From NCBI GenBank assembly GCA_963752595.1, contig CAVVYZ010000023.1, positions 1 through 64,000 of the forward strand: a DNA stretch of 64,000 nt, in the 5' to 3' direction. Below are positions 1-64,000 of this stretch, one piece after another. Every line of letters begins with the position of its first letter. Position 1 is the stretch's first letter. This stretch comes from an uncultured delta proteobacterium. GTDB taxonomy: Bacteria > Desulfobacterota > Desulfomonilia > UBA1062. The notes under the pieces are model-generated. The model saw nothing but the letters and a program-made list of their open reading frames with translations, did not search any database and was not told the DNA's origin. Position numbers and translations under genes: made by a program.

Positions 1-1037
1 TAAAGGGGTGGAGGCCTCTTCGGATCGAACCCCCTCACCGGATCCATAGGGGTCGTGACCATCAACCTGCCCAGGCTCGGCTATCTGAGCAAGAACGAAG
101 ATGAGTTCATTGCCCGGCTGGATACGCTGATAAACGATGCAAGCATCAGCCTGGAGATCAAGCGAAAGGTGCTGGAGAACTTCACGGACAGCAATCTGTA
201 TCCTTATACGAAATATTACCTGACCGGCATGAAACAGAGATATGGCGAATACTGGAAGAACCATTTCTCCACCATCGGCATCGTGGGCATGAATGAAGCC
301 TGCGTGAATTTATTCGCCAGGGACATCGGGACGGACGAAGGACGCACCTTCGCCCTCAAGGTGGCGGATTTCATCCGGGACAAGCTTATTGACCTCCAGC
401 AGAAGACGGGAAACAATTATAACTTTGAAGCTACCCCTGCCGAGGGTACATCCTACCGGATGGCCCGCATCGACAAAAAGGTCTACAGCGACATCATCTG
501 TGCCAACGAAGAGGCCTACAAGGCCGGGCATGAGCCATTTTACACCAATTCTTCACAGCTCCCGGTGAACTACACCGACGATATCTTTGAAGCCCTCGAT
601 CTCCAGGATGATATCCAGTCCAAGTATACGGGAGGAACAGTGCTCCACCTGTTCGCGGGTGAACGGGTCGAGGATGCCGAGGTGATCAAGCACCTGGTGA
701 AAAAGATCTGCCTCGGATACAAGATGCCGTATTTTACCTTCAGCCCCACCTTCAGCGTATGTCCCGGCCATGGGTACATTCGGGCAACAAGCCGGAGTGC
801 CCGGACTGCGGGAACATCACCGAGGTGTATTCAAGGGTCGTGGGATATCTGAGGCCTGTTGCCCAGTGGAACGACGGAAAGAAAGAAGAATTCGGCCAGA
901 GGAAAACCTTCAGGGTAGAAAAGGCCGTTCCCTCCGAGGAACTGGTAAAGAACCAGGTCTATAAGATTCAGCTCCAGTCGCCTCCTTCAGTGGGATGTGT
1001 CCAGGAGGAGGAAGAGGGGCTTCCCAGGCAGATATAA
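1..1037 (+). CDS. nrdD: Anaerobic (class III) ribonucleoside-triphosphate reductase, 3' part; frameshift near 780
   Basis: NFEATPAEGTSYR, YTGGTVLH, CxxH...CPDCG zinc site and glycyl-radical loop YSRVVGYLRPV (ORFs 55-852 and 759-1037). Confidence 0.95.
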
Positions 1038-1040
1038 AAA

Positions 1041-1117
1041 CAGGCACCAGTCACTGGATACAGGCACCGGATGAAGGTAATCTTTTATCCGGCGCCTGAT
1101 GTCTAGAGCCGGTGCCT
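1041..1117. terminator. Long imperfect inverted repeat between convergent genes
   Basis: caggcaccggatgaag / cttttatccggcgcctg inner stem and aggcacc / ggtgcct outer stem. Confidence 0.6.
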
Positions 1118-1120
1118 TTC

Positions 1121-1500
1121 TTATTTCAGGACATTCTCAATTGCTGAGCTCAGGTCTTCGATCTTGAAGGGTTTCTTGACAACTCCTTTGAACCCGTATT
1201 CGGTAAAATTTGACATGACCGGATCATTGGAATAGCCGCTTGAGACTATGGCCTTCGCATCGGGGTCCATTTCAATGAGATCCTTGATGACTTCTTTCCC
1301 CCCTTTGCCTCCGGGAATCGTAAGGTCCATGATGATGGCAGCGAAACGGTTTCCGCTTTTAATGGCCTCGCTATATTGCCCATGGCCTCCTGGCCGTCGG
1401 AGGACAGCTCCACTTCATAACCGAGATATTCAAGCATGCTGCTCACCACATCCCGGATGAGCTCCTCATCATCCATCACCAGAATTCTTCCCTTACCCAT
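1121..1500 (-). CDS. Single-domain response regulator (frameshifted)
   Basis: RILVMDDEE...MDLTIPGG...AIVSSGYS...KKPF receiver motifs. Confidence 0.9.
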
Positions 1501-1815
1501 GATGAGGGTCCTCCTTTCTCTGATGCTTCCTTTCCTCATAATGCATTGATTAATAATATTGTTCTTTGGTTCATGTTCATTCATTCGAACTTTTCATCAA
1601 ATATCTTGAATATCTCTTGTTTGGAATTAGTTTATCCCTATGGCCGCTATGAAACAAGTTATCAAAGCTTCTTTTATAAATAAAAGTAAGGGTATCAAGT
1701 ATTAAATCAAGCGGCAGCATTATGCCGGTTTTATCATTCAATAGGAGGAAGCCATTGACATGTGGAAATCCGTTATGCACTCTGTATAGAGAAATAACCC
1801 TGGAAGGAATGATGA

Positions 1816-2505
1816 ATGAAGATAGGTTATGTTCAGAAGACATCGTTTATCGATTATCCCGGCAAAATAAGCGCCGTGGTCTTCGCCCAGGGATGCAATT
1901 TCAGATGTCCGTACTGCCATAATCCAGAGCTCGTGGATCCTGAGCGGTTCTGTGACAATCTTCTCATGGAGGACGTCTATGCATATCTTGAAAAGAGGAA
2001 AGGAAAACTCGACGGTGTGGTTATAACCGGTGGCGAACCAACGCTCCAGTCAGACCTGATGCCCTTCATCCAGCGGGTGAAATCTCTCGGCTATCTGGTA
2101 AAGCTTGATACCAACGGATCAAGGCCCAGGGTGCTGCAGAATATAATCCAGAAGGGCATTCTGGATTACATCGCAATGGACATAAAGGCACCTTTCGAAA
2201 AATATTCCCGGGTAACAGGATTGCTTGTCAATATAACACAAATCAAGAAAAGCATCTCGATTATAAAGAATCCGGAATCCCGTATGAGTTCAGGACAACT
2301 CTGGTAAAATCTCTGCTCGAGCCCGGAAGACGTTCTTCAGATAGGAAGCATGATAGAAGGGGCTTCACTCTATGTCCTTCAGAAATTTGTCCCGTCAAAG
2401 CACGTGGACAGGACCTATGTGAGAAGATCTTCCTTTGCCGACGATGACCTTGCCGGGCTGGTTTCCGGGCTGAATCCTTTCGTGTCGAGATGCTTCATGC
2501 GCTAG
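1816..2505 (+). CDS. nrdG: Anaerobic RNR activating radical SAM protein (frameshift near 2280)
   Basis: SFIDYPGK, GCNFRCPYCHN, ITGGEPT, KLDTNGS; next to nrdD. Confidence 0.92.
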
Positions 2506-3169
2506 TCCATCCCGGCAGGAGTGCGGCTCAGATGATGGGCATACCTGACGGGTTCGGGAATCCTGAAACCCGCGGACATGCCAGGCAGACCTCTACTGAA
2601 GAATCAATACCCATCCTGTGTCCCGGGGGAAACAAACACCGGCTTGGTATGATCCCTTGTCCTGAGAACGTATCCCACCCGCATTCCATTAATCTGGATG
2701 GGAGATTTATCACCCCTGCAGGGTCCCGGAGGGCTGTAGGTGCCGGCAAGATGGCTTTTCGCACATCCGATGGTGGGAAGATCAAGGATTAATCCCATAT
2801 GCGAGGCAATTCCGATACCGGACGGATGACATATTCCATGACCGTCAAATATCAGGACTTCCGGCACAGTCGCCAGCAGGGAAAAGGCTTCTTCAACGAG
2901 AGGACCTTCCCGGAAGGCAAACAGGCCGGGCAGGTAGGGGAAGGAGACATCTTTTTATGTAGATGAATGGCAGATATATTCCAGGCCGGGAAATGACATC
3001 ACAACAATGGCGCAGCAGGCACGCTTTCCATAAGGTCATAGGCGACATCCGTGCCGCCGATGGTTTCCGGCCTTTATACCGGATCACTGATTACCAGATA
3101 CTGTTTGAGTTCTTCCTGGATGCGGCGGGCTTCCTCCACCGAGACAGACCAGGGGTGGGTTCTTTGCAT
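2502..3169 (-). CDS. nfi: Endonuclease V (frameshifted)
   Basis: HPWSVSVEEARRIQEEL start; FDGHGICHP-GIGIASHMG, PTIGCAKS, KPVFVSPG. Confidence 0.9.
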
Positions 3170-3190
3170 GCTGTTAAGAATAACATAAAG

Positions 3191-3374
3191 GATTTCGGAT
3201 TTCGAAATGAATCACCCCGCAGCAAGCTGCGAGGTATCAAAAGCAAAGGCAAGGAACGCAGCAAGCTGCAAGGAATTAACCCGGCCGAGATTAAAGAAAC
3301 CTGAATTTACGAGACTTCGGATTGATAATTTTAGGGCCTTTAAATTCGCATTTCGCAATCCGAAATTCGAAATT
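3191..3374. repeat. Heptamer-based inverted repeat enclosing a ~90 bp double-hairpin element
   Basis: gatttcggatttcgaaat (3191) versus ttcgcaatccgaaattcgaaatt (to 3374); two copies of cgcagcaagctgc at 3218 and 3257. Confidence 0.65.
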
Positions 3375-3376
3375 GC

Positions 3377-4968
3377 CTATCCCTGCAGCACCGACCATAC
3401 CTTGTCGATCAATTCCTGAGGCAGGAACGGTTTCTGGAGAAATTCATAGTCCTTGATGTCTTCCTCTTTGATCACATCGTTACCGTATCCGGACATGATC
3501 AGGACCTTGATATGCGGCCAGATGGACTTCATTTTCTTGGAAAGCATGCTGCCGTCGATCCTTCGCATGACCATATCGGTGATCAGGAGGTCGATCCTGC
3601 CGTCAAGCTGACGCACGAGCTGCAATGCATCTCCGCCGTTTCGGGCCGTGAGTGTTTTGAGGCCCTGCTGCTTGAGGACCTCACTCACCAGGTCCCTGAC
3701 CGTATCATCATCTTCGACCACCAGGATAATCTTGTCTTCCGATAGAGAGGCCTGCGTCTTCTGGGCAGGCTTGGTTCCCTGTTCTTTTCTGGCGTCCTGG
3801 GCTGAAAGCGGGAACAGCGCTTTGAAGGTCGTGCCTGAACCCGGAGAGCTCTCGACAAAGATAGATCCCTTTGGCCGCCTTTATGATGTTCCGGGAAGTC
3901 CAGAGGCCCACGACATTGCTGCTGCTGTCTGAAAAGAACGGATCGAATATCTGGTTCCTCATTTCTTCGGTCATGCCCGGACCTGTATCTTTCACGGTGA
4001 GCATAAGGTATCGCCATGGGAAACCTGGGGGAACAGGGATTCATTCGAGGCAGTTTACTGTGATCGAGCTCGTGCTTATGGTGAGCTCTCCGCCCTCGGG
4101 CATTGCATGCTTGCGCATTGGTCACCAGATTCAGGAGAAGGGTCGCAAAACGGGAAGGGTCAATGGACACCGGTTCCAGTTTCGGGGCCTTTACCACCAT
4201 CAATCGGATGGCATCACCGATGACATGCTTGATAATCCCTTCCTGGTTGGAGATTTCCTCGTTTATGTCTATGGATTTAACCTGTGTCCTGCTTTTCCTG
4301 CTGAATTCAAGCATGCGCTGGGTAAGGGCCGATGCCTGTTTCCCAGCCTGGCAGATCTGATTTATCTTATGGTAGAAAGGGTGGGATTCATCCACCGACA
4401 TCTTCAGGATCTCGGAATAACCGTTGATGACCGTAAGCATATTATTGAAATCATGTGCGAACCCGCCGGAGATCTGGGCAAGGATTTCCACGCTTGCAGA
4501 GTGGAGCATGCTCTGCTCCTGCACCTTCTGCCCGATGATGTCCAGTGCCTGATAATGGAACGATACGACCTTATCATCGTTCATGATGGGCCTTCCGGTC
4601 ACCAGAAAATAAAATACCTTGCCGCTGGGGGCATCATGCGGACTTCATAGTTCATCTCCTTTTTTCTCGGAAAGGCTCTTCATCCAGAGTTCCATATACC
4701 TTTTCCCGGTCATCCTTGTGGATGAATTCCAGGAGGTTCTTGCCCGATGAAGCCGGCATATGTCGATTTTCCAGGAAAATGTCTCGTTGGCCTTGTTGTT
4801 GGCCTTTGTGATGAATGCCCTTTCCATCGGTTACCAGGACATGGTGGAAGTGTTCTCAAAGAAATCCTCATAGAAGTGTCTTCTCGTTCTCCAACTGCTT
4901 CCAGGGTTCATACAGCTCTGTATGTTCTTCGAGAATCATCAGATGTGATCCTGAACTTTGTGAGTCAT
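3377..4968 (-). CDS. PAS hybrid sensor histidine kinase with receiver domain (frameshifted)
   Basis: FAHDFNNML H-box, LLNLVTNA N-box, VKDTGPGM, FDPFF, C-terminal receiver. Confidence 0.88.
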
Positions 4969-5085
4969 TCAACGGCCCCTGATACAGCAACCTCATGATC
5001 GAGGGTTATTATCGACTAATAGATATATCGGCGGAAAAAATGGGAAGATAAATAGGAGGGATCGAGATTTATCGCGCAGATAGTC

Positions 5086-7358
5086 CTAAGGAAACGGTCT
5101 TCAGGAAAGTGCTTCATCCAGAATCAAGGGAAAGCTCGTGAAGGTTGAAGGGTTTGTTGAGTTTTGCCACGATCAGCGGGATTGAAAGAAAATCGTAATG
5201 CTCGTGTTCGAAGGAGAATCCCGATGAGATGACGACCTTTGTGTCGATGTTGTTTTTCTCCATCTCCTTCAGGGTATGATATCCGTCGAGCCCGGGCATG
5301 ATCATGTCGAGAATGATCGAGGTCGAATCCCTGCTGATCCTTTTCAGGATATCGAGACATTCGTATCCGTTGCATGCGGATTCGACGTATGGCCCAGAAG
5401 GCTGAGCAGTTCTTTTCCGATATCCCTCAGCATGTCTTCATCATCAACAATGAGGATCCTGGCCTTGTGTTTGATGGAGCCTGGGCGATGTGTTCTTCCG
5501 GGGAAGCGGCCTGTCCCTTGTCATGTCGATATGGGAAGGAGGATGCTGAAGGTGGAGCCCTTTTTTTCTTCAGACCTGACCTGAATCGCCCCGCCCGCAT
5601 TTTTTACGATATTGTATGCAATGGAAAGACCGAGGCCGGTTCCTTTATCCGGCCCTTTCTGCTTGGTCGTGAAAAACGGGTCGAAAATCTTGGGAAGGAT
5701 CTCATGGCTCATGCCGCACCCGTTGTCCGTGACATCGATTTTCACGTATTTCCCGACGGAACCCAGCAGGAACTGTCTCCGTGAATCCCTGTCCACAATG
5801 ATGGGATGAGTGTTTATGGTGATAAGGCCGTTCTGATTGTTCCTATGGCATCTTTCGAATTCACGATCAGGTTCAGAAGCACCTGCGTAAGATGGGTATG
5901 GTCGATGAAAACCCGGTATTCCTTGCCGTTGCCGTCAAAGGCGATCCGGATGTTTTTGGGAATGGATTTCGTCGCCATATCCATGACTTCCTGAACCACC
6001 TGGCTGATGGAGATATGATCCGGCTTGCCTTCGTGCCTTTTCGTGAAGACCAGCATCTGCTGGATAAGGTCCCGTGGCCCGCTCGGTGATGTTTTCCAGC
6101 GTCTGGATGAAATGCTGTTTCTTATTCTCGTCGTTGGTATACTTCAGCATGGAGATATTGCCGGTTATGCCGGTGAGGATATTGTTGAAATCATGGGCAA
6201 CCCCTCCGGCCAGCTCGCCGATGGTCTCCATCTTCTGCGCATGGATGAGCTGGATTTCCATGTGATTCTTTTCCGTGATATCCACCGCCGTGAACACGAC
6301 GCCGCCCACCGGTGGATTCATGAGCGGATATATGCTGACATCGAATACCTGTTTTGAATTATCCGAGAAGGTTTCCTCGATGGAGAAACTGGGGGGTGTG
6401 ATCATTCTGTACCTCCTAAATGATCTTTTCATACTGTCCCATTTTACTGCCCAGGGCATCGATGGAATTCCCGATTATGGAAGAGAGCGGCTTATGGAAG
6501 ATCCTTTCGGTTATGGGATTCGCCATGATCACTTTTGAAGAATGGTCAAGACAGATGATCATGTTCGGGCTCGACTCGAATATGCTGCTCAAAAGGTTCT
6601 TCAGATTCTCAATGGTCTGCTGGGCATGTTTGAGATCGATATCTCCTGGGCATTATATTGGACCTCGACGATTTTACCGCCCTTTTTCAGGGCGCTCCCG
6701 CTGGCCAGCAGATAAAAGGACGTTCCTTCCTTGTCCATGGCCCTGAGTTCGAGCCGAGGGGTCTTGCCGTCGAGGATCTGCTGCCAGAAATCGATGTACA
6801 GGGCGCGGTCATCCGGATGGGCGATCATCAGGATGCTTTTTCCGATGAGTTCGTTGCGTTGATACCCTGAATATCTCTTCGATTTTTTTATTCATTCGTT
6901 TTATATAGCCGTTTTCATCGGTGGTAATGATGAGCTCGTTGGCATTCTCGAAGAGGGCTTCAAACCGTTCCTGGTTTTCCCTGAGCTGTTCTTCCAGGCG
7001 TTTGCGCTTGGTGATATCGCTTGCAAGTCCGCAGAATCCGATGGTCTTGCCGGAATCATCCTTGAGGAGGCTGATGGAGTTCTCTAACAACTTTTTTGCT
7101 GTTGTCGGTCAGGATGATTTCATATTCAATCCGTTGCGGGATGCCGGTCGTGAAGACTTTGTTGAAGATCTTGAACAGCAATTTGGATGTGGCCTTGCTC
7201 GTATAGAGCGCGTAATTCCTTCCAAGGATTTCTTCTTCCGGAAGGTTGGCGATCTTACAGACGATCTTGTTGACGAAGGTAAAGTTTCCCTCGAGGTCTA
7301 TCTCGTAGTAACCTTCCTCCATGTCCTCAAGGATCTTCCTGTCTCGCATTTCAGCCAT
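5086..7358 (-). CDS. Multi-PAS hybrid sensor histidine kinase with receiver domain (frameshifted)
   Basis: PAS repeats, [43 protein letters not shown], receiver. Confidence 0.9.
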
Positions 7359-7459
7359 GATAAACCTTCATGAATTGATCGGAATGGCCTGGTAAAACTT
7401 GATATACCAAATATTGACACTATATTCTAGGTAGCAAAATCAATGGAGAGGTAAGTGTC

Positions 7460-7660
7460 ATGAATATCGATGTTTCCAAGGAAGAGGCCTCGCTGCTCAA
7501 CATGCTTCTGAAAAAGGAAGAGGTGACGACCCGTGTCGAGATCCATCATGCCCGTATGTCCTTCGAATACCGTGATTATCTGAAACAGCGGGAAAAGTTG
7601 ATCGTATCTCTTCTGGAGAGGGTCAAGCAATTACTGCCTGAAGAAGAAAAAGCAGCATGA
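7460..7660 (+). CDS. Small hypothetical helical protein
   Basis: Clean 66-aa ORF with GGAGAGG RBS. Confidence 0.7.
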   Translation: MNIDVSKEEASLLNMLLKKEEVTTRVEIHHARMSFEYRDYLKQREKLIVSLLERVKQLLPEEEKAA

Positions 7661-7794
7661 TGGATAAAAGCTGACCGTCAATGTTCTCCTGACCGTCGGA
7701 AACATACCCGCTGAGAGCGGATTTACCAAATTATATTTATTTCAGAAATACCGGTAATTGACCGGTAACCGATGTAAAATATTCCTGGATTATT

Positions 7795-8739
7795 GTGGCA
7801 GGAATGCCGAACATGAATGGTGAAATGGGTACGAATGAAAGCATACGGACGGTAATCCATGAAATGCACAGCGTTTTCCTCGGACAGGATGAGGTCCTGA
7901 AGAATGTGCTCTGTGCGCTTCTGGCCCGGGGGCATGTCCTGCTCGAAGGTGTTCCGGGAGTGGGGAAAACCCTTATAGCCATTACCCTGTCCCGGTTGCT
8001 TCATTTGAGCTTCAAGAGGATACAGTTCACGAATGATCTTCTCCCCACAGATGTCACCGGCTTTCATACCTTCAAAAAAGGGGATTCATCCCTGGATCTG
8101 ATCCCGGGACCGATCTTTGCAAATATCGTCCTGGCCGATGAAATCAATCGGACATCCCCCAAGACCCAATCGGCCCTGCTTGAGGCGATGGAGGAATCCC
8201 AGGTGACCATCGATGGATCGACCTACCGGCTTCCGGAGCCTTTCATGGTCATCGCCACCCAGAATCCTGTGGAAATCGTCGGCACTTTTCCCCTGCCGGA
8301 AAGTCAGCTCGACCGGTTTCTCCTGAAGGCCCGGGTGGGATATCCCCCGCTGGATGAAGAGACCGAGATCCTCAAGAAAGATATCGATCATGCAGATGCC
8401 CTCCGGCTGGAACCGGTTATGGACAGGGACGAGATCAATACCCTGATACATGCATCGTCACAGGTTGCCGTCCAAGGAGATATCCTCTCCTATATGACGA
8501 AGATCATCCGATCCACCCGGATTCATCCCAAGGTGGAGCTCGGCGTATCGCCCCGGGGCGGTCTGGCGCTGAAGAGGGCGTCACAGGCCTGGGCCTGTAT
8601 CAGCGGAAGGGATTATGTCATCCCTGATGATGTGAAAAGCGTGGCAAGATGTGTGCTGGAACACAGGATCATGGTAAAGGATGGATCAGCCGGCAGTATC
8701 ATAGAGGCGATTCTGGATGAGGTTAAGCTCCCTCTTTGA
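7795..8739 (+). CDS. MoxR family AAA+ ATPase
   Basis: HVLLEGVPGVGKT, RIQFT-DLLP-D, LADEINR, ATQNP, FPLPESQLDRF. Confidence 0.95.
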   Translation: MAGMPNMNGEMGTNESIRTVIHEMHSVFLGQDEVLKNVLCALLARGHVLLEGVPGVGKTLIAITLSRLLHLSFKRIQFTNDLLPTDVTGFHTFKKGDSSLDLIPGPIFANIVLADEINRTSPKTQSALLEAMEESQVTIDGSTYRLPEPFMVIATQNPVEIVGTFPLPESQLDRFLLKARVGYPPLDEETEILKKDIDHADALRLEPVMDRDEINTLIHASSQVAVQGDILSYMTKIIRSTRIHPKVELGVSPRGGLALKRASQAWACISGRDYVIPDDVKSVARCVLEHRIMVKDGSAGSIIEAILDEVKLPL

Positions 8740-9632
8740 CCTGTTGAAACCACCCCGCGGGTTCAGGCTTACCAAGCCGGGCAGGAATTTTTCGCCTTTC
8801 TCTTCTGCCTCATCATTATTGCCCTGGCAACGGGGAATAACCTTCTTTACCTCATCCTGGCAGGAATGATGGCCTTCATGATCATTTCCGGCATTGAATC
8901 AGAAGTGAATCTCCGGTACCTCGAACTGGAAAGAGTCCTCCCTGCTGAGATCTATGCAGGACTTTCCACAAAGGTGGGCTATCTGATCAGAAATCAACGG
9001 AACAATTCGTCCCGGCTGCTGGTTTCCGATATGGCTCATATGAAGGTTGAACAGGTCTTCAGGGATGAAACAGAGAGCTTCCATTCTGCGGTCACATTTC
9101 CGAAAAGAGGGTATGCGATGCTGGGAAGGGTGACCATATCCACAACTACCCATACGGCCTTTTCGAGAAATCCATCTCCTTTCCGCTGTACGACCGGGTT
9201 GTCGTTTTCCCTGAACCAGAATTTTTACTCCGTTTTTATCTCAGGAGTACGGGACACTGGCGAGGGAAGGCCAGGGATTCCATTTCCCATGTGCGGGCCT
9301 ATCGTGCCGGCGATCCTCTTTCATCCATAGTCTGGAAAAAACAGAATCGGGCCTTGTTTCCCGTGTTTTCGAAGGAGGAGCCGGCCTGGGCGGGTGGTGG
9401 TGGTGAAACCGGGCGGCGACATGGAAATGAAATTATCCTGTGCAACCCATGTCATAGCAGAGCTCCACAGGACAGGCAGGCCGTTCGGACTCGTTATGAA
9501 CGTTTTTTCAGCGGCATTGCCTCTTCCCGGCCACATAAAATCAGGGTCATGGAACAACTGGCCCTGGCAGAAGAAATCAGACAGCCCGCCCTGGAGGTGA
9601 TTCGAAGCGATGTCCAGATCATATACATTTGA
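8740..9632 (+). CDS. DUF58 domain protein (frameshifted)
   Basis: TGNNLLYL, RAYRAGDPLSSIVWK; canonical position after MoxR. Confidence 0.8.
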
Positions 9633-11480
9633 CCATTTAAAGTTGCTACTATAAGCATCTCTTTTTCCGGGATGTTCTGTATGAGCCTTGCCGGAATGAT
9701 ATCTCCGGGCCTTCTCATCGTTCTAGCGATAGTCCATGTGATCATTTATCTTTAGTGGTTTGACCGGGAAATCATCGGCCAGATACCTGCGCTTCTCCTT
9801 ATTCTGATCCTCTTCGGGGCCGAAATATACCGCATAGCTTCGTTTGGAAGATCTGAGGTGGTGCTGGCGGTCAGGGACTTGATTATCATAGCAGCCCTCA
9901 TCCGGCTCTTATGAGAAAAACTACGAGGGAAATTTATCAGATAGCCGGCATTGCCTTTGCAGAATGTCTTCTTTCCACAATATTTACCACAAGTCCGCTT
10001 TTTTCTGATCGGCCTCGTCATGATGATAGTTCTTCTGCCCATGCTGCTGTATCACCCTCGACGACAGGCAGTTTTCGATCAAAGAAGATCACGGCGGCAA
10101 AGGGGTCCGGCACTGGATGAAGTATCGGCCGGGATTGTGCTGTTTGCGTGTCTCATCTTTTATCTGCTGCCGAGGCCTGCCTCCTCCATCATGCAGCACG
10201 GGCTGGCCCAGAGAACGAGAATGAATTTCCATGAAAGCGTGGATCTGAGGAATAATGGACCGGATGAAAACGACACCACCGTTGTCATGAGAATCATCTG
10301 GTCTTCCGGTTCGCCGCCGGACAGGTTTTATCTGTCAGGTGCGCGGCTTGAAGGAGCAACCCCTGACGGATTCATGAAAAAAGACAGCCCGGGTGTTGCT
10401 TCCTCCGGCTCCGGTGCCTTTACGGACAGAATGAGTATGTATCCTGCCTCTCTTTATTCTGAAAATGTTTTTTTCCCCTTCCGGTTGAGCCGGATCGTGC
10501 CGGGAAGCGTTTCCTTTCAGGGATCGAACGTCGTCTGGATGAGCGAACCTCCTCCGGCCTATGAGGTGTGGGTGAATCGTTCGCCCGGACAGGAAAACCC
10601 GTGCAGCACCGATCTGCCGCTCAAGCTTCGATCCGTAGGGTATCTGGGAAAGCGGATAGCAGCTGACGGCGACCCTGCGGCAAAGGCCGGTCGGATTGCA
10701 GCATATCTGAAAAGCGGATACCGCTATACCCTGAAGAATGACAGGATACCCCCGGGCTCCTCTTCCATCGAGTGGTTCGTGTTTACCGGGAAAAGGGGAA
10801 GATGCGAGCATTTTGCGGCAGCGTCTGCCGTCATGCTGCGGGGATGCGGCATTCCTGCACGGGTGGTCACCGGGTTCCTGGTGGATGAATACAATGGAAA
10901 CGGTGACTATTATATTGTGCGTGCATCCAATGCCCATGCCTGGGTTGAATACTGGGACGGCGCATGGCAGATCCTTGATGCAACCCCTTCTCAGGGCGCA
11001 GGCACAGCCGCGATCAAGCCGCTGCTTCTCCTCGACGAGCTCAGGTTCCGCTGGTATCGCTGGGTCATCCAGTTCTCTCTGGACGATCAGATCCAGTTCG
11101 CATCGAAGATCTTTACCCCGTCTCCGATTATCGCCAGACAGGTGGAATCATGGGGACTGTACGCCCTGTATCTCATTTTCTCCGTGCTGGTTGCGCTGGG
11201 AGGATTCTCTCTTTTCAAAAGAAGCTTACTCCATCCCTATGAAAAGGTTTCACGCGCGCTGAGAAAGAAAAAACTGGTCCTTCCTCCCAACAGCTCACAT
11301 CAGGAGCATGCCCGGATGGTCTCGGAAAAGTATCCTTCGCTTGGTCCGTTTTTCCGGGAATACCTCGGAGAGTATCTGGCCTGGAGATTCGGGAAAAGGG
11401 ACATCGATATCAAGAAAAGTACGGGGAAGATCATCAGGGAAATAAAGACACGAGCCGGAAAAAATGATACCTGGCGGTGA
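9611..11480 (+). CDS. Membrane transglutaminase-like protein (TgpA type; frameshifted N-terminus)
   Basis: GRCEHFA, GIPARVVTGF, AHAWVEY, DATP catalytic triad motifs. Confidence 0.9.
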
Positions 11481-11492
11481 TGCCCGTCCGCA

Positions 11493-12287
11493 TCAGGGCG
11501 TGATAATGATCTCCACTCTCCTGTTCATGGCCCTGCCTTCTTCGGTTGCTGAATCGGCGATGGGCCTTGTGTCTCCATAGGAGAGGCTGAAAGCTTGTCC
11601 TTCTTGATGCCGGAGCTCTGCAGGAGCAGCAGTACGGATACGGCCCGTGCATTGCCCAGGTCCCAGTAGGTTGGATACGTTTTCAAAACGGACCTGGGAA
11701 GAGGTGAACTGTCGCTGTGTCCGGCAACCTCACACTTCCTGGGGCTTGACTTTGATCCAGGCCTTCTGCGATTTTTTTGATGAGGGATGCCCCGTTCGGC
11801 ATCAGCCAGGCGCTTGAAGGGGCAGGGAAGAGTACCCGCTGGGGAATGACGATTTTAACCTTATCTTCGTTCTTGATGATATAGAGCTGATCATTCACCC
11901 GTTCGGTATTCAAGGAAGACAGGAGGGTCTCATGGGCCTTTTCCAGCCGCCACTGTGCATCTTTTCTCTCCTGGGTCATGACCTTGAACCGGGAGATCTG
12001 TTTCAAAAGGTTCTTGTTTTCCTCCATGCACTGGATGTTCTTATCCAGGAGGTCCTGCTTTTCGGCTTGAGAAGGCGGAGGAGCTCTTTCGAGACTTCTT
12101 CTTCATCTCGTCGAGTTTCGGCATCCAGCGCGGCTGTTCCGGTTCTCTGCGGTTTCCAGCTGTTCTTTGCAGGAATTCAGCTCGTTCGTCACATGCGGTA
12201 TATTCTTCTTCACTGTAGCGATGGGCACAACCCGAAAGTGAATGAACAGGATGATAAGATTGCAAAAACAGTAAATATTTTATTCAT
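11493..12287 (-). CDS. OmpA/MotB-like coiled-coil protein (frameshifted)
   Basis: IVIPQRVLF, GHTDS-like motif and C-terminal NRRVEIII. Confidence 0.7.
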
Positions 12288-12423
12288 TTGTGAAGATAAC
12301 CATACTAGCTTCTCCGGATGAAGTCAATGACGGCATTGCTGCAATCCCGTCCCGTACTGTTGTTACCCGGCACGGGAAAGGCAGGTGGACATTCATGAGG
12401 TCATGGGTATAATGCATTCCCGT

Positions 12424-13491
12424 ATGCGGATCAACTGGTATATTTTCAAATCGCTTATCGAGATATTTTCGGGACCCTTGCCGTCCTCTACGGGGTGATG
12501 TTCATCGTCCAGTGGATCCAGGTGGGCAGGTTGCTCTCCTTGAAAGAAACGGACATAGTGTTCCTGGCCATGGTGCCCATGTCGGTATTTGTCATCCCCA
12601 TGAGCACTGATCTTCAGCACCCTGCTGGTGCTGGAGAGACTTTCGATCGAATCCGAGATCATCGCCATGAAGGCATGCGGCGTCCGTTCGCGAACCATAT
12701 TTGCCCCATTCATTCTGCTCGCCGTGACTGCCATGCTCGTCCATGGTCGTCATATCCACCTACCTGGGACCGATGTCCATGAAGACGATCCAGGCCAGAC
12801 TCCTGCAGGATTGCGCCCCAGAGGGTCATTTTCTTTCTTCAAGGAGCGCGAGTTCGACGATACCTTCAAGAATATCATCATCTATGTAGAATCGGTGAAC
12901 CAGAGGAAACGCGAGTTCAAGGGCGTCTTCATAGAGACCTCCGGCAAGGAACAGGCAGTGATCACCGCGGAGAAAGGCACCATGGACGTCATACCCCGGT
13001 GCCATCATGATGAAGCTGAAAAACGGCAGCATGTTCATGAGCACGAAATCCATGGACCGCTACCTCACCTTCGATCAGTATGTCTTTTCCCTGGAGGCAG
13101 ACGTCAACAGCCAGTTCCAGTATCAAAAGATCTATGATACGGCCACCCAGGACGAATTCAGGCAGCTGTCGAAGAAGGACCGAGATCCCAAGTTGATCAA
13201 GGAGTATCACAACAGGATATCCTTTCCTGTCCTGAATCTGATTCTCGGCGCTGGTGGGCATCAGCTTCGGCATCGTGAGACCCCGTTCGCCGAAGTTTAC
13301 CGGATTCATCGTGGGACTAGGGACCATTGTCGGGTATTACCTGGTGTATGTCCTTGCTGACCGTGCCGTGAAGGGACCACTGGTCGGCCCGGTCTCGGCG
13401 CATGGATCCCGAATATTGCTTTCTGCATCGTGCTCGCTGGCCATCTGGGGTTACCGGAAGGATTTGTTCCGCAGGAAGAGGGGGTATCTGA
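12424..13491 (+). CDS. lptF: LPS export permease LptF (frameshifted)
   Basis: RLSIESEIIAMKACG, EYHNRISFP motifs. Confidence 0.8.
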
Positions 13492-14587
13492 TTACGGGCA
13501 CGCTCAGCCGCTATATCTTCAAAAAGGCCGTCATTCATGTGCATTGCTGCGTGTGCAGGGCTCACGCTGCTGGTGCTCTTGTCCATGCTCTTCGGAAACC
13601 TGGGCATGTTCGCGGAGCACAATACCGATGGCTATCCACCATCGCCCGCTATATGCTCTATTCCCTGCCGCAGATGATCCACTGGGTATCCCGTTTTCCG
13701 TATGCGTCGGCATCATCGCTGCCCAGGCGTCTTTCTCACGGCATGCGGAGACCATCGCCATGCAGGCTTGCTTCCGTCTCTTTTGCCGGCTTGATCATCC
13801 CTTATCTCCAGGTGGGCCTGGTTGCGCGTGCTCATTATGGGATTCTTTTCCTTCTACCTGTATCCCGTATCCCAGAGGCAGGCGGACAAGATGGAGAACG
13901 TTTACATCAAGAAGCAGGATATCACGGGGTCGTTCACGCGTCAAAGGGCGGCAGATTCAAGGTCGGCGGGGATATCTATTACCTTGACCACATGGATATC
14001 TCCAAAGGGATCATGCATCATGTCAACTGCTACCGTATCGTGTCCGGCGGCCTGGTATCCATCATCACGGGCCGATTCTGCCGTCTGGGACGGCAAGGTC
14101 TGGAAAACCGAGAATATGGAGCTGGTCAATCTGTCCACCGCGGGAATACAACTGGAAAAATCCACGACGACCCTGCCGCTGAACAGGGGACCTGCAGATC
14201 TGGTAATGGCCCAGCCGGCAGCCCGAGGATCTCACGCTGAAAGAGCTGATCGAGTACCGTTCGTATCTCAAGGAAGAAGATATCCAATCCGTAAGCCTGG
14301 ATACCAATTTCCACAGCAGGATAAGTTTTGCCATCTCGCCGTTCATCATGACCCTGCTCGTCCTGCCCTTCGGCATGAGGTTTCCCCGGGCGGGCGGGAT
14401 TGCCCGGGGGATATCCGTCGGGCATCATTCTCGGGCTTGCATACTGGGCGCTGCACTCGGCCATGACCGGGACAGGCATCTCCGGATATGTACATCCCTG
14501 GCAGCTTCGGCTGGACGGCCGATGTCGTTGCCACTCGATCACACGGCGTATACCCTGCTGGTGAAAAGAAGAGGTACATATGGCTGA
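13490..14587 (+). CDS. lptG: LPS export permease LptG (frameshifted)
   Basis: TLSRYIFK, SRHAETIAMQA, LLVLPFGMR; tandem with lptF. Confidence 0.8.
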
Positions 14588-15930
14588 TGTCGTCATTATC
14601 GGGGCGGGACCGGCGGGATCTTTGCAGCCCTGTGAGCTCGCTGAAGGACAAAGCCCGGGCTGAAGATCGTCATGATCGAGCAGGGCAGGGATATCACTGA
14701 AAGGACCACGATCCGGCAAAGAGATGCTCATCGGTTGGGGCGGGGCAGGCGCCTACAGCGACGGGAAGCTCACCATATCAACGGATGTGGGGGGCCAGCT
14801 CTCGTCCCTGATTGCCGAGAAAGAGCTCCTTGAGTTGCTCGAACATGTGGATGCCATCTACACGGGCTATGCCGCCTGCGGGCGACCTTTTCTCGGTACG
14901 AGGACGAGGATGCCGAGACTCATATCCGCCCAGGCGACGGCTTGCAAGTCTCATGTATATTCCCACCAGGGTCCGTCATATCGGGACGGAGTACCTCGCC
15001 ATCATCCTGGGGAAGATGAGGCAGGAGCTCGAAGGAAAGGTGAAGATCATGTTCAATGCGCGGGCCGAGGAGATCATTGGAAAGCGGCGGCAAGGTCAGG
15101 GGCGTCAGGCTCTCCGACGGTGAAGCATCATCGATGCGCCATTCGTCATAGCAGCTCCGGGCAGGGTGGGGTCTTCCTGGATGTCGGCCCAGGCAAGGAA
15201 GCTCGGTCTGGAAGCCAGGCCCGAACCCGGTGGATCTCGGTGTCCGGGTGGAGCTTCCTGCTGCAGTCATGGAACACCTCACAAGCAAGGCCTACGAAAC
15301 CAAATTCATCTACTATTCGCGAACCTTTGACGACCGCGTCCGGACCTTCTGCATGAATCCCTTCGGCGAAGTGGTGATCGAGACCCTGGATACGATCGTC
15401 ACGGTCAACGGCCATTCCTGGGCGAACAAGCGCACGGAAAACACGAATTTCGCCCTGCTGGTGAGCGCGGATTTCACCGAGCCCTTCGATGACCCCATCG
15501 GATATGGTGAATCCGTGGCCAGAGCTCGCTAACATGATTGGCAAGGGCGTGATCGTGCAGAGGCTGGGCGACCTCCAGGGCGGAAGACGCACGACGCCGA
15601 ACGCCTGCTCCGGTGCACCACCCGTCCCACCCTCAAACAGGCCACACCCGGCGACCTGAGCTTCTGCCTCCCCTACCGGATTCTCACCGACCTCATGGAG
15701 ATGCTGGCCTGCCTGGACCGGCTCGCACCCGGCGTGAATTCCGCCCACACCCTGCTCTATGGCATAGAGGTCAAGTTCTATTCCAACCGGATCACGTCTC
15801 GATCGCGAACTCAGGTCCCAGATTAAGCGGGCTGTACGTGATCGGCGATGGTGCCGGCATCACCCGGGGGCTCATCCAGGCGAGCTGTTCGGGGATCATC
15901 GCTGCCAGGTCCATAGCCGGCAGGCTGTGA
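14580..15930 (+). CDS. FAD-dependent oxidoreductase (frameshifted)
   Basis: IIGAGPAG, GWGGAGAYSDGKL, VRTFCMNP, VTVNGHS, GDGAGITRGL. Confidence 0.85.
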
Positions 15931-16113
15931 TCCGAGCTCAGCACCCGGCATCGATGCCTTTGACACCATACGCATCGAGTTTCTACGAGAAACACTAATC
16001 TCAAACGTATATTCTCGAAGATGGCCATGGGCATTTTTTACTTGAACAGAACTCTTCATTTATACTATCGTTTACCAGTTCTAATCCTAGTATCTGATAA
16101 GAGGGAGACTATC

Positions 16114-18794
16114 ATGGCAAAAAAGTATGTGTATCTCTTTGGAGGCAGGGGGACCAAGGCAGAGGGCAATGCAGAGATGAAGGCCATCCTGGGCGGAAAG
16201 GGAGCGAATCTTGCTGAAATGACCAATCTCGGGATACCGGTGCCTCCGGGATTCACGATCTCAACCGAAATGTGCTCCGTCTATTACGAATCAGGCGGGC
16301 TTCCAAAGAGATTCAAGACACAGGTAAAAGATGCCCTCAAAAAGGTGGAGCGGATCATGGGCCTCGGGTTCGGCGACACGGAATCACCGCTGCTGTTCTC
16401 CGTACGTTCCGGCGCCAGGGCGTCCATGCCCGGCATGATGGATACCGTACTGAATCTGGGCATCAATGATGAAACCGTGCACGGACTCATCAAGATGAGC
16501 GGGAACGAGCGCTTTGCATGGGACTGCTACCGGCGGTTCATCCAGATGTACAGCGATGTGGTCATGGAGGCGGATTCCCATGTCCTGGAAGAAGAGCTCG
16601 AGAAGATGAAGAAAAAGAAAGGTGTCAAGCTCGATACCGAGCTCGATGCCAAGGACCTCAAGAAGCTGGTGGCGATCATTCAAGGAAAAGGTGAAGAAGC
16701 TCACCGGCAAGGACCTGTCCTACCGACCCGATGGAACAGCTCTGGGGAGGAATCGAAGCGGTGTTCAAGTCATGGAACACACCCCGGGCCATCACCTATC
16801 GGAAAGCTCAACAATATTCCCGATGAATGGGGCACTGCCGTAAACGTACAGGCCATGGTGTTCGGAAACATGGGCGACAGTTCGGCCACAGGCGTTGCCT
16901 TCACGCGAGACCCTGCAACGGGCGAGAACGTTTTTTACGGCGAGTATCTGAAAAATGCACAGGGCGAAGACGTGGTGGCGGGCATCCGCACACCCATGCC
17001 CATCAACATCAAGGGCAAGCGGGACAAGGCCCATGTATCCATGGAAGAGGCCATGCCCGACCAGTATTCACAGCTTGTGGAGATCTATAAGACCCTCGAG
17101 AAGCACTACCGTGATATGCAGGACATCGAGTTCACGGTCCAGGAAGGCAACCTCTGGATGCTCCAGACCAGGACGGGAAAGCGCACTGCCGCAGCAGCCG
17201 TGCAGATCGCAGTGGATATGGTGAATGAAGGCCTCATCACGAAGAAAGAAGCGGTTCTCAGGGTCAACCCCGACCAGATCGACCAGCTCCTCCATCCCCA
17301 GATCGATCCCAAGGCAAAGAAGAAGATCATCGGCAAGGGCCTGCCCGCATCCCCGGGCGCAGCAGTGGGCAAGGTGGTCTTCTCGTGCGGAGGATGCTGA
17401 AGTCGGAGCTGAAAAAGGCAACAAGGTCATCCTGGTCAGGGTGGAGACATCACCGGAAGATATCCACGGCATGAACGTGGCCGAAGGCGTGCTCACGGCC
17501 CGGGGCGGCATGACCTCTCACGCGGCTGTTGTTGCGCGCGGCATGGGCAAGTGCTGTGTCTCCGGGGTGCAGCGACCTTACCATCGATTATGCAAAGCAG
17601 AAGTGCAAGCTCGGCGGCCAGACCATCAAGAAGGGGGACTTCATATCGCTGGACGGCACCAAGGGCGAGGTGATTCTCGGCGAGTGCAAGACCTCGTCGC
17701 CCACCCTGTCCGGCGCCTTCGGCATCCTCATGTACTGGGCGGACGAGTTCCGGAAGATCGGGGTGAGGACCAATGCCGATACCCCCAAGGACGCAAAAGT
17801 CAGCGCGGGAATTCGGCGCGGAAGGCATCGGGCTGTGCCGGACCGAGCACATGTTCTTCGAGGCGGACAGGATTCTGGCCGTGCGTGAGATGATTCTGGC
17901 CGATGACGAGAAGGGCCGGAGAAAGGCCCTGGACAAGATCAAGCCCATGCAGAAGGGCGATTTCAAGGGCATCTTCAGGGAAATGGACGGACTGCCCGGT
18001 AACCATCAGGCTCCTCGACCCGCCGCTCCATGAATTCCTGCCCCACACGGACGAAGAGATCGCCGAAGTGGCAAAGGCGCTGGGTACCCCGGTGAAGGAA
18101 GTCAAGGCAAAGAGGGATGCGCTGCACGAGGCCAACCCCATGCTCGGCCACCGCGGCTGCCGCCTCGGGGTAACCTTCCCCGAGATCTACGAGATGCAGG
18201 TGCGGGCCATCATGGAAGCGGCATGTGAGGTGAAGAAGGAGGGCGTCGACGTCGAGCCCGAGATCATGATTCCCCTCGTGGGCCATGTGAAAGAGCTTGA
18301 GCTCCTGCGGAACATGACCGTTGCCGTCTGCTGAAGAGGTCATGAAGGCATACAAGATCAAGCTCAGCTACATGGTGGGCACCATGATCGAGCTTCCCAG
18401 GGCTGCCTGACTGCAGACGAGATCGCGGAGCAGGCGGAGTTCTTCTCGTTCGGCACCAACGACCTGACCCAGACGACCTTCGGGCTCTCCCGTGACGATG
18501 CCGGCAAGTTCCTGCCCGTGTACGTGGAGAAGAAGATCCTTCCCCGGGATCCCGTTCCAGGCACTTGACCAGGATGGCGTAGGCGAGCTGATGAAGATCG
18601 GCATTGAAAAAGGCAGGAAGACCCGCAAGAAACTCAAGGTGGGGATCTGCGGAGAGCACGGCGGTGAGCCGTCTTCCATCGATTTCTGCCACAGGGTGGG
18701 CATGAATTACGTGAGCTGCTCGCCGTACCGGGTTCCCATTGCACGGCTCGCGGCAGCGCACGCAGCGCTGAACAACGAGACCAAGAAGAAGTGA
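16114..18794 (+). CDS. ppdK: Pyruvate, phosphate dikinase (frameshifted)
   Basis: [57 protein letters not shown]. Confidence 0.97.
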
Positions 18795-19397
18795 TCATCA
18801 CTTTGAGGGCGGAGAGGGCGCAGGCAAGACCACTCATGCCGCGCGCCTCTGCTCGCATCTGAATGCAAAAGGGCTGCCATGGCTCTCCTTCCGGGAGCCT
18901 GGCGGCTCTCCTTTTTCCGAGAAGGTCCGTTCACTGTTTCTGCAGGAGGGCCTGGATGTCATGACCGAGCTGCTGCTCGTTCTGGCCTCACGGCGGCAGA
19001 ACATCAAGGAGATCATCGCACCCGGGCTCCATCGGGGCACGATCCTGGTCATCGACCGGTTCATCGACTCGACCCTGGTCTACCAGGGTATTGTCGGCGG
19101 ATTGGGGTATGAGACGGTGAGGCGCATGATGGAGACCACCGGAACCTGGCTCGAGCCCGACCTCACCTTTATCATGGACGTGGATCCGAATCTCCCTTGA
19201 CAGAGAATCGATCCCGGAGACAAATTTGAACGCCGGGGCATCGATTTTCACCTGACAGTTGAGAAAGGCCTTCAGAGACATGGCAAAGGAACCCCGGCAT
19301 CAGGTGATTGACTCCGGAACAGGGCCGTGAGTCGGTGGCAGCAAAGATCATCTCGCTGACAGACGAATTTCTGGCCCGGCGTGGAACAGGTCTGTGA
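18791..19397 (+). CDS. tmk: Thymidylate kinase (frameshifted)
   Basis: [14 protein letters not shown]-loop, [22 protein letters not shown]. Confidence 0.9.
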
Positions 19398-19527
19398 CCA
19401 GTCGCAAAAGACTTGAAACGAGGCGGATGAAATCGGCTAAAATGCTCTTGGAACGGAATGGGTGTAACATGAGTTCAGACAAGGTGAGACAAAAAAGACG
19501 AGAACGGACCACAAAGGAGGTTCTATC

Positions 19528-20185
19528 ATGCGTAAGCTGTCATATTGTATCATTTTCATCGGCCTTGCGGCATTCCTGGCGCAGGGCTGCACCACCGACC
19601 CCTACACCGGGGAGAAGAAGATGAGCAAGACTGCGTGGGGCAGCATCATCGGGGCAGCAGGGGGTGCTGCCAGTAGGCGCCGCTGTCAGCAAGAATCACC
19701 GCAAGGGGGCACTCATCGGTGCCGGGGTAGGGGGCCTCACAGGCGCCGGCGTGGGCTACTACATGGACCAGCAGGAGACAGAAGCTCCGCCAGAAGCTCC
19801 AGGGGACCGGCGTGAGCGTGACCAGACAGGGCGAGAACATCATTCTCAACATGCCCGGCAACATCACCTTCCAGACCGAACAGCTCGGACATCAGCTCGA
19901 ACTTCTACGAGGTGCTCAATTCCGTGGTCCTCGTGCTCAAGGAATACAACAAGACGCTCATCGACGTAAACGGACACACCGACAGCATGGGCAGCGATGA
20001 GTACAACAGGACCTGTCCGAGCGCAGGGCGGCAAGTGTCGGTCAGTACCTGGTCTCCAACGGGATAGACCAGAGGCGGCTGTCGACCCAGGGCTTCGGCG
20101 AGATCCCGGCCCATCGCCAGCAACGACACACCCGAAGGACGCCAGCAGAACCGGAGAGTCGAGATCTGGTCCTTGCACCGCTGAC
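19528..20185 (+). CDS. OmpA family lipoprotein, YiaD-like (frameshifted)
   Basis: Lipobox AQGC, glycine zipper, YMDQQE, GHTDS, NRRVEI. Confidence 0.88.
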
Positions 20186-20226
20186 GCAGTAGACACTGCG
20201 TGAAGTCGCAGGAAAGAGGAAGGTCG

Positions 20227-20256
20227 AAAAGGGGCGGGGTTCATCCCCGCCCTTTT
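20227..20256. terminator. Bidirectional intrinsic terminator
   Basis: aaaaggggcgggg-ttcat-ccccgcccttttt. Confidence 0.85.
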
Positions 20257-20320
20257 ATATCTTCTCATCGTATGCCGTGAGCGGTGATGGGAGACGTACA
20301 GGGGCAGCGGAACGGTTTCC

Positions 20321-20810
20321 TTACTCGCCGGGCTTGCGGGTATAATGACCGCTTTTGCCGCCGGATTTTTCCTCGAGACGGATTTCGCCGATGACCATGG
20401 ACTTATCGATGGCCTTCACCATGTCATAGATGGTGAACAGGGCAACGCTTACGCAGTGGAGGGCCTCCATCTCGACACCGGTCTTTCCGGTTACCTTACC
20501 GTGGCTTCTGCTTCGATCGTAGAGGTTCTTTATCCGGCTGAAATTCCACCTGAGATCTGGTCGATGGGGAGCGGGATGGCACAACGGGAATGGTCGTGGA
20601 GGTGTTCTTGGCAGCCATGACCCAGCCACCTTGGCCGTGGCGAGCACGTTTCCCTTTTTCACCGCGTCGTTCATGATGGCTTCAAAGGCTTCACGGCTCA
20701 TGCGGATGTTGCCCGTGGCCCGGGCAGACACTGCCTGGTGATGCCCTTTTCGCCCACATCCACCATGGACGACCCGGCCCTGTTCATCAAGATGAGTCAG
20801 GTTTTCCCAT
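20321..20810 (-). CDS. moaC: Cyclic pyranopterin monophosphate synthase
   Basis: LTHLDEQG, KKGNVL, PLCH, TGVEMEAL, TIYDMVKA, KSGGKSG. Confidence 0.93.
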
Positions 20811-20827
20811 AGCTTATGCCTTAGCGG

Positions 20828-21123
20828 CTTCGTGTCGGACGGCACTGTTAATCGTCAGGAGGATGGAGTCTTGTTCGGCAGGCAGTCTCTGCGCGTTGAT
20901 GTTGGTCGTGCTCTTGCTCATTTGTTTCCGAGGGGGAGTTCTTTTTTGCGTAGTCCGTCATGATACCAGCCCGATCCCTTGAGATGAAAGGACGAGTGGG
21001 AGATAAGCCTCTTCACGGGTCCGCCGCATGACGGTGCAGCGTTTCAGCGGGAGAATCGTTGATCTTTTGCATTGTCTCGAATTCATTCCGGCATTTCAAA
21101 CACTTATATTCATAAATAGGCAT
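20828..21123 (-). CDS. FmdB family zinc-ribbon protein (absent from the ORF track; frameshifted)
   Basis: Hand translation MPIYEYKCLKCRNEFE...GGPVKRLISHSSFHLKGSGWY. Confidence 0.85.
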
Positions 21124-21639
21124 ATGATGCAGTTTCCTCCGTCATTCACGATGTGTTCGTTATATAGTGGTGCGGCCTCCATCTTGTCAAGGAGAGTCAG
21201 CACCTGCTTGAGCCCGGTCACGGGGTTCTTGGTAAGGAAAAGGCGGGTCAGCGTATCCACGACGAACTCCTCGTCATGGGGGTCACCGTAGAAGTCAGCC
21301 TTGCCGGTGGAGAACCGGTGTATGTGCAGCAGTTCGTGGGTCAGGATGAAGGTGATGAGAGAAAGGAGGTCCACCTCCGAATGTCTCTTCACGAAATGGA
21401 GGATCTCGGTATCCTGGAGGCACACCCGGTAGCACGGGGCGAGCTTCGTCTTGCCGGTCTCGACGCGCAGCAGTTGTGCAAACACGCCCAGCTTCTTTTC
21501 TTCCCTGTCCAAATCCGAGAGGGTCTTGATGTCGTATATGCCCTTCACGCTCCAGTTCATCTCCTTGTGGATGATGTTTTCCGCAAGGCTCGATCCGTAG
21601 CTGCAGCACGTTCCAATGCTCGGACATGAAGTATGCCAT
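21096..21639 (-). CDS. Hypothetical protein with HExxH motif
   Basis: FILTHELLHIHRF and downstream EEFVVD. Confidence 0.7.
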
Positions 21640-21700
21640 GAAAGTAAAAAAGGCAAGCCTCTCTGCATTCTAGGTGCTCTGCACAAAAAAGGCAAGACCT

Positions 21701-22727
21701 TCAGATCTCTCTGCCCACGGCATTCGCCACACGCTTTTCAGCCCTTCCATCATGCCCTGAACTCGGCCGGACGAAGAGACTGGGGTCCGTCGGAAAGGGC
21801 CTGCTTCGGGTTTCGGGTGGACCTCGATCATGAGCCCGTCCGCTCCTGCAGCAATGGCGGCATAGGCCATGGGCGCCACATAGCGTGCATGCCCGGTGCC
21901 GTGTGAAGGGTCCACGATGACCGGCAGGTGGGTCTTTTCCTTGAGCACGGGAACGGCAGAGATGTCGAGGGTATTGCGGGTGGCTGTCTCGAAGGTCCGT
22001 GATGCCGCGCTCGCAGAGGATCACCTGGCTGTTTCCGCCCGGAGAGGACATATTCCGCCGACATGAGGAATTCCTCGATGGTGGTGGACATGACCCCGTT
22101 TCAGGAGCACCGGCTTCCTGATCCTGCCCACTTCCTTCAGGAGCTGGAAGTTCTGGATGTTCCTGGCGCCCACCTGCAGACAGTCCGCGTAGTCGGAGAT
22201 GACCTCCATGGCTCGCGATGTCCATGATCTCGGTCACGACGGGAAGGCCGTACTGCTCCTTTGCCATGCCCAGGAGGACGAGCCCGTCCTGTTTCAGGCC
22301 CTGGAATGCGTACGGCGATGTCCTGGGCTTGAAGGCGCCTCCGCGGAGCATGTGGGCGCCGCTGTCCTGTATGGCAGAGGCCACGTCGAGGATCTGTTCC
22401 GCGGGATTCCACTGCACAGGGCCCTGCAATGACGAGGAGGCGCTTTCCCCCCACCGTCACCCCCATGCCCAAATCAACGATGGTGGGGTCCTCCTGGGTC
22501 TCCCGCGAAGCGAGCTTGTACGGGCTCAGGATGGGGATGACCTTTTCCACGCCCGGCTGGGCTTCCAGACAGGTGAGCTTTTCCTTGCCGCGCTCGTCAC
22601 CGATGGCCCCGAAGATGACCCGTTCGGTACCTTTACTCTCGTGGACCTTGTAGCCGAAAGACTCGATGAGCTGCTTGACATGCTCGATCTGTTCTGCTGT
22701 TGCGCTTTTTTTCATGGAAATTATCAC
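21701..22727 (-). CDS. aroF: DAHP synthase, type I-beta, with N-terminal regulatory domain (frameshifted)
   Basis: [46 protein letters not shown]. Confidence 0.93.
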
Positions 22728-22780
22728 ACTGTCCTCCTTTACGGTTTTTTGAAAGGTCGTGTGTCTCATTCCCAGGGCCA

Positions 22781-22821
22781 TAAAAGAAAAGGCCGTGGGA
22801 GGTGAACCACCCACGGCCTTT
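22781..22821 (-). terminator. Attenuator terminator upstream of aroF
   Basis: mRNA AAAGGCCGUGGG...CCCACGGCCUUUUCUUUUA. Confidence 0.85.
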
Positions 22822-22840
22822 GTGTTCGCTGTCGAACACA

Positions 22841-22915
22841 TCAGCCCACAGGCGGTTCTTCCCCGATAAACCCGAAATAAAAACCGTAATAGCGAGTGGC
22901 CGATGCTGTTATCAT
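22841..22915 (-). CDS. Tyr/Phe-rich attenuator leader peptide, 24 aa
   Basis: Hand translation MITASATRYYGFYFGFIGEEPPVG*, directly upstream of the terminator and aroF. Confidence 0.8.
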   Translation of the reverse strand: MITASATRYYGFYFGFIGEEPPVG

Positions 22916-22921
22916 GCAGCA

Positions 22922-22950
22922 AATATGACAGAACTCAGTAAGGAGTGCAA
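22922..22950 (-). promoter_or_regulatory. Sigma70-like promoter of the aroF leader
   Basis: TTGCAC-17 nt-CATATT. Confidence 0.55.
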
Positions 22951-22960
22951 GGAAAAATAA

Positions 22961-24375
22961 CTATTCAATGCTGAAGGTCTCCCTCATCCCTTTATCCCAG
23001 TCATCCCACAGGAAGGTGTCTGCTTTTCCGTCGGCAATTGCCCGGAATGCATAGCGCACCTGCTCTTCATAGAATTCACAAAATGCGCCGGTCTTCTGCA
23101 TGCAGCCATTCATTTCGTGGGCTTCCGCAGGACAGGGAGAGCCGCAAAAGTGCCGGATTGCACAACGGCGGCAGGGCTCGATGTCCTCGACCTTTCGATC
23201 GGTGACCAACCGGAACGGTTCGGTCTCAAGACGGTCGGAAATGTCATCATCAAACAGATTGCCGCCCCGGAAGCGGTCCAGACCGATGAACTCGCTGCAC
23301 GGGAACAAATCGCCATTGGGGGCGAGGGCAAAGAAGCATCTTCCGCCGCCGCAGGGTGAGATATCGCACATCAATCGGCGTGCTGTCGGCGCAATAATCG
23401 CCATCAGGATATTGGCAAAGTTTCCGACAACCAGTTTCCGGCCCGTCTGCTGATACAGTTCATGCGGTCCTGTCAAGTGCCTGCAGGAAGTACTTTGCAG
23501 CTTCCGGGTCACCCGGTTTCGAGCTCCGGGAAGCCGGAAGGGTGCAGCGCAGGATATTCATCAAGCAGGTCGGAACTTCATGTGCGTGAAAGAAATCCGC
23601 CAGTTTGGTCAGTTGCCGCATATTCCTGCGGTGATAGTGCAGATGACGCTCCAGTTTTCATAGCCCTTGAGGCGTCCCATCGCGGCAACCACCTCTTTGA
23701 AAATCCCTGGCCGTCCCAGTTCTGCCGGGTCCGGTCGGCAATCCGGGCGTGGGGGCATCGAGGGAAAGGCCGATGCTGACATCCGGCTCGTCAGGAATTC
23801 AATTGCCGCATCGTCCAGCAGCACTGCGTTGGTCTGGATGCCGAAACGAAAATCGTTTTCATATGCCTCGATGCCGGCGAAGACAGCATCGCTGTTCAGG
23901 AGCGGCTCGGCTCCGTGAAAGATGATCTGGGGCACAGAACCCTTTCGGGAGTGATTCATGGAAAATAGTCGTTTGAGTGATTTCGAGTGCCTTCAGCAGC
24001 CTATCTTCCGGCATATGTTCACCCTTGCGGCGCATGTCTTCCGGGATATAGCAATAGATGCAGTTCATGTTGCACCGTTCGGTCGGGTTGAAATAGACTG
24101 CTGAGGGGGAGAGCCCGAACCGCAGTGCATTCATCTCCTCGGCAAAGGCCTTGGCCTTCTGCCTGTAGGTCTTGAGCAGCTCGCCTCCTGACAAGACCCC
24201 GGCAAGCTTTTCTTCTTTACCAGGGACCAGAACGCTGTGTCCGGATCGATCACCGCAATATATTCAGGATGGCCGATGTCGATGGGTTGAAAAGCGGGCC
24301 GTTCCCCGTGTTGATGTAGAGGCCCCGCGAGGGGGCCTTGGAATTCGAGGGTGATTGATTCTTCCGGACGGTCAT
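22961..24375 (-). CDS. cbpB: Peptide-modifying radical SAM/SPASM enzyme, CbpB-like (frameshifted)
   Basis: CNMNCIYC, IIFHGAEPL, SPASM CGGG...GDLFPC...CRRC...CGSPCPA...C; start overlaps the peptide stop codon (ATGA). Confidence 0.8.
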
Positions 24376-24482
24376 TGCTTCTTTTTCTTTTCAATCAGGA
24401 TGTAATGAGAGAGTCCGGTCCCCACTGTTTTACAGCTTTTTCGGAATGCAATTACGGGTTTTCCTGCCTCAGTTTTCTTCAT
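24372..24482 (-). CDS. cbpA: Modified-peptide precursor, CbpA-like, 36 aa (absent from the ORF track)
   Basis: MKKTEAGKPVIAFRKSCKTVGTGLSHYILIEKKKKQ*; RBS AAAGGAG. Confidence 0.8.
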   Translation of the reverse strand: MKKTEAGKPVIAFRKSCKTVGTGLSHYILIEKKKKQ

Positions 24483-24504
24483 GGTTTTCTCCTTTCCTGC
24501 TTTA

Positions 24505-24552
24505 TAAAAAAAAGGGTTCTGACGGACGAAAAGCATCCGTCAGAACCCTTTT
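24505..24552 (-). terminator. Riboswitch expression-platform terminator
   Basis: aagggttctgacgga / tccgtcagaaccctt stem followed by a U tract on the minus strand. Confidence 0.85.
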
Positions 24553-24577
24553 CCATCAGATTCCGGTTTCTTTCGGT

Positions 24578-24735
24578 TCCAGCAGGTCTTCTGGCTCTCG
24601 GGTCATGGGCGATTTCACTGCCTTCCCGCTGTCAAGAAAAACAGCAGTGACCGGCCGTCAGCCGTCGTGAATCGCCTCGCCGATTACAGCGGTGGGTCCG
24701 CCACGGATTTGCACCGTGTTCCGATGTGCTGAAAT
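24578..24735 (-). ncRNA. Cobalamin riboswitch
   Basis: Minus strand GGAACACGGUGCAAAUCCGUGGCGGACCCACCGCUGUAA...CACUG...GGGAAGG...AGCCAGAAGACCUGC (B12 box). Confidence 0.92.
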
Positions 24736-24774
24736 CGATATTCGCAATTATTAATCCAAGTTAGGCTCTGTTTG

Positions 24775-25569
24775 TCAAGAAATTAAAGTATGGCGGACAT
24801 AAGCGATGAGGTCCGTGATGCTCTCAAAGGCATCCTTCCGCAGTGCCTTCGGTCTTTTAACCATGACCACCGGGCAATTCTCCAGCCGGGCCGCTTCGAG
24901 CTTCTGCGGCACGCCGCCTTCTTTGCCGCTGTCTTTTGTTACGAGCATGCCGATGGAAAACCGCCTGATGACAGCCCGGTTCTCTTCCACCGTGAAGGGT
25001 CCCCTGGAAGCGATTATCCGCCCGGCAGGGATACCCGCACACCGGCAGGCCTCCACGGATTCGGGAAGGGGAAGTACACGCACGATAAGGGGAATGCTTC
25101 CTGACCTCGCTTCTCTGACATAGGGAGCAAGGTTTTTCACCCCGATGGTGAGGAGGATCGGATTGTGAAAGGTACAGGCGGTGCGTGCCGCATCCTCATG
25201 ATCCGCTGCATAATGGAGTACGCTTTCCGTATCTGCCGTCCCGGGCCTGAGATAGGTAAAGCAGGGGATACCGGACCGGTCGGCGGCAGCCCTGGCAGCG
25301 GATCTGGCCTGGGAAGCATAGGGGTGAACGGCGTCAACGATGAGCCTGACCCCGGACTCTTCAATGAGAGAGGACAAGCCTTGTTCATCGAGCCTGCCGC
25401 AGCGTTTCAGGATGTTGGGGTGATCACCGGTATCGAAGGGAATCCCGGTGGCGGTGGAGACGAGCACCCGGTATCCAAATTCCGCCAGACCGAGGGCCAG
25501 GGGCTGTGTCTCGCTGGTTCCGCCCAGCAGCAGGATCACAGCCGGTAGCCCCGCGGGGTGACGAACCAC
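24775..25569 (-). CDS. cbiJ: Cobalt-precorrin-6A reductase
   Basis: LLLGGTSE, VDAVHPYA, RGPF, VTKDSG. Confidence 0.92.
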   Translation of the reverse strand: MVRHPAGLPAVILLLGGTSETQPLALGLAEFGYRVLVSTATGIPFDTGDHPNILKRCGRLDEQGLSSLIEESGVRLIVDAVHPYASQARSAARAAADRSGIPCFTYLRPGTADTESVLHYAADHEDAARTACTFHNPILLTIGVKNLAPYVREARSGSIPLIVRVLPLPESVEACRCAGIPAGRIIASRGPFTVEENRAVIRRFSIGMLVTKDSGKEGGVPQKLEAARLENCPVVMVKRPKALRKDAFESITDLIAYVRHTLIS

Positions 25570-26265
25570 CCGTCAAAGATCCTGGAAGACCTGTTGCCGA
25601 TGATGACCACGCTCCGCATGTTCATCTCTTCTTCCAGAAAATGATCCAGATCGGTGAGGACAATGCGTTCACCCTCCCGGCCCACGCCGGTGGCGATGCC
25701 GACGGGGGTCGATCCGGGCCGGCATCTGCGCAGTATTTGCGCTGCCTCTTCCATATGCCCGGTCCGTTTTCTGCTGCGGGGATTGTAGAGGGCAATCACG
25801 AGATCGGCCTCGGCAACCGCCTCGATCCGCTTCACGATTGTCTCCCAGGGGACAAGCAGATCGCTCAGGCTGATGACGGCATAATCCAGCATGAGCGGTG
25901 CGCCGAATCGTGCAGCGGCGGCGTTTGCCGAGGTGATTCCGGGAACGATCTCGATGGACAGCTTCATGCCGCGGGCCGCCGCCATTTCCAGAGCCAGACC
26001 GGCCATTCCGTAAACACCTGAATCTCCCGAGGAAATGAGGGCAACCATGTCCCCGGCCGCCGCTCGTTCAAGGGCCATGCCGCAACGTTCAATCTCCTGT
26101 GTCATGCCCGATGAGATAAGCTCCTTCCCTTCGGTGAGATCGCTGATCAGATCCAGGTACGGCGTGTAACCGGCAATCACCCGGCTGGATGCGATGGCCT
26201 GCTCTGCACGGCGGGTGCGGTCCAGGGGATCTCCCGGTCCGATCCCGACTACAGAGAGCTTTCCC
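25536..26265 (-). CDS. cbiH: Cobalt-precorrin-3B C17-methyltransferase
   Basis: GKLSVVGIGPG, SSGDSGVYGMA, ISLSDLL, YNPRS, TPRGY. Confidence 0.92.
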
Positions 26266-27016
26266 GTGCCAGGGCTATGGTCACTCCTTTGTGTATGATC
26301 CTTGGCAGTATTAATCGTGTCCTCCTTCCCGCCAGCAGGGATGCAGGTTCGGCCACGGCCGGCAGGTTTACTCTTTTCAGTGCTCCGGGGGAATGCTGGA
26401 AGCTCCTGAGCGCTTCCCGGATCTCCCGGCCCGGGATGAATCGCAACGGGATGCCCAGCCCACGGGCAGCTTCAAGCAGCCCCTTTTCTCCGGCCTTGAT
26501 GTCGGCGCTGGCCAGAAAACGCACCTCGGCAGGATCGACCCGGGCCTCAAGCAACCCGGCATGGACGGCTTCCATGATCGCCTGTGCAGAAACCCCTTTG
26601 CGGCAGCCGATGCCGACGATGACCGTTTTCAGCGCCTCGGTGGTGGTGGTGATCACGGGTTCCGCCCCCAGGATATTGGCAATGTCCACGGCAAGGCCGT
26701 TTGCCCCCCCTTCATGACCGGACAGGAGGCTGACGGCATGCCTTCCCAGGACATCCACCACCACCACGGCAGGATCGGTGTGCTTGTCCGTCACCAGCGG
26801 CGCCAGCGCCCTGACCGCGATGCCGCAGGGGCAGATGTATACGAGCTTGCGGTAGGTCTGGAAGAGGTCCTTTGTCAGCGGTTCGATGCTGTTAAATTTT
26901 CTGTATGATGACCCCCTGATTTTTTCATGGAGAAAGATGTCTGCTTCCATCCTGCGGGCAATAGCGGCTGCAACCCGATAACCTTCTGCGGAAAGGGTGA
27001 TGAGGGCGGCCTTCAT
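26249..27016 (-). CDS. cbiG: Cobalt-precorrin-5A hydrolase
   Basis: DKHTDPAVVV, LSGHEGGAN, VGIGCRKG, VAEPA. Confidence 0.93.
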   Translation of the reverse strand: MKAALITLSAEGYRVAAAIARRMEADIFLHEKIRGSSYRKFNSIEPLTKDLFQTYRKLVYICPCGIAVRALAPLVTDKHTDPAVVVVDVLGRHAVSLLSGHEGGANGLAVDIANILGAEPVITTTTEALKTVIVGIGCRKGVSAQAIMEAVHAGLLEARVDPAEVRFLASADIKAGEKGLLEAARGLGIPLRFIPGREIREALRSFQHSPGALKRVNLPAVAEPASLLAGRRTRLILPRIIHKGVTIALARESSL

Positions 27017-27771
27017 TCGTCTGATCCTTTCCGGAACCCATGGGAGAATGAAGGGTCATAGAGCTTCGAGGCGGGTATTGCCCGCTCCAGGGCCCTGCCC
27101 ACGATGATCACGGCGGTCCTTCCCATGCCCGATGCTGCAACATGTTCAGCAATGTTTTCCAGAGTGCCGCTGATAATTTTCTCATCCGGCCAGGAGGCAT
27201 GGTAGACAACTGAAACAGGGCAGTCTTTTCCATAGGAAGGGATGAGGGTCCGGGCAGTATCACCGATGGCATGCCCGGACAGGTAAATGCAGAGCGTGGC
27301 GTGCGACCGGGCAAGCTTATCGAGTTCCTGTTCTTCCGGCAGGGGCGTGCGTCCTGCAGTCCTGGTCAGGATGACCGTCTGGGCTATCTCGGGCGCGGTG
27401 AGTTCGATCTTAAGGCAGGCTGCTGCGGCCTGGAAGGCGCTGATGCCGGGTACTACCTCGTACTCGATCCCCAGTGCATCGAGCCCGTTCATCTGCTCCC
27501 GGATGGCCCCGTACAGGGAAGGATCGCCCGAATGCAGGCGGATTACGTCGATGTCCCTGTCCCTGGCCTCGCTGCATACCTGCAGGATCTCATCGAGGGC
27601 CATCCCGGCGGAGTCATGCTTTTCCGCATCCGAAGGCACCAGGGCCATGACCTCCGTACTCACCAGGGATCCGGCATAAATGATTATCCTGCAGTCCTGC
27701 AGGATCCCGGCAGCCTTTACGGTGAGGAGTTCCGGATCCCCCGGGCCTGCCCCTACGAAAAAGACCTTCAT
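27013..27771 (-). CDS. cbiF: Cobalt-precorrin-4 C11-methyltransferase
   Basis: VGAGPGDPELLT, YAGSLV, RLHSGDPSLYGA, SKLYD. Confidence 0.95.
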   Translation of the reverse strand: MKVFFVGAGPGDPELLTVKAAGILQDCRIIIYAGSLVSTEVMALVPSDAEKHDSAGMALDEILQVCSEARDRDIDVIRLHSGDPSLYGAIREQMNGLDALGIEYEVVPGISAFQAAAACLKIELTAPEIAQTVILTRTAGRTPLPEEQELDKLARSHATLCIYLSGHAIGDTARTLIPSYGKDCPVSVVYHASWPDEKIISGTLENIAEHVAASGMGRTAVIIVGRALERAIPASKLYDPSFSHGFRKGSDE

Positions 27772-28496
27772 GGGATTTCCTCCTCAAGTGCGCGGACAAG
27801 GATAATGGAAAGATACCCGGTTTCCGGTGCTTCATCTTTCAGGACACGCAGATCCGTTTCCACCCGCTCGTTTTCCATGCCTGCCCGGGAGATGAAGACA
27901 CTGTGCTCCATCCTCCCGCAGTCCTCCAGGAGATCGAGGACGGCGTTCAGCCGTGCCCCGATCTTCATGAGCACCACAGTCCCCGGTTGCTGCAGGGACG
28001 TCCTGATCTGTTCGAGATTGTCGTCCACAGGGATGATCGTCACCGGCCGCTTTCCTTCCCCGACAGGGAATCCTGTCAGGGCCGAGGCTGCGCTGAAGGA
28101 TGTGACCCCCGGCACGATCACGATCTTGACCCCGGGTATCAGTTTCCGCAATTCCCGCATGAGATAGATGCCTGTGGAGTACAGGCAGGGATCGCCCAGG
28201 GTGATGAAGCAGGCGTCCTCTCCCCGGGCAAGCACTTCTGCAACAGCCGAGGCGTTTTCCCGCCATCTGTTCGAAAGCTCTTCCCTGCGGGAGGTCATGG
28301 GAAAAACAAGATCGTGGATCTCGACCTCGCTGCCCATGGACCCGCCTGCTATGGAAAGGGCTGTACTTTCCTGTGCGGTCCGAGCCTTTGGTACAAACAC
28401 ATGCCGGCATCGGGAAAGAATCTTTGCAGCTTTGACCGTGAGCAGCTCGGGATCGCCGGGACCGATGCCCAGAGAAAAAAGTGTTCCGGTATTCAT
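27768..28496 (-). CDS. cbiL: Cobalt-precorrin-2 C20-methyltransferase
   Basis: GIGPGDPELLTVKA, FPM, TLGDPCLYST, VLMK. Confidence 0.93.
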   Translation of the reverse strand: MNTGTLFSLGIGPGDPELLTVKAAKILSRCRHVFVPKARTAQESTALSIAGGSMGSEVEIHDLVFPMTSRREELSNRWRENASAVAEVLARGEDACFITLGDPCLYSTGIYLMRELRKLIPGVKIVIVPGVTSFSAASALTGFPVGEGKRPVTIIPVDDNLEQIRTSLQQPGTVVLMKIGARLNAVLDLLEDCGRMEHSVFISRAGMENERVETDLRVLKDEAPETGYLSIILVRALEEEIP

Positions 28497-29125
28497 GGGT
28501 TGTTTTCCTTTATCAAGATCAGGATACTCAGGGGAGATATTCTTTCCGGTAAAAGGCCGTCATGTATTTCCGTGATCTTCTCTTCCGGAAGCGTCAGGTT
28601 CTCGCACAGGTAAATACGATACTCATACCCCATGGCCTGCATCAATCGATCGATCCAGGAGGTGACCCGCCCGGTGAGAACTGCTATTTTTTCAATACCT
28701 TCCAGTTCTTCGGGAGAAACATCGGGTTCATCCCCGTGTGCATCGAGAATGGCAAGGTCCTGCCAGTCCAGGCCCAGCCTGGCGCAGGCTACCTGCAGGG
28801 AGCTGATGCCCGGTATGACCCGGCAATGCTCCAGACCGAAACGACGGATGACCGGAGCTGCAAGGCTCATGAGCCCCGGATCTCCGGTGGTGAGGACTGC
28901 CACGCGCCTGGTTCTTCTCAGTTCGGCTATCCGGTCCAGGACACCATGGATATCGGCGGTGACCGGGATACGCTCGGCCGGGCTTTCCGGGAACAGGTCC
29001 AGCAGACGCACGGCACCCACCAGCACCTGGGCCTGGCCGGCCGCCTGTCTGGCCAGTGGGGTTATGTAATCCGGCCCGCCGGGCCCGCAGCCGATGATGA
29101 CAATGGGATTATGTTTTTCTGTCAT
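28493..29125 (-). CDS. cbiE: Cobalt-precorrin-7 C5-methyltransferase, CbiE domain only
   Basis: IIGCGPG, TGDPG, PGISSLQ, ENLTLPEE. Confidence 0.9.
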   Translation of the reverse strand: MTEKHNPIVIIGCGPGGPDYITPLARQAAGQAQVLVGAVRLLDLFPESPAERIPVTADIHGVLDRIAELRRTRRVAVLTTGDPGLMSLAAPVIRRFGLEHCRVIPGISSLQVACARLGLDWQDLAILDAHGDEPDVSPEELEGIEKIAVLTGRVTSWIDRLMQAMGYEYRIYLCENLTLPEEKITEIHDGLLPERISPLSILILIKENNP

Positions 29126-30180
29126 GGCTTCTCCCAGGGGGCAAGGTCTCCTGCAGACCCCAGCCGGTTGCCCTTCATGTCCACCAGCACCACGGATGCG
29201 GGAATCGATGTGTTCAGCCGCGAAAGGATCGATGCCCGGATAGCCCTGGCCAGGGCATTGCCGAGGGGTTCTTTTTCCCGGTTATTCAGGAGCGAGAAAA
29301 GTCCTTCCACCGTGGGGACTTCAGGCAGGCTCTGCCCGAAGAGGTCCTTTGCCAGGTTCACAACAGAGGGAAGGGCGCTCGCCGATCGGGATGAGTGGGT
29401 GTCGAAGCACCCCCGGGCGAGCTTGGCCAGCTTGCCCGGATGGCCGAGGACCAGGACCGCCGAGGGCCGGTAATCCGGAATACGGTCCAGGGCAAAGCCC
29501 CATTCGTTGCTCACCTCGATGACCTGTTCCGGCTTCAGGGAAAAATGCCCGCGGGCGGCCTTTTCCCCGATATGCCCGGGCACCAGGACCGGCCGGTCGA
29601 CCCCGCCGGCATGTGCGATATCCATGCAGCAGAGGATGGTCTGCCGGATGGCCGAGCAGGAAAACGGGCGGACACGGCCGGTGGTCCCCAGGATAGACAG
29701 TCCGCCGACGATGCCGAGCCGGGGGTTGAAGGTACGGGCAGCCAGCTCGCTGCCGCCCGGGATGCTGATGGTGATGTCTACCCCCCTGCCGGTCAGCTCC
29801 TGTACGGCAGACCGGATCATGGCTGCCGGTACCGGGTTGATGGCAGGTTCACCGGGCTTCACCTGCAATCCCGGCCTGGTGACCGTGCCGATGCCTTCGC
29901 CCGCCTTCAGGACGATGCGATCAACGCCGTTCCAGCAGACTTCTGCTCTGACAGGGACCCCGTTGGTGATATCGGGATCGTCTCCGGCATCCTTCAGAAC
30001 GGATGCTTCGGCCGAAGGTCCGTTGCTCCGGGCTGAAGCGACCGGTATGCGCGTGCATGCCCCATCCGGCAGGGTAACATCCACCGTACCGGGCACGGGT
30101 TCACCCAGGAGCAGCATCACGGCCGCCTTGGCTGCAGCGGATGCGCAGGTGCCGGTGGTATAGCCGTGCCGGAGCGTCAT
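29122..30180 (-). CDS. cbiD: Cobalt-precorrin-5B C1-methyltransferase
   Basis: LRHGYTTGTCA, KDAGDDPDIT, TFNPRLGIVGGLSILGTTG. Confidence 0.96.
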   Translation of the reverse strand: MTLRHGYTTGTCASAAAKAAVMLLLGEPVPGTVDVTLPDGACTRIPVASARSNGPSAEASVLKDAGDDPDITNGVPVRAEVCWNGVDRIVLKAGEGIGTVTRPGLQVKPGEPAINPVPAAMIRSAVQELTGRGVDITISIPGGSELAARTFNPRLGIVGGLSILGTTGRVRPFSCSAIRQTILCCMDIAHAGGVDRPVLVPGHIGEKAARGHFSLKPEQVIEVSNEWGFALDRIPDYRPSAVLVLGHPGKLAKLARGCFDTHSSRSASALPSVVNLAKDLFGQSLPEVPTVEGLFSLLNNREKEPLGNALARAIRASILSRLNTSIPASVVLVDMKGNRLGSAGDLAPWEKP

Positions 30181-31058
30181 GACGCCCTCTCTTTCGCCAG
30201 GATGAGCTCTTCGGGGATCAGCTCCAGGAGACGCTTCCTGGCCTCTCCCACGGTCAGGGGAAGGCCGTCGATGGGGACGCCGTCGTAGCGCTTCATGTCG
30301 TAGAGAAGCCCGGAAATGTAGGGAAGCCTGAGGCTGGCCCGGGTGATCATCTCGTGATTGCAGAAGATTTCCTGTACCGTTCCCTCGCTCAGGAGGCGCC
30401 CCTGCTTGAGCACGGCGATGCGGTCCACGAAGAGCGGGAGCATGTCCACCGAATGGGTGGCCATGATGATGGTGGCCCCCTGCTTGTTCAACTGGTGCAG
30501 GAGCTGGAGCATCACCATCTCTCCCGCAGGGTCCAGGCCCTGGGTGGGTTCGTCCAGGATGAGGATGCGGGGCTGCATGGCCAGGACACCTGCCAGACAG
30601 ACCCGTTTCTTTTCCCCGAAGCTCAGGTGGTGTATGGCCCGGGACCGCAGAGCCGAGATACCCACGGCATCGAGGGACTGTTCCACCCGGTCCCGGATTT
30701 CATGTTCGGAAAGCCCGAGATTGCGGGGGCCGAAGGCCACATCTTCGGCAACAGTGGCGGCAAACAGCTGATCATCCGGGTTCTGAAAGACCAGCCCCAC
30801 CTTCTGGTAAAGCTCTTTTGCGGTCAGTGAGCGCTGGTCTTTGCCCTCAATGGTGATGGTGCCGGTCCGGGGCTTCAGCAGCCCCATCAGGACCTTGATG
30901 AGCGTGGTTTTCCCCGATCCGTTGGAGGCAAGCATTGCAATGAATTCGCCGGTGTTCACCCGGAGATCAAGGGCATACAGGGCCTGGGTTCCTTCGGGAT
31001 AGGTATAGGATATATCAAGGGCTTCGATGCAGAAGCTGTCCTGCATACTCACCTCCAC
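30177..31058 (-). CDS. cbiO: Cobalt ECF transporter ATPase
   Basis: NGSGKTT, FQNPDDQLF, LSFGEKKR, LDEPT. Confidence 0.92.
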   Translation of the reverse strand: MEVSMQDSFCIEALDISYTYPEGTQALYALDLRVNTGEFIAMLASNGSGKTTLIKVLMGLLKPRTGTITIEGKDQRSLTAKELYQKVGLVFQNPDDQLFAATVAEDVAFGPRNLGLSEHEIRDRVEQSLDAVGISALRSRAIHHLSFGEKKRVCLAGVLAMQPRILILDEPTQGLDPAGEMVMLQLLHQLNKQGATIIMATHSVDMLPLFVDRIAVLKQGRLLSEGTVQEIFCNHEMITRASLRLPYISGLLYDMKRYDGVPIDGLPLTVGEARKRLLELIPEELILAKERAS

Positions 31059-31786
31059 TCCTGAATCAGGAACAGGCAGATGATCACCAGGCAGGGGAGC
31101 AGGGAAAACAGGATTTCCCTGCCGGTCATCCGGGGGAGGGGTTCACCGGGGATCGAACCGTTGTAACCCCGCAGCAGCATGGCTTCATGGGTCTGCCTGG
31201 ACTGATCCAGAGAACGGAGGATGACCGATCCCGCCAGCGTGCCCAGGGACGAGAGCGTCCGTTTTACCCCGTGATGGCCGAGGCGCACGCGCTGGGCGCA
31301 GGAGGCTTCCGAGGCATGCTCCAGGAGGATGAAGATGCTGCGGTACATGAGCATGGCGAGCTCCACCCATCCCCTGGGGATGCCGAGGGCGCGCAAGGCG
31401 CTGAAGATCCTGTGGGCCGGGGTCACCATGCCGAGCAGGATCATGATGGACAGGCTGCCCAGCACCTTGGAGCCCATGAGAAATCCTGCATGAAGGACAG
31501 GTATCCCGCCGGTAGTCAGTTTGCCCTGGGAATATGCCTGCAGCGCGATGAGTACCAGAACGAAGCCCATGGGCAGAGCAAGACGGCTGAAGAGAAGCAT
31601 CAGGGGCATTTTAAGGACCAGCAGGCATGAGAGACACAGAACTAAGGTGATGAGCGGCAGATGAACATGAGTTGAAAGGATGATGCAGATGATCGCTGTA
31701 AGCGCCGTTATGATCTTTACGCGGGGATCGAGCCGGGTCAGAATGTTTTCGCGATAGGAAAAAATATCCAGAAACAGATCAAACAT
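31049..31786 (-). CDS. cbiQ: Cobalt ECF transporter T component
   Basis: LDPRVK, MYRSI, AMLLRG. Confidence 0.9.
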   Translation of the reverse strand: MFDLFLDIFSYRENILTRLDPRVKIITALTAIICIILSTHVHLPLITLVLCLSCLLVLKMPLMLLFSRLALPMGFVLVLIALQAYSQGKLTTGGIPVLHAGFLMGSKVLGSLSIMILLGMVTPAHRIFSALRALGIPRGWVELAMLMYRSIFILLEHASEASCAQRVRLGHHGVKRTLSSLGTLAGSVILRSLDQSRQTHEAMLLRGYNGSIPGEPLPRMTGREILFSLLPCLVIICLFLIQEWR

Positions 31787-32054
31787 CTTCGAGTTCCCTC
31801 TTTCTGCGGGGCGGGAAGAGCTCGCGGAAATAGTATCCTCCGGCAAATCCGCCAATGGCTCCGGCCGTGAGGAAGACAAAAAGGAGAAGGTCGCCCTGGT
31901 CGGTGTTGATAAAGGGATCACACGGCGGCCGGCCTGCCTCCATGGCATACTTTTCCACCACGGTCTCGTCCACGCCGGTCCATCTGTCTGCGGCAGAACA
32001 AGGGCCTGCTGAGATGAAGGATACAATCATGAAAAGCAAGGCAATGATCTTCAT
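31779..32054 (-). CDS. cbiN: Cobalt transport accessory protein, CbiN-like
   Basis: WTGVDETVVEK...GDLLLFVFL-AGAIGGF; between cbiM and cbiQ. Confidence 0.75.
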   Translation of the reverse strand: MKIIALLFMIVSFISAGPCSAADRWTGVDETVVEKYAMEAGRPPCDPFINTDQGDLLLFVFLTAGAIGGFAGGYYFRELFPPRRKRELEDV

Positions 32055-32792
32055 GCAGGCACCTTCTCCCTTGTCAAAAAGCTCAAAAGCTCGGGCCTGC
32101 GCGCACTGATGAAACGGTATACTCCTGCGCACATGATGCCTTCCACGATACCCAGGGGCACCTGGGTCGGGACAAAGGCCAGGAGGATCGCCGTAAACAT
32201 TGTGGTGAAGGACGTGCTGCCCGAAAGGGCTGTAGCGAGCTCGAACGAGGTCATGGCATAGGTGGCCCAGTCCGAGAGCAGGCCTGCCAGGAAGAACGCC
32301 ACCGGCAAGGGCGCTCCGATGCGGCGGGATAGTATGAATATGCCGTAACCGGTGAAGGCGCCGACAACACCCATGGAGACGATGTTGGCCCCGAGGGTTG
32401 TCAGCCCGCCGTGGGCCAGGAAAAGGGCCTGGAGCACCAGGGAAACGCTGGCAACAAGAACGCTTAAACTTGGGCCGATGATGACGGCTGCCAGGCCGGT
32501 GCCGCAGGGATGAGAGCATGAACCGACAACAGGGGACCGGGATGGGCATGCAGGAGATGATGAAAACCGCAGCTCCCACAAGCCCTATCAGGGGTTTGAA
32601 ATGAGGGATTGATGCACTTTGGACACGCATATTGCGAAGTCCCCATGCCACAAAAGGACCCGCTGCAATGAACCAGAGGACAGCCCACTTGGCCGGAAGG
32701 ATGCCCTCGGTGATATGCATCGCAAAAGCGTCACCGGGAAGAACCGGCATCAGGATGGCCGTCAATGCGGTCAATATGTAAAGATTGTTCAT
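32051..32792 (-). CDS. cbiM: Cobalt ECF transporter S component (frameshifted)
   Basis: Signal peptide then MHITEG; GSCSHPCG; AHGGLTTLGAN. Confidence 0.93.
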
Positions 32793-32821
32793 AAACCAAT
32801 CCCCTTTACCTGTTCCCATGA

Positions 32822-33260
32822 TCATCCTCTTTTTGAGTGAATATGATCCGAGTGTTCGAAATGGCGGATATTTTCTAGGCTACGTGACTCCTCCACCCGG
32901 CGGATGACAAGGTCCGCCAGGGACTCGTCATACCCGAGATTCTTCCCCAGGATAAGCTTGACTTCAGGATTTCCCGCTGCCTTTTCCCTGAGCATGGCCG
33001 GGATGTCTTCTTGGATGTGTACTCCGGCATGGAGAAAGTAGGGGAGGACGATGATCCGGTTCGCACCCTGCGCCACGCAGCGGTCAAAGGCTTCGGGGAA
33101 ATACGGGACGGACATGGACATGCTGCAGGTCTCGATGATGCCGCCTCCCACCTTCTCCTTCATCCGTGCGGCAATTTTTTCCATGTCCTCGCCGGCGCCG
33201 GGCCTGCGGCTCCCATGGCCGATGATGATGATTGCCTCCCGGATGCCGTCTTCTCCGGGA
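32822..33260 (-). CDS. cbiX: Sirohydrochlorin cobaltochelatase domain
   Basis: IIGHGSR, PYFLHAGVHIQEDIP. Confidence 0.9.
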
Positions 33261-33946
33261 TCGTTCCCTGTGCCGTGCAGCCAGTGAGCACAGGGCATGG
33301 ATCACGCTCACCGCCAGCGTGCTTCCGCCACGCCGTCCGTCCAGGACAATGGCGGGAATGTCCAGCTGCAGGAGTTCGGTCTTGCTTTCCTCCACATGCA
33401 CGAACCCAACAGGCATTGCCACCACCAGGGCGGGACGGATGCCTTCCTCCAGGATCATCCGGTTGAGCTCGAGCAGGGCCACGGGCGAATTGCCGAACAC
33501 CGCGATGCCGTTCTGAAGTGCATGCTTCGCCTTGCGCACGGCAAAAAGGGATCGGGGCAGGCCTTCCCCTTCCGCATCTTTTGCCACATCCGGATCGGCG
33601 ATATGGCACAGGATGCTGCCGGGTGTATAGTGAACGCTCGCTTGCCTCAACCGGGGAAGCGACAATCCGGCCCGGATCATGTTCGCATCAACATAGATCT
33701 GCCGGGCACCGGCAAGTGCCTGAATGCCGGATGCAACGGCATCGGAGGTAAACCGGACATCCTGCATGATCCCGAAATCTCCTGTGGTATGGATCATGCG
33801 GCACACGATCTCCCATTCCTGCTTTAAAAAGTGTGGGGAGGGGCCTCTTTGTCAATAATGCCAAATGACATGGCCTCGATATCGTTCCCGCTTCTGGGGG
33901 ATGACAGCAGCGAGCGGATGAGGGGAGCATTCAATGATTTCTTCAT
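33260..33946 (-). CDS. cbiC: Cobalt-precorrin-8 methylmutase (frameshifted)
   Basis: RMIHTTGDF, GNSPVAL, MPVGFVHVEESK, GRRGGS. Confidence 0.92.
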
Positions 33947-33947
33947 G

Positions 33948-35435
33948 TTATTTTCCCTTTAATAATAAACGTTCAGCAGTTTTCTGCTGATCTTCCTTAT
34001 CTTCCTCACCCCTTGCGGGAGCGGAATGACAAGAGGGGGCCGGTTTCGTCCAAGGCTTTACAAAGAGAAACAAACCGGTCCAGCGCCTGCGGCCTGCAGG
34101 CAAGGTGCTGATGGATGTAGCTCGCCAGGATATGGCCGTGCTGGAATCCTCTCCCGGCGGGTAGCGTCGGACCGGGGTTTTTTCAGTGAATAGACCGGTT
34201 CCCATCCTTCCTTTCCTGCGGGATCCGCGGTGAGCTCGGAGTAATGAAACTCATGGCCTTTCAGGACCGTTCCCCGTGTTCCCCGAGGGAATCCTCGGTC
34301 GAGATGCGTCTCGACATAGCCAAGGGCCTGCCTGAGCCGTTCCAGCATTCTGTTGCGAGCGGAAGGATGCCGGCCATGCCGTAGGTCCTGCCGTCCAGGG
34401 TGTCTATCCCCTGCGACAGGTACATCAGGCCGCCGCATTCCGCGTAGACAGGCCGGCCGGACCCGGCAAAGCCCCGGACGTCGGAGAGCATGGACTCATT
34501 TGCCGCAAGCGCCGGCGCACATGCTCCGGATATCCTCCGCCGAGATACAGTCCGTGGAGATGGCCGGGGAGATGTCCGTCCCGGACCGGTGAGAAAAATT
34601 CCAGGGTGCACCCGCGGCCGACCAGCTCGTCGAGGAGATCCTGGTAATAGAAATGGAAGGCCCGGTCCCGGGCGACGCCCAGGCGGACGAAAGAAGGCCG
34701 GGCCATCACGTCCGCAGGAGCCGGAATCCGGAGAGGGGCTCCCTGCCGGGCAATCTCGCTGGATCCTTTCCAGGTTTGAGGAAGCGGTCGCAGACGTCTG
34801 CCAGGGTTGCCAAGATTTCCGGCGTGATACTCGAAGGCTCGGCGGTGACCAGGCCCAGATGCCGGCTCTCCAGTCCGGGAACCGCTCCCCGGGGGACAGC
34901 TCCCAGCAGGGAAGGGCAGCCGGCGGCCTGTAATGAGCTTTCCAGCACGGAGCCATGTCTTTCAGATCCGCAGTGATTGGCAATGACGCCTGCTATGCCG
35001 AACCCCTTCTCGAATCCGCGCATAGCCCTGTACCGTGCAGCCAGGCTGCGGGCCATGCCGTGCACGTCGCACGACCAGGAGCACCGGGGCGTTCGAGCCA
35101 GCGCGGCGATCTCGGCCGTGCTCCCGCTTCGAGCGGCCTGGGCGTGCGCCGTCGAAAAGGCCCATGACGCCCTTCGATCACCGCGATGTCGGCGTCCGCC
35201 GTGGCGCGGGCGAACAGCTCCCGTACATACTTCGCGCCGGACATCCAGCCGTCCAGGTTGTAGCAGGTGCCTGCCCGGAGGCAAGGGACAGATAGGTGGG
35301 ATCCAGGAAATCGGGCCCCACCTTGAATGTCTGCACGCGGATGCTTCCGCACCAGCGAGGCGCCAGGGCGAAGCTCAACGAGGTCTTGCCGACGCCGCTG
35401 CCGGTTCCCGGCGATCACGATCCTGGGTCGGTCAT
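33948..35435 (-). CDS. cbiA: Cobyrinate a,c-diamide synthase (heavily frameshifted)
   Basis: FKVGPDFLDP, MGLFDG, SRHLGL, AFHFYY, GGGYPE, AECGG, GHEFHYS. Confidence 0.92.
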
Positions 35436-35972
35436 TGGGCGTTCAATCGCTCGACCCCCTTTCTGCGCCTTGTCGCCGGTCGAAGCCGTGCTTGACGCAT
35501 GCGCATTTCGGTCACCGTGTCGGCCAGCATCCACAAGTGCCGGGCGTTGCCTCGCGACCTGTCAGCACGATGCACGTCTCCGGGCGTGCGCATCTTGAGC
35601 GCCGAGCACCTGCTGTCTTCAACGAGGCTGCCGCGACACGGCGAAGCAGATCTCGTCCAGGACACGATCGGCGAATCGGCCGGTGGCGATGGCCTCGGCC
35701 GCTTTGTCGCAGTCCCGCCTGGGCCGCGTCGCGATGCGTGGCCATGAGCGGTCTGCCGTTTCGGCCGGAAGGAACCCGAGGCCGGTCATGTGATATCTCG
35801 GAGTCGGCGCGGCCTGGAGCGGCGGCAAATTCGCCGACCGAGTGTCGGCCTTCACGAAATGCAGGATGAACGCTTCTGCCATGCCCGCGGCTCGGAAGGC
35901 CATGCCCAGGGCGGCGGTGGTCTTGCCTTTGCCGTCGCCGGTGAAAAGGAGGATGCGCGGCTTGGAACTCAT
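35432..35972 (-). CDS. cobO: Cob(I)yrinate adenosyltransferase (frameshifted)
   Basis: FTGDGKGKTTAALG, VLDE, VLTGR, ADTVTEM. Confidence 0.9.
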
Positions 35973-36950
35973 CCGGTGGTCTTCATGCGAAGCCAGCAGT
36001 GGATCGCGCCGATGGCAATGCCAGGCACATCGCGAAGAAACAGGCCCGACGCCGCGAACATCAGGGCATTGGCCTTGCGGATATGACGCGGACTGCAGAG
36101 GCGAAGGTCGCGTCGCCGATCGTGGGCATCTCATCGGGCTGGCCTTCGTAGTACGTGGCCTGCCCAGCTGCACGCCCAGGGCGCCGGCCATGGCCGCTTC
36201 GGCCAGCCCCGAGTTGGGACTGGCATGTTTCCGGCCGTCCCTCCTGCTGATCCGCAATGCCCCCCGGCGCAGCCTGATCAAGGAGTACGGCGGCTACAGC
36301 AAGCGGGGCCGCTAAGCCGGGCCGGGAGGTAGTTGGCCGCGTCGTCGATCCTGGCCGAGGCCCAGCCGAATCGGCGATACCGATCGTTCTGGTATCCGAA
36401 GATCGAGTCCAGCGTGTTGACGGCCTTGTACGACAAGGGCGCCCACCGGGCCGGCCAGGAAGGCGAAGAACAGGGGGGCGATGACGCCGTCGACGGTGTT
36501 TTCCGCCACGCTTTCCACGGCAGCGCGGGTGATGCCTTCTTCATCGAGCTGCTCCGTGTCCCTGCCCACCATCCGGGATACGACACTTCCCGTCGCCTTC
36601 GGGCAGATCGCCCGCAACCAGGGCCCGGAACACGGCCATGCTGTGCCGGGCCAGGTCGCGCGCGGCGAAGGTCGTGTAGAGCAAAAGGATGCCGACGGCA
36701 TCACGCAGGAAGGGGTGGATGAACGCCGGCCAGGCAGAGAATGCCTGCAGGCCGCCAGGCCTGCAGTGGTAAGGATGACCACGGCAGCGGTGAAGATGCC
36801 GGCTGTACCGTCGGCCGGAATCTCTGTCTCGCAGGTGCTTCCAGCCTGATGGCCAGGCCGCCGATGAGCGACGGGGTGGGGCAGGCAGCGGGGGTCTCCC
36901 AGGACGAGATCGAGCGCCAGGGCGATGAGGATTTGATACTTCAGCTCCAT
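35969..36950 (-). CDS. cbiB: Adenosylcobinamide-phosphate synthase (frameshifted)
   Basis: [36 protein letters not shown]. Confidence 0.92.
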
Positions 36951-36953
36951 CGG

Positions 36954-38470
36954 CTATAATCCCATGATCCGGTAAATTTCTTCTATATCCATATGGTCCC
37001 GCACCACCTCCGCCAGGCGGTCCAAGGCGGGCTCCAAGTCGAAGGGCGCAACGATTTTGCCCACGGGCGGCAGGCCCCGGCGGGCCCTGAGCCGGTCGAT
37101 GAACCAGCGGCGGAATTCGTCGGCATCGAAGATGCCGTGCAGATAGGTGCCCCAGACGGGCCGGTTCCGGCGATGTGACGCCGATGACCTCGCCGTCCTC
37201 GCCGGACGACGAGCGGCAGACAGGCCGCGCCGGCTCGTCTGGCCGTGATGGATCTCGTAGCCGTTCACCCGGAGCCCGGAACCGGCATGCACGGCCGATA
37301 ACGAGCCGCAGGGTCTTGTCCGGCGGAGCATCCCGTGGTCACGGCAGCAGGCCGAGGGCCTGCATGGTCCTGCCGGACGATCTCGATGCCCTGCGGGTCA
37401 GCGATCTCGTGTCCCAGCATCTGAAACCCGCCGCAGATCCCGACGATCTCCGTTGTCCTCCGCCTGCGCCAGTTCGATGATCCGTCCGGCCAAGCCGCTT
37501 CGCTGCAGATACTCCAGATCGGCCGATGACGTTCTTGCTGCCCGGGATGATCACCGCGTGCGGGTCCTGAAGTCTCCGTCGCTGCGCACGATCCGCAGGC
37601 GCACATCCGGTTCGATCCGCAGGGCGTCAAAATCGGTGAAATTGGAAATGTGGGGCAGATCGATCACGGCGATCTCCACGCCTTCTTCCGATCGGCGCGA
37701 CTCGTCCGATTGGCGCGCTCTTTGAAGCTGACCGAATCCTCTTCCGGCAGGCCGAGGTCTTTCAGATAAGGGACGGTCCCCAGGACCGGCCGGCCGGTAT
37801 GGCGCTGCGTGTACTCGATGGCCGGTCCCAGCAAGCTTTCCTCGCCCCGGAAACGGTTGACGATAAACCCGGCCACCAGCCCGCGTTCCCATTCGGCCAG
37901 GACTTCCATGGTGCCGACAAAGGAGGCAAAGACGCCGCCCCGGTCGATGTCGCCCACCAGCAGGACCGGCGCGCCGGCGTATTCGGCCATGCGCATGTTG
38001 ACGATATCGTGGTGTTTCAGGTTGACTTCGGCCGGGCTGCCGGCCCCTTCCAGGACGATGACGTCGAATTCGCGCGGCCAGGGAATCGTAGGCCTCCTTG
38101 GCGGCCTCGAAGGCCTGCGGCTTGTAGCGGATATATTCGTTCACGTCCATATTGCCCACCGGCTTGCCCAGGACGATCACCTGGCGCCGGTGTCGCTGTT
38201 GGGTTTGAGCAGGACGGGATTCATCCGCACGTCCGGCTCCAGCCGGCAGGCCTGGGCCTGGACCACCTGGGCCCGGCCCATCTCGCCGCCGTCGCGGGTG
38301 ACGAACGAATTGAGCGACATGTTCTGGGACTTGAAGGGGGCCACCCGGTACCCGTCCTGCAGCAGGATGCGGCAGAAGGCCGCCGTCAGGACGCTCTTGC
38401 CGGCATTGGAGCTGGTGCCCTGGAACATGAGGGCCGGACGCTTCCGGACGGTCGTGCTTTCCAGGCGCAT
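36954..38470 (-). CDS. cbiP: Cobyric acid synthase (frameshifted)
   Basis: [57 protein letters not shown]. Confidence 0.95.
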
Positions 38471-39530
38471 GGTTCAGGATCCTGCCCAGGGCTTCGCACA
38501 GCCGTGCATTTTCAATTTCGCGTCCGTACGGCCACGCGGAAGAACCGGTTGTCGAGCCCGGCGAAATTGTCGCAGACCCTGACGGCCATGCCTTCGCTCA
38601 GGAGCCGGCAAGCGATCTTTCCGGCATCCGTCCCGCTGCGCTCCACCTTGACCAGCAGAAAATTGGCTGCGCCCGGATATACGTTCAGGCCGGGGATCGA
38701 TCCCAGGGCGCGCTGCAAGGCGGTCCCTTGCTTTCCGGATAAATTCCCTGGTGCGGCCTGCATATGGCTCGTCATTGAGCGCTGCTTCCCCGACAGCCTG
38801 GGCGAACGTGTTCACGGACCAGGGGGGCATGAGCTGCTTCAGTCTGGATACAAGGTCGGGGGCGCCTGCGGCGAAACCGAGCCGCATGCCCGGTATGGCA
38901 TAGAACTTGGTGAGCGAGCACAGCACGAGGACATTATCCGGACGGTTCCTGACCAGGCGGTCCATGCCGTCCACGAAATCCGCAAAGGCCTCGTCCACGA
39001 TGAACATCGTTTCCGGATGATCAGCGGCCAGTCTCCTGAGTTCGGCCGGAATCGAGCGCACAGGCCCGTTGGGATTATTGGGATTACCCATGAAGACCAG
39101 CTCATTTCCCTGCAGTCTCTTTTCCAGATGGGCAGGTCGAGGGCGAATCCTTGGTCCTCCTTCAGGGTGATCATGTCGATGTCCAGTCCCGCCATCCGGG
39201 ACACGGCCAGGTAGTCCGCATAGGAAGGGACCGGGATCACGCCCGCCGGGCGGGAAAGGCCCGGGGAATGAGGTGGAGGATCTCGGTGGAGCCGTTCCCC
39301 ACTAGCACCTGTTCCGGGGGGATGCCATGGGCGGATGATATGGCCTTCACCAGGGAGAGACTGTCCGGGTCGGGGTAATGAACGATGGAGCTGATCCTGG
39401 AGCTGATGAGCGGCCTAAGCCATCCGGGGGGGCCGAGGGGATTGATGCTGGCGGAAAAGTCGATGATCCGGGATTCGGACACTCCTGCCCTGGCCGCCAG
39501 ATCCCGGATATTTCCGCCGTGCCCGGTCAT
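38471..39530 (-). CDS. cobD: Threonine-phosphate decarboxylase, probably fused to cobyric acid synthase
   Basis: [44 protein letters not shown]. Confidence 0.9.
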
Positions 39531-40282
39531 GGGAGACCTCCCCGGAAGATCCAGATGGCGGCCACCAGGGGAGGGACGAACTCGGCAGTCTCGCATGCGG
39601 CGCCCAGGGTATCGCCGGTCATGCCCCCGATCTTCCGGTATGTATAGCCGGTCAGCAGAGTGCAGCTGCGCATGCTGCAAGCCCCATGGTCAGCCCGGCC
39701 CAGTGTGCAGCCAGAAAGCCGATGAAAAGCATGAGGAACAGGGCCCATAGTGGTTGGAAAGGTGAGCGTTTCTGTATAAATACCGAGCACAGTCCTCCTT
39801 CCGCACGGGCATACGGAAGAAGGGACAGCATGATGAGCAGGGAACAACGGCCTGCCAGCGGCATGAGCAGGATGACGCTGCTCCGCATTGCGCCGGTTAC
39901 GGATGCCAGCAGGGCGGTTTTCAGGACCAGGTCGCACACGATGGCTGCTGCACCCATCGGCCCGGTGCGGCTGTCTTTCATGATCTCCAGCATGCGCTCG
40001 CGGGGACGTGAGCTGAAAAAGCCGTCGGCGGTATCGGCCAGCCCGTCGAGATGAAGGCCGCCGCTCATGATCAGCAGCGCTATGATGACCAGTGCGCTTC
40101 CCGCCAGGGGAGGCAGGATGTGCTGCAATCCGTAATCGAACAGAGCGGCTGCTGCACCGAGAAGCAGGCCCACCAGCGGGAAAATGCGCGGGACTCCTTT
40201 CCAGATCCCGTTCATCCAGCCTGAGGAATCCGGGCACGGGAAGAACGGTCAGGAACTGGAGGGCCGCCAGAAAGGATCTCAT
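39527..40282 (-). CDS. cobS: Cobalamin synthase (frameshifted)
   Basis: [32 protein letters not shown]. Confidence 0.94.
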
Positions 40283-41351
40283 ACCGGGCTGACCTTTGAC
40301 ACGGAGGCTTCCTCAAAGGTGGCGACTTCCGTCAGGATACGCACCGCTGCCTCCACCAGATTCATGGCCAGAGCGGCCCCGGTTCCTTCGCCGAGCCGGA
40401 GGTCCAGGTCGAGAAGGGGCTTTTTCCCGAGATGATCGAGGGCGATGCGGTGTCCCTTTTCCACGCTCGATGGGCTGCGATCATGTAGTCGCCGGAAGCG
40501 GGGCATAGTGCCCCGGCAATCAGGGCGCCGGCGGTGGAAATGAAGCCGTCGATGACCACGGGTTTCTTCTGTGCGGCAGCACCCAGGATCAGTCCGGCAA
40601 TGCCGCCGATTTCAAAACCACCCACCTTTGCAAGCACGTCCAGGGGATCGTGTTCATCGGGCCTGTTTACGTCCAGCGCACGTTCGATGACTGCAATCTT
40701 GTTCCGGTACTGTTCATCATCGATCCCGGTTCCCCGTCCGGTCACTTCAGCAGCCGGAGTGCCGGTCATAACAGCGACAATGGCGCTGCTAGGGCGTGGT
40801 GTTGCCGATACCCATCTCCCCCGTTCCGAAGACATCGGTTCCGGGTCCGAGCTCCAGGGCAGTCCTGATCCCGGCCTCGATGGATTCCACGGGCCTGTTC
40901 CGGAGTCATGGCCGGGCCCTGGGCCATGTTCCTCGTGCCCGGCCGCGATCCGCCGGGAGATGAAGCTATCCGATCCCGAAAGGTCCGAAAGATCGCCGGC
41001 CACCCCCATGTCCACGACCACGACACGGCCGCGCCTGCCTGCCGTGCCAGGGCATTGATGCCGGCACCGCCCCGGATGAAGTTATGGACCATCTGAAGGG
41101 TGACCTCCTGGGGATAGCTTGCTGACCCCTTCGGCGGTGACGCCATGATCGCCCGCCATGATGACGATGACCTTCCGGTCCACCGGCGGCCGGAGTGAAC
41201 GGGTCATCCCGGCCAGATCCTCGGCAAGGTCCATGAGACGGCCCAGGGCCCAGTGGGGCATGGTCAGCTGTTCGAGCCGCGCCCTGGCTTTTGCCCGTGC
41301 TTCAGCATCCTGAGCACGTATGTTTTTCAGCGTTTCATCCAGCAGGTTCAA
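40279..41351 (-). CDS. cobT: Nicotinate-nucleotide:dimethylbenzimidazole phosphoribosyltransferase (frameshifted)
   Basis: [34 protein letters not shown]. Confidence 0.94.
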
Positions 41352-41906
41352 GATATCTCCTTTTCCTCTTTTTTCTTGATGAGCATGGGTATGCCGCAGA
41401 AGGTGACGTACACCGCGTCGGCCTCCGAGGCGACCACCTGCCCGGCGCGGCCCGACAGGTCCCGGAAGAGCCGTGCCGAGGCATTGTCCGGGACAATACC
41501 CATGCCCACTTCATTGATGACTATGATAACCGTTGCCGGCGATTTCCTGCACTCGGAAAGAAGATCGAGGCAGAGTGAGGAAACTGTCTTCTTCCGTGAT
41601 TGTCGGCCTTCCTGCTCCGCCTGGTACATGAGGTTGCTGATCCACAGCGTCAGGCAGTCTATGAGGACCACCGGATGCCGGTGCCTCCCGCAGGACCTTG
41701 CAAGATCCACGGACTCCTCGATGGTATCCCACGCATGGTTGCTCCGTGCCTTCCGGTGCTTTTCCACCCGCACGCGCATCTCTTCATCCATGACCGGGCA
41801 GGTGGCCACATATGCCCTGGGACCAGGCAGGGATTCGGCCAGCTGCTGTGCATAACGCGCTCTTTCCGCTGCGGCTTCCGCCGGTCACCAGGATGACTCT
41901 GCCCAT
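41348..41906 (-). CDS. cobU: Adenosylcobinamide kinase/guanylyltransferase (frameshifted)
   Basis: VTGGSRSGK, YVAT, LIDCLTLW, NEVGMGIVP. Confidence 0.93.
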
Positions 41907-41907
41907 C

Positions 41908-42528
41908 TCAGCACCCCCGCACGTGGCAGGTATCGTTCAGACCGGCGAGCACCCCGTTGTTCCCGAACAGCCTGACGGTGGTGACGGAGGCGTTGTCGAT
42001 CTCGAACAGGATATAATGCGCCGGTTCCAGGCCCAGGAAAAAACAGATAAGGGCCCGTATCACCCCGCCGTGCGCGAACACGATCACGGTCTCGCTCTCA
42101 TGGGAGGCTATCCGCTTTCCCACCCGCTCGATGCGTTGAAGAAAATCCGTGATCCCTTCACCTCCGGGAAAAGTAAAGTGAGCGGTCAAGGCCTGCCCAC
42201 CCGTGTATCTTGTCCGTATAGCGCGAATGGATTTCATCGAAGGTCAGTCCCTCGAATGTCCCGAAATCGATCTCCCGCAGATCAGGATCGACCTGTGATC
42301 TGCAAACTGAGGGGTCCGGCAGCGATCTTCACTGTTTCCGTGACCCGCAGCATGGGGCTTGCCATGCACACAGCCCCGTCCAGGTTCCGGAACACGGACG
42401 TCAACGCTGCAGCCTGGCGCAGGCCTTTTTCACCGAGGGGGATATCGGTGTGAGCCTATGAAACGGCCCCGGTAACCATCTCCGGTGCATGCATGCCGTA
42501 TCAGCAACAGATTTCTCGCCATCGTCAT
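41908..42528 (-). CDS. cobC: Alpha-ribazole phosphatase / histidine phosphatase (frameshifted)
   Basis: LIRH, SPMLR, FPGGE, FAHGGVIR; first gene of the cob operon. Confidence 0.85.
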
Positions 42529-42536
42529 TCCTCCAA

Positions 42537-42572
42537 ATAAAAAATCCCCGGACATCAAGATGTCCAGGGATT
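42537..42572 (-). terminator. Riboswitch expression-platform terminator
   Basis: aatccccggacatc / gatgtccagggatt stem with a U tract on the minus strand. Confidence 0.75.
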
Positions 42573-42637
42573 CCGTTTTTAATCCTCGGTTTTGACCTTT
42601 GACCCCATACCCACGAGGGCCCCAAGCACATGCATCA

Positions 42638-42782
42638 CGGGCAGGTCTTCTGGCTTCCGGATCATCCTACTCGCCGCGCCTTCCCATCCTTGCAGGACAG
42701 TGGCTTACAGCGGCTTTCGTCCCCGGTTACAGCGGCGGGTCCGCGACGGATTCACACCGTCTTCCCTTTGCTATCCCGTAAA
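42638..42782 (-). ncRNA. Cobalamin riboswitch heading the cob/cbi operon
   Basis: Minus strand AAAGGGAAGACGGUGUGAAUCCGUCGCGGACCCGCCGCUGUAA...GCCACUG...GGGAAGG...AGCCAGAAGACCUGCC. Confidence 0.94.
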
Positions 42783-42839
42783 TAATCCTTAAACAAATCG
42801 GCTTTCCAAAGTCAAGGAGATCATTCGAATATAGCTTTA

Positions 42840-42869
42840 TTGACAAATGCCATTATCATCCATGATAAT
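42840..42869 (+). promoter_or_regulatory. Sigma70-like promoter of the aroC operon
   Basis: TTGACA-18 nt-GATAAT. Confidence 0.5.
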
Positions 42870-42901
42870 CATAAGCCATTGATATAGTTTTTGGAGGTTC
42901 C

Positions 42902-44036
42902 ATGCTCATTTTTTACACAGCAGGCGAGTCCCACGGCAGGGGTATCTTTGCATTCCTGGACGGACTTCCCGCAGGTCTTGCCGTTGACAGGACCCTGATC
43001 GACCATGATCTTTCCCGCCGGCAGAAGGGATACGGCAGGGGAGGACGGATGGCCATCGAAAAAGACACGGTGGATATACTCTCCGGGGTCAGGGGAGGGA
43101 TCACCCTGGGAAGTCCCGTGATCATGGCGGTGTGGAACAGGGACTTCGACAACTGGAAGGAGCAGATGGACCCCTGGAAGATCATTCCCGGCAGGGAGCT
43201 CTACACGCCCCGGCCCGGTCATGCCGACCTGGCAGGCGCCGCCCGGTTCAGACATCAGGACCTGCGGAACGTCCTGGAACGATCGAGCGCGCGGGAAACT
43301 GCCGGAAGGGTGGCAGCGGGCGGGTTTCTCAGATCGCTGCTCAGTGCCCTGGGAATCGAGGTGCATTCATGGGTGACCGGTATAGGGCCCGTGGAGTACG
43401 CAGGGCCTTTTGATCGGAGATAGCGGGACCGGTCGAGCGTCTTCGTTCCGGACGATGACGCCACAAGAGAGATGGAGAAGGTCATTGATAACGCGGCACA
43501 GAACGGGGATACCATCGGCGGGGAGTTCACGATCCATCTCGAAGGACTGCCGGCAGGCATCGGCTCCTATACCCAGTGGGACCAGCGTCTCGATGCTTTG
43601 TTCTCCTCGGCGCTCATGTCCATACCCGGTATCAAGGCCGTGCAGATAGGGATGGGGGTGGAATGTGCAAAGGTCCCCGGTTCGGCTATCCATGATCCCA
43701 TCCTCCCCACCAGACCCAAGGAAAGGTCATCGAACAATGCCGGCGGGACTGGAAGGCGGGGTGTCCAACGGACAGTCCGTGGTGCTCAGGTGTACCATGA
43801 AACCTATTCCCACCCTGAAAAAGGGTCTGCCCACGATAGACCTGCGGGATAATTCTTCCGTGCAGGCCGATTACGAGCGCTCGGATGTCTGTGCAGTCCC
43901 TGCCGCCTCGGTGGTGGGTGAAGCCATGGCGGTCATAACGTTGTCCTCCGCCATATTGGGCAGCTTCGGGCAGCCGAATATCGGGTCCCTGGTAAAGGCC
44001 TTTGAAGAGCACAGGAGTTACTGGGAGGGATTATGA
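42902..44036 (+). CDS. aroC: Chorismate synthase (frameshifted)
   Basis: TAGESHG, RRQKGYGRGGRM, PRPGHAD, ERSSARETA, MKPIPTL, ERSDVC. Confidence 0.96.
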
Positions 44037-45574
44037 TCTACCTGACCGGATTCATGGGTTCCGGAAAGACCTCGGTGGGCGAGGCCCTGGCTTCGCTCAT
44101 GAAAAGGCCTTTCATCGACCTGGACAGGTACATCTCGGCAAAGACCGGAAAATCCATTGCCGAGATATTTGCCTGTGCCGGAGAGCCTTCATTCAGGTCA
44201 CTGGAAAATGAGTCGCTCCTGGAGATCTCCGAAGGGGCATGGGGAACCGTTATTTCCACCGGGGGAGGTCTTCCGGTCAACCGCAGGAACAGGGAGGTGA
44301 TGAAAGCCAGCGGATATGTCGTGTATCTGAGGGCTTCCTTTGGCACCCTTATAACCCGGATACCGGAAGATCCCGGAAGGCCCCTGTGGAACGAGCGGGC
44401 ATCACAGCTCCTGGAGGAGAGAAAGCCTGCCTATGAAGAGGCGGATTTCATCATCGACACCGAGGGCTTGTCCGTCCAGCAAGTGGCACGGAAGATCATC
44501 AGCCGGATGCAGAAGATGGTGAACCCCGTGCCGGTCCTTGTCCCTTCGCAGCCGTATCCGGTCTATATCGGGCAGGGTATTTTCAAGGACCTTATGAAAT
44601 ATCTCCGCAGGAATGCAGCACCCGAGGGCGCCTTTATCCTTGTCGACGAGAATGTGGAAAAGTACCATGGAAACATTGTGAAAAAGACATTCCGCGGAAT
44701 TACGCATACTAGCATAGTTGTTCCATCCGGAGAGTCGTCCAAATCGTTCCCGTTCCTGCAGCAGGTTCTGGATGAGATGTTTGCCGCAAAGATGAACAGG
44801 CAATGGATCTGTGTGGCCATGGGCGGCGGGGTCACCGGAGATCTGGCAGCCTTTGCTTCCAGTATTTTCATGCGGGGCATTCCCGTGGTGCAGGTTCCCA
44901 CCACCCTGCTGTCCCAGGTCGATTCCAGCATCGGCGGAAAGACCGGGATCAACGTCGGTCATGGGAAAAACCTGGTGGGCACCTTTCATCAGCCCCTGTT
45001 CGTCCTGAGCGACGTCGAATTCCTCGGAACCCTCGACCGGGGACAGCTGGAAAGCGCCTTTGCCGAGGTCATCAAGTACGGCATCATCATGGACAGGGAG
45101 CTTTTCGAATACCTGGAAAAGACGAAAACCCCGGATCTCGTGCAGATCGTTTCCAAATGTTCTGCGGACAAGGCCTCGATCGTTGCCGGTGATGAGCGGG
45201 AAAAAGGTTTGAGAAGGATATTGAATTTCGGCCATACCCTGGGCCATGCACTGGAGCGGGCTAGTGATTATACCATGAGTCACGGCCGGGCGGTGGGGGC
45301 AGGGATGATTTTTGCCGCATGGCTTTCCATGGATGAGGGCCTTCTGCCGGCAAAAGACATGAAGAGGATACAGACTCTTGTGAACCGGTATGTTTTTAAA
45401 CGGAGCAAGCCGGTTTTTCCCAAGCCCGGGAAGATCAAGGGTGGCATCGAGATGGACAAGAAGGGCACGGGTGAAGGCATCCACTTTGTGTTGACACCGG
45501 GTATCGGTGATGCTACCGTTAAAAAACTATCTAGTTCTCAAATATTAGAAGCCTATGAACGATTCATCAGCTAA
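44033..45574 (+). CDS. aroKB: Fused shikimate kinase / 3-dehydroquinate synthase
   Basis: GFMGSGKT then GGGVTGD, PTTLLSQVDSSIGGKTG, LNFGHTLGHALE in one ORF. Confidence 0.95.
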   Translation: MIYLTGFMGSGKTSVGEALASLMKRPFIDLDRYISAKTGKSIAEIFACAGEPSFRSLENESLLEISEGAWGTVISTGGGLPVNRRNREVMKASGYVVYLRASFGTLITRIPEDPGRPLWNERASQLLEERKPAYEEADFIIDTEGLSVQQVARKIISRMQKMVNPVPVLVPSQPYPVYIGQGIFKDLMKYLRRNAAPEGAFILVDENVEKYHGNIVKKTFRGITHTSIVVPSGESSKSFPFLQQVLDEMFAAKMNRQWICVAMGGGVTGDLAAFASSIFMRGIPVVQVPTTLLSQVDSSIGGKTGINVGHGKNLVGTFHQPLFVLSDVEFLGTLDRGQLESAFAEVIKYGIIMDRELFEYLEKTKTPDLVQIVSKCSADKASIVAGDEREKGLRRILNFGHTLGHALERASDYTMSHGRAVGAGMIFAAWLSMDEGLLPAKDMKRIQTLVNRYVFKRSKPVFPKPGKIKGGIEMDKKGTGEGIHFVLTPGIGDATVKKLSSSQILEAYERFIS

Positions 45575-46091
45575 GATAAGAAAAGCCTTTGATGAAGGCA
45601 GATTCCTCGACGTCGTGCAGGGAAGGAATCTGTGCAAATCCCATGAACAGAAACTCATGCTCGGTATTTCCCTGTTCAAGCTCGGCCGCACCCAGGAATC
45701 GTTCACTATTCTGGAGCGAGTGGCAGAGAAGACGGAACAGCTGACAAAGGTCTTCTATTATCTCGCGCTTATCCATAAAAGCAAAGGACTTGAGGAAACG
45801 GCACGGGATTGTCTTCAGAAATATCTGGCATTCAATCAGGATGACGATGATGCCCTCGATCTGATGGAACCCCGGGAGGACCAATCCGAAGCGCTGCTGA
45901 AAGAGCCTTCCGTGCAGCTTGCCAAGGTATATGCCCAGCAGGGACATTATGAGCAGGCCCTGGATATCTACGCTCAGGTGGATAAAATGACGGGCCTTGA
46001 CCCTGACGCGCTCAAGGAAGCGCATCAGGTGGAAAATCTCTATATCATGAAGACCCTTCAGGGGTGGCTGGAAAAGGTGGCGAAGAGATGA
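45555..46091 (+). CDS. Tetratricopeptide repeat protein
   Basis: FYYLALIH, LAKVYAQQGHYEQALDIY. Confidence 0.8.
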   Translation: MNDSSAKIRKAFDEGRFLDVVQGRNLCKSHEQKLMLGISLFKLGRTQESFTILERVAEKTEQLTKVFYYLALIHKSKGLEETARDCLQKYLAFNQDDDDALDLMEPREDQSEALLKEPSVQLAKVYAQQGHYEQALDIYAQVDKMTGLDPDALKEAHQVENLYIMKTLQGWLEKVAKR

Positions 46092-46534
46092 AGATCATGG
46101 TTTTGAGCGGACCTAATCTGAATATGCTGGGGCAGAGGGAAAAATCCATTTACGGGACAGTGACCCTGGAACGGATCCAGGAACTCGTTAAGGAAAGGGC
46201 GGCACAGCTCGGGATGGACGCGGCTTTTTTCCAGTCAAACCATGAAGGTGCATTGATAGATGCCGTCCATGCCGCACCGGGAAGCGGCGTTTCCGCATTC
46301 ATCATCAATCCGGGCGGGTTGACCCATACCTCGGTTTCTCTCCGGGATGCGCTCCTCAGTGTTGCGCTGCCCTTCATCGAAGTGCACCTGAGCAATGTCG
46401 CTTCACGGGAAGACTTCCGGCAGATTAATTATTTCTCGGACATCGCGTCAGGGACCATTTCCGGCCTCGGTTCATTCGGATACCTGCTTGCCCTTGAGGC
46501 ATTGAAGGAAATGTATGGAAAAAAGGCTCAATAG
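46088..46534 (+). CDS. aroQ: Type II 3-dehydroquinate dehydratase
   Basis: GPNLNMLG-RE, QSNHEG, THTS, EVHLSN. Confidence 0.96.
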   Translation: MKIMVLSGPNLNMLGQREKSIYGTVTLERIQELVKERAAQLGMDAAFFQSNHEGALIDAVHAAPGSGVSAFIINPGGLTHTSVSLRDALLSVALPFIEVHLSNVASREDFRQINYFSDIASGTISGLGSFGYLLALEALKEMYGKKAQ

Positions 46535-47582
46535 GGCCCGGCAATATCTCAAAGGGCTGGAGGCGATCATCATCACTTCACGTCCCAGCGTGACGTATCT
46601 GAGCGGCTATACCGGGTCTGATGCCGTTTTCCTGTACACGGAAAGCAAATCGTTCCTTTTTGTCGATTCCCGCAACACCCTCCAGGCCCAACAGGAATCC
46701 GGCGCTGAGGTGCGCGAGATCGTAAAGAGATGGGAGGGGATATATCCCGTCCTTCAGGAAGAGGGCGTCAAGCTTCTGGGGATTGAGTCGAACGTCATCG
46801 ATTTCGACAGCTTCATGCAGATGCGGGACACCTTCAAAGGCGTCGAAATAACGCCGATAGGCAAGCAGCTCAGATATCTGAGGATGATCAAAGATGAATC
46901 CGAGGTGAACCTCCTGAGCCGGGCGGCAAGGATCTCCGAGCAGGCCCTGGAAACGGTCCTGCAGAAAGGCCTCATCGGACGCACGGAAAGAGAAGTGGCC
47001 CTGGACCTCGAATGGGAAATGAGGATCAGGGGGGCGAGCGCCTCTTCTTTCGAACTTATCGTTGCTGCCGGCCCAAGGTCTGCCATGCCGCACGGAACTG
47101 CTTCGGATCGGGTGATAGCGCCCCGGGAGGCGGTGGTCATCGATTTTGGCTGTATGTATAATGGGTATTGTTCGGACCAGACAATAACCGTTATCACCGG
47201 CACGATGGAGCCCGCATTCCAGGAGGCCTACAGCCATGTCCTGGAAGCGCAGCAAAAAGCCATCAAGGCGCTCAGTCCCGGGATAAATACATCTGCTATA
47301 GACCAGATCGCCCGTGACCATCTGAAGGCCGCCGGCCTGGGTCCGTATTTCGGACACGGGCTTGGGCATGGCGTGGGCATGGAGGTGCATGAAGCGCCGA
47401 CGGTATCGTATCTTTCGGACGATGTCCTCGAAGAGGGGATGGTCATAACCATCGAGCCCGGGGTGTATATTCCGGGTAAATTCGGCATCAGGCTTGAGGA
47501 TATGCTCCTTATTACAGATAATTCTTGCAAGCATCTTACAAATCTTGATAAGGGAATCATCAGATTAATCAGCCAGAAGTGA
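46515..47582 (+). CDS. Xaa-Pro aminopeptidase (M24 family)
   Basis: PHG, IDFG, YCSD-T, HGLGHGVG, HEAP, TIEPG, GIRLED. Confidence 0.94.
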   Translation: MEKRLNRARQYLKGLEAIIITSRPSVTYLSGYTGSDAVFLYTESKSFLFVDSRNTLQAQQESGAEVREIVKRWEGIYPVLQEEGVKLLGIESNVIDFDSFMQMRDTFKGVEITPIGKQLRYLRMIKDESEVNLLSRAARISEQALETVLQKGLIGRTEREVALDLEWEMRIRGASASSFELIVAAGPRSAMPHGTASDRVIAPREAVVIDFGCMYNGYCSDQTITVITGTMEPAFQEAYSHVLEAQQKAIKALSPGINTSAIDQIARDHLKAAGLGPYFGHGLGHGVGMEVHEAPTVSYLSDDVLEEGMVITIEPGVYIPGKFGIRLEDMLLITDNSCKHLTNLDKGIIRLISQK

Positions 47583-47588
47583 GGGTTT

Positions 47589-48149
47589 ATGCAATATTCC
47601 ACAGCACAGTTTCGGAAGGGTTTAAAGATCGAGATAGACGGCGAGCCTTTTGTCATCACCGAGTTCCAGCATGTAAAACCGGGCAAAGGCGGGGCGTTCG
47701 TCCGGACCAAGTTCAAGAGCCTGATAACCGGCAACGTTCTGGACAAGACATTCCGGTCCGGAGAAAAGGTCGATGTTCCCGACCTCGAGGAAAGGAAGAT
47801 GTCCTTTCTTTATAAGGATGATAACGGCTACTGCTTTATGGATACGGAAACATACGATCAGATGACGCTCAATGAAGATCATATAGGGGATGCCCTCGGT
47901 TACCTGAAAGAAAATGTCGAAACCAAGGTTCTGCTCCATAACGGGAAACCCATCGGTGTGGAAGTTCCCATGTTCATGGAGCTGGAAATCATAGAGACAG
48001 ACCCGGGCGTTAAGGGAAATACCGTTTCAGGCGGATCAAAACCTGCCAAGCTCGAGACAGGGGTCGTCATTCAGGTCCCGCTCTTTGTGAATACAGGCGA
48101 AATCGTGAAGGTCGATACCAGAACTGGTGAATATATCGAGAGAGTGTAA
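47589..48149 (+). CDS. efp: Elongation factor P
   Basis: HVKPGKGGAF, VPLF, VDTRTGEY. Confidence 0.97.
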   Translation: MQYSTAQFRKGLKIEIDGEPFVITEFQHVKPGKGGAFVRTKFKSLITGNVLDKTFRSGEKVDVPDLEERKMSFLYKDDNGYCFMDTETYDQMTLNEDHIGDALGYLKENVETKVLLHNGKPIGVEVPMFMELEIIETDPGVKGNTVSGGSKPAKLETGVVIQVPLFVNTGEIVKVDTRTGEYIERV

Positions 48150-48155
48150 GCACGA

Positions 48156-48569
48156 ATGAATATAAAGATCGTGAAAGACCTTATCGAGCTGATCAAGGGC
48201 ACGGATGTCATCGAGCTGGAATGGACCCCTGAACGCATTCATATCATCCGAAGAAGCCAGCCGGCGGATACAGTTGCTTCACGAACCTATGATAACGACA
48301 GATCCAAGGTGGCGGTAAAGGATAAGCATACCGTCACCGTCACCTCTCCTCTGGTGGGTACCTTCTACCGGTCTCCTTCTCCGGAGACGCCGCCCTATAT
48401 CCACGTGGGAGACAGGGTGAATAAAAACCAGGTCCTGTGCGTGATAGAAGCCATGAAGCTCATGAATGAGATCGAATCACATGTGGACGGCATCGTAACG
48501 GCCATACTGAAACAGGATGGGGACAGAGTAGGATATGGAGACCAGCTCTTTATCATAGAAGAGCTATGA
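48156..48569 (+). CDS. accB: Biotin carboxyl carrier protein
   Basis: SPLVGTFYRSPSP, IEAMKLMNEI. Confidence 0.93.
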   Translation: MNIKIVKDLIELIKGTDVIELEWTPERIHIIRRSQPADTVASRTYDNDRSKVAVKDKHTVTVTSPLVGTFYRSPSPETPPYIHVGDRVNKNQVLCVIEAMKLMNEIESHVDGIVTAILKQDGDRVGYGDQLFIIEEL

Positions 48570-49291
48570 TCTCATGGAAGTTTCAGCAGGATGGAAGGTG
48601 TCGGCCACAGGACACCATGGCAAAGGATCTCGATCTCTTTGAATCAGTAAGGACAGGATCTGCTGCAGGTGTTTTCCGGGTGTATGATTGGGCCGAGCCT
48701 GCCGTCACCATCGGATTTCATCAGAAGACATTCTCTTTTCATGATCCATCACTTTCACTCCCCCTGTTGAAACGTCCCACCGGCGGTGGTGCAGTTCTGC
48801 ATAACCATGACATCACCTTCAGCATGAGCCTGGGATCCGACGGTGTGCTTCCTTCCCCGATACCTGAATGTTCGCAGCGCATTTCCGGCGTCTTTGCGAA
48901 GGCGTTTCAAGACTGCGGGCTGAATGTGCGGCTGCAGGGGGGCAGGCATGAGTTCGCCGAGGTATGCTTTGCCAGACCGTCACCGGTTGAGCTCATGCTG
49001 TCGGGATCGAAAATCCTGGGACTGGCCCTGCTGCGGAAAGGGAAATACCTTCTTGCTCAGGGCGTTATCCCGCTGCATGTCGATGAGGATCTCTCGATGA
49101 GGGTGTTCGGTGATCGGCTGAAGGAAAATCCCAAGGGTATTCTTGACCTTGCTCCCGGTTTTTCAGTTGAAGCATTTACAGAAATCCTGCGCAGCTGCTT
49201 TTTTTCTGAGCTGGGCGTTTTTCTTTCTGACGGCGACGAAGATTATCATCAGTGCCATGACGCTGATGACGGCAAAGTAAAAACGCGGTGA
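48566..49291 (+). CDS. Lipoate-protein ligase / octanoyltransferase family protein
   Basis: RVYDW, TIG, KRPTGGGAVLH, CFA, G-KILG. Confidence 0.85.
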   Translation: MISWKFQQDGRCRPQDTMAKDLDLFESVRTGSAAGVFRVYDWAEPAVTIGFHQKTFSFHDPSLSLPLLKRPTGGGAVLHNHDITFSMSLGSDGVLPSPIPECSQRISGVFAKAFQDCGLNVRLQGGRHEFAEVCFARPSPVELMLSGSKILGLALLRKGKYLLAQGVIPLHVDEDLSMRVFGDRLKENPKGILDLAPGFSVEAFTEILRSCFFSELGVFLSDGDEDYHQCHDADDGKVKTR

Positions 49292-49885
49292 CATAAACTT
49301 TGTCATGAACATATGCCCGATCATGGAAAACAAGGCAATGCCCGGAACGATCCCCAATACCGTCGCCTTCATGAAATCTCTCCAGCAGACACCCGAAGCT
49401 GCAGCTGCCGTATTGATGGCGGTAAACGGGATGAAGGTCAGAAACTGAAGGGCCAGAACAATGGGGTAGCCGTTCTTCTGAATCGCGGTCTTCACTTTAT
49501 GCGATTTCTTGCTTTGCCCCCAGGTTTCATCGATGCCCAGAGATTTTACCAGAAAATACGCTATGTTTGCATTCAGAAGACAACCGATATAGGACAAGGC
49601 CATACCGAGCGGTGCGCCGTAGGCTGAAGAACCTGCCATGACAATCAGGCTGAGCGGTGCGGCAAGAGGCATGGTGGCGACCATCATGATAAAGAGGATC
49701 GCGCCGGATATCCCGATTTTCTGAAGGGTCAGGCGGAAGTAGAGCCAGTCATTCAGGGGATAGATATCGATGACACTGAAGAAGCCCAGGAGGGAAAAAA
49801 ATCCGATGACCAGGAAAATTGAAAGACTTGCACATTTTCCTGCCTGGGCTGGTGTATCATCAACGATTTCTTCAACATAATCCAT
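49163..49885 (-). CDS. TVP38/DedA family membrane protein
   Basis: Hydrophobic helices, FIPFTAINTAAA, FMKATVLGIVPG. Confidence 0.8.
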   Translation of the reverse strand: MDYVEEIVDDTPAQAGKCASLSIFLVIGFFSLLGFFSVIDIYPLNDWLYFRLTLQKIGISGAILFIMMVATMPLAAPLSLIVMAGSSAYGAPLGMALSYIGCLLNANIAYFLVKSLGIDETWGQSKKSHKVKTAIQKNGYPIVLALQFLTFIPFTAINTAAAASGVCWRDFMKATVLGIVPGIALFSMIGHMFMTKFMSPRFYFAVISVMALMIIFVAVRKKNAQLRKKAAAQDFCKCFN

Positions 49886-50083
49886 CTGTCTTCCCCCGGG
49901 TACAGTCTGGTAACATTAAAATCATCGGCAGGATAAAGGGTTACATAAGGAGATCACAATATCGTATCCTGGTTGAATATCATTACACGCAAAGCAAAGG
50001 TTAGCTGGATTTATTTTGGAAATTTATGCTATTATAAAGTGATTACTATTATTTATTCGTTTTCTTGTGAAGATGGAGGAACT

Positions 50084-52213
50084 ATGGGAGAAAACCCTGT
50101 CAGCGCCCTGATGAACCCGTCAACCATCGCTGTTGTGGGCGCAAGCAACAATCTGACCACCATGGGCACCATTCAATGCATGAATCTCCTTACCAGCGGT
50201 TTTCCGGGAGAGGTCCTGCCCGTTCATCCAAAGGATACAACCGTCCTGGGCAGAAAGGCATATCCTTCCATAACCGATCTGCCGTATGCGCCGGACCTGG
50301 CGGTACTTGTCGTACCCACCAGGCTTGTTCCCGGCATGCTTGAAGAGCTCGGTAAACTCGGAACTCGTTCCGTTATCATCGTATCTGCAGGTTTCCGGGA
50401 AACCGGCGAGGAAGGCAAAGCGCTGGAAGCAACCATTCTGGAGACCGCTGAAAGGTACGGAATGCGTTTTCTTGGACCGAACTGTCTCGGGATTATCAAT
50501 ACCCATCTTCCGCTGAATCTCACCGTGGGGCCGATACTCGATTATAACGGTAAGCTTGGCCTTGCTTCCCAGAGCGGAACCTACATTGCACAGGTGGTCT
50601 CCTATCTCCACAGGAACGGCATTGCCATAAGCAAGGCCATCAGCGTCGGCAATGAGGTGAACATAGACTTGACGGACTGTCTTGAATATCTCGGCGGAGA
50701 TGAAGCCACCAGGGCCATCGGGCTCTATATCGAGGGGATAAGGGATGTCGGGCGGTTTCTGGAAGTGGCCGGCAGGGTAAGCAGGATCAAGCCTATTGTT
50801 GCGCAATATGTCGGAGGGTCCAAGGCCGGGGCGAAATCCAGCGCCAGTCATACCGGAGCCATGGCAGGTCCGCTGCATCTGTACGAAGCGCTGTTCGATC
50901 AGGCCGGCATAATCGGTGTGGATTCCATAGAAGATGTCTATAAAATCGGCTGGTCTTTTGCGACCCAACCGCGATTAAAGGGAAAAAGGATAGCGGTTCT
51001 GACAAACTCCGGCGGTCCGGGGACCGGCATGGCAAACACCCTTGACAGGTGCGGGCTGGACATCCCTGAGTTTTCTCCGGACCTGCAGAAAAAGATCTGT
51101 GCACACCTTCCTCCCCATGCCAGCGGTCGAAATCCCGTCGATCTCACCTTCCATGTGGATATGAAAGGGCTTACAGAAGAGATCCCCAGGCTGCTTTTCG
51201 CATCTGATGAAGTCGATGGGATCATCATCCATGGGATCATGGACACAGGATTCATGGAGCTTTTATACCCTGCGGTGAGCACGTTTATGGATATCACGAA
51301 AGAGCAGCTGGTTTCTTTTGCAAAGACCAGTATTGATCCCCTGGCTGAAATGCCCTGCACATACGGGAAACCGTTGCTGATTTCATCTTTTTTCGATAGT
51401 AAGCTCGATAACTGCGTCCGGTCATTTCACCGGAAGCAGGTTCCTGTTTTCGATTCACCGGAAAAGGCAGCCAGGGCAATGGCGTCTTTGCATGCGTATG
51501 AAACATTCATTAACAGAAACGGAGGTGTCCGGAAATTGAATCCGGAAAAACTCCCGAAGCTGCAGTTCATTTTTAATTCCTTTGCACAGCAAAATCGATG
51601 AGTTTCAGGCAAGAAATTTCTCCAGGCATACGGTATCCCGATCACCCAGGAGATGACGGCATTCAGCATTGATGACGCAAAAGAAAAGGCGGATATTATC
51701 GGTTATCCGGTGGTGCTCAAGGGATGCTCTGCAGAGATAAGCCACAAAACCGAACACGGTCTGGTTTATCTGAACCTTGCAAATGAACAAGAACTCGCGA
51801 TAGCATATCAGGCGTGAAGAGAAAGGGATGATACTTCGCCTGTTCTTATTGCGGAAATGGTCAAGGCTGACAGGGAATTTATCATCGGCATGAGCCGCTT
51901 ACCCCGGCTTTCCTCCAAGTATCATATTTGGAATGGGAGGTGTCTTTGCAGAAGCCATAAATGATTTTTCCGTGCGTTTTGCACCACTTTCCCGGTCAGA
52001 TGCCTATGAAATGATGGAACAGTCTCAGATCAAAGGCACTGTTGAAGGACTACCGGGGCATGATCCCTGTCAGGAGAGAGGAAATTGCGGATATTCTTGA
52101 TGGCGATCAGTGATATTTCCCTGCATTTTCCCATGATTCGGGAAATCGATCTCAATCCTGTCATGGTGATGAATGGCAAGCCGAAAGTTGCTGATGCACT
52201 GATGGTGCTTTAA
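50084..52213 (+). CDS. ADP-forming acyl-CoA synthetase (CoA-binding plus ATP-grasp domains; frameshifted)
   Basis: IAVVGAS, GPNCLG, SQSG, ASHTGA, TNSGG, NPVD; downstream HKTE and EIDLNP. Confidence 0.9.
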
Positions 52214-52233
52214 ATAAGAATAAGGAGAAAAAA

Positions 52234-52629
52234 ATGCAGCAGAAGATTAGAGAGATGATGGCGATTTATGATGAAAAGAACAGGATGCCCTGTGCAGTTG
52301 CTCATTATATTGCGGATGTTCTCAAGATCGACCCACTCCTGGTGGGAAAGGAAGCAACAGCAGCAGGGGTGCGGTCTGATCGGATGTCAGCTGGGTTTAT
52401 TCGGATATGGAAGGAAAGGAAAATCAGAGTATAAAATAACAGGAAGGAAGATCGAGAATCTAGATGAAATAATTGATGCCATCAAAAACCAGGCAGTGGA
52501 TGGAAAGATTGCCTGCGCCCTTTTATGGAAGATTGCAGACGATGCAGACATAATCCGGTGCGAGGCCGGTAACGCAGCTGACGCTCTCGGGTATGAAAAT
52601 ATCCCCCTGCCAGCTGGGAGCATTTCTAA
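52234..52629 (+). CDS. Small protein with two C...CQLGxF repeats (frameshifted)
   Basis: RMPCAVAH...GCQLGLF and KIACALLW...PCQLGAF. Confidence 0.75.
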
Positions 52630-52788
52630 CAACCGGGATATTTTGAACGAATTCCTGCAAGTCCATAAACTGAAAAGTAATTTGTTATTTTTCGGAAATT
52701 GTGATTGAAAGGGAAGAATGGCTCCTGTATTATTATAAAACTGAGCTGAAATAGATTTTATGTACACCCCTTTCATTCGGGAGGAAAT

Positions 52789-53404
52789 ATGCCGGTACGG
52801 ATTACCTGGCTTGGCCATGCTGGTGTTATGATCGAATCGGCCATTACCCTGTACATTGACCCCTGGAAGGTTGGACATTCATTGCCGAAAGCCGATATAA
52901 TTTGTGTAACACATGATCATTACGATCATTATTCTGAAAAAGATATCGAATCTCTTCGTGATTCCGGCACCAGGGTTATTGCCCCCATGCACACGTCATG
53001 ATCACGGATAACATAAGTACCGGCACATCGGTGACAATAAAGGGCATAACCATACAGGCTGTCCCTGCGTACAACGTGAACAAGGCATTCCATCCGAAAG
53101 AAAAAGGGTGGATAGGTTACATCCTGGATATTCAGGGAAAAAGGATCTATCACACCGGTGATACGGATAAAATCCCGGAAATGGCGGGGATTGATGTCGA
53201 CCTTGCTTTTCTTCCGGTGGGCGGCACGTACACGATGGATTCACAGGAAGCAGCGAGGCTGCCCATGATATGAAAACACGCATGGCCGTGCCCATCCATT
53301 ACGGAGACATTGTGGGATCGGAAAAGGATGCTGTACGGTTTTCAGAATTATGCCCGTGCACGGTCCGTATCCTCCATCCGGGTGAATCCATGGAATTACC
53401 ATAA
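52789..53404 (+). CDS. Metallo-beta-lactamase fold hydrolase (frameshifted)
   Basis: WLGHA, YIDP, THDHYDH, YHTGDT, LPVGG-YTM. Confidence 0.9.
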
Positions 53405-53408
53405 GCCG

Positions 53409-55340
53409 ATGGATATCAATGTAAATAATATCAAGAGTGTTTTTGAGTCTGCTCCTTTTGCCGTTTGCGCATTCGACAGAAGCGGAACGGTGATCTACGT
53501 AAACAAGCTGCTGGAATCCAATATAGAACCTTCCGTGCTGCCCTTTGTAGGTAAATCTCTCTATGAACTGGTGCATAAGTTCCTTGTGGATGAAAGGCTT
53601 GAAAAAAATCTGAAGCGCCTGATTGAAAAGAACAAACCTTTTTCAGTAGTTGTGAAACATTGAGTTCCCCACGGGTCCGTGCTTCAGGATTATAATATCA
53701 CCTTGGCTATAAAATGGATTCCCTTTGTGCTGGTGGCTGATTTCGTCAAGTGGAACCCTGGGAAGGGAAGGGAGATACCGGAAACTCATCGAGGATGCCC
53801 CGGACGCCATCGTCGTTCATCAATAGCCAGGATTCATTACCTTCGTGAATCCTGCCTTTCCAATGTCATAGAAGCACATTCCGATCAAGTGCTCGGCAAG
53901 CCCATATTCGACTTGGTGGACGATAAAGGGAAAGAAGACCTTTCGCCATTGAGAAGAAAATCTGCCAAACAGTTTTTTACCCAGATAACCATCCAGGCAA
54001 AAGATAAACAGAAGATCCTTGAGGGTAATTTTCAGTTCATTGAAGACAGGCCGGGCACATCCATTGCCATGCTGAGGGATGTGACGGAGAAAGTCCTTCT
54101 TCAGAAACGGCTTCTCAGGCAGAATCAGGATCTTTCCGCCGTGAACTTGATTTCGAAGACCCTCTCTTCATCGATCGAGCTCAAGGAGATCCTCCACAAT
54201 ACCCTTTCTCAGGTACTCCAGATCATGAATATCGAAACCGGCTGGATCTATCTCCTCGAAAAAGGGAAGAATATTCTGAGGTGCGCCTATTCCTACGGCA
54301 TTCCCGATGAGGTCGCCCAATCCATAAAAGAGCTCAAGCTGGGCGAAGGGATCGCCGGCAGGGTTGCCCAGAGCGGCATGCCCATCATTATCGAGAATGC
54401 GTCGATGGACTCCCGGATACAATCACTGGCTTTCAAGAAGTATGGGTTCAGGTCTTTCGCCTCTATTCCACTCCAGTCGAGCAGCCGTCTGATAGGTGTC
54501 ATGAACATCGGCTCCTTCGGCCAGCGCATCATATCACCTGATGATGAACGGCTGCTCATAACGATTGGGGTGCACATGGGAACGGTCATGGAAAATATCC
54601 TGTTGTTCCAGGAGATCTCCAAAACCACCGATGAACTCAAAGATGCCCTGAACCTCATCAGGCAGCGGAACGAGGAGCTGAGGACCCTGGTATCGACTGT
54701 TTCCCATGACCTGAAAAATCCCATCATTGCCATTAACGGGTTCTGTGAACGATTCATGAAGTCTGCCACGGCAAAACTCACTGAAAAAGAAAACCAGTAT
54801 ATCAGCGCCATCCATGAGAGCGGAAAGCACATGGAGCAATTCGTCACAAACCTCCTGACCCTGTCTGCCGTGGAAAACCTCAAGCTCAGGAAGGAAGAGT
54901 TTCCGGTCAAGGACATCGTCGATGATATATGCATGGAGATGGCGGCTCAGCTTGACGACAAGAAAGGCAAAATATCTCTGGACAGCGAATTGCCGGTGGT
55001 AAAGGCCGACAGGATAAGGGTAATGCAGGTCTTTTCCAATCTCATTTCAAATGCGATCAAATATGCAGACCCGAAAAAGGATCTTGTGATAAACATCGGA
55101 TATCAACCCCAGTCAAAAATGCATATTTTTTATGTACAGGATAATGGTATGGGTATTGCTGAAGAGCATGCGGAAAACATCTTCGATATCTTTTACCGTG
55201 CCTATGAAAACCATGCAGAAGGTACGGGAATAGGTCTGGCAATCGTGAAAAAAGCATTAAGCGTAATGGGTGGAGATATCTGGATTAAATCAAAAATTGG
55301 ACAGGGTTCGGTTTTCTATTTTTCCATTCCCATGGAATAA
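53409..55340 (+). CDS. PAS/GAF sensor histidine kinase (frameshifted N-terminus)
   Basis: VSHDLKNP, NLISNAIKY, DNGMGI, GTGIGL. Confidence 0.92.
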
Positions 55341-55379
55341 CCATACGCCCCCGTTTTACCAGTTTAATTGGATATACAT

Positions 55380-57013
55380 ATGGACAAGAATCAGAATATA
55401 TTATTGAAAATCATCTTATGCATCGCCGTTGCCGCCCTGTTCATCAACATAGGCGGAAAGGCCTTGTGGGATCCTGATGAAGCGAGATATGCGGAGATGG
55501 CACGTGAAGTCGTGGTGCTCAACGATTGGCTGACGCCGCATCTCAATTTTCTGCTCTATTTTGAAAAACCCATGATGTATGTCTGGATGGTGGCGGCGAG
55601 CTTCAAGGTATTCGGTGTAACGGAATGGGCTGCCCGGCTTGTTTCCCTCCTGTGCACCCTGGGAGGTGCCGCCCTGACAGGATATATGGCCTATAAACTG
55701 TGGGGACGGAGAGCAGGACTCATTTCCGCAATAATACTCCTGACCTCGCTTGAGTATTTACTCATGGCCAATATCGTTGATCTGAACATGGCCCTTACCT
55801 TGTTCATAACTGCAGCCATGGTTTTTTTCTGGCAGGGACAGCAGGAAAAGAAGGCACTCTGGTTTTATCTCTTCTGGATATCCATGGCGCTGGCGACATT
55901 GACCAAAGGGCCATAGGGATTGTCCTGCCTGCAGGAGCAATCGCCGTATATATTCTCATGACAAAGCAGTTCAACCTGATTAAGGAGTCCAGACCAATTT
56001 CGGGCATCCTGCTTTTCCTGCTCATTGCAGCTCCCTGGTTTCTGTATATGAGCATGAAGCATCCTGATTTTTTCTCTTTTTTCTTCATAAATCAGAACAT
56101 ACAACGGTTTGCGGTATCCGATGAGCATAACAAACCTTTTCATTATTTCTTCATGATCATCATCATGGGATTCCTTCCCTGGACTTTTCTGTTTCCTTTA
56201 TCGCTGAAAAAGATATGGGATAAGGGCATCTCGAAAGAGATCATCTACCTGGCCTGCTGGTTTCTGGTCATCCTCACCTTTTTCACCTTTTCCCGGTCAA
56301 AGCTGGGTACGTACGTGTTTCCCTGTTTTCCCCCGCTGGCCCTTTTCGTGGCAGATGTCCTGAGAGAAAAAAAAGAAGGATTGAGGATACCGCTTTACGC
56401 AGCAGGGATCCTGTGGATCTGTCTCGGCCTGGTATTACTGTTTTTCTCGGTACTGGTTTCAAACGGCATACTGAAGTTATCATCGTCCAATGCCTTGCCC
56501 CTCATGGATATCGGTCACTGGGGTGGCGCCATCATAACAATTGCTGCACTCACCGGCATCCTCCTGGGCAGAAGATACGGAACGGCCCTGGGGTTTGCCG
56601 TCCTGGGAACTGCACTCATCATAACCGTCAATGGGTTCTCTCATTATTGGGATGATATGGAGTCAACCAAACACCTGGTGAAGGATCTGCCGTCACAGGC
56701 GATCCTCTGCTCCTATAAGAGATATTATCAGAGTGCGAGCTTCTATGCTCAGAAACAGGTGATATTGGTGGATACTCTGGGAGAGCTGGAATTCGGTGTC
56801 CGGCACCATACCGGTTCCCCCATAACCATGACCCTGGACACCCTCAGCCGTCTCATGGAAACGGATAAAAAGGTCTACTGCATAACCTCGGTAAGACATC
56901 TGCCCTTTCTGCTGGCCAATATTCCCGATGCCGTTGTGACAAAACAGATCAAGGGATACGCGCTGCTGCATGTCCCTGAAAGCAAAGAACGATTTTACCA
57001 GCTGATCCAATGA
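55380..57013 (+). CDS. ArnT-like GT-C glycosyltransferase (frameshift near 55915)
   Basis: WDPDEARYAEMAREV, YFEKP, EWAARL, LTKGP, SKLGTY. Confidence 0.9.
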
Positions 57014-57041
57014 GTTTTATAACCCCCTGTGGTAATTCCAC

Positions 57042-57070
57042 TTGACACCCTCAGGGGTGGATTGTATAGA
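57042..57070 (+). promoter_or_regulatory. Sigma70 promoter of the tRNA
   Basis: TTGACA-17 nt-TATAGA. Confidence 0.6.
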
Positions 57071-57083
57071 TTCACCACGGTTC

Positions 57084-57155
57084 GGGCCGCTAGCTCAGCG
57101 GGAGAGCGCTGCCTTCACACGGCAGAAGTCACAGGTTCAAATCCTGTGCGGCCCA
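57084..57155 (+). tRNA. tRNA-Val (anticodon CAC)
   Basis: Acceptor GGGCCGC/GCGGCCC, D arm, anticodon arm CTGCC-TTCACAC-GGCAG, T arm ACAGG-TTCAAAT-CCTGT. Confidence 0.95.
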
Positions 57156-57196
57156 TACCTAACTCCTTAATATAATTGTCATATTTTAACTCAAAT

Positions 57197-57218
57197 ATGT
57201 TCGCGGAATGTTCGCGGG
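57197..57218 (+). repeat. Candidate integrase arm-type sites (left)
   Basis: atgttcgcgga-atgttcgcggg tandem, repeated at 63412. Confidence 0.75.
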
Positions 57219-57316
57219 GTTTTTCCAAACCTGTTTTCACTTGTTTATTTTTTTTCAAATATGCAAGATGCCTAAATAGATAATTGATTTTTTTTATTGT
57301 TTAAAAGGGATAATAT

Positions 57317-58108
57317 ATGCCACGTGATCAAATACTAAAAAGGGCTTTTGAAATAGCAGACGATGGTATGCAAGGTGCTGTTGGATATTTTTATTATGTT
57401 GTTGCTGCTCAAGGATTAGCGAAAGAGGAGAGAATAATAGACTACCTCCCAAAAGGATTGGCTAAACAAAGCGATGGAACACACAAGCCAGCATTCGTTA
57501 TGAATATGTTCCATCAATGGGTTCGATTTTATAATCCTTTAGAACTCATTCAAACAATGCATTCTGTTTTCATACCATACCACATTCGTACATGTTTGTT
57601 AGGTATAGTAAGCATCTTTGAGGGATATCTACGAAACACTACTGATCGCTTAGTTAAAAAAGGATTAATTCCTCGATTACCGGATACTTATAAACAGCGT
57701 CTAAAATGGGCGATCGACATTGTACTTACTTCAAACTATGGCGATTCGGAAATGCAAAAGAGATGTCCGAAATTATGTCTGGATTTAGACCATGCGAGAC
57801 GTATAAGGAATTTATGGATGCATAATAATGGCAATTTTAATAAACGGTATAAGAGGGATGCTTTAGCTATTGCCGGTCATGATGCGATAGTTGTACCGGC
57901 GTTCTTAAAATTTAAAAAATCTCCCAAAAGTAAAATTGCTTTTCCTATTGAAATGGCACTATTCGAAACAATTTCTTGTTCTCACATAGAGGCACTACAT
58001 CATATTAACCACATGCTACAGACACAACATTTCGGCCAGAAAAGGTCATATGGATATGCACGTGAAAATAAAAAAATCGAATGGGAACGCCTACTAACGG
58101 GAGTTTAA
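57317..58108 (+). CDS. HEPN-motif protein (candidate RNase)
   Basis: SIFEGYL N-terminal helix and RNLWMHNNG (RxxxxH). Confidence 0.65.
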   Translation: MPRDQILKRAFEIADDGMQGAVGYFYYVVAAQGLAKEERIIDYLPKGLAKQSDGTHKPAFVMNMFHQWVRFYNPLELIQTMHSVFIPYHIRTCLLGIVSIFEGYLRNTTDRLVKKGLIPRLPDTYKQRLKWAIDIVLTSNYGDSEMQKRCPKLCLDLDHARRIRNLWMHNNGNFNKRYKRDALAIAGHDAIVVPAFLKFKKSPKSKIAFPIEMALFETISCSHIEALHHINHMLQTQHFGQKRSYGYARENKKIEWERLLTGV

Positions 58109-58176
58109 GAGTTAAACGCTCAAGGCAATATTTTATTTTTCATATTTTTTAACATTCGCAGATCGGGTCTGAAACA

Positions 58177-58592
58177 TTATCGATATAACATTTCAATGCC
58201 TCTTTTGTCACAAACATCATATAAGTCAATTGTATTAAAACAGATAAAGCCATCAATAGATAATGACACATCTTCAAGCATTGATCTAATCACATGATCT
58301 ACCAAACTGTATGTTTTAGTTTGTTTTTCAAGCACAAATTCTAAAAGAGGTTCACGATAGCATTTATCTTCAATCAATATTGTTGAGGGTAAATCTAAGA
58401 AATGTTTAAATCTAACAACATCATGCTTTCTACGAACTAATCGAGTATGAATCGTCTCATAAAGGGTGGGCCAAGGGACGAGTAGTGAATGAACTTGTAT
58501 CTGTTCATCACCATAGCTTCAGAGTGAAAAGCATCTCTTTCATTGAATAAGGCGAACCAATAACCTGAATCAGCAAAAATATTTTTTGGCAT
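58177..58592 (-). CDS. PIN-domain (VapC-like) nuclease (frameshift near 58510)
   Basis: Hand translation MPKNIFADSGYWFALFNERDAFH...PWPTLYET...SLVD...FNTID. Confidence 0.8.
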
Positions 58593-58916
58593 TAGATATC
58601 ATCCTCTGATTCCGCGCCCCCATAACCTTTCCAAGGTGATGCCTTGCGTTTTCCAATGATAAATCTACCTTTATTGAGCCTCCGAAGATTTCCAAATAAT
58701 ATATATCCTATCTGATTTGGAAAAATTTACATTTTCTTCCAATTCTTGTCTTAATTTAATAGATATATCATCCTCATCATCTTTAAGTGCAGAATATTGA
58801 AATACTGCCAAACTACCACCACATTCCTTTGCATCGAGATTATCTAACCATTCATAAAGCCCCGCATAATCTCCCTTCACTCCAAGGTCATATGAAAGCC
58901 ATATAGTTTTTTTCAT
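58592..58916 (-). CDS. Small protein with Cas2/VapD-like N-terminus, coupled to the PIN gene
   Basis: MKKTIWLSYDLGVKGDYAGLYEWLD...GKRKASPWKGYG; TAATG stop/start overlap. Confidence 0.7.
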
Positions 58917-58938
58917 TTTCAAAAGTCCCTTCTGTTCT

Positions 58939-60051
58939 TTAATAGATTTTTCTCTTTTTGATTTCGATTATTTTCCCTTCAAGTAAAGCTCTTTTATCAT
59001 CCAATTCAACCTTCCCATACCGATATACTGATTGAACGCTGGCATGTCCTGTCGCTATCTTAACTTGTTCAGGAGAATATTGCTTCATCATCTTTGTAAC
59101 CGTTGAATGCTTTGTTCCTGAATATAGGTTAATCTGAACGCCCGTTTCCTTACAAGCCTCATTCCAAAGCCGGCGTACTATGTCCTTAGTGTATCTCTTA
59201 TGAGGATGATTTGATTCTTTGCAGTTGAAAACAAAGGGGCTAAAGGGATAATCGGTTGCCATGCTTTCAAGGATCTCCACAAAATCTGATACAAGAGGGA
59301 CCTCGTGAATCTTTTTATCTTTTGTGTATACTACTTCCTCACCGCCTGAAATTCCTCTTTGAACAATGAAAGCCTTTTTATTGGGTCATAATCCTGTTTC
59401 ATGAGCATCATGGCTGAACTTGGCCTTATCTCAGGATGATATTTAAGCAACCAGAAGATCGGCTGATGTTTTGTTTCAATAGCTTTAATAATTTTAATCT
59501 GGATTTCTTCTGTAACAGCCTTTGGTATTGGATCAACAATTTTATATTCTCGTCGCTTAAGGGGAAGGGGAGGGAATCTATTAGCTCAGATCTCCAAGCA
59601 TAATCCATTGCTGATGAAAGACTATCTATAACTTTTTTACGAGTGTTCGGAGTAATCTCTTTTTTGTCGAGCTCGTTCTTGAGCTGCTTTATGACTTTGA
59701 GTTTCACTTCATGAAGCTGGTATTGATACTTGATGAAGAAAGGCTCTAGGTGGTTATTAACATACCCCAAATAGTTTTTATAAGTGCCGGGAGACCAATC
59801 TCCTTTACATTCATCCAACCATTCACGCAAAAATTGAACTACATTTGAATCTCCATGATAATATTTTCTCGGATTAAAAACACCCCGTTCGACATCACCT
59901 TGCATCTGATGGAGGCATTTTTCAGCGTCCTCTTTAGTTCTCATCCTTAATCCACGATAGAATGAGACCTCATACCGTTCGCCTTCATAAAAGAATTTGA
60001 ATAGAACCAGGTTTTCTTTACTCCATGACGTTGATGGATGCTCCCCTTCAT
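58939..60051 (-). CDS. Tyrosine recombinase / integrase (frameshifted)
   Basis: Arm-binding-like start MKGSIHQR, SPGTYKNY core domain, C-terminal YSGTKHS and TGHASVQSVYRY. Confidence 0.88.
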
Positions 60052-60213
60052 ACAGGTCTCCAAATTATCACAATAGCTGTTATGGTAAACCTGTTTTTTG
60101 TGGAGGTCAATTGCATCGTGGAAGCCCTTATATTTAAACCTTTTTTAAAATTACACTTGAAGTCCGTTAATAGACGATCTTTTCCTTTTTCAAATTTTTC
60201 TTTGTTCTAAAAT

Positions 60214-61294
60214 CTAAGGATTAAAAGGAATATCAGTACTTTCTATTATCAGTCTGTGGTTATTGAGCCACTGATAGGGATTTTTCACAAAGAAATACAT
60301 GGTCCTTCTATCTCTTACCCCTGTAGCTCTTCTAGTTGCCTTTGAAGTATATAAAAAGCCCTCTCAGTCATAGGATAGGTTACTTTGGCAGAAAAAGGGA
60401 TTTTACCACCTTTACCCCATACATTACCCAGATCTGCATCATAATCTTCAAGGTCTTCTTTCCCGAGATACTTGCCAGCATAGCCCATTATCCCATTTTC
60501 ACTTTTAATGGTTTCAACCCTTGTTCCTGCTAATAGATGTTTATCAACTCCAGAGCTGACAACATTGAACCATATTGTTGCGATCAACTTACGGGCATCT
60601 TCATAAGGTACTCCCCACAGAAAGAAGTGATAGTGAGGAGCTATCTCACCTTTATGAATTCCAGACTTCCTTTTCTTTATTTCTAAACGCCATATGTAAC
60701 CGAGATAGGGGTATTCTCTTTTTAAACGCCTGAAGAACTCCTTTATGTGAGCCTTGCTTTCTTTTGGACTTGGGATTTTTTCATCAGGATATGTCAGCGT
60801 TACAAATATAGGTTTTTTATTTCTCTTAACCATTGCCATCATGAGCATTAAACCTTTTCGACTTTGTCTTGAAAACCTCTTTCTTATCGCACCAGCCATG
60901 AATCATCTCCTTTTTTAAACACTAAAACTTTCACTATACCGTTGTCATACTGGATCACCTCTTTGACGGATTTTCTCCTTCCCTTGGTTTCCTTGAAGAT
61001 TATCAATCTGCCTTCAGGATAGTAATCTATGACTATGAGATTATTACCTTTTACATTTATTCTTCTAGGTATATGCTTATGGTTTGATGGATGATTTGTT
61101 TCATAGGTATGTGTTCTTGAATTAACATAGGACAAGCCCCTGGCACCTTCGGTGCCTCTGCCGCTTGCGCTCGCTTGCTCCCCTCCCATAGTTCGCCGCT
61201 CGCTTGCGGCAGGGTCATCAGGTTCAATCTCAGAAAGTGGTCTTATTGGATATGCGTTTTCAAAAAGATTAAGTTGTTTTGGTTGTTTTGCCAT
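60214..61294 (-). CDS. HUH rolling-circle replication initiator (probably one frameshifted gene)
   Basis: Motif I FVTLTYP, WRLE, motif II PHYHF, motif III YAGKYLGK. Confidence 0.82.
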
Positions 61295-61393
61295 ATGGGG
61301 CTTTTCCCTCTCTTTGAGAGAGCCCCACTTGACTCTTTAGCTATAGAAATATACATTTATACAGCTGAGTAAGCCGAAAGGCCCTCATGCTCC

Positions 61394-61443
61394 AAAAGGC
61401 CAGGCATTGCGTCTCGCCAAAGTCCGATGCCTGGCTTTTCCTT
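61394..61443. terminator. Intrinsic terminator-like hairpin
   Basis: aaaaggccaggcat / atgcctggctttt. Confidence 0.65.
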
Positions 61444-61445
61444 TA

Positions 61446-61856
61446 ATTAATTCTTATTTTTTTTCACGCGTGCCATATAAAGCCCTTTTTCTTTGTCATA
61501 ACTTTCATCATCTATTCTATATTCTTCTTCCCTCTTTATTCTCATTTCTTCTTTTATCTTTTCAACATCTTCGGCAGGGGATATAAATGTAAGCCCCGTG
61601 GGTTCGATTTAGGAGAACACGTAGGGCATGTGTTAATTTACTATCTTGATCATCATAACTAAACCTATAGGCCCTTATACGTTTCTCTTTTCTTCAAGTT
61701 GATGATATAGGCTCTGCTCACATCTAGCCTTCCAGCAGCCCCACCAGGAGAAACCACTTGCCCTTCAAATTCTTCACACACTTGATTAAACTCATCAAAC
61801 GAGTTTAATTTAATTGTTCCACCCTCACATGATTTGAAGTTTTTTTTCTTATCCAT
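61446..61856 (-). CDS. Putative HTH DNA-binding protein (frameshifted)
   Basis: VVSPGGAAGRLDVSRAYI resembles an excisionase/MerR-like HTH. Confidence 0.55.
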
Positions 61857-61898
61857 GACTTATGTTCCTTTCGTCTTTAGGATATCTACTAAACAAGA

Positions 61899-61937
61899 GT
61901 TAGTAACATAGGTTAGTAACATATGTTAACAACATAG
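61899..61937. repeat. Three tandem 13-bp direct repeats
   Basis: gttagtaacatag gttagtaacatat gttaacaacatag. Confidence 0.85.
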
Positions 61938-62283
61938 ATCAAGTATAAAAATGTGATGATCTCTACGCTTCACTCCCCCGGCTCCCCACAGGTCCGCCGA
62001 CCCTCCCTTCGTCCTCTTTTCCTGACTGCCGAAAGACTGACCCCTCTGGGCCTCCATTGTGCCTTCATTACATTACGGCACAACAGAACCTAGGCCCTGG
62101 GAAGCTATCCGGGGTCTCGGCGGTCAGAGAGGAGTATGGGGTAGCGTTCAGCTACGCTACGAGAAGATAGCTTCAATGAAATCTATAAACGCAAGAATAA
62201 TGAATTATTCAGCCTCAAAGTAGATCATTTAATTATAATATGATATTAAATCCTTAGACCGCTTCTAAAGAGAGGGTATAAAT

Positions 62284-63303
62284 ATGAAAAGGAACTCAAA
62301 TAATAATATAATTTTTACAATTTTAATTTCTTTTATTATCCTGAATTATTTACCCATTAAAGCAGAAGCAGATGAGAACCCTCAAGAACAAAAAATATTG
62401 GTTCTGGAAAATAGATTAAAAATAAACACAGAGTCTCTTGATGCGGTTAGAAGAGATCAGCTTAATTATAATATAGAAAAAAATTTGTTAAAAGAAGCAT
62501 ACGCTTCAAACATGCAAACAATTAACCTTATTATAGCTCTAATACTTGGTTCATTAACAATCCTTGGATATGCTGGAGTAAGAAGTATCAATTCAATCAA
62601 GAAAGATTTTAAAGGAGAGTTAGATAATTTAATTTTATTAAGAAGTGAGTTTGACTTGAAAATGAGAGATGTTGATGATCAACTTTTAAACGCAAAGAAA
62701 AGATACGATGAATTAGCTCAAGTAAACGAAAAGCAGGATAAACGCCTTCAAATTCTAGAAATTCAAGAGAAATCAGCTGCGCTTATAAAAGAGAAGAACT
62801 TTTCAAATGCCCTAAGATACATCGATATTGGCCTTAGCCTTTCTAGTCATGATATTAGTTTTCTATCAATGAAAGCATTATGTCTATTATGTCTAAAAAG
62901 GTTTGATGAATGCATCTTTGCCTATGAAATTTTATTATCACAAGACTCAAACAATATTAGTGCTATCACAAACTTAATTGAGCTTTATTTACTTACAGGA
63001 AAGCGGGAAAAATCTAGTTTCTTATGCAGGTGCATTTGCCAATACTCAGTTCCATTTATGGCCCTTATTTTTCATGGTACATATCTGCACTTGATCACTT
63101 CCTATCAGGAAACGAAGAGGATTTGAAAAAATTGTTGATGCATCATCCTGTAGATGTTCCTGAATCAAAATCTCCACGTATAAATAACTGGACCTATGGT
63201 GACGCTCTCTATATTTATAAACCGTATGTCCAATAAACCGGGATATAAAGCTATGTTAGGTGCATACTTTCTTAGAAGGTAAGCTATCTCTCGAAGAATT
63301 TAA
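62284..63303 (+). CDS. Membrane-anchored coiled-coil/TPR protein (frameshifted; 3' end uncertain)
   Basis: Signal-like N-terminus, TM IIALILGSLTILGYAGV, coiled coil, TPR-like helices. Confidence 0.7.
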
Positions 63304-63410
63304 CAGAGAAATTCGCTGACATACATTACGGTTCAACCAAACGAACTGGCGCTTACGGCGAAGTCCGTAATCTAACTTAATCACTAATCATCAACACATT
63401 CGAAACACAG

Positions 63411-63433
63411 AATGTTCGCGGAATGTTCGCGGG
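63411..63433 (+). repeat. Candidate integrase arm-type sites (right)
   Basis: aatgttcgcgg-aatgttcgcggg. Confidence 0.75.
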
Positions 63434-63570
63434 TACCTGTAGAACAAGGCCTGATGCTGGTGTAAACAGGTTCAAATCCTGTGTGGCAAAGGAATAATGG
63501 ATCAAAATTTAAGAGAACGAGTGACTTTACCCAAAGGGTGGAGTCACAATGTTTTGTTTTGTCTTTGAAT

Positions 63571-63756
63571 CCCCATTGAAACAGGTGAGGAGCGGAGGGG
63601 AAATTTGGGGAAACAGCGGCGTTTGTCTGAGCGGAGTGAAACGGAGCGAGTTTAGCCGCGGCCCAAATTTTCCCGAGCACCGCAGCGGACCCCGCAGGGG
63701 CTGTTTCACTTGGGGTGCCCTTTTTCGGTTCCTTTTTTGGGCAAGCAAAAAGGAAC
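63571..63756. repeat. GC-rich nested palindromic element
   Basis: ccccattgaaacag/ctgtttcacttgggg, gggaaatttggg/cccaaattttccc, gttccttttttg/caaaaaggaac. Confidence 0.6.
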
Positions 63757-63923
63757 AAAAGCTTATTTTGAGTTGGCCGAAAGCAAGCTTTATTATCGTA
63801 AATAAAACAGCTTTTTAGTTTGGGGAAACCCAGAAATAACCCAATGCTATAATCTAATGTTTTCCTGGACTGTGTCGTACAGTAAATGGTTGCAAATCCC
63901 ATGCGCAAAAAGGTCCAACTATT

Positions 63924-64000
63924 ATGATTGATATGCAACAGATGAATGTCCTTATCGTCGATGACATGGAGAACATGTGCAAAGCGATTAGGGGGATGCT
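63924..64000 (+). CDS. Response regulator, 5' end
   Basis: MNVLIVDDMENMCKAIRGM. Confidence 0.75.
   Translation, partial: MIDMQQMNVLIVDDMENMCKAIRGM

What the first reader, a model, noticed from the sequence alone, without database searches (positions are those of the whole stretch)
57131..63487. Minimal integrative rolling-circle element in tRNA-Val carrying candidate defence cargo
Seen: 22-bp att repeats bound a 6.3 kb AT-rich unit. Its core (HTH, HUH Rep, tyrosine integrase) is on the minus strand, with cargo at both ends. There are no capsid, Zot/morphogenesis, terminase, relaxase or T4SS genes. Known: motifs FxTLT, HxH and YxxKY define HUH replication initiators of ssDNA phages and plasmids; satellites and small integrative elements are hotspots for antiphage genes. 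Inference: an excisable replicon, either a satellite of a helper phage or an integrative plasmid, that pays its way with nuclease-based defence. It may be an undescribed element family.
Basis: partly seen in the sequence, partly recalled or inferred. Interest (0 to 1): 0.78.

Follow-up and report, generated by a model that had tools for sequence, protein, structure and literature searches.

The report
Integrated rolling-circle mini-plasmid with nuclease cargo
A 6.3-kb mobile element sits in the end of a valine tRNA gene and carries an integrase, a rolling-circle replication gene with predicted origins and a predicted copy-control RNA, and three predicted nuclease-fold cargo genes, so it is likely a tiny plasmid that parks in the chromosome, although excision, spread between cells and any anti-phage role are untested.

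Summary
Confirmed: att repeats (21/22 nt) at tRNA-Val(CAC) bound a 6.3-kb, 37% GC unit with HUH Rep (PF23343), tyrosine integrase and a small HTH gene. I add integrase arm-type repeats and a predicted full plasmid replicon: a nick-site motif shared by 46 of 76 non-redundant Rep loci, an antisense-RNA promoter and hairpins kept in 6 of 6 sister elements, and a covarying sso-like rod. The same Rep family occurs on 1-2 kb free circles and in one inovirus. Sister elements shuffle origin, regulator, Rep type (HUH or Rep_trans) and integrase. Cargo here is a stand-alone HEPN-fold protein, a conserved Cas2-fold + PIN pair I did not find described, and an orphan TPR gene. None hits PADLOC; some sisters carry recognised R-M systems. 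At least nine frameshifts are probably long-read errors of this error-rich contig. No reads were available, so circles are unshown, and no helper was found. The kind is partly known (streptococcal IMEs with RCR initiators, pSAM2), and this scan reported it before on other DNA (33 findings). Verdict: new variant of a known kind.

The parts
57084..57155 (+). tRNA-Val(CAC), the integration target; its 3' end is supplied by the element (no encoded CCA)
57131..57152 (+). left att core; inverted 5-bp arms around the 7-nt T-loop
57197..57218 (+). tandem 10-11 bp repeat, exact copy at 63412; predicted integrase arm-type sites
   Evidence: analogous tandem repeats inside the ends of sisters L016, L026, L030 and a near-identical one beside tRNA-Val in L173
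57317..58108 (+). 263-aa stand-alone HEPN-fold protein, intact; predicted RNase; no Pfam or PADLOC family
   Evidence: R164, N165, H169 invariant in 58 of 58 aligned sequences; model pLDDT 95; top 12 structural matches are HEPN-type proteins, best Z 10.6, rmsd 3.2-4.0, 130-136 aligned
58177..58592 (-). PIN-domain gene, split over two frames as assembled
   Evidence: both pieces align to intact homologues with no internal stop; 2 of 4 homologues scanned reach PF01850
58595..58922 (-). Cas2/VapD-fold gene (about 106 aa in homologues), split over two frames; conserved upstream partner of the PIN gene
   Evidence: 116 hits including itself; top 8 structural matches of a homologue's model are Cas2-type chains, Z 7.2-8.2; PIN gene follows it in 9 of 13 other loci
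58939..60054 (-). tyrosine integrase, in four collinear pieces (breaks near 60001, 59570, 59382)
60170..60899 (-). HUH rolling-circle Rep (PF23343); main ORF 60315-60899, C-terminus continues in two other frames
60884..61294 (-). 136-aa ORF homologous to the N-terminus of longer Reps; separate gene or one more break (the 74%-identical P0002 also starts at the downstream Met)
61127..61156 (-). predicted double-strand origin: GC hairpin followed by GGGCTTGTC
   Evidence: GGCTTGT in 46 of 76 non-redundant Rep loci against 2.2 in shuffles; hairpin stem differs by paired changes in L029
61329..61441 (+). predicted antisense (counter-transcribed) RNA: sigma70-like promoter 61329-61357 and a 78-nt two-hairpin RNA ending in a T run
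   Evidence: (6 of 6 elements examined; fold z -3.9 to -5.2)
61447..61856 (-). small HTH/excisionase-like regulator, split as assembled
   Evidence: 50% identical to the intact 116-aa gene of L030; RHH (CopG family) genes hold this slot in other sisters
61899..61932 (-). TGTTACTAAC repeats over the regulator's promoter; predicted operator
   Evidence: same word at the same place in L030
61955..62165 (-). GC-rich rod-like structure; predicted single-strand origin
   Evidence: ssDNA fold z -3.4; 79% and 87% identical copies in elements with a different Rep family; 8 of 63 pairs compensatory among 3 sequences
62284..63236 (+). orphan cargo gene: hydrophobic segments, coiled coil, weak TPR; probably split
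   Evidence: TPR_2 E 0.001, below cut-off; no homologue in 121 other genomes of the class
63412..63433 (+). right copy of the arm-type repeat
63466..63487 (+). right att core; the tRNA's terminal bases do not follow it

Best explanation
This is a tRNA-integrated element built from a tyrosine integrase with att sites plus a likely complete rolling-circle mini-plasmid replicon (predicted single-strand origin, regulator, predicted antisense RNA, predicted nick site, HUH Rep), which would excise as a 6.3-kb circle, copy itself and re-integrate, and whose HEPN and Cas2-fold/PIN cargo is predicted to act as addiction or abortive-infection RNases. Shown: att cores, arm repeats, gene identities, conservation of the non-coding parts, module swapping among sisters, free circles with the same Rep family. 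Inferred steps: Int recombines attL x attR across the 7-nt T-loop; the HTH represses the regulator-rep promoter (and may double as Xis); the antisense RNA limits Rep translation, as CopG and RNAII do in pMV158; Rep nicks at CTTGTC; host primase or RNA polymerase converts the displaced strand at the rod. Repression would keep Rep silent in the chromosome. Transfer between cells is not encoded and would need a helper, transduction or uptake. The frameshifts are most likely long-read errors.
For: Anatomy. 29 of 80 metagenome Rep loci end in terminal repeats (28 of 43 nt or more), 26 of the 29 are 1.0-1.9 kb with Rep and at most a few short ORFs, so this Rep family serves free replicons. GGCTTGT in 46 of 76 non-redundant loci (background 2.2), nearly always 190-280 nt before motif I; it resembles the CTTGATA nick site of pC194-type origins (PMC10378824, passages). 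Antisense promoter + structured RNA in 6 of 6 elements of two sequence types; chance of the promoter pattern per segment 0.7-1.7%. The rod travels with either Rep family, as expected of a host-read sso (PMC5714925, passages), and four free 1.7-kb circles plus one more short contig share 42-61 nt (75-85%) with the same slot of sister L030. Among 29 Rep loci of 5 kb or more, 16 have an integrase within 7 kb, 14 a duplicated tRNA end (2.2-10.9 kb apart), 1 a Zot-type gene. Errors: no in-frame stop inside any aligned block of element genes; host genes of the same contig carry 24 frameshifts in about 36 kb; homopolymer runs are 2.2-2.9 times denser in the element, which predicts 7-10 breaks against at least 9 seen.
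Against: No circle, read depth or transcript could be examined. As assembled, Int and the regulator are broken, and the 9 kb of host DNA just left of the element has only 2 frameshifts, so true decay is not excluded. The window's nick motif departs from the family consensus at 2-3 positions, and the motif is in frame with Rep in most loci, so part of its conservation may be protein-level. The CS-6 word is not kept on the Rep strand in L016. Terminal repeats of metagenome contigs are not proof of circles. Integrase seeds came partly from the loci counted, and near-duplicate loci were not removed. No cargo gene of this element hits PADLOC. Many integrases of the same clade have no Rep beside them.
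Confidence: 0.68

Rival explanations
1. It is an integrative mobilisable element (IME): Rep and the nick site double as relaxase and oriT, and a conjugative helper moves it. Compatible with the best explanation; it adds the transfer route.
For: PMC5704250 (passages): 118 of 144 streptococcal IMEs encode RCR-initiator-like relaxases (Rep_trans, Rep_2, PHA00330, Viral-Rep), 35 without a coupling protein; the review doubts the Rep/relaxase distinction. Sisters here likewise alternate HUH and Rep_trans-type initiators.
Against: No coupling protein in the element; PF02534 not found in G000 (84% complete, and this contig seems to come from another organism, so weak). The helpers named in the review are TcpA-type Firmicute ICEs. 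Copy-control RNA and 1-kb Rep-only circles point to vegetative replication as the main job.
Confidence: 0.3
2. It is a satellite or reduced derivative of a filamentous phage: its ssDNA circle is packaged by a helper inovirus, and the rod is a packaging or origin signal.
For: An inovirus contig (L109, Zot-like gene E 8e-24) has a 42%-identical Rep with the same nick motif and falls in the same clade as the window's Rep (SH-aLRT 95, quick tree).
Against: L109 shares no leader, antisense promoter or rod with the element; a 23-nt word of the rod had 0 exact matches in IMG/VR; Zot not found in G000 (same caveat); 1 of 29 long Rep loci has Zot (one query).
Confidence: 0.13
3. It is a once-mobile element now decayed and fixed: the frameshifts are real and the damaged right junction locks it in, leaving the intact HEPN gene as the only working part.
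For: At least 9 breaks in 5.1 kb against 0.67 per kb in host genes; only HEPN is intact; the tRNA end is missing after attR and no relative shows the right-flank gene next to the tRNA (0 of 17 loci); the sister on C30 is IS-interrupted.
Against: Only frame shifts, no stops inside aligned blocks and no lost segments; att cores and arm repeats are exact; all non-coding structures are intact; conserved host genes on this contig are broken the same way.
Confidence: 0.17

Closest known systems
Streptococcal IMEs with RCR-initiator-type putative relaxases and no coupling protein (PMC5704250, passages read)
   Same: Site-specific integration at tRNA or other gene ends; a single RCR initiator of interchangeable families; TA and R-M cargo; RCR maintenance of the excised form proposed.
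   Different: Rep family here is PF23343, not among the four listed; non-Firmicute host; no TcpA; a predicted antisense copy-control RNA and free-circle relatives; mobilisation unshown.
pMV158-type rolling-circle plasmid control region, CopG + RNAII + RepB (PMC4485353, abstract read)
   Same: Order regulator - antisense RNA - rep, with dso and sso; four sisters have an RHH regulator (one reaches CopG family PF01402).
   Different: Unrelated Rep family; 77-102 nt two-hairpin RNA; HTH instead of RHH in this copy; fused to an integrase and att sites.
pSAM2-type actinomycete integrative conjugative elements (recalled; named also in earlier scan notes)
   Same: Int + Xis-like + RCR Rep at a tRNA; replicate after excision.
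   Different: No FtsK/TraB translocase or spread genes; about half the size.
Inoviruses and their satellites RS1/TLC (satellite details recalled)
   Same: Rep family shared with an inovirus contig and distantly with Inoviridae/Microviridae Reps.
   Different: No pI/Zot, coat or SSB gene; own tyrosine integrase at a tRNA rather than host XerCD at dif.
HEPN toxins (HepT/MNT) and Cas2/VapD-like RNases (PMC3506569, passages read)
   Same: HEPN fold with R-X4-H; Cas2 fold with an invariant Asp after the first strand; solo Cas2-like genes on mobile elements were proposed to cause addiction.
   Different: HEPN is twice the usual size with no MNT partner; the Cas2-fold gene is coupled to a PIN gene, a pairing not found in one paper search or two look-ups of scan notes.

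Membership tests
tRNA-targeting integrative element | att core duplication of the tRNA 3' part at both ends | tested here: met
tRNA-targeting integrative element | tyrosine integrase with arm-type sites | tested here: met
   frameshifted as assembled
tRNA-targeting integrative element | excised attP circle or empty site | not testable with these tools
   no runs listed; no close relative with the same flanks
HUH rolling-circle initiator | motifs I, II (HuH), III (YxxKY) in Rep order | tested here: met
   order I-II-III marks Rep rather than Mob proteins (PMC5714925)
RCR plasmid replicon (pMV158-like control) | dso, sso, repressor and antisense RNA upstream of rep | tested here: met
   sequence-level only:
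RCR plasmid replicon (pMV158-like control) | autonomous replication | not testable with these tools
   shown only indirectly by free circles of the Rep family
IME | mobilisation module (oriT with or without relaxase) | tested here: inconclusive
   no MOB family hit; Rep/dso could serve
IME | transfer by a helper conjugative element | not testable with these tools
   PF02534 not found in G000, incomplete and mixed assembly
AICE (pSAM2 type) | FtsK/TraB DNA translocase | tested here: not met
   no such ORF; the element's genes are accounted for
Inovirus prophage | pI/Zot morphogenesis ATPase and coat genes | tested here: not met
PICI / cf-PICI / P4 / PLE satellites | primase-helicase, AlpA, terminase or capsid-interference genes (recalled) | tested here: not met
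   none in Pfam, NCBIfam, PHROGs scans; SatelliteFinder itself not available
Filamentous-phage satellite | packaging by a helper | not testable with these tools
   no helper identified
HEPN RNase | HEPN fold and R-X4-6-H motif | tested here: met
MNT-HEPN toxin-antitoxin | adjacent nucleotidyltransferase | tested here: not met
   single gene between attL and the convergent PIN gene
Catalogued anti-phage system (PADLOC 2.0) | profile match of cargo proteins | tested here: not met
   window cargo and intact homologues give no meaningful hit
Type II/V toxin-antitoxin pair (Cas2-fold + PIN) | conserved two-gene operon | tested here: met
   9 of 13 other loci
Type II/V toxin-antitoxin pair (Cas2-fold + PIN) | toxicity neutralised by the partner | not testable with these tools
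   needs expression tests

The most novel reading that the evidence does not exclude
A widespread class of 'parkable' mini-plasmids: 1-2 kb rolling-circle circles repeatedly capture an integrase and attP, keep a plasmid-type antisense copy-control system, swap origin, regulator, initiator family and integrase as free modules, and ferry defence genes, here including an undescribed toxin-antitoxin or defence pair in which a CRISPR-free Cas2-fold protein controls a PIN RNase.
Probability: 0.35. Interest if true: 0.7.

Novelty: new variant of a known kind. Interest (0 to 1): 0.5.

Why it matters
Small integrase islands with no transfer or virion genes are common and their life cycle is an open question. 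This family shows an unusually complete and testable anatomy: predicted nick site, copy-control RNA and single-strand origin, with free-circle and inovirus relatives of the same Rep. It suggests how such islands arise (plasmid plus integrase) and offers parts for vectors in a poorly tractable group of bacteria. The cargo slot yields two candidate defence or addiction modules outside PADLOC: a stand-alone HEPN family and a Cas2-fold + PIN operon, the latter relevant to the proposed toxin-like role of Cas2 homologues.

Tried and rejected
Sequencing runs: none was listed, so no junction, depth or indel check. Complex prediction for the Cas2-fold and PIN proteins of L193: no answer, no evidence either way. 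Foldseek on the HEPN model: no match at E<=0.001; PDB sequence searches for HEPN and Rep profiles: 0. Rfam on 57000-64000: only the tRNA passes. One joint alignment of both antisense RNA types gave only the terminator stem. CS-6 as proof of an ssoA: not kept on the same strand in L016, dropped. Empty-site search through the right-flank gene: no tRNA within 1.5 kb in 17 of 17 loci. Rep profile across 401 phylum genomes: 2 with a match, including G000; HEPN profile: 2 of 381, the other one broken, so no context. Cas2-like gene in IMG/VR: none. The Rep tree is the quick search only; the careful search did not finish, and 20 of 99 loci were dropped (no usable frame or near-identical). Rep_trans-type proteins of sisters have no Pfam hit; the label rests on the motifs listed in PMC5714925. 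Paper searches that found no description of this family: (open-access library only; supplements not read, and they could hold such elements in tables). Rejected: prophage remnant (sisters are att-bounded and small), chance repeat, assembly chimera inside the element (core genes collinear with sisters).
Full report
Observation. The tRNA-Val(CAC) lies at 57084-57155. Its bases 57131-57152 recur at 63466-63487 with one mismatch; shuffles reach at most 15 of 22. The enclosed 6.3 kb is 36.8% GC against 55.2% for the rest of the window. A second, exact 22-bp repeat, itself a tandem of a 10-11 bp unit, lies 44 bp inside the left core and 32 bp inside the right core and nowhere else in the assembly. 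Sister elements show the same layout with their own words, so these are most likely integrase arm-type sites (inference).

Core genes. On the minus strand, from right to left, come a small regulator, an ORF like the N-terminus of longer Reps, the Rep and the integrase. Rep matches PF23343 (E 4e-13) with motifs I-II-III in Rep order (order per PMC5714925, passages). The integrase aligns in four collinear pieces to an intact homologue (47-61% identity) from another tRNA-Val(CAC) element of the family. The regulator is 50% identical to an intact 116-aa gene of sister L030; its only family hit is a weak excisionase PHROG, so it may be repressor, Xis or both.

Frameshifts. I count at least nine breaks: integrase 3, Rep 2, regulator, Cas2-like and PIN 1 each, and probably TPR 1 (no homologue to confirm it). 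None of the aligned blocks of element genes holds an in-frame stop and nothing is deleted. Host genes of contig C23 carry 24 frameshifts in about 36 kb; six other contigs tested gave 0.14, 0.27, 0.32, 0.33, 0.91 and 2.6 per kb, the last on only 1.2 kb. Runs of five or six equal bases are 2.2 and 2.9 times denser in the element, which predicts 7-10 breaks in 5.1 kb. Long-read error is the likelier cause, but the 9 kb of host DNA next to the element has only two breaks, so decay stays open. C23 is about 67% identical to two other copies of the same locus in this assembly, so it probably comes from a second, low-coverage organism; negative searches in G000 are weak for that reason.

The replicon. 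(1) Nick site: GGCTTGT stands upstream of motif I in 46 of 76 non-redundant Rep loci (2.2 in shuffles), mostly as GGGCTTGTCTA-N4-CAT. It resembles the CTTGATA nick site of pC194-type origins (PMC10378824, passages). The window has it at 61131-61140 behind a GC hairpin whose stem changes in pairs in L029. The motif is usually in frame with Rep, so protein constraint may contribute. (2) Antisense RNA: on the strand opposite rep, a sigma70-like promoter (61329-61357) precedes a 78-nt two-hairpin RNA with a T tail. All 6 elements examined have such a promoter and RNA, in two sequence types, with fold z-scores -3.9 to -5.2; the promoter pattern arises in 0.7-1.7% of shuffled segments, though the six are kin. 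With the upstream regulator this matches the CopG + RNAII control of pMV158 (PMC4485353, abstract). (3) Rod at 61955-62165: ssDNA fold z -3.4, 79% and 87% identical copies in G004 and G108 (3 other genomes of 121 matched, one only weakly), 8 of 63 pairs compensatory in three sequences. Those two copies belong to elements with a Rep_trans-type initiator, which fits a host-read single-strand origin rather than a Rep-specific site.

Relatives. Of 80 metagenome loci with this Rep, 29 end in terminal repeats and 26 of those are 1.0-1.9 kb with little besides Rep. Of 29 loci of 5 kb or more, 16 have an integrase within 7 kb, 14 a duplicated tRNA end 2.2-10.9 kb away and one, an inovirus contig, a Zot-type gene (seeds partly from these loci, duplicates kept). 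Record titles span Planctomycetota, Verrucomicrobiota, Anaerolineales, Balneolaceae and Gaiellales. In a quick Rep tree of 79 rows, the circle, integrated and inovirus labels need 6 changes (at least 2 per label forced by strong branches), and the window's Rep groups with three integrated sisters, the inovirus and a 1.7-kb circle. Within the host's family and among its closest metagenome relatives, eight elements at tRNA-Val, tRNA-Ser, tRNA-Ala, tmRNA or unresolved sites combine three origin types, HTH or RHH regulators with their matching leader, HUH or Rep_trans-type Rep and five integrase types in mixed order. The clearest swap is L030 versus the element on G000:C30: same tRNA-Ser site, integrases 88% identical, different Rep families. 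L016 is 3.9 kb with no recognisable cargo. Against a fixed family: the integrase profile hits 29 of 122 class genomes, PF23343 only 3 of 122 and the Rep_trans-type protein 8 of 122; most integrases inspected had no Rep beside them.

Cargo. The 263-aa gene is a HEPN-fold protein: R164, N165 and H169 are invariant in 58 sequences and the 12 best structural matches are HEPN-type proteins, best Z 10.6 (a helical fold, so the motif carries much of the weight). It has 92 representatives at 50% clustering, no Pfam family and no MNT neighbour. The 83-aa ORF belongs to a 105-108 aa family whose model matches Cas2-type chains in its eight best hits, Z 7.2-8.2; a PIN gene follows it in 9 of 13 other loci, and the four exceptions are the weakest matches. 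PMC3506569 (passages) proposes addiction roles for solo Cas2-like genes; I did not find the Cas2 + PIN pairing. The TPR gene is an orphan. None of these hits PADLOC. Sisters do carry recognised systems: a type II R-M pair and DUF262-type genes in L026; type II R-M and HEC-01-like genes in L221, methyltransferases in L173, AbiU in L120 (11 of 27 hand-picked neighbours hit; element bounds not fixed for all). Defence is therefore a family tendency, not a shown property of this copy.

Right junction. The bases that end the tRNA in 14 of 15 relatives' copies do not follow the right core, and the downstream response-regulator gene was not near a tRNA in any of 17 loci. Excision would leave a truncated tRNA-Val(CAC); a deletion or rearrangement at attR after insertion is the simplest reading (inference).

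Comparison. It works like a pMV158-style rolling-circle plasmid joined to a tRNA integrase. It resembles streptococcal IMEs with RCR-type initiators, 35 of which lack a coupling protein (PMC5704250, passages), but mobilisation is untested and the Rep family differs. It fails the tests for AICE, inovirus prophage and PICI-type satellites. Six paper searches found no description of this family (one preprint's passages read, did not cover it). The scan's own notes list 33 findings of this general kind in at least 32 genomes, none similar in sequence; these are unchecked and I use them only to judge how common the kind is.

Verdict. Real element, new variant of a known kind, interest 0.5. The value lies in the mapped control region, the module swapping and the two uncatalogued cargo modules; excision, replication, transfer and defence remain to be shown.

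Noticed in passing
G000:C30:160330-169700 (L133, L208): A second element of this kind at tRNA-Ser(CGA) in the same assembly, with an integrase 88% identical to L030's but a Rep_trans-type Rep, interrupted by insertion sequences.
   Followed up: partly
G000 contigs C21, C23, C28: Three copies of the histidine kinase - tRNA-Val(CAC) locus; C23 is only about 67% identical to the other two, so the assembly mixes organisms.
   Followed up: partly
window 55368-57013: ArnT/PMT-type glycosyltransferase split by one frameshift; it lies between the kinase and the tRNA only in this contig among the loci inspected.
   Followed up: partly
window 63572-63760: Palindromic MITE-like repeat just outside attR; several 70-72% copies in G020, one directly behind that genome's tRNA-Val.
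   Followed up: no
L218-L221 (G005, G006, G007): Rep_trans-type elements at tRNA-Glu with another integrase type and variable cargo (type II R-M, ATPase pairs).
   Followed up: partly
L063, L072, L094, L055, L053: 1.7-2 kb contigs (four with terminal repeats) carrying Rep and, where read, a small regulator, sharing 42-61 nt with the origin slot of integrated L030: candidate free ancestors.
   Followed up: partly
L045:6216-8774 and 14876-16816: Two similar elements on one contig with the same HTH and integrase types but HUH versus Rep_trans-type Rep: the same swap in another lineage.
   Followed up: no
L187:4334-4759 (plasmid NC_017965.1): An unannotated PIN gene directly follows the Cas2-fold gene on this conjugative plasmid.
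   Followed up: partly
L109: Inovirus-like contig whose Rep is in the same clade as the window's Rep and carries the same nick motif.
   Followed up: partly
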